35,521 bases of DNA from Chloroflexota bacterium (GTDB lineage: Bacteria > Chloroflexota > Limnocylindria > Limnocylindrales > CSP1-4), in assembly GCA_016875645.1 (NCBI GenBank), contig VGPE01000002.1, positions 1-35,521 of the forward strand, in the 5' to 3' direction. Below are positions 1-35,521 of the stretch, piece after piece. The position numbers were made by a program, and so were the translations under genes. The notes beneath the pieces were generated by a model. The model did no database searches and was not told the origin of the DNA. It saw only the letters and a list, made by a program, of their open reading frames with translations. Position 1 is the first letter of the stretch, and every line of letters begins with the position of its first letter.

Positions 1-1491
1 GCCGTGGTGGCGGTCGTCGCGATCGTGGCGCTCCAGGCCGTCAATCATCCCGACCGCCTCTGGTCGCCCTACTACCGGATCGACTTCCTCGTTGATGGCC
101 GGCCACTCACGCACGTCATGGTCGACGGCATCCCCCACCAGGCGCTGTGGGACGCCGACACGCCCGACAAGGAGGAGTTCTACGAGCAGATCTATCGCTG
201 GTTCCCCGACCAGCGGTTCCCCAACGTTCTCGTGGTGGGCGCGGGCAGCGGCGTGGACCTGGCCGTCGCGCTGCGGGAGGGCGCGGAACGGATCGATGCG
301 GTGGAGATCGACCCCCGGATCCAGCAGATCGGAGTGGAGCGCAACCCCGACGGCGCCTACCTCGACTCACGGGTCAGCCGCCATGTCAACGACGGCCGGG
401 CGTTCCTGCGGACCACGGACCGACGCTACGACCTGGTCGTCTTCGCGCTCCCGGACTCTCTCACCCGGGTCAGCTCCCAGGCGGCACTGCGGCTCGAGTC
501 GTTCCTCTTCACCGAGGAGGCGTTGGCGTCGGTCCGCGACCACCTGGCTCCGGGCGGTGTCTTCGTCCTCTACAACTACTTCCGCGACCCATGGCTGATC
601 GCCAAGCTGTCCGGCATGCTCGAGCGGGCGTTCGGGCACCAGCCGCTCCTTCGGACGTACGCGTACAACCGCGCCGCGCTCGCTGCAGGACCCCTGGTGG
701 CAGCGCTGCCCGGCGGCACCCCGCCGGGCGACGCCGTCGATCCCGTGCCGACGGTGGGCGAGCCGGCACCACAGCCCGCCACCGACGGCTGGCCGTTTCT
801 CTACCTGCGAACGCCGTTCATCGCGCCCTATTACCTCGCGGCTCTGGCGGTGATCCTGGGGGTTGCCCTGGGCGTCGTCCTGGGCGCAGCCCGCGTCACG
901 TCCACGCCGATCCGCCGCTTCAGCCCGCACTTCTTCGTGCTGGGGATCGCGTTCCTGCTGCTCACCACGCGAAGCCTGGTCAGCTTCAGCCTGCTGTTCG
1001 GGACGACGTGGCTGGTGAACTCGATGGCGTTCTTCGCCATTCTCGCCAGCGTCCTGCTGGCCATCCTCGTCAACTCGCGCTGGCGCGTCCGAAACCCAGG
1101 GCCGTTCTATCTCGCGCTCTTCGCGTCGATCGCGGTGGCGTACCTCGTCCGGCCGGAGACGCTGCTGGTGGATCCGCCGTTCCTCCGGTACGCGCTCGCC
1201 GCGGCGCTGGCGTTCGCGCCGATCTTCTTCGCGAACCTCGTGTTCAGCCACTCGTTCCGCGACACAAGGACCGCCGACATGGCCTTTGCGAGCAACCTGC
1301 TGGGCGCGATGGTCGGCGGCGCGCTGGAGTACGTGGCCCTGCTCACGGGGTACAGCTTCCTGCTGGTGATCGTCGCCGGGCTGTATGTCCTGGCCTGGCT
1401 GTTCGCGAGCCGGTTGCGGGTCCTCGCCGATCGCGAGCTCGATGACTCCGGCCCCGCGGTCGAGCCGATCAACGAGGCGGCAACCGTCTGA
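1..1491 (+). CDS. Spermidine synthase-like (SAM/dcSAM Rossmann methyltransferase fold) domain fused to a polytopic membrane domain; 5' end cut by the window edge
   Basis: The frame is open to nt 1. Motifs VLVVGAGSGVDLAVAL and AVEIDPRI (GxGxG nucleotide loop plus acidic loop) and DGRAFL are present. The C-terminal ~200 aa are hydrophobic helices (LAALAVILGVALGVVLGAA, FFVLGIAFLLL, FFAILASVLLAILV, LLVIVAGLYVLAWLF). Confidence 0.7.
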   Translation, partial: AVVAVVAIVALQAVNHPDRLWSPYYRIDFLVDGRPLTHVMVDGIPHQALWDADTPDKEEFYEQIYRWFPDQRFPNVLVVGAGSGVDLAVALREGAERIDAVEIDPRIQQIGVERNPDGAYLDSRVSRHVNDGRAFLRTTDRRYDLVVFALPDSLTRVSSQAALRLESFLFTEEALASVRDHLAPGGVFVLYNYFRDPWLIAKLSGMLERAFGHQPLLRTYAYNRAALAAGPLVAALPGGTPPGDAVDPVPTVGEPAPQPATDGWPFLYLRTPFIAPYYLAALAVILGVALGVVLGAARVTSTPIRRFSPHFFVLGIAFLLLTTRSLVSFSLLFGTTWLVNSMAFFAILASVLLAILVNSRWRVRNPGPFYLALFASIAVAYLVRPETLLVDPPFLRYALAAALAFAPIFFANLVFSHSFRDTRTADMAFASNLLGAMVGGALEYVALLTGYSFLLVIVAGLYVLAWLFASRLRVLADRELDDSGPAVEPINEAATV

Positions 1492-1524
1492 TCCGGGCTG
1501 CAGAGAGCACCGACACCGTGCCGA

Positions 1525-2091
1525 TCAGCGCACAACGCGGTAGCGGAGATAGACGACCCTCGAGCTGAACGTACGGGTCTCAACGAGCTGGAGATCGACC
1601 CGCCGTTCGCTCCGGGGAAAGAACGGAATGCCACCGCCGACCAGCACCGGGTGGACCATGGCCCGGTATTCGTCGATCAGGCCCAGCCCGGCTGCCTCGG
1701 CGGCGAGCGTGGCGCCACCGATCGCGATGTCGCCCTCACCGGGCTCGGCCTGCAGCCGCTCGATCTCCTCCGCCAGCCCCCCGGAGGCGAGACGGGCGTT
1801 GCCCTGCACCGCGGAGAGCGTGCGCGAGAACACCACCTTCGGGAGCGGCTTCCAGAGCGCAGCCCACTCGAGCTCTGCCGCGTCGAGTGAATGTTCCCGG
1901 TCGGCGGTCTCCCAGTACAGCATCGTCTCGTACAGACGTCGCCCCATCAGGTGGACGCCGACCCCACGGATCTCGTCGATCCAGAAGCGGAAGACCTTCT
2001 CGTCGGGCACCGTCCAGTCGAACGCGCCGTCGGGCCCGACGATGTAGCCATCGACCGAGACGCCCATCGAATAGGTCACGTCGCGCACCAC
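1525..2091 (-). CDS. Dihydrofolate reductase family protein (RibD C-terminal domain-like)
   Basis: 188 aa. The N-terminus MGVSVDGYIVGPDGAFDW and the LMGRRLYETM and IAIGGATLAAEA motifs are typical of the RibD_C/DHFR-like family. AGGAGGA lies 4 nt upstream of the GTG start. Confidence 0.75.
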   Translation of the reverse strand: MVRDVTYSMGVSVDGYIVGPDGAFDWTVPDEKVFRFWIDEIRGVGVHLMGRRLYETMLYWETADREHSLDAAELEWAALWKPLPKVVFSRTLSAVQGNARLASGGLAEEIERLQAEPGEGDIAIGGATLAAEAAGLGLIDEYRAMVHPVLVGGGIPFFPRSERRVDLQLVETRTFSSRVVYLRYRVVR

Positions 2092-2289
2092 AGTTCCTCC
2101 TGGGGATCGGGGTCAAACGGACGGCCGCCCGGCAGGGCCCGGTGCAGCGCGCGGGCGGAGGGTTCGCTGAGTCATGGTGGACATGATGGCCCTGGGGCCC
2201 CGAGACGGCCGAAGATCGACGCCGCCCACCCGCAACCCTTGAACTTCGGCGCTGCCGGGTCACCCGGGAGGGCGCCTAGACTGCGCCTC

Positions 2290-2667
2290 ATGGCAGATGA
2301 GGCACGCGGCCCGGTGACCTCGATTGACGACTACCTCGCACGCTTGCCCGACGACCAGCGGTCCGCTCTCGAGGCTCTGCGCCAGGTCGTCCGTTCTGCG
2401 GCCCCCGACGCCACCGAGATGATCAGCTACCAGATCCCGACGTTCCGTCTGCACGGCCCGCTCGTCGGGTTCGCCGCGGCGCGCGGACATTGCACCTTCC
2501 ATCTCCTGGGCACCGCCGTCCTCGAAGCCCACGCCGCGGACGTCGCCGGGTATCCGACCGGGAAGGGTTCGATCCGCTTCCAGCCCGCTCAGCCGCTGCC
2601 GGCCGAGCTCGTCACGAAGCTGGTGCGGGCGAGGATCGCCGAGAACCTGCGGCTGCGAGGCCGCTGA
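2290..2667 (+). CDS. DUF1801 (YdhG-like) domain protein
   Basis: Within the 1891..2667 ORF, only the part from ATG 2290 (MADEARGPVTSIDDYLARLPDDQRSALEALRQVV...) has normal composition and the YdhG-like pattern (IDDYL...P...L..LR..I...P...E.ISY..PTF). The upstream part is antisense to the DHFR-like gene. Confidence 0.65.
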   Translation: MADEARGPVTSIDDYLARLPDDQRSALEALRQVVRSAAPDATEMISYQIPTFRLHGPLVGFAAARGHCTFHLLGTAVLEAHAADVAGYPTGKGSIRFQPAQPLPAELVTKLVRARIAENLRLRGR

Positions 2668-2741
2668 GCGCACGGCCCAGGCACGCATCGGCCACCGGCC
2701 AGGGATGCGAGCCATCCGGCCCGACCGTGGACAATCCGACC

Positions 2742-3926
2742 ATGCAGATCATCGCGGGCGCGCGGCTGCCGATCTACTCGTGGGCCGGCGAGGAGATCGA
2801 GGCCGAGGCGCTCCGCCAGGTTCTCAATCTCGGCAACCTCGAGATCGCGATCGACCACGTCGCGCTGATGCCGGATGCCCACTCGGGATTCGGGATGCCG
2901 ATCGGCGGGGTCCTGTTCACCGAGGGCGCGGTCGTGCCATACGCGATCGGCGTAGATATCGGCTGCGGCGTTGCGATCGCCCGGACGAATCTCGTCTGGG
3001 AGGACACGCTGACGCCCGAGAGGCTGCGCAACGTGCTGCGCCAGGTCCAGCGCGATGTGCCGACGGGGTTCAACGTCCACCGCCGGCCCCCCGTGACCCT
3101 CGACCGGCTGCTCGACCTCATGGGCCTTCCGGCCCCGTCAGGCGTGGCCCGGGGCTGGCTTGACCGCGCGCTCGTCTCACTGGGCACGCTCGGTGGCGGC
3201 AACCACTTCCTCGAGGTTCAGCGCGACGACGACAATCGGGTGTACTTCATGCTCCACTCGGGGTCACGCAACCTCGGGAAGCAGATCTGCGACTCGTTCG
3301 CCAAGCGAGCGCTGCAGGTCGACCGGGCCGCACGCCGCGACCTGCCCGACCCCGAGCTCGCCTATCTGCGCTTCGACGAGGACGAGGACGCCACTCGCTA
3401 CTGGGACGCGATGGCGTTCGCGCTTCGCTGGGCGGAGGTGAACCGGCGCCAGATGATGGACCGGGTCGAGGCCGCGTTCCGCAAGTACGCCTCCGTCCAC
3501 GCCTTCGAGCGGCTGGTAGACGTCCACCACAACTACGCCGCAACAGAGACCCACGGCGGGCGGCGCGGCATTGTCCACCGCAAGGGCGCCGTTCGCGCAG
3601 GTGCGGGCGACATCGTCCTGATCCCGGGGTCCATGGGCACCGCGTCGTACATCGGCGTGGGCCTCGGGAACCCGCTCGCCTTCGAGACCTGCCAGCACGG
3701 CGCCGGCCGCGTCATGGGCCGCAATGCCGCCAAGCGCCTCAAGTCGGCGGCGGAGGTGTTCGAAGAGATGGCCGGCTGGGGCATCGAGTTCATCTCCAAC
3801 GAGCCGAAGACCGCCGCCGAGGAAGCCGCCTTCGCCTACAAGGACATCGAGTCGGTGATGGCCCTGAGCGCCGACCTGGTGCGGCCCGTGACGCGCCTCC
3901 GGCCACTGGGCGTAGTCAAGGGCTGA
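2742..3926 (+). CDS. rtcB: RNA-splicing ligase RtcB (3'-phosphate/5'-hydroxyl RNA ligase)
   Basis: MQIIAG... with the hallmark metal/GTP-binding motifs MPDAHSGFGMPIGGV, DIGCG, GGGNHFLE, HSGSRNLG, HHNY and IPGSMGT, and the nucleophile-His context CQHGAGR. The start was chosen at ATG 2742; an in-frame GTG at 2727 is also possible. Confidence 0.9.
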   Translation: MQIIAGARLPIYSWAGEEIEAEALRQVLNLGNLEIAIDHVALMPDAHSGFGMPIGGVLFTEGAVVPYAIGVDIGCGVAIARTNLVWEDTLTPERLRNVLRQVQRDVPTGFNVHRRPPVTLDRLLDLMGLPAPSGVARGWLDRALVSLGTLGGGNHFLEVQRDDDNRVYFMLHSGSRNLGKQICDSFAKRALQVDRAARRDLPDPELAYLRFDEDEDATRYWDAMAFALRWAEVNRRQMMDRVEAAFRKYASVHAFERLVDVHHNYAATETHGGRRGIVHRKGAVRAGAGDIVLIPGSMGTASYIGVGLGNPLAFETCQHGAGRVMGRNAAKRLKSAAEVFEEMAGWGIEFISNEPKTAAEEAAFAYKDIESVMALSADLVRPVTRLRPLGVVKG

Positions 3927-3965
3927 CCACGACCCCGCGTGCGCCGTTGACCGGCCCTGCCCACG

Positions 3966-4760
3966 TCAGAGCGGGACTCGCGACAGGGCGAACGCGGCCA
4001 GGAACCCGAGCGCCGTGACGAGGCCCGCGAAGTCGTGGGCGACCTCGAAGGCCTCGGGGATCATCGTGTCCGCGATCATGGCCAGGATGGCGCCGGCGGC
4101 AAAGGCGGAGACGCCGGCGATCGCCGCGGAGTGCCAGCCGGACACGACCGTGTAGCCCGCGAAGGCGCACAGCGCGCAGACCGGGACGGTCAGCGCCCAG
4201 AGGCCTAGCACATCGCGCGCCGAGCGACCCGCGCGGCGCATCCCGACCGAGGCCGAGAGCGACTCGGGAATGTTGGACAGGAAGACGGCGATCACCGTGA
4301 CCGCGCTCATCACGCCCCCACCGACGAGCGAAAGGCCGATCGCGATCGACTCAGGGATGTTGTCGAGCATGGAGCCGATGGCGATCGAAGCGGGATTTGT
4401 GTCCGACCGGGCCTCCTCGGCGAGGCCCATCGCCCCGCCCGAACGCTTGCGGTGGCGGGCACCCATCCGGGCGAGCAGGAGGTTGGCGGCCGTGAACACA
4501 ATTGCGCCGAGCACAAAGCCGATCGCCGCGCCCCCGAAGCCGCCCCGTTGGTATGCCTCGTCCATGAGGTCGAAGGAGAGTGCCGAGATCAGGACGCCGG
4601 CCCCGAAGGCCATGATCGCGGCGATCAGACGGGCCGGCAGGTCGAGCAGATAGCCGATTGCGGCGCCGATCAGCAGCGCCGAGCCAGCGACGGCCCCCCA
4701 GAACGCGGCCTCGACTGCGGTCCCCACCGTACCGGATCGTAGCCGCCGCGCGATGATCAC
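3966..4760 (-). CDS. ZIP family divalent-metal transporter (ZupT-like)
   Basis: Polytopic and Gly/Ala-rich (GAVAGSALLIGAAIGYLL, AIMAFGAGVLISALSFDLMDEA, IAIGSMLDNIPESIAIG, FLSNIPESLSAS, a duplicated NIPES motif typical of ZIP/GufA). The longest ORF (to 4919) would overlap the divergent gene at 4779. GTG 4760 and GTG 4727 are candidate starts; the start is uncertain. Confidence 0.75.
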   Translation of the reverse strand: MIIARRLRSGTVGTAVEAAFWGAVAGSALLIGAAIGYLLDLPARLIAAIMAFGAGVLISALSFDLMDEAYQRGGFGGAAIGFVLGAIVFTAANLLLARMGARHRKRSGGAMGLAEEARSDTNPASIAIGSMLDNIPESIAIGLSLVGGGVMSAVTVIAVFLSNIPESLSASVGMRRAGRSARDVLGLWALTVPVCALCAFAGYTVVSGWHSAAIAGVSAFAAGAILAMIADTMIPEAFEVAHDFAGLVTALGFLAAFALSRVPL

Positions 4761-4778
4761 CGCGCGAGGAGGTGCGCC

Positions 4779-5525
4779 ATGCCCACGATCGAGGGGTTTG
4801 TCCGATCCATCAACCGCGATCTCGTTCCGCAGTTCGAGGAGCGGCTGCGCGCGATTCTCGCCGAACAGGACCGCGAGTGGCTGATCGACCAGATCGTCCG
4901 GCTCACTTTGGATCACCACAGCCTCGACGAGATCGACCGGCGCGTCGAGGTCGAGGCCAAGGCCCGGGCACGAGCCGACCGGCTAGAACGGGTGCGCGCG
5001 CTTTCGCTCGGCCACACGGCGCTTGACGCGTTCCTCGCCGAGTTCGGGGGCGTCACGCGCGACTGGCTGATCGACACGGGGTCGCTCCGCGCCGACGCGC
5101 CGGCCAAGGGCACGGCCCTCCTGGGCACGGCGCATCGCACCCCGAAGGGGGAAGATCTCCTGCGGCTCGCCAAGGACGTGCTGTTCGCGCTGCTCTTCGG
5201 CGACGACTCCACGAACACGCGCCTGGCACGCGTCCAGCAGGAACTCCTCACCATGGCGCTGCCACGGCCGAAGGCGGCCGCCCTCGACTTCATGCGAGCC
5301 TCCACCGAACTGGCGGCTGCCGGCACCTGGCAGGACCCCGAGTCGGTGTCGAGCGACGAGCGCGCCGACAACGTGCTGCTCGAAGTCCAGTTCGGCGAGA
5401 CCGCCGACGAGATCGTCGGTCGCGGGATCGTGGTTGCCCTCTCCCTGATCAACAACCTCGAGGTGAACGAGCAGGTGCTCTACGCGCGCATGGTCAACGT
5501 GGAGGAGTCGACGCTGATCGTCTGA
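4779..5525 (+). CDS. Hypothetical protein (248 aa, acidic, predicted helical); no family recognised
   Basis: ATG preceded by GAGGAGG with a 6-nt spacer. Amino-acid composition is normal, whereas the antisense ORF 4983..5813 is Arg/Ser-rich. No motif I can name. Confidence 0.6.
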   Translation: MPTIEGFVRSINRDLVPQFEERLRAILAEQDREWLIDQIVRLTLDHHSLDEIDRRVEVEAKARARADRLERVRALSLGHTALDAFLAEFGGVTRDWLIDTGSLRADAPAKGTALLGTAHRTPKGEDLLRLAKDVLFALLFGDDSTNTRLARVQQELLTMALPRPKAAALDFMRASTELAAAGTWQDPESVSSDERADNVLLEVQFGETADEIVGRGIVVALSLINNLEVNEQVLYARMVNVEESTLIV

Positions 5526-5547
5526 CGCCGCTAGCCTTGCCCGTCGA

Positions 5548-6069
5548 ATGACGACCGAGGCAGACGCGATGCGCTCAGAGCTCAACACGTTGCTCGCGCT
5601 GCTCGGCGTGCCGTACGAGCTCTTTCCGTGCGACCCGGCGCTCGTCGATACCGCGGCGTTCTGCGCGGCGTACGGCTTCGCGCTGGCGGATTCGGCGAAC
5701 ACCATCGTCGTGGTCGGCAAGGCCGAACCGCGCCGCTTCGCGGCGTGCGTCGTCCTCGCGACGCACCGCCTGGACGTCAATCGCTCGGTCCGGACGCGGC
5801 TCGGCACCCGCAAGGCGTCGTTCGCGGGCCCCGCCGAAACGCGCGAGCTGACCGGCCACGAGATCGGGGGCGTGACGGTGTTCGGGCTGCCACGCGACCT
5901 GCCGATCCTGGTGGACGCGGCGGTGATGGCGCGCGAGCGGATCGTGCTGGGCGGCGGGAGCCGGAGCTGGAAGGTGCTGGCGGCACCCGCAATTCTGCTC
6001 GCGCTGCCGAACGTGGCGGTCGTTGAAGGACTGGCCCAGCCGGCCGCACTGGTCGGCGAGGGGGCCTAG
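5548..6069 (+). CDS. YbaK/EbsC / prolyl-tRNA synthetase-associated (aminoacyl-tRNA trans-editing deacylase) domain protein
   Basis: 173 aa. The pattern ...IVVVGKAEPRRFAACVVLATHRLDVN...ASFAGPAETRELTGHEIGGVTVFGLP...ILVDAAV...IVLGGGSR is typical of the YbaK fold. Confidence 0.7.
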   Translation: MTTEADAMRSELNTLLALLGVPYELFPCDPALVDTAAFCAAYGFALADSANTIVVVGKAEPRRFAACVVLATHRLDVNRSVRTRLGTRKASFAGPAETRELTGHEIGGVTVFGLPRDLPILVDAAVMARERIVLGGGSRSWKVLAAPAILLALPNVAVVEGLAQPAALVGEGA

Positions 6070-9000
6070 ATGTTGAGGCGGGACACGCCGCCGTCGTAGA
6101 GGCCGGAGCCGGCGATGCCCGTCCCGTACGGATGGAGCAGCCACAGCGACCCGAATCCCACGGCAACGGCGAGGCTCTTCATCGTCACGGGCACGCGTGC
6201 CGCGACGCTGGCGCCTCGGACCTGGGCCAGGGTCGGCTCGCCGGCCATCGCCACGTAGACGCTCCCGCCCACCACCGCGATGCCCGCCGGGTCGAAGCCA
6301 ACCGCGACACGCTCGCGCGCCGAGTTGGTGGCCGGGTCGATGCGCACGATGGCGCCGCTCGCCGCGCGGTTCGGCCGGACCGACACCCAGATCCCATCTT
6401 CACCGGCGCCGAGATCGGCCACGAACGGCACCTCGATCTGGGCGACGATCTCGCCGGCCCGCGCATCGATGCGGGTGACGATCCCCTCCCCCGGGCTCGT
6501 CACCCAGACCGCTCCGTCGGCGAACACGATGCCGTAGGGATCGGCCGCCACGCCGATCATGTCGACCACTTCGCCGGTCTGCTGGTCGATCTTGAGGATG
6601 GCGTCCTCGCCTTCCAGCACGACCCAGACGGCACCTCCGCCGATGGCGATATTGCCCGGCCCGATTCCCACCTGGGAGGTCGCGACGACCTGGTTGGTCT
6701 GTGTGTCAATGCGGGTGAGAACACCGGACGCAAGATGCGTCACCCAGACCGTTGCCCCGTCCGAGGCAATGCCGGTGGGAAAGCCGGGCACCGCGATCGT
6801 CGCGGTCACCACGTTGGTCGCCGGATCGATCCGGGACACGGTGTCCTCGAAGATGTTCGTGACCCAGACGGCCGCACCGTCCACAGCGACCCCGGCGGCC
6901 TCTTCGCCGGTGGCGATGCGGGCCACCACGATCGGCCGGCTGACGAACGGTGCGCAGCGTGTGATTCCACCAGCGCGCAGCACGATCGAGAGCGTTGCTC
7001 CGGCGGTCGAAGCACGCCCGAGGGCCGCAATCTGCGCGGCCGACAACGGGATGGTGCTGGTGAGGATGCTCGCCGCCGTGGTGCGAACCGTGCGCAACCT
7101 GGCAACGCGCGGCCCGTTCGAGGCGCAGCTCTCGCGATGGATCGACACGCTCACTGCGCGCGAAGGGCCGAGGCCGCTCGCGTTCAGCGCCAGGACCGCC
7201 GTGCCGTTGGAGAATGAGGAGAACGACGCCGATCCTCCGCGGAACGTCGCGCCCCAGGACCGGTTCAGCAGGCCGACCGCCGCGCCCTGCACGTCGTAGC
7301 GGAACGTCTGGCTCCAAGCGCTGGCGGCCGCGCCGGGAGTCGCCACCGCTCGGGCGCGCACGTACCACTCGCCGGGTACGTCGAAGTGGTGCGGGAACTG
7401 CGCCTCGCCAGCGCTGTCAGTGGTGACCTCGACGCTTCGTTCGAGCATCCACGCCGTGCCGATCCGCTGGTGGACCGTGTATTCCACCCTCCCGCGCGGC
7501 AGGTCGGAGCGGGCCGGCCGGACGACGCTGTCGAAGACGACCAGCGTGCCCGCCTGCAGGACCTTGACCGGCTGCCTCACCGGGGCCGCGGCGATCGACG
7601 GCCGGACGGCGAGGCGCTGGTGGATGACAACCGAGACCGAGCCGCTCGCGACGGCCGTGCCCAGCGCGACCGCACGATAGCGGCGCGTCCCGGTCGGCGT
7701 CAGGCTGAGTTCGGCGGTCTCGCCGTCCGCGCTCACGGCGGAGCCGACCGGCAGCCAGTCACGTCCGTTCGTGGAGGCCTGGAACCAGACGAGGCGCCCG
7801 GCAGGGATCGCCGGCGCGAGGCTGGCGGTCAGCGTCACCCCTGCTGGCCAGGTCACCGACCGTTCGCTCGCGCTTAGCCCGACCGCTGTTGTGGCGGGAG
7901 TCCCGGTGCTGGGCTCGCCCAGGCGCAGCCGGCCGCTGCCGAACGTGTTGTTGGGGACCGGATCGCCCAGGGGAAGCGCCCGCCCGCGAAGCGCGACGGC
8001 CAGCTCGGTCGGGCCCATGGTCGGGTCAGCCTGGAGCGCCAGCGCCGCTGCCCCGGCCGTCTGTGGCGCGGAAGCACTGGTCCCACAGAACAGGCCGTAG
8101 GTCATGGTCGCCATGCAGTCGGCCGCGACCAGGTCGGGCTTGAGCCGGCCGTCCACCGTCGGCCCGCGCGAGCTGTAGGGCTCGATCACGTCGGGTGCCG
8201 ACTCCATGACCGCGCCCACCGTCACCATGCCCGGGTTGGCGCTGTCGGCCGGCGACGGCAGCGTCCCATCGACAACGCTGTACTGGAGCGCCAGCGGCCC
8301 CGAGGTGTAGATCAGGACCTGGAGACGCTCCGCCGGCTCGGCGTCATAGCGGCGGACGACGAGCTCATAGGTGGCTGAGGCCGGTGAAATGAAATCGAAG
8401 ATCTCGAATGGATCTCCGGCCCCAGTCTGGAAGTCACCCCCGACGGCCATCACGGTGTCGCCCGAGAAGAGCGCGATGTCGTAGTCGTTGGCGGACGCGC
8501 CCCATTCGTCCGGCCAGCGCATCGCCACGCGGATCTGCTGGCCCTGCTCGAGGTGAATCGTGTTCCCCTCGTCGCCCGGCGCCCAATCCAGGGTGTCGTC
8601 GCCGTCGGCGTCGATCCACGGCCCGGACCAGCCGGTGTCACCCTGGTTGCCCGCCGAGTTCACCCAGAGGGCGCCCAGATCCACCGCGAGGTCGACCTCT
8701 TCGTAGGTGGAATCGGGTGTGCCTGCGGTCCCATCGCCGGGCCCATCGAAGATATACCCCGAAACCGCGGACAAGTTGACGATCCGCACGCCCTCCGAGG
8801 TCATCCAGCGGATCGTGTCGCGGTAGTCGCTCGGCGATTCGGGGTCCGCGATGTAGAGCGTCGCGCCGGGCGCCATATCGACGACCAGCTCAGCTACGGC
8901 AGTGCCGTGGTCCACGCCGTTCTCGCAGTCGGCGAGGTCCGTTGTGAACATGCCGAACGCCCGGAAGCAGCGAGCGATGACGTTGGCAGGGATCTCGGTC

Positions 9001-9722
9001 CCGATGAGTCGCACGATGCCCTCGAAGCCGACGTCGATGATGCCCACCTTGATGCCGGCCCCATCGAACCCGGCCGCTTGCCACGCCGGTGCCCCGTAGA
9101 GGTTGATCGCGGGCGTCACGAACGCACCGTGCAACCGGCGATAGACCGGGCGGATCGCTCGCACCCCGCTGATCGCCGCGGCCGCATCGAGCGATCGGAG
9201 CGGGAGGTAGCCCTCGACCGTCGTCGCTGCTGTGCTGGTCACGGTGGCGCGCTGCCGGCGAAGACCCGTAGCGACGCGGGCTACCGTGCCAGGCAACACG
9301 TCCACCGTGACAGCGACTTCAGGCGTGCCGCCACGATCCCGGCCGATCATGCCGCCGGTGTTTGGCGTGCGGCCGGCCCGAGCCGCGGCCGCGACACGTC
9401 CCAAGCCGCCGCGCAGCACCTCCCTGACGGCCGGCGCCAGGCTCGGCTTGGGGATGTCGTACCTGCCGCCCCCGGCCGGCGGTTCCGAAGCGGCGAGTGG
9501 CGAAGCGACCAGGCCGGAGAGCAGTGCCACGACGGCCGCGAGTGCGGCGGCGCGGCCAAGGATGCGTCCCGGCGGACCGCCCGAGGTGCGGCGTGCGGCG
9601 ATCCGTGGCCACGCCGGTCCCCTGTCCCGCCGTACCGCCATGCCCGCCTCCGCCCTTCGCGCGATGCCGTCCCCGTCAGATTTCGGCACGGCGCGATGAC
9701 GAGACGCGTCTGCTGGACGCAT
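6066..9722 (-). CDS. Secreted S8 (subtilisin-family) serine peptidase with central Ig-like region and C-terminal ~40-aa-repeat beta-propeller (YVTN/NHL-like)
   Basis: Catalytic triad contexts are GIKVGIIDVGF (Asp), DHGTAVAELV (His) and FCGTSASAPQTAGAAALAL (Ser). The signal-like segment is RILGRAAALAAVVALLSGLVASPLAAS. The C-terminal repeats are ...AVWVTN..VSRIDPATN, ATVWVTH..LTRIDTQTN, GAVWVV..ILKIDQQTG, GAVWVTS..VTRIDARAG, GIWVS..IVRIDPATN. Candidate starts are GTG 9776 (no SD), ATG 9722 (GGAGG, 7-nt spacer) and ATG 9641 (GGAGG, 5-nt spacer). Confidence 0.85.
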   Translation of the reverse strand: MRPADASRHRAVPKSDGDGIARRAEAGMAVRRDRGPAWPRIAARRTSGGPPGRILGRAAALAAVVALLSGLVASPLAASEPPAGGGRYDIPKPSLAPAVREVLRGGLGRVAAAARAGRTPNTGGMIGRDRGGTPEVAVTVDVLPGTVARVATGLRRQRATVTSTAATTVEGYLPLRSLDAAAAISGVRAIRPVYRRLHGAFVTPAINLYGAPAWQAAGFDGAGIKVGIIDVGFEGIVRLIGTEIPANVIARCFRAFGMFTTDLADCENGVDHGTAVAELVVDMAPGATLYIADPESPSDYRDTIRWMTSEGVRIVNLSAVSGYIFDGPGDGTAGTPDSTYEEVDLAVDLGALWVNSAGNQGDTGWSGPWIDADGDDTLDWAPGDEGNTIHLEQGQQIRVAMRWPDEWGASANDYDIALFSGDTVMAVGGDFQTGAGDPFEIFDFISPASATYELVVRRYDAEPAERLQVLIYTSGPLALQYSVVDGTLPSPADSANPGMVTVGAVMESAPDVIEPYSSRGPTVDGRLKPDLVAADCMATMTYGLFCGTSASAPQTAGAAALALQADPTMGPTELAVALRGRALPLGDPVPNNTFGSGRLRLGEPSTGTPATTAVGLSASERSVTWPAGVTLTASLAPAIPAGRLVWFQASTNGRDWLPVGSAVSADGETAELSLTPTGTRRYRAVALGTAVASGSVSVVIHQRLAVRPSIAAAPVRQPVKVLQAGTLVVFDSVVRPARSDLPRGRVEYTVHQRIGTAWMLERSVEVTTDSAGEAQFPHHFDVPGEWYVRARAVATPGAAASAWSQTFRYDVQGAAVGLLNRSWGATFRGGSASFSSFSNGTAVLALNASGLGPSRAVSVSIHRESCASNGPRVARLRTVRTTAASILTSTIPLSAAQIAALGRASTAGATLSIVLRAGGITRCAPFVSRPIVVARIATGEEAAGVAVDGAAVWVTNIFEDTVSRIDPATNVVTATIAVPGFPTGIASDGATVWVTHLASGVLTRIDTQTNQVVATSQVGIGPGNIAIGGGAVWVVLEGEDAILKIDQQTGEVVDMIGVAADPYGIVFADGAVWVTSPGEGIVTRIDARAGEIVAQIEVPFVADLGAGEDGIWVSVRPNRAASGAIVRIDPATNSARERVAVGFDPAGIAVVGGSVYVAMAGEPTLAQVRGASVAARVPVTMKSLAVAVGFGSLWLLHPYGTGIAGSGLYDGGVSRLNI

Positions 9723-9835
9723 TGTGGCCCCTCCGGCCCGAAGAAACCGATTCAACTCGCTGCAAGCGGAGGGCACGGGCGGGCCGACGAAATGTCCGTG
9801 CCGCTACGCGCAGATGGCCCGGTCCCGCAGAATCC

Positions 9836-11449
9836 TCAGTTGTGGTCGCCGCGCCGGAGGACGCGCCCGGGTCGCTCGCCCGTCTCGCGCCCGTCGCGGA
9901 CGACGAATCGGCCGTTGACCAGCACGTGGGCAATCCCGTCCGGGTGCGCGCGGGGCGCCGCGTAGTTGGCCCGGTCGCGGATGGCGGCGGGATCGAAGGC
10001 GACAAGGTCAGCCGCTGCGCCCGGCTCGATCGATCCGCGACTGACGAGACCGAGGATCCCGGCCCCTGCCCGTCCCAGCCGTGCCACGCCATCCTCGAGC
10101 GAGAGCGCCCTGAGGTCCCGGACATAGTGGCCCAGGACCCGCGCGGTCGAGCCGAAGAGCCGCGGGTGCGGGTGCTCGGCGATGACCCCATCGGTGCCGA
10201 TGGAGCCGCCGGGCGCACGCAGGATCCGGCCGATCCCGTCGTCGTCGTAGAGCCCGAGGAGGACCATCGGGATCGAGTCCTCCTCGGCCGCGAGCAGATC
10301 CGCCGTGATGTCGAGGGGGTCGAGGTCCCGCTCGGCGGCCACATCGCCGATCGTGCGACCGACGATCCAGCGATTCTCCGGGCGGCCGACGCCGGCGATC
10401 TGGACGGCGTCCCAGCCCGCCAGACCCGCGTAGTTCTCCCAGCCCGGGTGGCCGTGCCCCCTGATCTCGGTCCGGATCCGGTCCCGGACGGCGTCCTCCG
10501 CCAACCGCGAGCGCATGGCGGCCGGGCCGCCCTCCGTCACCCAGGGCGGGAGCACCTGCGCAAGGACGGTGGATGCAGCGGTATATGGGTGCTGGTCGAA
10601 GGTGACTGGCAGGCCGCTCGCGCGGGCCGCCTCAAATCGCTCGAGAGCTCGCGGGATCTTGGACCAGTTGCGCGATCCGAGGCTGCACACGTGGGAGACA
10701 TGGAGGGCGACCTGGGCTTCGCGCGCAATGCCGATCGCCTCGTCGATGGCGTCGAGCCAGGCGTCGCCCTGGCTTCGCAGGTGGACCACCATCAGCCCGT
10801 CGCCCCGCCCGACGACGCTGAAGGCGGCAACGAGCTCGTCCCGCGACGCGAACACCGCGGGCAGGTAGACGAGTCCGACCGACATGCCGAAGGCGCCGGC
10901 CGCCATCGCGTCCGCGACCAGCCCCGTCATCCGACCACGTTCCGCAATCGTGGTCGGGCGGTCCCTGAGCCCGATGACCGCGTTGCGGATCGCGCCGAAC
11001 GTGACGAGGGCGGCCACGTTGGTAGCCGGGCGCGCCGCTTCGATCGCCGCAAGGTGTTCGTCGAAGGTGCACCACGTCCACGGGAGGTCACGATGGCCGG
11101 TCAGGCCCAGCAGCGTCGCGCGCCACTGGCCGTCGCGACCCGCGTCGAAGGGCGCCACCCCCAGGCCGTCCTGTCCGATCACGTCAAGGGTGATTCCCTG
11201 TCGGGTCTTCGCCGTGTTCTCGGGCTCGGCGATCAGGGCGGTGTCGGAGTGGCTGTGCATGTCGACGAATCCCGGCGCCAGGTGCAGCCCCCGAAGGTCG
11301 AGGATCTCGGCCGCGCCGGTCTCGACGGGCAGGCCGCCGGGTGGCGCGACGGCGGCGACTCGGTCACCGTCGAGCAGCACGTCCGCCGGCCGGGCCGGGC
11401 CGCGACCCGCGTGGATGACGCCGCCGAGCAGGATCGTCAGATCGGCCAC
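9836..11449 (-). CDS. N-acyl-D-amino-acid deacylase (D-aminoacylase), amidohydrolase superfamily
   Basis: 537 aa. Matches include GFVDMHSHSD (metal-binding HxH), the D-aminoacylase-type layout and the C-terminal ...ADLVAFDP...NGRFVVRDG. The start codon is GTG. Confidence 0.8.
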   Translation of the reverse strand: MADLTILLGGVIHAGRGPARPADVLLDGDRVAAVAPPGGLPVETGAAEILDLRGLHLAPGFVDMHSHSDTALIAEPENTAKTRQGITLDVIGQDGLGVAPFDAGRDGQWRATLLGLTGHRDLPWTWCTFDEHLAAIEAARPATNVAALVTFGAIRNAVIGLRDRPTTIAERGRMTGLVADAMAAGAFGMSVGLVYLPAVFASRDELVAAFSVVGRGDGLMVVHLRSQGDAWLDAIDEAIGIAREAQVALHVSHVCSLGSRNWSKIPRALERFEAARASGLPVTFDQHPYTAASTVLAQVLPPWVTEGGPAAMRSRLAEDAVRDRIRTEIRGHGHPGWENYAGLAGWDAVQIAGVGRPENRWIVGRTIGDVAAERDLDPLDITADLLAAEEDSIPMVLLGLYDDDGIGRILRAPGGSIGTDGVIAEHPHPRLFGSTARVLGHYVRDLRALSLEDGVARLGRAGAGILGLVSRGSIEPGAAADLVAFDPAAIRDRANYAAPRAHPDGIAHVLVNGRFVVRDGRETGERPGRVLRRGDHN

Positions 11450-11512
11450 TCAACGGAGGCTACGGCACACGCGGGGCTCACACGGCGCCGCCGCGACCGC
11501 GACAATCGCGCC

Positions 11513-12487
11513 ATGACGACGCTGCGAATCGCCACGCTCACGCCCTTCGCCGACCGCCTCCGGCAGAACCTCGCCATCCCGGCCGAGGTCATTGCCGCCC
11601 CGACGGAGGGCGGCGACGAGATGTTCGCGGCCGTCCGCGACGCGGACGTCCTCGTGAGCGGGGTCTTCAAGACCGACTGGACGGCACACGTGCCGAAACT
11701 GCGCCTCATCCACGCCGTCGGCGCCGGCTACGACGGCATCCAGCTGAGCGCGGTCCCGGCCGGTGTCCGGGTTGCGAACGTCTACGGGCACGACTATGGG
11801 ATCGCGGAGTACGTGTTCATGATTATGGCGGCGCTCAACCGGGAGCTGTTCGCTGCCGACCGGGACCTGCGCGAGGGCCGCTGGCGCGGCGGGCCGCTCC
11901 GTGAACTTCGGGGACGGACGCTCCTCATCGTCGGCCTCGGCCATATCGGGCGCGAGGTGGCACGTTGGGCGCACTTCGTGGGGATGCGGGTGTCAGCCGT
12001 GACCGAACATCCCTCCGAGGAGCGGCGCCAGGCGGCGGGCCTTGAGCGGCTCGGGTCCCTGGCGGACCTGGGCGACTTCGCGCGAGATGCTCAATTCCTC
12101 GTCGTGGCCGTGCCCCACGCCGCCGGCACCGCCAACCTCGTCGGCGAGGCGGTTCTTGCGGCCCTCCAGCCCGACGCGTACCTGGTCAATGTCGGCCGCG
12201 GCCCGGTCGTGGACCAGTGGGCCCTGTACCGCGCCCTCAGCGACGGTCGTCTCGCTGGCGCCGCAGTGGACGTCTGGTACCACTACCCCGAATCCGACGA
12301 GGTTGTCGTCCCGGCCGACGCGCCGCTCCATGAACTGCCCAACGTCATCGTCACGCCCCACACCGCGGGCTATACGGAGGGGACGATGCGCCATCGGTGG
12401 GCCGCGATCGCGGAGAACATCCGCCGCCTGACGACGGGCGAACCGCTCGCGAACGTGGTCTGGCCCAGGAGCCAGGGCTCAACCTAG
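11513..12487 (+). CDS. D-isomer-specific 2-hydroxyacid dehydrogenase family, NAD-binding
   Basis: The real gene is the last 324 codons of the 996-aa ORF, starting at ATG 11513 (MTTLRIATL...). Motifs are LLIVGLGHIGREVA (GxGxxG), NVGRGPVVD and VTPHTAG (catalytic His). The upstream part of the ORF is antisense to the D-aminoacylase gene. Confidence 0.85.
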   Translation: MTTLRIATLTPFADRLRQNLAIPAEVIAAPTEGGDEMFAAVRDADVLVSGVFKTDWTAHVPKLRLIHAVGAGYDGIQLSAVPAGVRVANVYGHDYGIAEYVFMIMAALNRELFAADRDLREGRWRGGPLRELRGRTLLIVGLGHIGREVARWAHFVGMRVSAVTEHPSEERRQAAGLERLGSLADLGDFARDAQFLVVAVPHAAGTANLVGEAVLAALQPDAYLVNVGRGPVVDQWALYRALSDGRLAGAAVDVWYHYPESDEVVVPADAPLHELPNVIVTPHTAGYTEGTMRHRWAAIAENIRRLTTGEPLANVVWPRSQGST

Positions 12488-12552
12488 CCTGAGCCGGCGC
12501 CGGCGGCTTCGGGCGCGACGGCACGCGCCCCCGCGATCGTGGGCGAACGGCC

Positions 12553-12987
12553 TCACCACGGCCCGAGGACCGCTGTGCGCGCCACGTCGGCCGCGTCCGA
12601 CCGTGCAAGCAGGTCCTCCCAGCCCACCCGTTGACCGGGATCGGCCCGGTCGCGGACAAAGCGCACGCCCTGGGCCTCGAGCCGCCGCCGGCACTCGCCC
12701 GGACCGGCACCATGCTCGGCCCGCCAACCCGGCGCGATGCGCCCGCCGGCCGCCAGGACCCGTTCAGCGTTCGGGAACGCTTCCTCGGTCGCTGCCGCCC
12801 GGCCCACGTGGCGCGCGTACCGGGCCGTGCCGTGCGCCACGACCGAGATGTCGCCATAGGTAGTCCATTCACCACGCCCGACGAGCGCGGCGATCGCCGC
12901 ATAGCGCGGCCGCGCCTCAGCGGTCGCGGTCAAGTGCGCGCTCGTCCGGATCGGGTGTCGACGCGCCTGCGGTGCGGAACGATCCAT
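12553..12987 (-). CDS. MGMT-family DNA-binding domain protein lacking the acceptor cysteine (ATL/YbaZ-like)
   Basis: From ATG 12987 (144 aa): WTTYGDISVVAHGTARYARHVGRAAA...FPNAERVLAAGGRI aligns by eye to the ..TYG.iA...G.p.aaRaVG.A......iPCHRVv...G.. motif, with PNAER in place of PCHR. Confidence 0.6.
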   Translation of the reverse strand: MDRSAPQARRHPIRTSAHLTATAEARPRYAAIAALVGRGEWTTYGDISVVAHGTARYARHVGRAAATEEAFPNAERVLAAGGRIAPGWRAEHGAGPGECRRRLEAQGVRFVRDRADPGQRVGWEDLLARSDAADVARTAVLGPW

Positions 12988-13175
12988 CTGCGCTCCAATG
13001 AGCCGAGGGTACGCCGCTCCAGGGTGTTCCGCGCTGAGCGCAGCCTGTCTCCTCTCCCCACTCAGATGGCCTCGATGATCACGGACGCCAGACCCCTGGC
13101 CGGCGCGAGCCGGGCCTGAGCGGGCGCGAGCCGGCACCACCGCTGGCCGCCACCCGATACGACGGCCCGGCGAGG

Positions 13176-14366
13176 CTACCCGTCGATCGGCAGGAACTCG
13201 GCGCGCTCGTGCCCCCGGATCGGATGCGCCCGGGCCACGGATTCCACGACCTCCGCGCCGAGGCCCGGTCCGGACGGCACGATGAGCTCGCCGTTCTCGA
13301 TGCGCAGCGGCGGGTCGATGAGGTCCCACTTCCAGGGCACGTCGTCCATGTCGATCTCGAGGATCTCGAAGTTGGGCATGGCCGCCGACAGATGCGCGTT
13401 GACCAGGTTCGACAGCGGGCTCATGAAGTTGTGGGGGCTGATCATCGTGTCGTAATGGGCAGCGAGGTCGCAGATCCGGCGCGCCTCGGACAGCCCGTTC
13501 ATGAGCGTCTCGACCATGACCACGTCGGTCACGTGGCGCTCGAAGAACGGCCGGAACTGTTCCCGCCGCATGAGCGCCTCACCGTGGCAGATCCGGGTTC
13601 GCGTCTGCCGCCGCGCCGCCAGGAGGGCATCGGGGTCCATCCCCTCCGCCTCCAGCCAGTACAGGTTGAACGGCTCCAGCGCGCGCGCCAGCTGGACGAT
13701 GCCGCCCATCCGGTACTCCTGGCCCACGTCGAACAGGATCGCCATGTCGGGGCCGCACCGTTCGCGCAGCGCCCCCACGAAATCCACCGCCGCGTTGATC
13801 CGCCAGGTGTCGATGGCGCCGTTGAGCGTCGGCGGCAGGCCACTCGCGAGGCCCGGAATCAGCAGGTTCGTCTTGAGCGCCCCGAAGCCGGCCTTCTCGA
13901 CGTCGTCGACGAGCCCGATCCAGTCCGGAATCGACCGGGCAGCCGGCACGCCGAGCGACGCCGCGTCCGTCCCGATCGCGCGGTAGGACGCGAAGTGGCT
14001 CCAATAGAGCGGCAGCCGGTCGCGGTTGAGGCCGCCGAGCAACTCGTAGACCGGCACGCCCAGCCACTTGCCCTTGATGTCGTAGAGGGCGATGTCGATG
14101 GCGGCGATGACCTTCATTCGCTCCGGGAAGCCGGCCCTGCCCCAGTCCCAGAGGCGTCGGCTGATGTAGTCGATCCGACGCGGATCCTGGCCGACCAGTT
14201 CCTGACCGATCCACTCGATCGCCTGGCCGAGGGCCGGCGCCGCCTGCGTGTCGTACGCCTCGCTCCAGCCGACGATCCCCTCGTCGGTGAGCACTTTCAC
14301 GAACAGCCAGTCGCGACCGCCGATGCCGCTGTCGACCGGGATGGTCTCGACGCCGGTGATCTTCAT
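13176..14366 (-). CDS. Enolase-superfamily enzyme, mandelate racemase/muconate lactonizing family (D-galactonate dehydratase-like), paralog 1
   Basis: MKITGVETIPV...LFVKVLTDEGIVGWSE (DgoD-like N-terminus). Putative metal ligands lie in FDVGQEY, YWLEAEG and CHGEAL. SPHN is present. Confidence 0.85.
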   Translation of the reverse strand: MKITGVETIPVDSGIGGRDWLFVKVLTDEGIVGWSEAYDTQAAPALGQAIEWIGQELVGQDPRRIDYISRRLWDWGRAGFPERMKVIAAIDIALYDIKGKWLGVPVYELLGGLNRDRLPLYWSHFASYRAIGTDAASLGVPAARSIPDWIGLVDDVEKAGFGALKTNLLIPGLASGLPPTLNGAIDTWRINAAVDFVGALRERCGPDMAILFDVGQEYRMGGIVQLARALEPFNLYWLEAEGMDPDALLAARRQTRTRICHGEALMRREQFRPFFERHVTDVVMVETLMNGLSEARRICDLAAHYDTMISPHNFMSPLSNLVNAHLSAAMPNFEILEIDMDDVPWKWDLIDPPLRIENGELIVPSGPGLGAEVVESVARAHPIRGHERAEFLPIDG

Positions 14367-14607
14367 CGCGCCGTCCCCAGCAGGCCCCGATATCGCTCCC
14401 AGTGCTGGGAACGGGTCGATCGCGCCGAAGTTCCCCCACCCATTACTGCCCGCGATGGTAGACAGCGACCGGCCCCGATTCGGGCCGCCTCAGCCCGCTG
14501 CTCACGCACGAATCCCGCCGCCGACATCGCCCGCGGTCGTCCCGACACCGCCTTGCATCGCGTCCAGTGATATCCGGCAGGAGTCGGACCCACGAGCGGT
14601 CTGCCCC

Positions 14608-15807
14608 TCATCGGACCGCCCCGATCCCGCCCGGCGCGAACCCGCCCAGCTGTTCCGGCCGCAGCGGGTGCGCCCGCACCACGTCCTCGTTGATGTCGCT
14701 CCCCCACCCGGGCCGGTCCGGCACGACGAGCTCCCCATCGACGATCTCGAACGGGTGGGTCAGCAGGTCCATCTTCCAGGGCACGTCGTCCATGTCGATC
14801 TCGAGGATCTCCACGTTGGACAGCGCCGCACACAGCTGGGCGTTGATCATGGTGGTGAGCGGGCTCATCCAGTTGTGGGGCGAGACCATCACGTCGTACA
14901 GCTCGGCCATCTCGGCGATCTTGCGCGTCTCCGAGAACCCGTTGGACAGCGTCTCCAGCATCACCACGTCCGTGACGTGCGCCTGGAAGAACGGCCGGAA
15001 CTGGTCGCGGCGGAACAGCGACTCGCCGTGGCAGAAGCGGGTGGTGGTCTGCTCGCGCGCCGCCAGGAGTGCGCCCGGATCGAGGTTCTCCACCTCCAGC
15101 CAGTACAGGTTGAACGGCTCCATCGCCTTCGCGAGCGCCACGATGCCGCCCATCCGGTAGTTGAACTGCACATCCACGGCGATCCCGATGTCCGGCCCCA
15201 CCACGTCGCGGATGGTCCCGATCCAGGTCACCGCCTCGTCGAGCGTCCGCTTGTCGATCGCCCCGTCCAGGTAGTGCGCCAGCACCGCCGGCTTCCCGGG
15301 CCCGCCCTCCCAGAACAGGTTGGTCTTGAGGACCTTGTAGCCGGCCGCAACGACCTCCCTCGCGCCCTCCGCCCATTCCCGATACGTGTGCTGCGGCTCC
15401 ACGCCCAGGACCTCAGGCCAGACCGCGCGGTACGTGGCGAAGTGGCTCCAGTAGAGGGGGATCCGGTCGCGGAACCTCCCGCCGATCAACTCGTAGACCG
15501 GCACCCCCAGCGCCTTGCCCTTGATGTCCCACAGGGCCAGCTCGATCGCGGCGAGGACCTTGATCCGCTCCGGGGTGCCGGGCCTCGCGAGGTACCACAT
15601 CCGCTCCACGAACGGCTCGATCCGGAACGGGTCGTAGCCGATGCACTCCCGCCCGATGATGCGGATCGCCGTGGCCAGCGACGCGACCGCCGTGAAGTCG
15701 TAGATCTCGGACCAGCCGACGATCCCTTCATCGGTGGTCACCTTCAGGAACCCGAACTGGCGCAGCCCGCCGTCGCACACCAACGGCTCGATGGCGGTGA
15801 TCTTCAC
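14608..15807 (-). CDS. Enolase-superfamily enzyme, mandelate racemase/muconate lactonizing family (D-galactonate dehydratase-like), paralog 2
   Basis: MKITAIEPL...FLKVTTDEGIVGWSE. It is collinear with paralog 1 and roughly half the residues are identical by eye. Motifs VDVQFNY, YWLEVEN, CHGESL and SPHN are present. Confidence 0.85.
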   Translation of the reverse strand: MKITAIEPLVCDGGLRQFGFLKVTTDEGIVGWSEIYDFTAVASLATAIRIIGRECIGYDPFRIEPFVERMWYLARPGTPERIKVLAAIELALWDIKGKALGVPVYELIGGRFRDRIPLYWSHFATYRAVWPEVLGVEPQHTYREWAEGAREVVAAGYKVLKTNLFWEGGPGKPAVLAHYLDGAIDKRTLDEAVTWIGTIRDVVGPDIGIAVDVQFNYRMGGIVALAKAMEPFNLYWLEVENLDPGALLAAREQTTTRFCHGESLFRRDQFRPFFQAHVTDVVMLETLSNGFSETRKIAEMAELYDVMVSPHNWMSPLTTMINAQLCAALSNVEILEIDMDDVPWKMDLLTHPFEIVDGELVVPDRPGWGSDINEDVVRAHPLRPEQLGGFAPGGIGAVR

Positions 15808-15970
15808 CCGGCAGTCCCCTCCCTCGAATGACGCGAGTCTAGCGAGCCGACGTGGGCGGGGCGAACCCCGGACCCCCCGGTCCGGCGCTGCTCGCCGGCA
15901 GCCGTTTCCGCTGGCGAACCTGTCTCCCGCAGGCCCTCACCGCGGCGGGCCGCCGCTGCCGCGGCGCGGG

Positions 15971-17911
15971 TCAGGCCTCGGCGTCGAGCACCTGGTCGAT
16001 GGCCAGCCAGCGCCGGTCGAGCGCAAGATGGAGCACGGTCGGGCCCGGATGCGCGAGTGCGTCGCGCAATGCCGGTTCGAACGACGCGTCGTCCGCGATT
16101 GTCACGCCCTGCGCTCCGCAGGCCCGTGCCACCGCCGCGAAGTCGATCGGGCCAAGGTCGGTCGCGAGGGGCCGGCCGTTGCCGCGCTTCTCCTGGTGTG
16201 CGCGGATCGTGCCGTAGCGCTGGTTGTCGAACACCAGTGCGACGACCCGGGCACGTTCGCGGACCGCCGTCTCAAGCTCGGCCATCAGCATCGCGAACCC
16301 GCCGTCGCCGGCGAGCGCGATCGCGTGGCGGTTCGGACGCGTGACACCGGCCGCGATCGCGGCCGGCAGGGCATAGCCCATCGCGCCCGACGTCGGACCG
16401 AGGAACGTTCCGGGCCGGCTGAATCGCAGTCCGCGCGCCGCCCAGTGTCCGAAGTTGCCCGCGTCGGTCGTGACCACCGTGTCGGCGCTCAGCACCGACG
16501 AGAGCGTTGCCACGATCCGGCCAGGGTGGACGCCAGGGCCGTCCCACGGCTCACCGCCCACGACGGACGCGGCCTCGTACGCCGCCCGGTCCTCGCGGTT
16601 GAGGACCTCGCGTGCCTGGATCACTGCGGCCTCGAGGGCGCCGGCCCGCAGCCGCTCGACGGCACTCCGCAGGAAGCTGCGCGTGTCCGCGGTGACCGAG
16701 AGGCGCGGCGCCGGCAGGCCGGGGGCATTCGTGCGTGGTTCGAGGTCCACGTGGGCCCAGGCCTGGCCTCTCGCGGGGATGCTGTAGTCGTAGGACGTCG
16801 GCTCGTTGAGGCGGCTGCCGAGCACGAGCAGGAAGTCCGCGGCGCGCAGCCGCTCACGCACAGTCGCCGGCGATGCGTAGCCGGCCATGCCCAGGTAGAG
16901 CGGGTGCTCGTTGGGGAAGACGTCCGGGCGCCGCCAGGACGCGACCACCGGCACCTCGAGCATCTCGGCGAGCTGGACAAGGTCCGCGGTCGCGCGGGCG
17001 CGCAGGACACCGGCCCCAGCCAGGATCAACGGCCGCCGTGCGGCAGCAAGGTGGTGGAGGACGCGCCGCACCGCGGACGTGTCGAGGTCCGGCGAACGCG
17101 GCCGGAACGGCGGCGGCTCGATCGACTGGGGGAAGGTGTCGTCGAAGAGGTCCTCGGGGACCGACAGGTACACCGGACCCGGGCGGCCGGCTCGCAGGTG
17201 GCGGCTCAGTTCATCGAGAGCAGCGGGCACGGCGTTCCGGTCGGACAGCTCGGTCGCCCACTTGGCGAGGCGTCCGAACGAGGCCACCTGGTCCACCTCC
17301 TGGAACGCCTCGCGACCGCGATGGCGGCGAGCGACCTGGCCCGCGATCACGATCATCGGCGTGGAGTTCTGGCGCGCGGTGTGGACGGCGATCGCAAGGT
17401 TTGCGGCCCCGACGGCTCGCGTCCCGATCGCAAGGGCAGGGCGACCGGTCAACTGCCCGTATGCCTCCGCCATGAACCCGGCGCCGCCCTCGTGGCGTGT
17501 CGTGATCACGCGGACCCCCTCGTCCGCAAGCGCCTCGAGCAGGCCCAGGAAGCTCTCGCCGGGAACGGTGAAGGCCATCCGCACGCCGAACCCGCGCAAT
17601 GCGCGGGCGATCAGCGTCGCAACCGACATCGGCACGGCCGGTTCGGCAGGGGCAGCGGGCTCCGCAGGGGTGGCGGCCTCGGCGGCCAGCTCGGCGACGG
17701 CGACAGGCTCGGCTTCGAGCGTCACCGGCTCGGCGACGGCGACAGGCTCGGCGACGGCGACAGGCTCGGCTTCGAGCGTCACCGGCTCGGCGACCAGTGC
17801 CGTTTCGCCGACCGGCTCATGCCCGATCGTCATGTCGGTCTCGGCTTCGAGCTCCTCGATGAGTCCGGACCCGGAGGCCTGGGGCTTGGTCAGGGTCCCG
17901 TCGTCAACCAT
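15971..17911 (-). CDS. Thiamine-pyrophosphate-dependent enzyme (acetolactate synthase large subunit-like family) with ~94-aa acidic Pro/Ala/Val/Glu repeat N-terminal extension
   Basis: The TPP-enzyme core starts at MSVATLIARALRGFGVRMAFTVPGESFLGLLEAL. The TPP-binding motif is ALAGDGGFAMLMAELETAV. ATG 17911 has GGAG 6 nt upstream, whereas the internal ATG 17629 (core start) has no SD, so the long form is favoured. Confidence 0.8.
   Translation of the reverse strand: MVDDGTLTKPQASGSGLIEELEAETDMTIGHEPVGETALVAEPVTLEAEPVAVAEPVAVAEPVTLEAEPVAVAELAAEAATPAEPAAPAEPAVPMSVATLIARALRGFGVRMAFTVPGESFLGLLEALADEGVRVITTRHEGGAGFMAEAYGQLTGRPALAIGTRAVGAANLAIAVHTARQNSTPMIVIAGQVARRHRGREAFQEVDQVASFGRLAKWATELSDRNAVPAALDELSRHLRAGRPGPVYLSVPEDLFDDTFPQSIEPPPFRPRSPDLDTSAVRRVLHHLAAARRPLILAGAGVLRARATADLVQLAEMLEVPVVASWRRPDVFPNEHPLYLGMAGYASPATVRERLRAADFLLVLGSRLNEPTSYDYSIPARGQAWAHVDLEPRTNAPGLPAPRLSVTADTRSFLRSAVERLRAGALEAAVIQAREVLNREDRAAYEAASVVGGEPWDGPGVHPGRIVATLSSVLSADTVVTTDAGNFGHWAARGLRFSRPGTFLGPTSGAMGYALPAAIAAGVTRPNRHAIALAGDGGFAMLMAELETAVRERARVVALVFDNQRYGTIRAHQEKRGNGRPLATDLGPIDFAAVARACGAQGVTIADDASFEPALRDALAHPGPTVLHLALDRRWLAIDQVLDAEA
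17692..17795 (-). repeat. In-frame tandem DNA repeat built from an 18-nt unit (cggcgacggcgacaggct) and a 21-nt unit (cggcttcgagcgtcaccggct) in the order 18-21-18-18-21
   Basis: Read directly from the plus strand: 17692-17709, 17710-17730, 17731-17748, 17749-17766, 17767-17787, then a partial copy. It encodes AEPVTLEAEPVAVAEPVAVAEPVTLEAEPVAV. Confidence 0.9.
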
Positions 17912-18023
17912 GCTCGACTCCGATCACAACGGCATGGTGATGCTCGACAGGACGAGTCCGACGGCGAGGATCACCGCTACAACGATGAAGACAGCGCGCG
18001 CGAGGCGCGCCCCGGGAAGCATC

Positions 18024-18515
18024 CTAGCGGTAATTCTGGAACTGGAGGGGAACCGTCTCGTCCAGTTCGCGCAGCCGCGTGATCACGCGCTGCAGGTCGT
18101 CCTTGGATTTTCCCGAGACCCGCACGGCATCACCCTGGATCTGCGGCTTCACCTTTGGAAACTCGTCGCGAATCAACCTGGAGATCTTCTTCGCCAGGTC
18201 CTCGGCGAGCCCGCGCCGGAGCGTGATGACCTGGCGGACCTTGTTCCCACCCGCTGGCTCGATCCTGCCCCAGTCGAAGATCTTGAGCGAGAGGTTGCGT
18301 TTGATCGCCTTCGACTCGATGAGGTCGCGGATGGCCTTCGCGCGGAACTCGTCGTCGGTGACGAGCGTGATGTCCTCTTTGCCCTGGGTCAAGTCCACCG
18401 TCGCGCCCTTGAAGTCGAACCGCTGCTGGACCTCGCGACGCACCTGGTCGAGGGCGTTGCGCAGTTCCTGCTCGTCGAACTCGCTCACGACGTCGAACGA
18501 GACGTCTCCCGCCAT
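18024..18515 (-). CDS. yajQ: YajQ family (UPF0234) nucleotide / cyclic-di-GMP-binding protein
   Basis: From ATG 18515, 163 aa: MAGDVSFDVVSEFDEQELRNALDQVRREVQQRFDFKG... is the canonical YajQ N-terminus and length. The upstream 49 codons of the ORF are Arg/Ala-rich and were rejected. Confidence 0.9.
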   Translation of the reverse strand: MAGDVSFDVVSEFDEQELRNALDQVRREVQQRFDFKGATVDLTQGKEDITLVTDDEFRAKAIRDLIESKAIKRNLSLKIFDWGRIEPAGGNKVRQVITLRRGLAEDLAKKISRLIRDEFPKVKPQIQGDAVRVSGKSKDDLQRVITRLRELDETVPLQFQNYR

Positions 18516-18537
18516 TGGGCGGCTCCTTCCCTTCCTG

Positions 18538-18924
18538 TCAACCCTCGCCGCGCCGATGCCACCACTGCCGGTATCGCGCGCAGCGACCGTCCTGCATCTC
18601 GAACGTGCTGAACCCGGCCGAGCGGACGCGCTGGCGGCTGCCGCGGTCCACCGCGCTGGCATGCCACGCGGACAGGATGGTCGCCCCGCTCACCCAGTGC
18701 CGCTGGATCTCGAATTCGGACTGCGCCTCGCGGGCCGCTCTCTCGAGCAGGAGGGCGCGCAACCCATTGTGCCCGACCACCGGCGCGGAAAACGGATCGG
18801 CATGGTACTCCGCATCCTCGCTGAAGAGCGCGACCCAGTCGTCACCGTCGAACGTGGTCAGGGCGGCGGCGTAGCGGGCCAGGAAGTCTGCGGCTTCCGC
18901 GTAGCCGATCTGCGCCGGGGTCAT
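18538..18924 (-). CDS. NTF2-like / SnoaL-like fold protein
   Basis: 128 aa. FLARYAAALTTFDGDDWVALFSEDAEYHADPF... is typical of the SnoaL/NTF2-like small barrel. The start overlaps the upstream stop (ATGA at 18921-18924). Confidence 0.5.
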   Translation of the reverse strand: MTPAQIGYAEAADFLARYAAALTTFDGDDWVALFSEDAEYHADPFSAPVVGHNGLRALLLERAAREAQSEFEIQRHWVSGATILSAWHASAVDRGSRQRVRSAGFSTFEMQDGRCARYRQWWHRRGEG

Positions 18925-20513
18925 GGGCGCAATCCGGCACCCGTCAGCCGCTCCAGGAGCAGGCGTCCGATGCGGTAGCTGCGGCCGCCGCCCATGACGA
19001 GGACGGCGTCGCCCGATCGAACCATGCCGGCCAGCCAGGCCGCGGTCTCCTCGACGGTCCCGGGTGCGGCGACTTCGAGCGCCGGAGCACGGCCCGCGAC
19101 AGCTTCGGCCAGGGCCTGCGCAGACGCGACCGAGGGATCCGGGTCGCGCCCGGCCCAGATCTCCGCGATCGCGACCGCGTCCGCCGTGGCGAGCGCGTCC
19201 GCGAACGCATCAAGCAGCGCCGCGGTCCGGTGGTAGGTCAGCGGCTCGTACACGGCCCACACGCGCCGACCCGGCTCGCGCTGGCGGATGGCGGAAAGTG
19301 TCGCGCGGATTGCCGTGGGGTGGTGCCCGTAGTCGTCGTAGACGACGACGCCGGCCGCCTCGCCCAGGCGCTCCAGGCGGCGACCGACGCCCACGAACGA
19401 GGCAAGGCCTGCGGCAATCGCCCGCGGCGAAACCCCGAGGGCATGGGCAACCGCCGCCACGCCGGTGGCGTTCGCCGCGTTATGGCGGCCGGCCGTGGAG
19501 AGGCGTACGGGAACCGCGCCGGCCAGCTCGTCGAGGCCGTGCAGCTCGACGAGGGTGCCATCCGGGCGCTCCTCGCGGATGCGCCCGACCACTGCGCGCG
19601 TGGACCCGAGGCCGGTCGCGAACCCGGAGGCAATGCCCCGCACGTAGCCACCCGGCCGGCCCGGCGGGCCCTCCAGCAAGGCGAACGCCACCAGCCGGCC
19701 ACGCCAGTCCGTCAGCCTATCCAGGAGTTCCACTACACCTCGGTCGCCCACGTTGGCGACGAGCGTCGGTGGCTCATCGTCGGTGCCGGCCTGGCCGGCT
19801 GCCGCCGCCCGGAGCCAGCGCTCCACGGCGTCGATGACCGCGGCACGGTCCGCGAAGACGTCCGGGTGGTCCCAGTCGAGATTGTTCACGAGGGCGACTG
19901 ACGGCACGTACGGGTCGAAATTGCCCGCGTATTCGTCGGCCTCCACCACGAAGGCGTCACCGCGACCGGTGCGGGCCGTGGCGGGCAGCCCGCCGGTCAC
20001 CACAGCCGGAAGCAGCGCGCCGACGAAGGCGGACGGGTCAAGGCCGGCGTCGACCAGCAGGTGCACCAGCCAGCCCGCGCATGTGCTCTTGCCGTGCGTG
20101 CCCGCGATGGCAATGAGCCGCCGGTGACTGCCCGCATCCGCAACCACCTGCTGCCACGGTTCGACCGGGACCCCGAGCGAGCGCGCTGCCGCCAACTCCG
20201 GGTGGCCGGGATCCACCGCGGTCAGCGCCTTGGTCACGGCCAGCCGGTCCGGGCGCCGGCCGCCCGTCACGTGCACTGGACTGTGCTCCCATTCGAGACG
20301 AATCCCGATCGCGTCCAGGGCGGACGTGTAGGGCGAAGGCCCGCCCGGATCACAGCCGGTGACCACGGCGCCCGCCCCAGCGGCCAGCAGCGCGGCCGCG
20401 CTTGCGCCGGCACCCGCAACTCCAACCACGTGGATCCGCTCGTCCGCGTGGATGCGGCGGGCCGTCCGGGCCGGCGCGAGTCCGGCACCCACCGCGGCTG
20501 CCGTGCGCGTCAC
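18921..20513 (-). CDS. Mur ligase family enzyme, UDP-N-acetylmuramate--L-alanine ligase (MurC)-like or Mpl-like
   Basis: Motifs are RIHVVGVAGAGASAAALLAAGAGAVVTGCD (N-terminal Rossmann), IAIAGTHGKSTCAGWL (P-loop) and YDDYGHHPTAI (MurC-type C-terminal domain motif). The GTG start overlaps the cinA stop (GTGA at 20510-20513). Confidence 0.7.
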   Translation of the reverse strand: MTRTAAAVGAGLAPARTARRIHADERIHVVGVAGAGASAAALLAAGAGAVVTGCDPGGPSPYTSALDAIGIRLEWEHSPVHVTGGRRPDRLAVTKALTAVDPGHPELAAARSLGVPVEPWQQVVADAGSHRRLIAIAGTHGKSTCAGWLVHLLVDAGLDPSAFVGALLPAVVTGGLPATARTGRGDAFVVEADEYAGNFDPYVPSVALVNNLDWDHPDVFADRAAVIDAVERWLRAAAAGQAGTDDEPPTLVANVGDRGVVELLDRLTDWRGRLVAFALLEGPPGRPGGYVRGIASGFATGLGSTRAVVGRIREERPDGTLVELHGLDELAGAVPVRLSTAGRHNAANATGVAAVAHALGVSPRAIAAGLASFVGVGRRLERLGEAAGVVVYDDYGHHPTAIRATLSAIRQREPGRRVWAVYEPLTYHRTAALLDAFADALATADAVAIAEIWAGRDPDPSVASAQALAEAVAGRAPALEVAAPGTVEETAAWLAGMVRSGDAVLVMGGGRSYRIGRLLLERLTGAGLRP

Positions 20514-21031
20514 GCGTCTCCCACCCGTTGAACCGCCTCGAGCAGCAACTCCAGGGCTGCGCGGGCGCTGGCGAGTTTGTTGGCCCGGCGATCGCCACTC
20601 CAGACCTGGCGGCGGACTTCCATGCCAGTCGGCCCGGCGACGGCGACGTAGGTGAGGCCGACGGGCTTCGACGGGGTTCCGCCGTCGGGTCCGGCCACGC
20701 CGGTCACGGCGACCGCGAAATCGCTCCCGATCGCGGCGCGCACGCCTTCCGCCATCGCCCGCGCCACCTGGGCGCTGACGGCCCCGTGGGAGTGCACCAG
20801 GGCGGCGGGGACGTGCAGCGCACTGCCCTTCACATCATCGGCATAGGCCACCACGCCGCCCCGGAAGTGTCCGCTGGCACCGGGCACCTCGGTGATCACG
20901 TGGGCCACCAACCCCCCGGTGCAGGACTCGGCCGTGGCCAGCGTGAGGCCGCGGGCTCGGAATCGCCCCTGGACCGTGGTCGCGAGCCGGACGAGAGTGT
21001 CGAGATCGGGCGCGGGCCCGGGGTCAATCAC
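20510..21031 (-). CDS. pncC: CinA C-terminal domain protein (nicotinamide-nucleotide amidohydrolase PncC-like)
   Basis: 173 aa with LATAESCTGGLVAHVITEVPGASGHFRGGVVAYADDVK and GVAGPDGGTPSKPVGLTYVAV, the hallmark CinA/PncC motifs. Confidence 0.85.
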   Translation of the reverse strand: MIDPGPAPDLDTLVRLATTVQGRFRARGLTLATAESCTGGLVAHVITEVPGASGHFRGGVVAYADDVKGSALHVPAALVHSHGAVSAQVARAMAEGVRAAIGSDFAVAVTGVAGPDGGTPSKPVGLTYVAVAGPTGMEVRRQVWSGDRRANKLASARAALELLLEAVQRVGDA

Positions 21032-21091
21032 GCTCGCCTCCTACGCCGCCGGGTTCGGCGGGCTCCACCGGCGCGCAACGCGCCAGGCCCT

Positions 21092-23629
21092 CTACGTGAT
21101 TGCCGCGACGATCAATCGAGCATACGCCTGGGTCCCTTCACGGTTCAGATGGATCCCGTCCCGGGCCATGGCGTTGACTACCTCGTCACTCTCGCTGTGC
21201 CAATCAACCATCGCCGCGTTCGGATAGCGCGCCACGTTCTGGCTCAGCGTGCGATTGGTGTAGCTCTCCCAGGGCCGCGGCACTTTAACGTTCACGAAGA
21301 CCACCAAGCGAACACCCTTGAGCGTCGCCATCGCCTGGTCGAACTGGCGCTTGCTGATCGGACCGTTCGTCCCCAGGTGGACGACCACGATGTCCGGCAG
21401 GGTGCCGGCCGCCAGTCGCGCGCGGAGGATGCGGATGCCGTCGTTGAACTGGCGGCTGACTGCGGCGTTGACCTCGATGCTGGCGAACTGCCTGCGGATC
21501 TCCTTCACGGCCCCCAGCATCACGGAGTCCCCGATCGCAAGCACCCGTTCCTGGACCCGAGCCACCGACGTCGGCGCTGAGGTCGCCTGCGCGGACGGCT
21601 TGGGCGTCGAACCGGACGTGGCGACCGCCGCGGGCAGCAGGCCCGGTGGGGCCGCCGACCCGTCGGCAACCGGGGTCGTGGCGGCGGGTTCGTCCGGATC
21701 GATCGACGGCGCCGCGCCGGACGGTGCGGCCCGGGGTGTCGGGCCGAGCACCTGCGTGGCCGGCGCCGCCGTCGGAACGAACCCTGCGGTCGGTCCGCTG
21801 GCCGCACCCGTCGTGGGCTGGGCGGTCGCGGGCTCGTGCGTGGCAGCCGGCGTAAACGGGTCGGTCCCCGATGCTGCCGGATCGCCCGCTGAGGCCGTCG
21901 TCCCACCGTCGGCCGGGTCTGCTGCCGGGTCGTCGGTCGCCCCCCCATCGCTCGATCCGTCGCCCAGCCCGGGGTCATCGGCGCCGACGTCCAGGTTCGG
22001 GTCCACGTTGGGATCGCCCGGGTCGAAGCTGCCCAGTTCGGGATCGTCAATGGCATCCGGGTCCGCCGCGGTGGTGTCGTCCCCACTGGCCTCTGATGCA
22101 GATGCTGGCTCGGTCCCGACCAGATAGGAGGGCATCTGTGCGGGCGGTGCCGCCAGGACCTGGGCGCCGATCGCAGCGACCAGGATCGCGACGAGCAGGC
22201 CGGCAGGGACGACGGACCAGCGTGGGCTGCGCCCGACGCGGCCGTCCCGGGACCTCCAGCTGGACCTGGTGCGACCGAGTGCACCCTCTCGGATGGGACG
22301 CTCGACGAAACGGTAGGAGACGTCGGCGAGGACAAGCGTGACACCAAGCCGGATCGCCAGCGCCGTCGCGCCGTCGAAGGGGACGTCGATCCCGGGCCGC
22401 GTCACCACGAAGACCGGCCAGTGCCACAGGTAGATCGAGTACGAGCGGACTCCCAGCCAGCGGATCGGGCCCCACTCGAGCACGCGGCCCACCATGCCGC
22501 CCGGCCGGACGACGAGGGCGATGATCAGCGCGCTCAGCAATGCGACGAATTGGAGACCGCCCAGGTAGAGGAATTCGTCGTACGCGGTCAGCGAAAGGAA
22601 CAGCACGCACAGCAGCGCGAGCGACGCGACGGCGGCCGCATCCGCAGCGAAACCCCGCAGCCGGCGACGGGTGGCCCCTGCGTGTGCGGCCATGGCGGCG
22701 CGGTCGGGCACCCAGACAAACGCCAGGGCAGCCCCGACCAGGAGCCCGAGCGTCCGCGTGTCGGTCCCGAAGTAGATCCGAGAGGGATCCACGTCGGGGT
22801 CGAAGAGAGCCGCCATCCAGATGCCCGACAGCCAGGCCAGCAGCAGCGTCACGAGCAGCGCACCCTGCCGCCGGAACAGGACGAGCAACGTGATCAGGGC
22901 CGGCGGCCACAGCAGGTAGAACTGCTCCTCGACAGCGAGCGACCACAGGTGTCCGAGGGGGGATGGGCGGCCAACCGACTCGAAGTACGACTGTTCGTGG
23001 AACACGAGGTACCAATTGGTGACGTAGGCCAGTGCGGCTGCGGCGTCCGAGCGGAGGCGGGCAACCTCGTCCGGCAGCGCCACCAGTGTGAACACCATCA
23101 CACCGGCGAGCAGGAAGAACACGGCCGGGAGCAGGCGTCGAGCGCGGCGCAGCCAGAACCTGCGCAGACCGATGGTCCCCCGTCGGGCCCACTCGGCAAG
23201 CAGCAGCGCGGTGATGAGGTAGCCGCTGATCACGAAGAAGACGTCGACGCCGAGGAACCCACCGGGCATGACGTCGAGGTCCGAGTGGTAGAGCAGCACC
23301 GCCACGACCGCGATCGCACGAAGTCCGTCGAGTCCGGTCAGATGGCCGAGGCGCCCCGGCCACCAGGATCGTGCCGGCGCGGGAGCGGCCAGGGCCACTG
23401 GCTGGGGGATCGCGGTCGCTGCCACCTCGTGCTGGGTCACGGGGACGCTGATCACCGGCACCTCGTCCGCGGGCGGTGCCGCGGTCAGCCAGCCGCTGCC
23501 CCGCGGTGGCTCCAGCTCCAGCAGCTCCTGGACGCGTTGCCGGCGCGACCGGAGCCGGGCCGCGGCCTCCAGCCAGCTTGGATCCCGGGGGCGATCATTC
23601 CGGCCTTTCGCCCGTGCTCGGCGCGCCAC
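21092..23629 (-). CDS. Acyltransferase-3 (OafA/OatA-type) membrane O-acyltransferase fused via a long low-complexity linker to an SGNH-like hydrolase domain
   Basis: LDGLRAIAVVAVLLYHS...GGFLGVDVFFVISGYLIT (AT3 signature) plus about 10 TM helices. An Asp/Pro/Ala/Thr/Gly/Ser-rich segment follows, then VLAIGDSVMLGA...VVVHLGTNG...VFVN (SGNH blocks). The start is GTG, and the N-terminal ~100 aa are uncertain. Confidence 0.85.
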   Translation of the reverse strand: MARRARAKGRNDRPRDPSWLEAAARLRSRRQRVQELLELEPPRGSGWLTAAPPADEVPVISVPVTQHEVAATAIPQPVALAAPAPARSWWPGRLGHLTGLDGLRAIAVVAVLLYHSDLDVMPGGFLGVDVFFVISGYLITALLLAEWARRGTIGLRRFWLRRARRLLPAVFFLLAGVMVFTLVALPDEVARLRSDAAAALAYVTNWYLVFHEQSYFESVGRPSPLGHLWSLAVEEQFYLLWPPALITLLVLFRRQGALLVTLLLAWLSGIWMAALFDPDVDPSRIYFGTDTRTLGLLVGAALAFVWVPDRAAMAAHAGATRRRLRGFAADAAAVASLALLCVLFLSLTAYDEFLYLGGLQFVALLSALIIALVVRPGGMVGRVLEWGPIRWLGVRSYSIYLWHWPVFVVTRPGIDVPFDGATALAIRLGVTLVLADVSYRFVERPIREGALGRTRSSWRSRDGRVGRSPRWSVVPAGLLVAILVAAIGAQVLAAPPAQMPSYLVGTEPASASEASGDDTTAADPDAIDDPELGSFDPGDPNVDPNLDVGADDPGLGDGSSDGGATDDPAADPADGGTTASAGDPAASGTDPFTPAATHEPATAQPTTGAASGPTAGFVPTAAPATQVLGPTPRAAPSGAAPSIDPDEPAATTPVADGSAAPPGLLPAAVATSGSTPKPSAQATSAPTSVARVQERVLAIGDSVMLGAVKEIRRQFASIEVNAAVSRQFNDGIRILRARLAAGTLPDIVVVHLGTNGPISKRQFDQAMATLKGVRLVVFVNVKVPRPWESYTNRTLSQNVARYPNAAMVDWHSESDEVVNAMARDGIHLNREGTQAYARLIVAAIT

Positions 23630-23863
23630 GTCAGGCCAGCCTCACGATGAGGCCGTCACAGACGGCGCGGCAGGTCGGGCTGGCGGTCATTGGTGTGGAC
23701 AACTCACAGCAGTTGCGGTCATGACGGCGGTGGCGGTTGCCGTGCCGACGGTCGAACCGATTGATCGTGCGCCCTGGCAGGACTCCAGCACGCTGGCACC
23801 ATGGTCCCATCTTGCGCGGCGTTCGGCATCCCCATGCGGGCAATTTTCCGCAGATTCACCGCG

Positions 23864-25261
23864 TCACCGGCGTTGCGTCTGAACAGGTGCACTGCCCGGC
23901 TGGAAACGCCACGTCTCCGGCACCCCGGGGCGCCCGAGCCGGCCGAGCGGGGTCCCGTTGAGGGTGAAGTACGTCACCCCCGAGGACCCCGTCCGCACCT
24001 CCACCGATTCCTGTCCGGTGAACGTCAGCGTCCGGCCGCTGTTGAATGTGGTGCCGGCCGCACCGATCGTCGGATCGAGCTCGCCATCCACCCAGACCTT
24101 GATCCAAGCGGGCCCACCGTTGATCTCGACGACCAGGTTGACGCCTCGATACTGGACGGTGACGGAGCGCGTGATCGTCGTTGAGCGCGCCTGCGAACTC
24201 GACGCGGTGACGGTGATCGACCAGCGGCCGGTCGTGAGATCGAGCCCGGCCTGATAGACGCCCTCCTCATCCACGTCGACCACCTCGGGTGCGGGCGGCG
24301 AGGGCGCCGGGCCGGTCCGAGAGCCCTCGCCCGGGGCCGGGCCAAGGTAGGTCGCACTCACGGTCACGCTGGTGGCGTTCGTCGCCGTCCCCTCGACCGG
24401 GATCGCCCCGTTCTCGAATGACGCGTCGTCCGCCGGCTGGTCCACCGTGAGCGACGGTGCCTGGGCCACGGTGAACGGCACGGTGATGAAGATGCGGGCT
24501 GGCTGCTCGGCCGACTTGCCGGTCTCGGGGTCGGTGGCGGTCACGTCGAACTGGTTGCGGCCGCGGCGCAACTCCACCTCCGCCGCCCAGGTGCCGTCCG
24601 CAGCGGTCGTGGTCCGTCGTGGTTCCTCGCCCGGTGCCGCGACCACGATCGAAACTCCGGGCTGAGAGGTCCCCCGGAGCACGTAGGTCGGGGTCCCCTC
24701 CTCCACGTCGGACACCGCGGTCGCGGGATCGGTCACGCTCAACGTCGGCGGCCGCGAGAAGCGCATCAGCTGGATGGCGAGGTAGGCGACGAACGCGAGG
24801 ACGCCGATCGCGAGCAGGGCGGCCACGAAGATGCCCGGCGAGAACGTCAGGCGCTGGCGCGGGGCCGGGATGGGCCGGGGTACGACGATCACCGGCTCGG
24901 CAATGGGGGTTTCACCCCGCTCTGCGCGCCACTGCTCCAGGATCTCGTCGGGATCGAGCCCCAGGTACTGCGCGTAATTGCGCAGGAATCCCTTCGTGTA
25001 GACCGACCCCGGCAGGTCGCGCCAGTCGCCCCGCTCGAGGGCGCTCAGGTAACGGGCACGGATCTTCGTGTCGCGCTCAGCGCGCGCGAGGTCGACTCCC
25101 TTGTCCTCGCGCGCGGCGAGCAGCCGCTCGGGCAGGCCCGTCGGCGGCCCGGCGTCGGTCGGCGATCTGCCCGCGTCGGGCGATCCGCCGTTCGCTGGCG
25201 GCCGGGCACTGCCCGGTCGAGCCTCAGCCGGTCGACGTCGGGCCCGATCGCTCGTTGTCAT
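23864..25261 (-). CDS. rodZ: RodZ-like cytoskeleton-associated protein: XRE-type HTH, one TM helix, extracytoplasmic Ig-like region and DUF4115-like C-terminus
   Basis: LARAERDTKIRARYLSALERGDWRDLPGSVYTKGFLRNYAQYLGLD is the RodZ-type HTH. The TM helix is IFVAALLAIGVLAFVAYLAIQLM. The C-terminus is VNLVVEINGGPAWIKVWVDGE...FTLNG. The start overlaps the ftsK stop (ATGA at 25258-25261). Confidence 0.7.
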   Translation of the reverse strand: MTTSDRARRRPAEARPGSARPPANGGSPDAGRSPTDAGPPTGLPERLLAAREDKGVDLARAERDTKIRARYLSALERGDWRDLPGSVYTKGFLRNYAQYLGLDPDEILEQWRAERGETPIAEPVIVVPRPIPAPRQRLTFSPGIFVAALLAIGVLAFVAYLAIQLMRFSRPPTLSVTDPATAVSDVEEGTPTYVLRGTSQPGVSIVVAAPGEEPRRTTTAADGTWAAEVELRRGRNQFDVTATDPETGKSAEQPARIFITVPFTVAQAPSLTVDQPADDASFENGAIPVEGTATNATSVTVSATYLGPAPGEGSRTGPAPSPPAPEVVDVDEEGVYQAGLDLTTGRWSITVTASSSQARSTTITRSVTVQYRGVNLVVEINGGPAWIKVWVDGELDPTIGAAGTTFNSGRTLTFTGQESVEVRTGSSGVTYFTLNGTPLGRLGRPGVPETWRFQPGSAPVQTQRR

Positions 25262-27717
25262 CCGTCGTCGACGTCACCGTCCGGGTTGCGTCGCGAGGCG
25301 CTGACGGCGGGGGTCGGATCGCGGCGAAGGACCTGCCGCGCGTTCGATCCGTCGAAGGCACCCACGTAGCCCCTGGACTCAAGTTGGTCGATGATCCGGG
25401 CGGCGCGCGCGTAGCCCACCTTCAGGCGGCGCTGGAGGAGTGACGCCGAGGCCCGATCGTACTCCTGCACCACGCGGACAGCGTCCATCAGCAGCCGGTC
25501 CGCTTCTTCGTCGGGCTGCTCCTCGACCGAGCCGACGGAGTCCTCGTCGTTCTCGACGATCGCCATGTCGTAGCGCGGGCCACCCGCGTTCTCGGCCTCC
25601 TTCTTCCAGTGGTCTGCGAGCGCATGGATCTCGCGGTCCGCCACGAAGACTCCCTGGAGGCGGATCGGGCGCGGCAGGTCGGCCGGCTGGTAGAGCATGT
25701 CGCCCCGGCCGATGAGGTCTTCTGCGCCGGGTGTGTCAAGGATGGTCCGCGAGTCGATCTGCGAGGCCATCGCGAATGCGATCCGGCTCGGGAAGTTGGC
25801 CTTGATGAGCCCGGTCACCACGTTGACCGACGGGCGCTGGGTCGCAAGAACCATGTGGATCCCGGTCGCCCGCGCCTTCTGGGCCAACCGGACGATCGGG
25901 TCTTCGACGTTCTTGCCCTCGCGCATCATCAGGTCGGCCAGCTCGTCGATCATGATGACGATGTAGGGCATCCGGTCGGCGGGATCCACGCGGGTCTCGT
26001 TGAACGACCCGATGTTGCGCGCCGTCGCGCCGGCCAGTCGCCGGTAGCGGTACTCCATCTCCGCAACGGCCCACTTGAGCGCGGCTTTGGCCTGGCCGGG
26101 CTCCGTGATGACGGGCACCTTCAGGTGCGGCACGCCGTTGTAGGCGGCCAGCTCCACGCGCTTGAGGTCCATCAGGATCAGGTGGACCTCGTCCGGCATG
26201 GCGCTCAGGAGCAGGCTCGCGATGAGTGCGTTCACCATCACGCTCTTGCCGGAGCCGGTGGCGCCGGCGATCAGCAGGTGCGGCATCTTCGCCAGGTCGA
26301 CCGAGCGCGCGTGGCCCGCGACGTCGCGTCCCAGCGCGAACGTCAACTTGGAGGGCGAGGCACGGAAGTCGGCCTCCTCGGCGATCCGGCGGATCGACAC
26401 GATGTTGAAGTCCGAGTTGGGGATCTCGAGACCGACCACGCTCTTGCCCGGGATGGGCGCCTCGATCCGCAGCGTCCGGGCGGCGAGCGCCATCGCGAGA
26501 TCGTCCGCGAGGCCCTCGATCCGCGAGACCTTCACCTCCGGCGCCGGCTCCACTTCGTATTGGGTGACCACCGGGCCCGCGTTCCAGTGCTCGACGCGGA
26601 CCGGGATGTTGAAGCTGGCCAGCTTGGCGGTGATGATCGCCGCGTTCCGCTCGTGATCCATGGTCGCGCCGCCCTTCTTGGCGGCGATGTCATCGAGCAG
26701 CGTGAGCGGCGGGGTGACCCATTGGTACTCGGGCCGCGGGGCCGGCTCGTCGGAGATCTCCTCGTCGGGCCCGTCGTACCGTCCGGCAACCGCCGGCACA
26801 GCCCCGGTCCCATTGCCATTTCGACCCGCCGGGCCATCCCCGCCAGCCAGCCACGCAGCGCCCGCGGCGAATGGGCCACGATCTCCGGTCGGGGCCTCCG
26901 CCGCGACGGGCACCGCCGCGGCAAACGTCGACGACATCGGGGCGCCGCTCGGAATGGCGGCCGGGATCCCCGGCCGGATATCCCGGGCGTCTTCTCCGTC
27001 TGGCTCGGCACGTCCCCGCCGCCGGCGGTCGCTCGTCACGTCCGCCGCCTCGTCCGCAGCACCGCGTCCGGGGCCCACGGCCCGCGCTGCGGCCCGCCCG
27101 GTGCGGTTGGTCTCGCCCGGCTCGGACGTGGCGCGGTCAGGCGAGACCAGGGCGGCCGAGACCGTGCGCGCAGCCCCACGCAACGGCGCCAGGAGCTGTG
27201 GCAGGCCGGCGTCGAGCATGATCAGCAGCCCGACGATGGCGGCTCCGATCAGCAGCACGAAGGCGCCCGGTGCCGTGATGAGGCCACCCAGCAGCGTGGC
27301 GAGGAAATCGCCGATGCGGCCGCCTCGACCGGGGTCGAACAATTCGATCAGGCCCAGCAGCGCGAGGTACATGAGCGTCCCGCCCGCCACGCGAGTTGTC
27401 CATGCGCCCGAGCCCCGACGGGCCCGTTCGATGTAGATGCCGGCCCCGAGCAGGACGAACGGCAGCAGCCAGCGTCCAGCGCCGAACCAGGGCGCAATGG
27501 AGTCTCGCCACAGGTCCGTCAAGCGGCCCTGCCCCGGGAGCAGCAGGGCAATCAGGGTCACCGCGCCCAGGATCATCAGGATGATCCCGACGACCGACCG
27601 GACGACCTCCGGGCTGACGTGCCAGTTCACGCCCGGACGTGACCGGCGCCGGCGACCCGGCGCTGCGGTCCTGGCTGCCGGGGTGGTGTGGCGACGTGGC
27701 GGGCCAGCGCTGGACAT
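25258..27717 (-). CDS. ftsK: DNA translocase FtsK
   Basis: N-terminal TM helices and a Pro/Ala/Arg linker are followed by the motor domain (PHLLIAGATGSGKSV Walker A; YIVIMIDELADLMM Walker B; VLATQRPSV) and the gamma winged helix (ASASLLQRRLKVGYARAARIIDQLESRG). ATG 27717 lies 1 nt after the rnj stop (TGAcATG). Confidence 0.95.
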   Translation of the reverse strand: MSSAGPPRRHTTPAARTAAPGRRRRSRPGVNWHVSPEVVRSVVGIILMILGAVTLIALLLPGQGRLTDLWRDSIAPWFGAGRWLLPFVLLGAGIYIERARRGSGAWTTRVAGGTLMYLALLGLIELFDPGRGGRIGDFLATLLGGLITAPGAFVLLIGAAIVGLLIMLDAGLPQLLAPLRGAARTVSAALVSPDRATSEPGETNRTGRAAARAVGPGRGAADEAADVTSDRRRRGRAEPDGEDARDIRPGIPAAIPSGAPMSSTFAAAVPVAAEAPTGDRGPFAAGAAWLAGGDGPAGRNGNGTGAVPAVAGRYDGPDEEISDEPAPRPEYQWVTPPLTLLDDIAAKKGGATMDHERNAAIITAKLASFNIPVRVEHWNAGPVVTQYEVEPAPEVKVSRIEGLADDLAMALAARTLRIEAPIPGKSVVGLEIPNSDFNIVSIRRIAEEADFRASPSKLTFALGRDVAGHARSVDLAKMPHLLIAGATGSGKSVMVNALIASLLLSAMPDEVHLILMDLKRVELAAYNGVPHLKVPVITEPGQAKAALKWAVAEMEYRYRRLAGATARNIGSFNETRVDPADRMPYIVIMIDELADLMMREGKNVEDPIVRLAQKARATGIHMVLATQRPSVNVVTGLIKANFPSRIAFAMASQIDSRTILDTPGAEDLIGRGDMLYQPADLPRPIRLQGVFVADREIHALADHWKKEAENAGGPRYDMAIVENDEDSVGSVEEQPDEEADRLLMDAVRVVQEYDRASASLLQRRLKVGYARAARIIDQLESRGYVGAFDGSNARQVLRRDPTPAVSASRRNPDGDVDDG

Positions 27718-27718
27718 G

Positions 27719-29386
27719 TCAGACCTCAACCACGACCGGAAAGACCATCGGCCGGCGCTTGGTCTGCTCATAGAGGTACCGTGACACTGCGTCCTTGACC
27801 TGGCTCTTGAGCAGCCCGACCTCGCTGATGTGCTCGCCCGGATTCTCGATCGAGACGATCACCTTCTCGATCGTGGTCTGAATGAGCGGGTCCTGCTCGT
27901 TGCCGGGCACGAAGCCGCGCGTGATGATCTCGGGCCGGCCGATCACGTTGCCGGTCTGCTTGTCGACCGTGATCACCACCATGAACATGCCGTCGTTCGC
28001 GAGCGCCCGCCGATCCCGCAGCACGATCTCCCCCACTTCGCCGACCGAGAGTCCGTCCACATAGACGTATCCGGCCGGGACCGGTGCGCCGCGCCGCGCC
28101 GACCCGTCGGGCAGGATCTCGATCGGCATCCCATTTTCAATGATGAAGACGTTGGACGGATCCACCCCGGTCTCGATCGCAAGCCGACCGTGCTGGACCT
28201 GCATCCGGAACTCGCCGTGGATCGGGATGAAGTGGCGCGGCTTGGTCAGGCCCAGCATGAGCTTGAGTTCTTCCTGGCTGGCGTGGCCCGAGACATGAGC
28301 GCGCTTGATCGTGTGGTAGTACACGTTGGCGCCGGCCTTGAACAGGTTGTCGATCGTGCGCGCGACGTACTCCTCGTTGCCGGGGATCGGGCTGGCGCTG
28401 ACGATGACGGTGTCGCCGGGCTGGATGTCGACCCAGCGGTGGTCGCGGTTGGCCATGCGCGAGAGGCCGGACATCGGCTCGCCCTGGGCACCCGTGGTCG
28501 CGATGACCAGACGGCTGTCGGGGATCGAGCTGATCTGCTCCTTCGGCACGATGCCGCTCGGCTCGTACTTGAGGTAGCCGAGGTCCGTGGCGATCCGGAA
28601 GTTCTGCTCCATGGAGCGTCCGATCACCGCGACCTTGCGGTCGAACTGCGACGATGCGTCGAGCACCTGCTGGAGGCGAGCGATATTGCTCGCGAAGGTG
28701 GCGACGATCACCCGACCCTCGAGTGGCTCCATGATCTCCCGGAACGCCTCGCCGACGGTCCGTTCCGAGGGCGTGTAGCCCGGGTTCTCGGCTCGCGTGG
28801 AGTCCGAAAGCAGGCAGACCACACCCTCTTCGCCGAGTCTGGCGAGGATGTGGAAGTCCGAGAGCTTGCCGTCGACCGGGGTGTGGTCGAACTTGAAGTC
28901 GCCGGTGTGGACCGCGGTGCCGACAGGCGTCCGGAGCGCGATACCCATCGCGTCAGGGATGGAGTGACCGACGCGGAACGGGATGACGGTGAACGGGCCG
29001 ATGGCCGTTTCGTCGCCCGGCTCGAGCGCGATGAGCGGGTTGTGATGGAGCTTGTGCTCCCGGATCTTGTTGCCGAGCAGGCCTCGCGCGAGGGTGGACG
29101 CATAGACGGGCACGCCCGGGAATTCGGGCAGGATGTAGGGCAGGCCGCCGACGTGGTCCTCGTGGGCGTGGGTGATGAGGAACGCCTTCACGTTGGCTCG
29201 GCGCTCCTTGAGATACGTCACGTCGGGGATCACGAGGTCGATGCCGAACATCTCCTCGTCGGGGAACATCAGCCCGCAGTCGATGACGACGATGTCGTCG
29301 CCGTACTCGAACACGTACATGTTCTTGCCGATCTCGCCAACGCCACCGAGGGGGATGATGCGGAGCGGCATTCGTGGGTCGGGCAT
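27719..29386 (-). CDS. rnj: Ribonuclease J (metallo-beta-lactamase/beta-CASP RNase)
   Basis: LRIIPLGGVGEIGKNMYVFEYGDDIVVIDCGLMFPD, ITHAHEDHVGGLPY (HxHxDH) and HVSGHASQEELKLM (beta-CASP motif C). The length of 555 aa fits. Confidence 0.95.
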   Translation of the reverse strand: MPDPRMPLRIIPLGGVGEIGKNMYVFEYGDDIVVIDCGLMFPDEEMFGIDLVIPDVTYLKERRANVKAFLITHAHEDHVGGLPYILPEFPGVPVYASTLARGLLGNKIREHKLHHNPLIALEPGDETAIGPFTVIPFRVGHSIPDAMGIALRTPVGTAVHTGDFKFDHTPVDGKLSDFHILARLGEEGVVCLLSDSTRAENPGYTPSERTVGEAFREIMEPLEGRVIVATFASNIARLQQVLDASSQFDRKVAVIGRSMEQNFRIATDLGYLKYEPSGIVPKEQISSIPDSRLVIATTGAQGEPMSGLSRMANRDHRWVDIQPGDTVIVSASPIPGNEEYVARTIDNLFKAGANVYYHTIKRAHVSGHASQEELKLMLGLTKPRHFIPIHGEFRMQVQHGRLAIETGVDPSNVFIIENGMPIEILPDGSARRGAPVPAGYVYVDGLSVGEVGEIVLRDRRALANDGMFMVVITVDKQTGNVIGRPEIITRGFVPGNEQDPLIQTTIEKVIVSIENPGEHISEVGLLKSQVKDAVSRYLYEQTKRRPMVFPVVVEV

Positions 29387-29400
29387 GCGCTCGTCCAGGT

Positions 29401-30102
29401 TCAGAACAGGGTCGGCTGGGGGATGGCGGGCCCGTCAGGGTCCGGCGCAACCGGAGTTGCCGGCAGGGGCGGCTCGGGCGCCGGCGAGGCGGCGGCCTGG
29501 AGCAGCTGCCGCCGGGCCCGCGCCGCCAGCAGCGCCGCCGGCACCGAGGCCATGTCCACGAAGCTCGTGCGCTCGATGTCCGGCGTCCGCAGGGCAGCGG
29601 CCGGGTGGTACATCGCAACGGCGAGGGCGTGGGGCGCGCCGGTCGCGGGGTCGACAGGTCGTGTCGTTCCGTGCGCCGCGCCGATCCGCGCGCCGGGCAT
29701 GAAGGTGCCCATCGAATAGCGGCCCAGGGTCACGACCAGCGCCGGGTCCAGCGCCGCCAGCTGGCGCTGGAGGAAGGGTGCGCAGGTAGCGATCTCGTCC
29801 GGCAGCGGATCGCGATTGTCGGGCGGTCGGCACTTCACGACATTGGTGATGAACACGTCCTCGCGGCGCCAGCCGATCGACGCCAGGAGGCGGACCAGGA
29901 GCGCGCCGGCCCGGCCGACGAACGGCCGGCCCTCGCGGTCCTCGTTGAAGCCCGGTCCCTCACCGACGAACATGACCTCGGTATCGGGGTTGCCCTCTCC
30001 GGGAACCGCGCGCGTCCGGCCCGCGCTGAGGCGACAGCGGGTGCAGGCGCGGACTTCGTTCGCGATCTGCTCGAGCGCGACGCTGCGCTCGGCCTCCGTC
30101 AC
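29401..30102 (-). CDS. Uracil-DNA glycosylase, family 4 (Fe-S type)
   Basis: ACTRCRL...VPGEGNPDTEVMFVGEGPGFNEDREGRPFVGRAGALL...FITNVVKCRPP...HP are family-4 UDG motifs. GTG 30102 overlaps the asd stop (GTGA at 30099-30102). The longer ORF to 30174 would overlap asd by 76 nt. Confidence 0.85.
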   Translation of the reverse strand: MTEAERSVALEQIANEVRACTRCRLSAGRTRAVPGEGNPDTEVMFVGEGPGFNEDREGRPFVGRAGALLVRLLASIGWRREDVFITNVVKCRPPDNRDPLPDEIATCAPFLQRQLAALDPALVVTLGRYSMGTFMPGARIGAAHGTTRPVDPATGAPHALAVAMYHPAAALRTPDIERTSFVDMASVPAALLAARARRQLLQAAASPAPEPPLPATPVAPDPDGPAIPQPTLF

Positions 30103-31187
30103 GCGGACTCCGCTACCGATCGGGCTGCGCCCGCCCCGGTGGCTGTTCCCCGGCGATCGGCCGGCTGGAGCCATTCGTTCTCGACGAGGAGTTCCGCGAT
30201 CTCGACGGCATTGGTCGCGGCGCCCTTGCGAACGTTGTCGCTGACGACCCAGAACGCCAGGCCATGAGCAACCGATGGGTCGCGTCGGACGCGACCGACG
30301 AAGATCTCGTCACGCCCGGCGGCCTCGGTCGCGAGCGGGTAGACGTGTGACCCGGGGTCGTCGCGGACGACGACGCCGGGGACCTCGGTGAAGATCTCAC
30401 GCGCAGTCTCGGGCGAGATGGCCGCCGAGGTCTCGACATGGACGGCTTCCGAATGGGCGTAGAAGACCGGGATCCGAACCGCGGTGCACGAGATGCGCAG
30501 ATCCGGCATGTGGAGGATCTTGCGGCTCTCCGTGACGACCTTCCACTCCTCGCGGGAATACCCGTTCTCGAGGAACACGTCGATCTCGGGCAGCGCGTTG
30601 AACGCGATCTGATGCGGGTACACCGAGACGTCCAGCGGCCGGTTCTCGGCGTAGGCGCGGACCTGGCCTTCCAGTTCCTCGATGGCCGGAGCGCCCGTGC
30701 CCGACACCGACTGGTACGTGTCCACGACCACTCGCTCGATGCCGACGCGGTCGCGCAGCGCCATCAGGAGCGGCACCAGCTGCATCGTGGAGCAGTTCGG
30801 GTTGGCGATGATCCCCCGGTGCTCGGCGGCGTCACCCGGGTTCACCTGGCTGACGACGAGCGGGACGCCGGGCTCCATCCGAAACGCGTTGGAGTTGTCG
30901 ATCACGACGGCGCCGCGCTTTGCCGCTTCGGGCGCAAGTTCGCGCGAGATGTCGGCGCCGGCCGAGAAGAGCGCGAGATCAACGCCCTCGAACGCCTCGG
31001 GCGTGGCCTCCGCGACGGTGAGCACCTGCTCGCCGACCTGGACCGTCCGGCCGACCGACCGACCGGATGCGAGCAGCCGCAACTCCCCGACGGGGAATTC
31101 CCGTTCGAGGAGCACTGCGATCATGGTTCGGCCGACGACGCCGGTCGCGCCGACGACTGCGACGGTCAAGAGCGGCTGGGAGGGCAT
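30099..31187 (-). CDS. asd: Aspartate-semialdehyde dehydrogenase
   Basis: From ATG 31187 (362 aa): LTVAVVGATGVVGRTM (NADP loop), IIANPNCSTMQLV (catalytic Cys) and HSEAVHVE. The upstream 66 codons of the ORF are Arg/Pro-rich and were rejected. Confidence 0.92.
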   Translation of the reverse strand: MPSQPLLTVAVVGATGVVGRTMIAVLLEREFPVGELRLLASGRSVGRTVQVGEQVLTVAEATPEAFEGVDLALFSAGADISRELAPEAAKRGAVVIDNSNAFRMEPGVPLVVSQVNPGDAAEHRGIIANPNCSTMQLVPLLMALRDRVGIERVVVDTYQSVSGTGAPAIEELEGQVRAYAENRPLDVSVYPHQIAFNALPEIDVFLENGYSREEWKVVTESRKILHMPDLRISCTAVRIPVFYAHSEAVHVETSAAISPETAREIFTEVPGVVVRDDPGSHVYPLATEAAGRDEIFVGRVRRDPSVAHGLAFWVVSDNVRKGAATNAVEIAELLVENEWLQPADRRGTATGAGAARSVAESA

Positions 31188-31331
31188 CCCGGGCGTAACT
31201 CCGCGCGAGTGGAAACCGGGCACGGCGCCAGTATACCGCTCGCCCCGAACGGGGCTGAACCGCGGATCAGCGGCAGCCGTCGATGACCGGCAGCATGGGT
31301 GCCGCGGGGCCGACCGGACCCGAGCGCGTCG

Positions 31332-31357
31332 GAGGCCCGCCGTCGCCGGCGGGCCTC
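31332..31357 (-). terminator. Perfect 10-bp GC-rich stem-loop about 43 nt downstream of the pnp stop (terminator or 3'-end-protecting hairpin candidate)
   Basis: Minus-strand RNA GAGGCCCGCC-ggcgac-GGCGGGCCTC. There is no U-tract, so Rho-independent termination is not assured. A smaller CCCGG-gttg-CCGGG hairpin lies just upstream of it. Confidence 0.45.
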
Positions 31358-31399
31358 GGCGTTTCGTGACTGCGTGACCCGGCAACCCGGGCTCGGAAC

Positions 31400-33982
31400 C
31401 TAGACCGGTTCCTTCGCGAGGTGCCGCTGCATCGCGGTCTTGCGCGAGAGGTTGATCCGGCCCTGGCGATCGATCTCGGTGACGACCACCATCACCTCGT
31501 CGCCCACGGACACCACGTCCTCGACCGTCGGCACGTGATAGTCAGCCAGCTCGCCGATGCGGACCAGGCCTTCCTTGCCGGGCAGGATCTCCACGAACGC
31601 GCCGAACGTCATGATCCGGGTGACCTTGCCGAGGTACAGCGAGCCCACCTCGACGTCGCGGGTCAGGCTTTCGATCCAGTTGATGGCCTTGCGCGAGTTC
31701 TCGCCCGAGATCGCGGCGATTTCGACGGTGCCGTCGTCCTCGACGTTGATCTCGGTGCCGGTCTCTTCCTGGATCTTGCGGATCATGGAGCCGCCCTTGC
31801 CGATGATCTCGCGGATCTTTTCGGGGTTGATCTTGATGGTGATGATCCGCGGCGCGAACTCGCTCATCGTGTCGCGCGTCTGGGGCATGACCTCAAGCAT
31901 CTTGTCGAGGATGGCCATGCGGGCGGCATGCGCTTTGCGCAGACCTTCGCGGATGATCGCTTCGTTGATGCCCTGGATCTTGATGTCCATCTGCAGCGCG
32001 GTGATGCCGTCGCGGGTGCCGGTCACCTTGAAGTCCATGTCACCGAAGGCATCCTCCTTGCCGAGGATGTCGGTGAGGACCGCGAAACGGCCATCCGGCT
32101 CCGACATGAGACCCATCGCGGCGCCCGCGACCGGAGCCTTGATCGGAACGCCGGCGTCCATCAGGGCGAGCGTGGAGCCGCAGGTCGATGCCATCGAGGT
32201 GGAGCCGTTGGACGTCACGCACTCGGACACGAGGCGGATGACGTAGGGGAACTCCTCGGCCGACGGCAGGACCGGCAGCAGTGCCCGCTCGGCCAGGTTG
32301 CCGTGTCCGATCTCGCGCCGGCCGGGGCCGCGCATCGGCTTGTTCTCGCCGGTGCTGTAGGGCGGCATGTTGTAGTGGTGGAGGTAGCGCTTCTCCGTCT
32401 CGGGGCCGATCGTGTCGATCCGCTGCACGTCCGACGACGGACCGAGGGTCGCCACGGTGAGCGCCTGGGTCTGGCCGCGCGTGAACAGGCCCGAGCCATG
32501 AGTGCGCGGCAGGACGCCGACCTCGACCGCGATCGGCCGGATCTCGTCCACGCCGCGGCCGTCCATCCGGACGCCCTCGGTGAGGGTCAGCTCGCGGGCG
32601 ACCTTCTTGTGGAGCAGACCGAAGAGGCCCTTGCCCACGCGCGCCTGGCGGCGCGCCGCCTCCAACAGCGCCTTCGGGTCGGCGCCCGACTCGCGGTTGG
32701 CTAGGATCGACCGCGCGATCCCCTCGTCGAGAGTGGCAATGCGGCCGGGGAGGTCGGCGGCGAGCCGGATCAGCACCTGGGCGGTGGTCTCCGCGTCGCC
32801 CGCGGCACGGTGGTTGCCCTCGTAGGCGATCCCGAAGAACCGGGCGACGTCGCCCAGTTTGTAGGCGTCCTGGTCGGGATGGGCCTCGCGGACGAGCGTG
32901 AGCGTGTCGAGGTACGTGCCAGGCGCGAACGTCTCGTCGCCCATCGCCTCATGGAGGAAGCCCAGGTCAAAGCCGACGTTGTGGCCGACCAGCAGGGCAT
33001 CGCCCGCGAACGCACGGAAGCGGCGGACCGCCTCGCGGGAATCGGGAGCGTCACGGACATCCTCGTCGTGGAGGCCGTGGACCTGGTTGCCGACGATCGG
33101 GCGGCCCGGGTTCACGAGCGTGGAAAAGCGCTCGACGATCTCGGTGTCGCGGACTTTGACGGCGCCGATCTCGATCAGGTCCGCCATGCGCGGATCGCGA
33201 CCGGTCGTCTCGACGTCCACGACGACGAACTCGCGCCCGCCCCGGACCGCGTCGACGAACTGGAGGACGCTGTCGGTGCCGGCATCGATGAACGGGATGA
33301 CCTTGGCCTTGCCGACCGCCCCGCGGAGCTGCTCCTGGAGGTCGATCAGTGGCTGCAGCGCACGGTGGCCGAACAGGATGCCCTCGGCCATCACGTCCTC
33401 GGGCAGGATCTTTGCCCCGGCCTCGACCATCATGATCGCGTCGCGCGTGCCGGACACGATGAGGTCGAGCTCGGATTCCTCGAGCTGGGAGGTGGTCGGG
33501 TTGACCACGAACTCGCCGTCGATGCGGCCGACGCGAACTGCGCCGATGGGGCCCTGGAACGGGATCTCGCTGATGGTCAGGGCCGCCGATGCTGCGATCG
33601 TGCCCAGGACGTCGGGGTCGTTCTCCTGGTCGGTCGAGAGCACGGTGATGACGACCTGGACGTCGTCCTTGTAGCCCTCGGGGAACAGCGGGCGGATTGG
33701 CCGGTCCGTCAGACGCGCCGCGAGGATCGCGGCTTCCGATGGGCGGGACTCGCGCTTGATGAACCCGCCGGGAATCTTGCCCGCGGCGTACATCCGCTCC
33801 TCGAAGTCCACCGTGAGCGGGAAGAAGTCCAGCCCGGGCCGGGGGTCCGAGCGGTTGGCGGTGCCGAGCACCATGGTGTCGCCGAAGCGGACAGTGACGG
33901 AGCCCCCTGCGAGACGGGCGAGCTTGCCGGTCTCGATGGTCAGGGTGCGACCGCCGAACTGCGTCTCGAATACCTGAGACAC
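31400..33982 (-). CDS. pnp: Polynucleotide phosphorylase (PNPase) carrying an inserted DEDDh (DnaQ/RNase T-like) 3'-5' exonuclease domain between the two RNase PH domains
   Basis: The order is: PH1 (FGGRTLTIETGKLA.., IPGGFIKRESRPSE); the insert (FVVVDVETTG / LVGHNVGFDLGFL / NHRAAGDAETTAQVL); PH2 (RMDGRGVDEIRPI, LPRTHGSGLFTRGQTQAL, GSTSMASTCGSTLALMDAGVP, MDFKVTGT); KH (GKGGSMIRKIQEETG); S1 (GKVTRIMTFGAFVEILPGKEGLVRIGEL). GTG 33982 is preceded by AAGGAGG (33994-34000). The longest ORF starts at GTG 34030. Confidence 0.93.
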   Translation of the reverse strand: MSQVFETQFGGRTLTIETGKLARLAGGSVTVRFGDTMVLGTANRSDPRPGLDFFPLTVDFEERMYAAGKIPGGFIKRESRPSEAAILAARLTDRPIRPLFPEGYKDDVQVVITVLSTDQENDPDVLGTIAASAALTISEIPFQGPIGAVRVGRIDGEFVVNPTTSQLEESELDLIVSGTRDAIMMVEAGAKILPEDVMAEGILFGHRALQPLIDLQEQLRGAVGKAKVIPFIDAGTDSVLQFVDAVRGGREFVVVDVETTGRDPRMADLIEIGAVKVRDTEIVERFSTLVNPGRPIVGNQVHGLHDEDVRDAPDSREAVRRFRAFAGDALLVGHNVGFDLGFLHEAMGDETFAPGTYLDTLTLVREAHPDQDAYKLGDVARFFGIAYEGNHRAAGDAETTAQVLIRLAADLPGRIATLDEGIARSILANRESGADPKALLEAARRQARVGKGLFGLLHKKVARELTLTEGVRMDGRGVDEIRPIAVEVGVLPRTHGSGLFTRGQTQALTVATLGPSSDVQRIDTIGPETEKRYLHHYNMPPYSTGENKPMRGPGRREIGHGNLAERALLPVLPSAEEFPYVIRLVSECVTSNGSTSMASTCGSTLALMDAGVPIKAPVAGAAMGLMSEPDGRFAVLTDILGKEDAFGDMDFKVTGTRDGITALQMDIKIQGINEAIIREGLRKAHAARMAILDKMLEVMPQTRDTMSEFAPRIITIKINPEKIREIIGKGGSMIRKIQEETGTEINVEDDGTVEIAAISGENSRKAINWIESLTRDVEVGSLYLGKVTRIMTFGAFVEILPGKEGLVRIGELADYHVPTVEDVVSVGDEVMVVVTEIDRQGRINLSRKTAMQRHLAKEPV

Positions 33983-34059
33983 GGGGATGGGAGCCTCCTT
34001 GCATCCGCGCAGGAGGAGGTCTCGGTGCACGTCAACCCGCCAAGGCGACGCATCGGATC

Positions 34060-34079
34060 GTCCCGTCGCGGGACGGGAC
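34060..34079 (-). promoter_or_regulatory. 8-bp GC stem-loop in the rpsO-pnp intergenic region (attenuator or processing-site candidate)
   Basis: Minus-strand RNA GTCCCGTC-ccgc-GACGGGAC, starting 13 nt after the rpsO stop and about 77 nt before the pnp start. There is no U-tract. Confidence 0.4.
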
Positions 34080-34092
34080 CGGGTGGCGATCG

Positions 34093-34362
34093 CTAGCGGC
34101 GAAGCCCCAGCCGTCCGATGACGGCGCGGTAGCGCGCGTTGTCCTTCTTGACCAGGTAGGCAAGAAGGCGTCGGCGCTGGCCCACGAGCTTGAGGAGGCC
34201 GCGGCGAGAGTGATTGTCCTGTGGGAAGCTCCGGAGGTGATCCGTGAGTCCCCTGATCCGCTCCGTCAGGAGCGCGATCTGGACCTCGGGCGAGCCGGTG
34301 TCACCAGCCGTTGTGGCGTACTCCGACACCAGCGTCTGCTTCGTTTCCCGCGCCAGCGGCAC
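34093..34362 (-). CDS. rpsO: 30S ribosomal protein S15
   Basis: [48 protein letters not shown] is the S15 signature. GTG 34362 gives the canonical 89 aa and has GGAGG 5 nt upstream. The ORF track start (GTG 34377) adds 5 aa. Confidence 0.93.
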
Positions 34363-34414
34363 CCGTTCCTCCAACACGAACTACTACGTTGTCGTTCCTT
34401 CTCTTGACCGGCGC

Positions 34415-34443
34415 AGCGTAGCAGGCGGCGGCGGGACCGGCAA
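34415..34443 (-). promoter_or_regulatory. Candidate sigma-70-type promoter for rpsO-pnp (TTGCCG, 17 nt, TACGCT)
   Basis: Read on the minus strand. The -35-like TTGCCG is at 34443-34438 and the -10-like TACGCT (TAnnnT) at 34420-34415, about 53 nt upstream of the rpsO start, in a locally AT-richer stretch. This is pattern matching only. Confidence 0.25.
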
Positions 34444-34523
34444 ACGAGGGTCAGCCGCCCCGCGAGCGCACTGCAGGGGCACGCTGCCAACCGGACCCGT
34501 ATCGTCGCGACCCGCGGACCCGG

Positions 34524-35330
34524 TCAGGGGCCCGGGAAGCTCACCCGCAGACGAGGTCCGGGCACGGCAGACAGCAGCTCCAGCTGGACACGCCCGCCCG
34601 AGACCACCGCTGTCGCCGCGACCGGCGGCGCATCGCCACGGCCAGATCCCAGGGGCGGTTCGACGAGGACGTCGTACCGGCCGTCGGGAGGCAGGGCGAC
34701 CGGCAGCCGGAACGCCAGCTCGACAACGTCGCCGCCGGCGATGCCGGTTTCGGCACGCTCCCCGACCACCGCCACCGGCCGTCCCAGCAGGGCAGCGGCG
34801 CCGGCCAGGTCGCCGGCGGCGATGTCGTCGCGGATCTCCGCGCTGCGGACATGGCGTCCATCGAGGTCGAACGGCAGCACGACCACCACGTCGAAGCCCT
34901 CGGCGCGGCCCAGGGCGGCGACCGTCTCGGGCGTGCCGCCGCGCTGGTGCCCGAACGCCGCGTCGGGCGTCATTAGGAACCCGGCCAGCTCGGTTCGCTC
35001 GCTGATCATCGAAACGAACTGGTCGAACGGGGTCATGCGCAGTGCCGTGTCGAAATGCTGCACCACCGTGACGGCGACGCCCGCGTCCCCGAGGCGGACC
35101 AGGCGTTCGGCCGGATCGACCAGGACCGGCGGCGCATGCCCGTGCAGGATCTCCTCGGGATGCGCGTCGAACGTGACGACGACCGGCCGAGCGCCCATGC
35201 GGCGCGCGTGCGTTCGCAGCTGCTCCAGGAGATAGGCATGGCCACGATGCAGCCCGTCGAACACGCCGACGACGACGAACAGGCGACCCTCTGCGGGCGT
35301 CAGCGCGGCCAGGCCCGGGACGACACGCAT
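34524..35330 (-). CDS. ribF: FAD synthetase (FMN adenylyltransferase) RibF with a short, apparently degenerate riboflavin-kinase-like C-terminal domain
   Basis: MRVVPGLAALTPAEGRLFVVVGVFDGLHRGHAYLL (the GxFDGxHxGH nucleotidyltransferase motif at canonical distance from ATG 35330) and VRSAEIRDDI (SSxIR-like). The reading frame stays open upstream to the window edge (see findings). Confidence 0.8.
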   Translation of the reverse strand: MRVVPGLAALTPAEGRLFVVVGVFDGLHRGHAYLLEQLRTHARRMGARPVVVTFDAHPEEILHGHAPPVLVDPAERLVRLGDAGVAVTVVQHFDTALRMTPFDQFVSMISERTELAGFLMTPDAAFGHQRGGTPETVAALGRAEGFDVVVVLPFDLDGRHVRSAEIRDDIAAGDLAGAAALLGRPVAVVGERAETGIAGGDVVELAFRLPVALPPDGRYDVLVEPPLGSGRGDAPPVAATAVVSGGRVQLELLSAVPGPRLRVSFPGP

Positions 35331-35438
35331 CGGCGAGGTGCGGGGGCGGCGCCGCGCGGTCACCGGCGGCTCGCGGCGGACCGCTTCCTCAACGGGCGCG
35401 GCCGTCGGACGCTTTGCGGGCACTGGCGGACCGCCGGC

Positions 35439-35521
35439 GAGCACCTTCTCGGGCGCGAGGCGGCCGTCGCGGAGCCCGGCGATCGCGAGCAGTGATCCGT
35501 CGGCCCGAAGCAGCCGATAGT
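35439..35521 (-). CDS. truB: 3' end of tRNA pseudouridine(55) synthase TruB (partial, continues beyond the window)
   Basis: The minus-strand frame reads YRLLRADGSLLAIAGLRDGRLAPEKVL, which matches the usual TruB C-terminal (PUA-like) ending ..G.LLAI.....G.L.P.KV. truB upstream of ribF-rpsO-pnp is a conserved gene order. Only 27 aa are visible. Confidence 0.45.

Follow-up and report, generated by a model that had tools for sequence, protein, structure and literature searches.

The window, the whole 35,521-nt stretch of DNA that was analysed, carries on its minus strand a single unbroken pnp open reading frame (ORF) of 876 aa at 31400..34030, next to rpsO, the canonical partner of pnp (Table 1). 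The gene order ribF-rpsO-pnp-asd-UDG-rnj is conserved across related loci, with rpsO upstream of pnp in 76 of the 80 loci examined and a gene of the UDG family in a conserved position two genes downstream of pnp. A first-pass annotation of this DNA had placed RNase J in the same gene string, and its gene is indeed found there, at 27719-29386 on the minus strand. The GTG at 33982 is likely the start codon of pnp because AAGGAGG occurs 11 nt upstream of it and because the homologue consensus of the PNPase-DEDDh proteins starts with MSQVFETQF. Counted from this GTG, the product has the ~860 aa originally given for it, and the ORF is uninterrupted by stop codons or frameshifts, also as first described. 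Residue numbers below are those of the 876-aa ORF, from which 16 must be subtracted to obtain the numbering of the likely mature protein. Long ORFs on the plus strand, at 32810-34096 and 31421-32704, overlap pnp and look like antisense shadows of the kind that is common in high-GC sequence.

Table 1 Features of the rpsO-pnp locus, with residue numbers from the 876-aa ORF.
Feature	Position	Strand	Evidence or remarks
rpsO (ribosomal protein S15)	34093..34377	minus	Pfam Ribosomal_S15, E=4.6e-34; directly upstream of pnp
rpsO-pnp leader	33983..34092	minus	GC-rich hairpin right after rpsO; anti-SD CCTCCTCC 12 nt upstream of SD AAGGAGG
pnp (PNPase-DEDDh fusion)	31400..33982	minus	860 aa from likely start GTG at 33982
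PH1 (RNase PH-like + its RNase_PH_C part), aa 19-240	33311..33976	minus	Alignment to 5yjj residues 18-239; Pfam RNase_PH + RNase_PH_C
N-terminal piece of all-alpha linker, aa 241-265	33236..33310	minus	Flexible loop 241-252 (low pLDDT) and helix 253-263 in models
Predicted DEDDh (DnaQ-like) 3'-5' exonuclease domain, aa 266-424	32759..33235	minus	Pfam, sequence relatives, segment model
Pfam RNase_T PF00929 match, aa 269-420	32771-33226	minus	Model 1-164/164; 96.6 bits vs cut-off 24; E=3e-27
Exo I D272-x-E274 (DVETTG)	33209..33217	minus	D and E invariant, 67/67
Exo II Asp D355 (GHNVGFD)	32966..32968	minus	Invariant, 67/67
Exo III H407-x4-D412 (HRAAGD)	32795..32812	minus	H and D invariant, 67/67; defines DEDDh subtype
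C-terminal piece of all-alpha linker, aa 425-472	32615..32758	minus	Helices in both models; 8zaw alignment
PH2 + KH + S1, aa 473-866	31433..32614	minus	Aligns to 5yjj residues 316-709

The protein is the housekeeping pnp product of a Limnocylindria-type Chloroflexota bacterium. Pfam matches on the whole protein comprise two copies each of RNase_PH and RNase_PH_C, KH_1 at 730-787 and S1 at 793-864, in addition to RNase_T, and together with alignment to solved PNPases they confirm the domain order PH1, helical linker, PH2, KH and S1, including the position of KH and S1 after PH2 that had been read from the ORF. The NCBIfam PNPase equivalogs TIGR03591 and NF008805 score 948.5 and 948.6 bits against cut-offs of 525 and 471, and the equivalog match consists of two stretches that flank the insert. 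Pfam PF03726, which models the PNPase alpha-domain, has no match in the fusion protein, where the linker is present but split. In PH2, residues R571, R572 and H576, the GSTSMAS motif at 609-615, and the D..D.D.K residues D660, D664, D666 and K668, which we take to be equivalent to E. coli D486, D492 and K494, are all present and invariant in 36 sequences. The phosphate and active-site motifs, MDFKVTGT among them, had been described as intact, and the conservation of the phosphorolytic residues agrees with this description: the phosphorolytic site, like that of the DEDDh domain, is intact and conserved.

The main proposal of the first-pass annotation, that a DEDDh exonuclease domain is embedded in this PNPase, is supported by Pfam and NCBIfam scans, by alignment to solved PNPases, and by a confident model of the insert. 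The RNase_T match spans the complete Pfam model and, judged by its score, is far beyond chance. The peptides quoted for the proposal (FVVVDVETTG, LLVGHNVGFDLGFL, NHRAAGDAETTAQVL, RMDGRGVDEIRPI, GSTSMASTCGSTLALMDAGVP and MDFKVTGT) are all present, the Exo I Asp codon lies at 33217-33215 as stated, and both the order of Exo I, II and III and the DEDDh type are correct, with D272, E274, D355, H407 and D412 as the defining residues. A structural model of the insert segment (pLDDT 87.4, pTM 0.83) adopts a DnaQ-type RNase H-like alpha/beta fold, which Foldseek matches to epsilon/DnaQ with target-normalised TM-scores of 0.77-0.79 and rmsd of 2.3-2.9 Å. The insert is predicted to be a whole and catalytically competent 3'-5' exonuclease domain of the DnaQ-like DEDDh kind.

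In alignments to solved PNPases, PH1 ends at approximately residue 240 and PH2 restarts at approximately residue 473. The segment between the PH domains has 232 aa and that of chain 5yjj 76 aa, so that ~156 aa net have been gained; the two linker pieces (25 and 48 aa) correspond to the 76-aa linker of 5yjj. Residues 418-472 align to residues 267-318 in the helical domain of PNPase 8zaw. These alignments bear out the original placement of the insertion within the all-alpha linker, and the insertion point is the loop between helix 1 and helix 2 of that linker. In both models, the Exo III helix runs on unbroken as helix 409-446, after which come helices 452-463 and 467-485, and in the segment model the C-terminal linker piece has pLDDT of ~89-96. 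An AlphaFold model of the full-length protein, built with 36 sequences that are 80-94% identical, has a mean pLDDT of 56.7 and leaves PH2 and S1 unresolved; a Foldseek search with this model returned only PNPases, at a query-normalised TM-score of ~0.4.

The best solved relatives of the insert by sequence are the exonuclease of PolC (2p1j, E=4.5e-24) and that of DinG (E=3.9e-18), and its best matches by sequence and fold are the PolC exonuclease (2p1j, 9qpc), the DinG exonuclease, a Cas2-DEDDh fusion, DnaQ, epsilon, and ExoX. The top NCBIfam family at the domain level is PRK07883, which combines DEDD with a GIY-YIG/UvrC-like domain; domain-level scores reach 158.7 bits for NF005906, 129 for PolC and 120-124 for DinG, far below the cut-offs of 495-873. 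The insert thus belongs, as far as its sequence and predicted fold indicate, to the cluster formed by PolC, DinG, epsilon, and the DEDD-GIY-YIG proteins. With PolC/epsilon, DinG-N and PRK07883 proteins, the fusion shares the exonuclease domain only; their partner domains are absent from it. PolC-type DNA polymerase III, which provides the closest DEDDh sequences and structures, likewise has its DEDDh nested inside another domain, PHP (in P0149, P0156 and P0172, RNase_T falls within the PHP envelope), but there the host, which has no PH, KH or S1, is a DNA polymerase, and the domain serves in proofreading. In DinG with an N-terminal DEDD domain and in PRK07883 proteins, close DEDDh relatives are also joined to another nucleic-acid enzyme, but by terminal fusion, and the partner is a helicase or endonuclease module that acts on DNA.

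Identity with Orn was rejected, as Orn/REXO2 chains give E=0.46-0.74 with no significant stretch, and Orn is absent from the 25 best of 65 NCBIfam families for the full-length protein. Identity with RNase T was also rejected: there is a partial 77-aa match to P. aeruginosa RNase T (E=1.4e-4), E. coli chains give E=0.5-0.7, and the target-normalised TM-score of the insert fold to RNase T is 0.49-0.66, below that for epsilon. Of the earlier label "DnaQ/RNase T-type", therefore, the DnaQ-like part holds by sequence and fold, and the assignment to an RNase T or Orn type does not. With its affinity to PolC, DinG and epsilon, the insert is less readily called Orn-like in the sense of family membership, but not in the sense of function.

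[quoted passage not shown] We favor a reading, to which we assign a probability of roughly 55%, in which the fusion protein assembles as a trimeric ring carrying three additional hydrolytic 3' exonucleases, which finish or trim those RNA 3' ends that are difficult for PNPase. The usual PNPase trimer would form, with KH and S1 on one face feeding RNA 3' ends into the central channel and on to the PH2 sites for phosphorolysis, and with the three DEDDh modules on the opposite face beside the side pore to the active site. This placement relative to channel and pore is extrapolated from E. coli because the full-length model is poor. Each module would be held fairly rigidly, since the Exo III helix continues straight into the next linker helix, and would bind two metal ions with which 3'-terminal nucleotides could be hydrolyzed to NMPs. 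RNA is the expected substrate because the domain is tethered to an RNA-binding machine consisting of KH, S1 and the PH ring. The substrates may be the 2-5 nt limit products of PNPase and short 3' tails that are unable to reach the PH2 site, and the DEDDh modules would also allow phosphate-independent decay.

Canonical PNPases (E. coli, Caulobacter, S. aureus, Streptomyces) have the same domain order, phosphate- and metal-binding motifs, and rpsO-pnp synteny, but their linker is unsplit, whereas in the fusion a DEDDh domain of ~160 aa splits the linker and provides each protomer with a second, predicted hydrolytic, site. The functional model that we favor is the combination of PNPase with Orn or REXO2 in E. 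coli and in the human mitochondrial degradosome, in which a DEDDh hydrolase clears the short products of PNPase, although there the hydrolase, Orn or REXO2, is a separate, dimeric protein from another DEDDh subfamily. REXO2 scavenges the 4-5 nt products that come from PNPase-SUV3 and, if nanoRNA is in excess, raises the activity of the degradosome (PMC7261184). The pairing of a PH-domain ring that bears an S1/KH cap with a DEDD hydrolytic 3' exonuclease also occurs in the exosome with Rrp6 and in the Caulobacter degradosome, where RNase D joins PNPase and a parallel to Rrp6 on the exosome has been drawn (PMC4245959). In contrast to the non-covalent association of Rrp6 and RNase D, the fusion is covalent, is of the DEDDh subtype, and keeps its PH2 site intact. 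Rrp6 and RNase D also differ from it in being DEDDy enzymes that contain HRDC domains, and the PH ring of eukaryotes has no catalytic activity. A single polypeptide would cover the division of labor found between PNPase and Orn/REXO2, or between a PH ring and Rrp6/RNase D. More tentatively, the protein may serve as a one-polypeptide "mini-exosome" that completes RNA decay, with an active PH ring that passes limit products and stalled 3' ends to three exit-face DEDDh hydrolases for conversion to mononucleotides, also when phosphate is scarce, and that replaces a stand-alone nanoRNase in Limnocylindria; we consider this extended scheme possible but doubtful.

As the main alternative, the DEDDh domain could act on DNA or RNA-DNA hybrids, providing hydrolytic 3' end resection or R-loop clearing for DNA repair, which we regard as rather unlikely. 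PNPase has reported DNA-repair roles in B. subtilis and E. coli, and the closest characterized relatives of the insert act on DNA, as in proofreading by PolC and epsilon and in DinG and the DEDD-GIY-YIG proteins. B. subtilis DinG, for example, degrades ssDNA, which it prefers, as well as the RNA strand of hybrids, and needs Mn2+ for cutting ssRNA (PMC12525004). However, the host protein acts on RNA, has the RNA-binding domains KH and S1, and is encoded in an rpsO-pnp operon. Family affinity is also a weak predictor of substrate because the sugar often makes no difference to DEDDh domains: in one account, RNase T trims DNA (PMC3942315), and one report has REXO2 favoring neither RNA nor DNA on dinucleotides (PMC6900737). 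The conserved UDG-family gene two genes downstream of pnp would suit a role in repair, but is weak evidence for it given that asd and rnj belong to the same string.

We think it improbable that the domain is a non-nuclease structural or regulatory appendage, such as a sensor of 3' ends or nucleotides, a lid for the side pore, or a platform on which partners dock. Such a role would fit with interruption of the very domain thought to affect NDP and phosphate access (PMC2723993), and with the faster evolution of the insert, which has a median identity to the sequence in the window of ~60% vs 85% for the PH cores. Set against this, 67/67 full-length relatives retain D272, E274, D355, H407 and D412 together with the accessory DnaQ motifs ETTG, HGI/L and YxDT, whereas inactivated DEDD domains have usually lost their acidic residues. 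The dN/dS of the insert, 0.157 vs 0.115-0.144 for PH1, PH2 and KH-S1, indicates purifying selection. The N-terminal linker piece is the least constrained segment, with a dN/dS of 0.31 in close pairs.

The same architecture is widespread in related genomes. More than 120 protein clusters (80-94% identity) all contain PF00929 together with PNPase domains, and at least 226 GTDB species genomes, complete chromosomes included, encode the insert with its flanks. The carriers are all labelled as Chloroflexota or Limnocylindrales MAGs or similar, with the Limnocylindria among them recovered from soil, peat, fen and sediment metagenomes; Limnocylindria are known mainly from metagenome-assembled genomes. 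The order PH1, DEDDh, PH2 is seen in 79 of 80 loci, and the contig of the 80th stops after DEDDh. The insert segment is 159-161 aa long in 67/67 relatives, and distances between inserts co-vary with distances between cores. This fixed length and position, with co-varying distances, fits a single insertion of the DEDDh domain long ago followed by vertical inheritance. Among the best 150 of 30,170 insert-matching representatives, no independent DEDDh-PNPase fusion was found beyond the Limnocylindria-type family; the other proteins scanned were PolC fragments, a DEDD-GIY-YIG protein, stand-alone DEDDh proteins and, with NCBIfam, a DinG-type helicase fusion. A chimeric assembly, a frameshift in the gene, or a selfish insertion of recent date (such as an intein or the remnant of a mobile element) is the usual caution for an odd layout in metagenome-like sequence, has nothing in its favor, and has a negligible chance of explaining the insertion, as these independent clusters and genomes share the in-frame layout, its constant position and length, and the synteny, the usual ribF-rpsO-pnp context marks the gene as real, and an intein or mobile-element origin is ruled out by a repeat search that found no repeats flanking the insert (as first claimed), a GC content of 0.68-0.70 across the insert that equals the rest of pnp, and a whole-protein Pfam scan with no intein or extra domain.

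PNPase is among the most conserved and best-studied enzymes of RNA decay, with a five-domain layout that is considered to vary hardly at all between bacteria and organelles. Full-text literature searches, which included PNPase structure, found no paper describing a DEDDh-PNPase fusion, in keeping with the earlier remark that no characterized PNPase with such an insertion was known to its author, and Chloroflexi are absent from the text of a nano-RNase review. The fusion sequences are already public, under the name of PNPase in some entries and of "DNA polymerase III epsilon subunit family exonuclease" in others, and what is new is the recognition of the combination of PNPase with DEDDh rather than the sequence data. 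This recognition corrects the annotation of one protein that now carries two names. A lineage-wide, selected PNPase variant whose second site works by another chemistry would amount to a natural experiment. Such a variant is relevant to the coupling of phosphorolytic and hydrolytic 3' decay, elsewhere achieved by separate proteins (Orn/REXO2, RNase D, Rrp6), to the role of the poorly understood helical domain and side pore of PNPase, and to RNA turnover in Limnocylindria, and it would allow a tractable test of substrate hand-off inside one polypeptide.

Upstream of the fusion gene, the single-sequence fold of the rpsO-pnp leader is no better than that of shuffled sequences (z=0.11), and Rfam has no family at gathering score anywhere in the window. 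The sequence CCTCC is found at most 35 nt upstream of the pnp SD in 43 of 60 loci, compared with a background of 5%.

The pnp gene in the window encodes a PNPase in which a DEDDh exonuclease domain is nested between the two RNase PH-like domains, PH1 and PH2, and the domain matches confirm this arrangement far beyond chance. The domain scan suggested by the first-pass annotation, which had flagged the gene from its sequence, places a full-length RNase_T match between the PH halves (96.6 bits against a cut-off of 24, E = 3e-27), and two PNPase equivalog models (NCBIfam) match at 948 bits (cut-offs 471 and 525) as two stretches on either side of the insert (aa 266-424). The likely start codon is the GTG at 33982, with AAGGAGG 11 nt upstream; it gives a product of 860 aa, as that annotation had estimated, and the consensus of 35 homologs begins with MSQVFETQF at the same position. 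Residue numbers here follow the 876-aa ORF, and those of the likely mature protein are lower by 16. Every motif peptide quoted in the annotation was found in the ORF, with the Exo I aspartate codon at 33215-33217 as described. The ORF contains no stop codon or frameshift and no repeats were found flanking the insert, both as claimed, and the GC content of the insert (0.68-0.70) is similar to that of the remainder of the gene.

Features of the pnp region and the domains of its product
Feature	Window position	Strand	Size or position in pnp product	Source
pnp ORF, uninterrupted	31400..34030	minus	876 aa	
RNase_PH (two), RNase_PH_C (two)			pnp product	Pfam
RNase_T/DEDD domain, between PH halves			aa 269-420	Pfam, model 1-164 of 164
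KH_1			aa 730-787	Pfam
S1			aa 793-864	Pfam
rpsO-pnp intergenic leader	33983-34092	minus		
asd (aspartate-semialdehyde dehydrogenase), UDG-superfamily glycosylase, RNase J, then ftsK, downstream of pnp	asd to RNase J within 27719-31385	minus		

Alignment to solved PNPases, also proposed in the first-pass annotation, locates the insertion in the helical linker. Residues 19-240 correspond to residues 18-239 of the PNPase chain 5yjj and residues 473-867 to its residues 316-709, and with these end points for PH1 and PH2 the inter-PH segment is 232 aa long, versus 76 aa in 5yjj. The linker is kept rather than replaced, with ~25 aa ahead of the DEDDh domain and ~48 aa after it, and aa 418-472 align to the helical domain of PNPase 8zaw. 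Confidence is high in the predicted structure of aa 226-495 (mean pLDDT 87.4, pTM 0.83). In this model, a flexible loop (241-252) precedes a linker helix (253-263) that is connected by four residues to the DEDDh alpha/beta core, an unbroken helix (409-446) starts as the Exo III helix and extends into the linker, and helices 452-463 and 467-485 lead to PH2. The full-length model, which is not reliable overall, agrees with it in secondary structure over this stretch. By the order of helices in the models, the insert is lodged between the first and second helices of the all-alpha domain, and its attachment on the C-terminal side looks rigid.

In sequence, the insert is closest to a PolC-type exonuclease from Thermotoga (2p1j, E = 4.5e-24), PolC (9qpc, 3.5e-21), the S. 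aureus DinG exonuclease (3.9e-18), a Cas2-DEDDh fusion (~5e-15 to 2e-14), and a DnaQ domain (8h18, 9.4e-14), followed by E. coli epsilon (1.7e-7) and ExoX (3e-5). The best fold matches of the aa 226-495 model are DinG, PolC, DnaQ, and epsilon (target-normalised TM-score 0.77-0.79, rmsd 2.3-2.9 Å), with RNase T and TREX scoring lower, and the top NCBIfam model for the insert is PRK07883 (DEDD plus GIY-YIG/UvrC-like). These best matches in sequence, predicted fold, and NCBIfam place the insert in the proofreading/repair branch of the DnaQ-like superfamily. The nearest non-PNPase representatives scanned were PolC fragments, DEDD-GIY-YIG proteins, a DinG-type helicase fusion, and proteins with only DEDD recognised. 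Membership in the RNase T family was rejected, with a match of only 77 aa at E = 1.4e-4 and the weaker fold match, as was membership in the Orn family, where matches to Orn and REXO2 are not significant (E = 0.5-0.7). The earlier label "DnaQ/RNase T-type" therefore stands for the DEDDh superfamily and the DnaQ-like character but not for RNase T, PolC, DinG, and epsilon being closer. PolC carries a like kind of DEDDh domain nested in its PHP domain, as the domain here is nested in the PNPase linker, which shows that the fold tolerates insertion within another domain; the title of entry 2gui (cyclised epsilon) implies adjacent termini and points the same way.

We infer, with a probability of roughly 0.55, that the DEDDh site is catalytically active, hydrolysing RNA at the 3' end in a metal-dependent manner and working together with the phosphorolytic site. 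The helical domain of E. coli PNPase is on the side of the ring that faces away from KH and S1, and it helps to form a pore through which the active site has a second access, proposed to carry NDP and phosphate (PMC2723993). By extrapolation from E. coli, the three DEDDh modules of a trimer would be near these side pores, on the side where RNA does not enter. The DEDDh site could clear the short limit oligonucleotides left by PNPase, trim 3' tails too short for channel passage to PH2, and sustain decay without phosphate. In humans, the DEDDh enzyme REXO2 clears away the tetra- and pentanucleotides that PNPase-SUV3 produces, and it raises degradosome activity under excess nanoRNA (PMC7261184), and the Caulobacter degradosome contains the DEDD enzyme RNase D together with PNPase, which its authors liken to Rrp6 on a PNPase-like exosome core (PMC4245959). 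In both systems the nucleases are separate proteins, whereas in the window they form one polypeptide.

The main rival, a possible but distinctly less probable one, is that the module works on DNA or R-loops. This is suggested by the affinity of the insert with proofreading/repair exonucleases and by B. subtilis DinG, which acts preferentially on ssDNA, also degrades the RNA strand in hybrids, and requires Mn2+ to cut ssRNA (PMC12525004). However, family affinity deserves little weight in this choice, since DEDDh enzymes are often indifferent to the sugar, with RNase T and REXO2 both acting on DNA.

The two active sites are preserved and under selection. In an alignment of the window's gene with 66 complete genes from related genomes, D272 and E274 (Exo I), D355 (Exo II), and H407 and D412 (Exo III) are invariant (67/67 sequences), in keeping with the motifs read in the first-pass annotation, and because Exo III reads H-x4-D the insert is of the DEDDh subtype. 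The accessory DnaQ-type motifs ETTG, HG, and YxDT are likewise conserved. The phosphorolytic motifs, earlier described as intact, are also invariant in relatives (R571/R572/H576, GSTSMAS 609-615, and D660/D664/D666/K668; 36 sequences). In the 60 most similar pairs of sequences, the DEDDh domain has a dN/dS of 0.157, compared with 0.120 for PH1, 0.115 for PH2, and 0.144 for KH-S1; the two linker pieces have higher values (0.28-0.31). Given two invariant active sites and the low dN/dS of the DEDDh domain, a decayed or merely structural insert is unlikely, and the invariance of the catalytic residues leaves a non-catalytic role for the domain improbable.

The best 120 protein clusters matched (80-94% identical, ~860 aa) all have PF00929 together with PNPase domains. 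They originate from ENA, JGI, and NCBI, the longest contig being 3.68 Mb, and the database names of the fusion are "polyribonucleotide nucleotidyltransferase" or "DNA polymerase III epsilon subunit family exonuclease". When one genome per GTDB species was scanned with the insert and its linker flanks, the fusion was confirmed in at least 226 species. The best 80 of these genomes are labelled Chloroflexota, Candidatus Limnocylindrales, or similar; CSP1-4, an early MAG, is among them, as are two complete chromosomes. A few species genomes carry the submitter labels Anaerolineaceae, Thermomicrobiales, or Actinomycetota. The order PH1, DEDDh, PH2 occurs in 79 of 80 loci, and the contig of the 80th stops after DEDDh. 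This recurrence across clusters and related species, the search that the first-pass annotation had called for, excludes assembly chimerism at the level of sequence, and the distribution leaves an artefact or selfish insertion with almost no probability. The insert is 159-161 aa long in all 67 aligned sequences, and pairwise distances in the insert and in the PNPase core rise together (Spearman 0.47; Mantel r 0.29, a value that 2 of 999 permutations reached), a combination that fits one old insertion followed by vertical inheritance.

At E <= 1e-30, a library of 1.84 billion representatives (clusters at 50% identity) contains only 34 proteins similar to the insert, and those checked or judged by length are the PNPase fusion or its fragments, apart from a few multi-DEDD proteins. 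In three representatives of 1045-1631 aa (P0129, P0138, and P0147), the insert was matched in two or three separate stretches each, and P0129 has three RNase_T domains, then GIY-YIG and UVR motifs; these tandem DEDD arrays seemed unusual. The window's DEDDh domain is 55-67% identical to its relatives over insert and linker (median 60% for the domain), below the median of 74% among all pairs of relatives, while its PNPase core stays at ~85%. The insert may therefore be evolving faster in the window's sublineage, which includes P0001 and P0002 (93-94% over the full protein), with every catalytic residue retained.

PNPase is regarded as architecturally invariant, and nuclease domain fusions are not rare. 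Both PNPase and DEDDh are well-known families, and the novelty lies in their nested combination. The literature survey named in the first-pass annotation, run on full-text articles, turned up no account of a PNPase in which a DEDD domain is embedded, and as a recognised and analysed architecture the fusion appears undescribed; the data are not new, because the sequences are public and both Pfam domains are in precomputed tables. The fusion is lineage-wide and under selection, and lets the coupling of phosphorolytic and hydrolytic decay be tested directly.

After the rpsO stop codon, the rpsO-pnp leader contains a GC-rich hairpin, GGTCCCGTC-CCGC-GACGGGAC; at the equivalent position, a hairpin of different sequence is present in related loci. 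The pnp SD, AAGGAGG, is preceded at a distance of 12 nt by an anti-SD sequence, CCTCCTCC. In 43 of 60 loci, CCTCC is found in the 35 nt before the SD, against a background of 5%, and in most of the others the SD is within CGACC-AAGGA-GGTCG, which, read by eye, would self-pair across it. Folded as a single sequence, the leader did not outperform its shuffles, and it has no Rfam match. The leader may sequester the SD and so control pnp translation, comparable to E. coli pnp autoregulation.

The string ribF-rpsO-pnp-asd-UDG-rnj, which matches the window, is complete in 41 of 80 loci and partial where contigs are shorter, so the RNase J gene noted in the first-pass annotation is both present downstream of pnp and conserved across loci. 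In the ribF-like ORF (34524-35444, minus strand, 306 aa), FAD synthetase (PF06574, aa 54-202) is the sole Pfam match at E <= 1e-5, and no riboflavin kinase domain was reported in the C-terminal ~100 aa. Two ORFs overlap on opposite strands, at 15734-18082 (plus, 782 aa, no Pfam match at E <= 1e-5) and 15971-17911 (minus, 646 aa). The ORF at 23864-25261 (minus, 465 aa) has a RodZ-type helix-turn-helix domain (HTH_25) at its N-terminus and also carries a Glucodextranase domain B-like module, a pairing that seems unusual.
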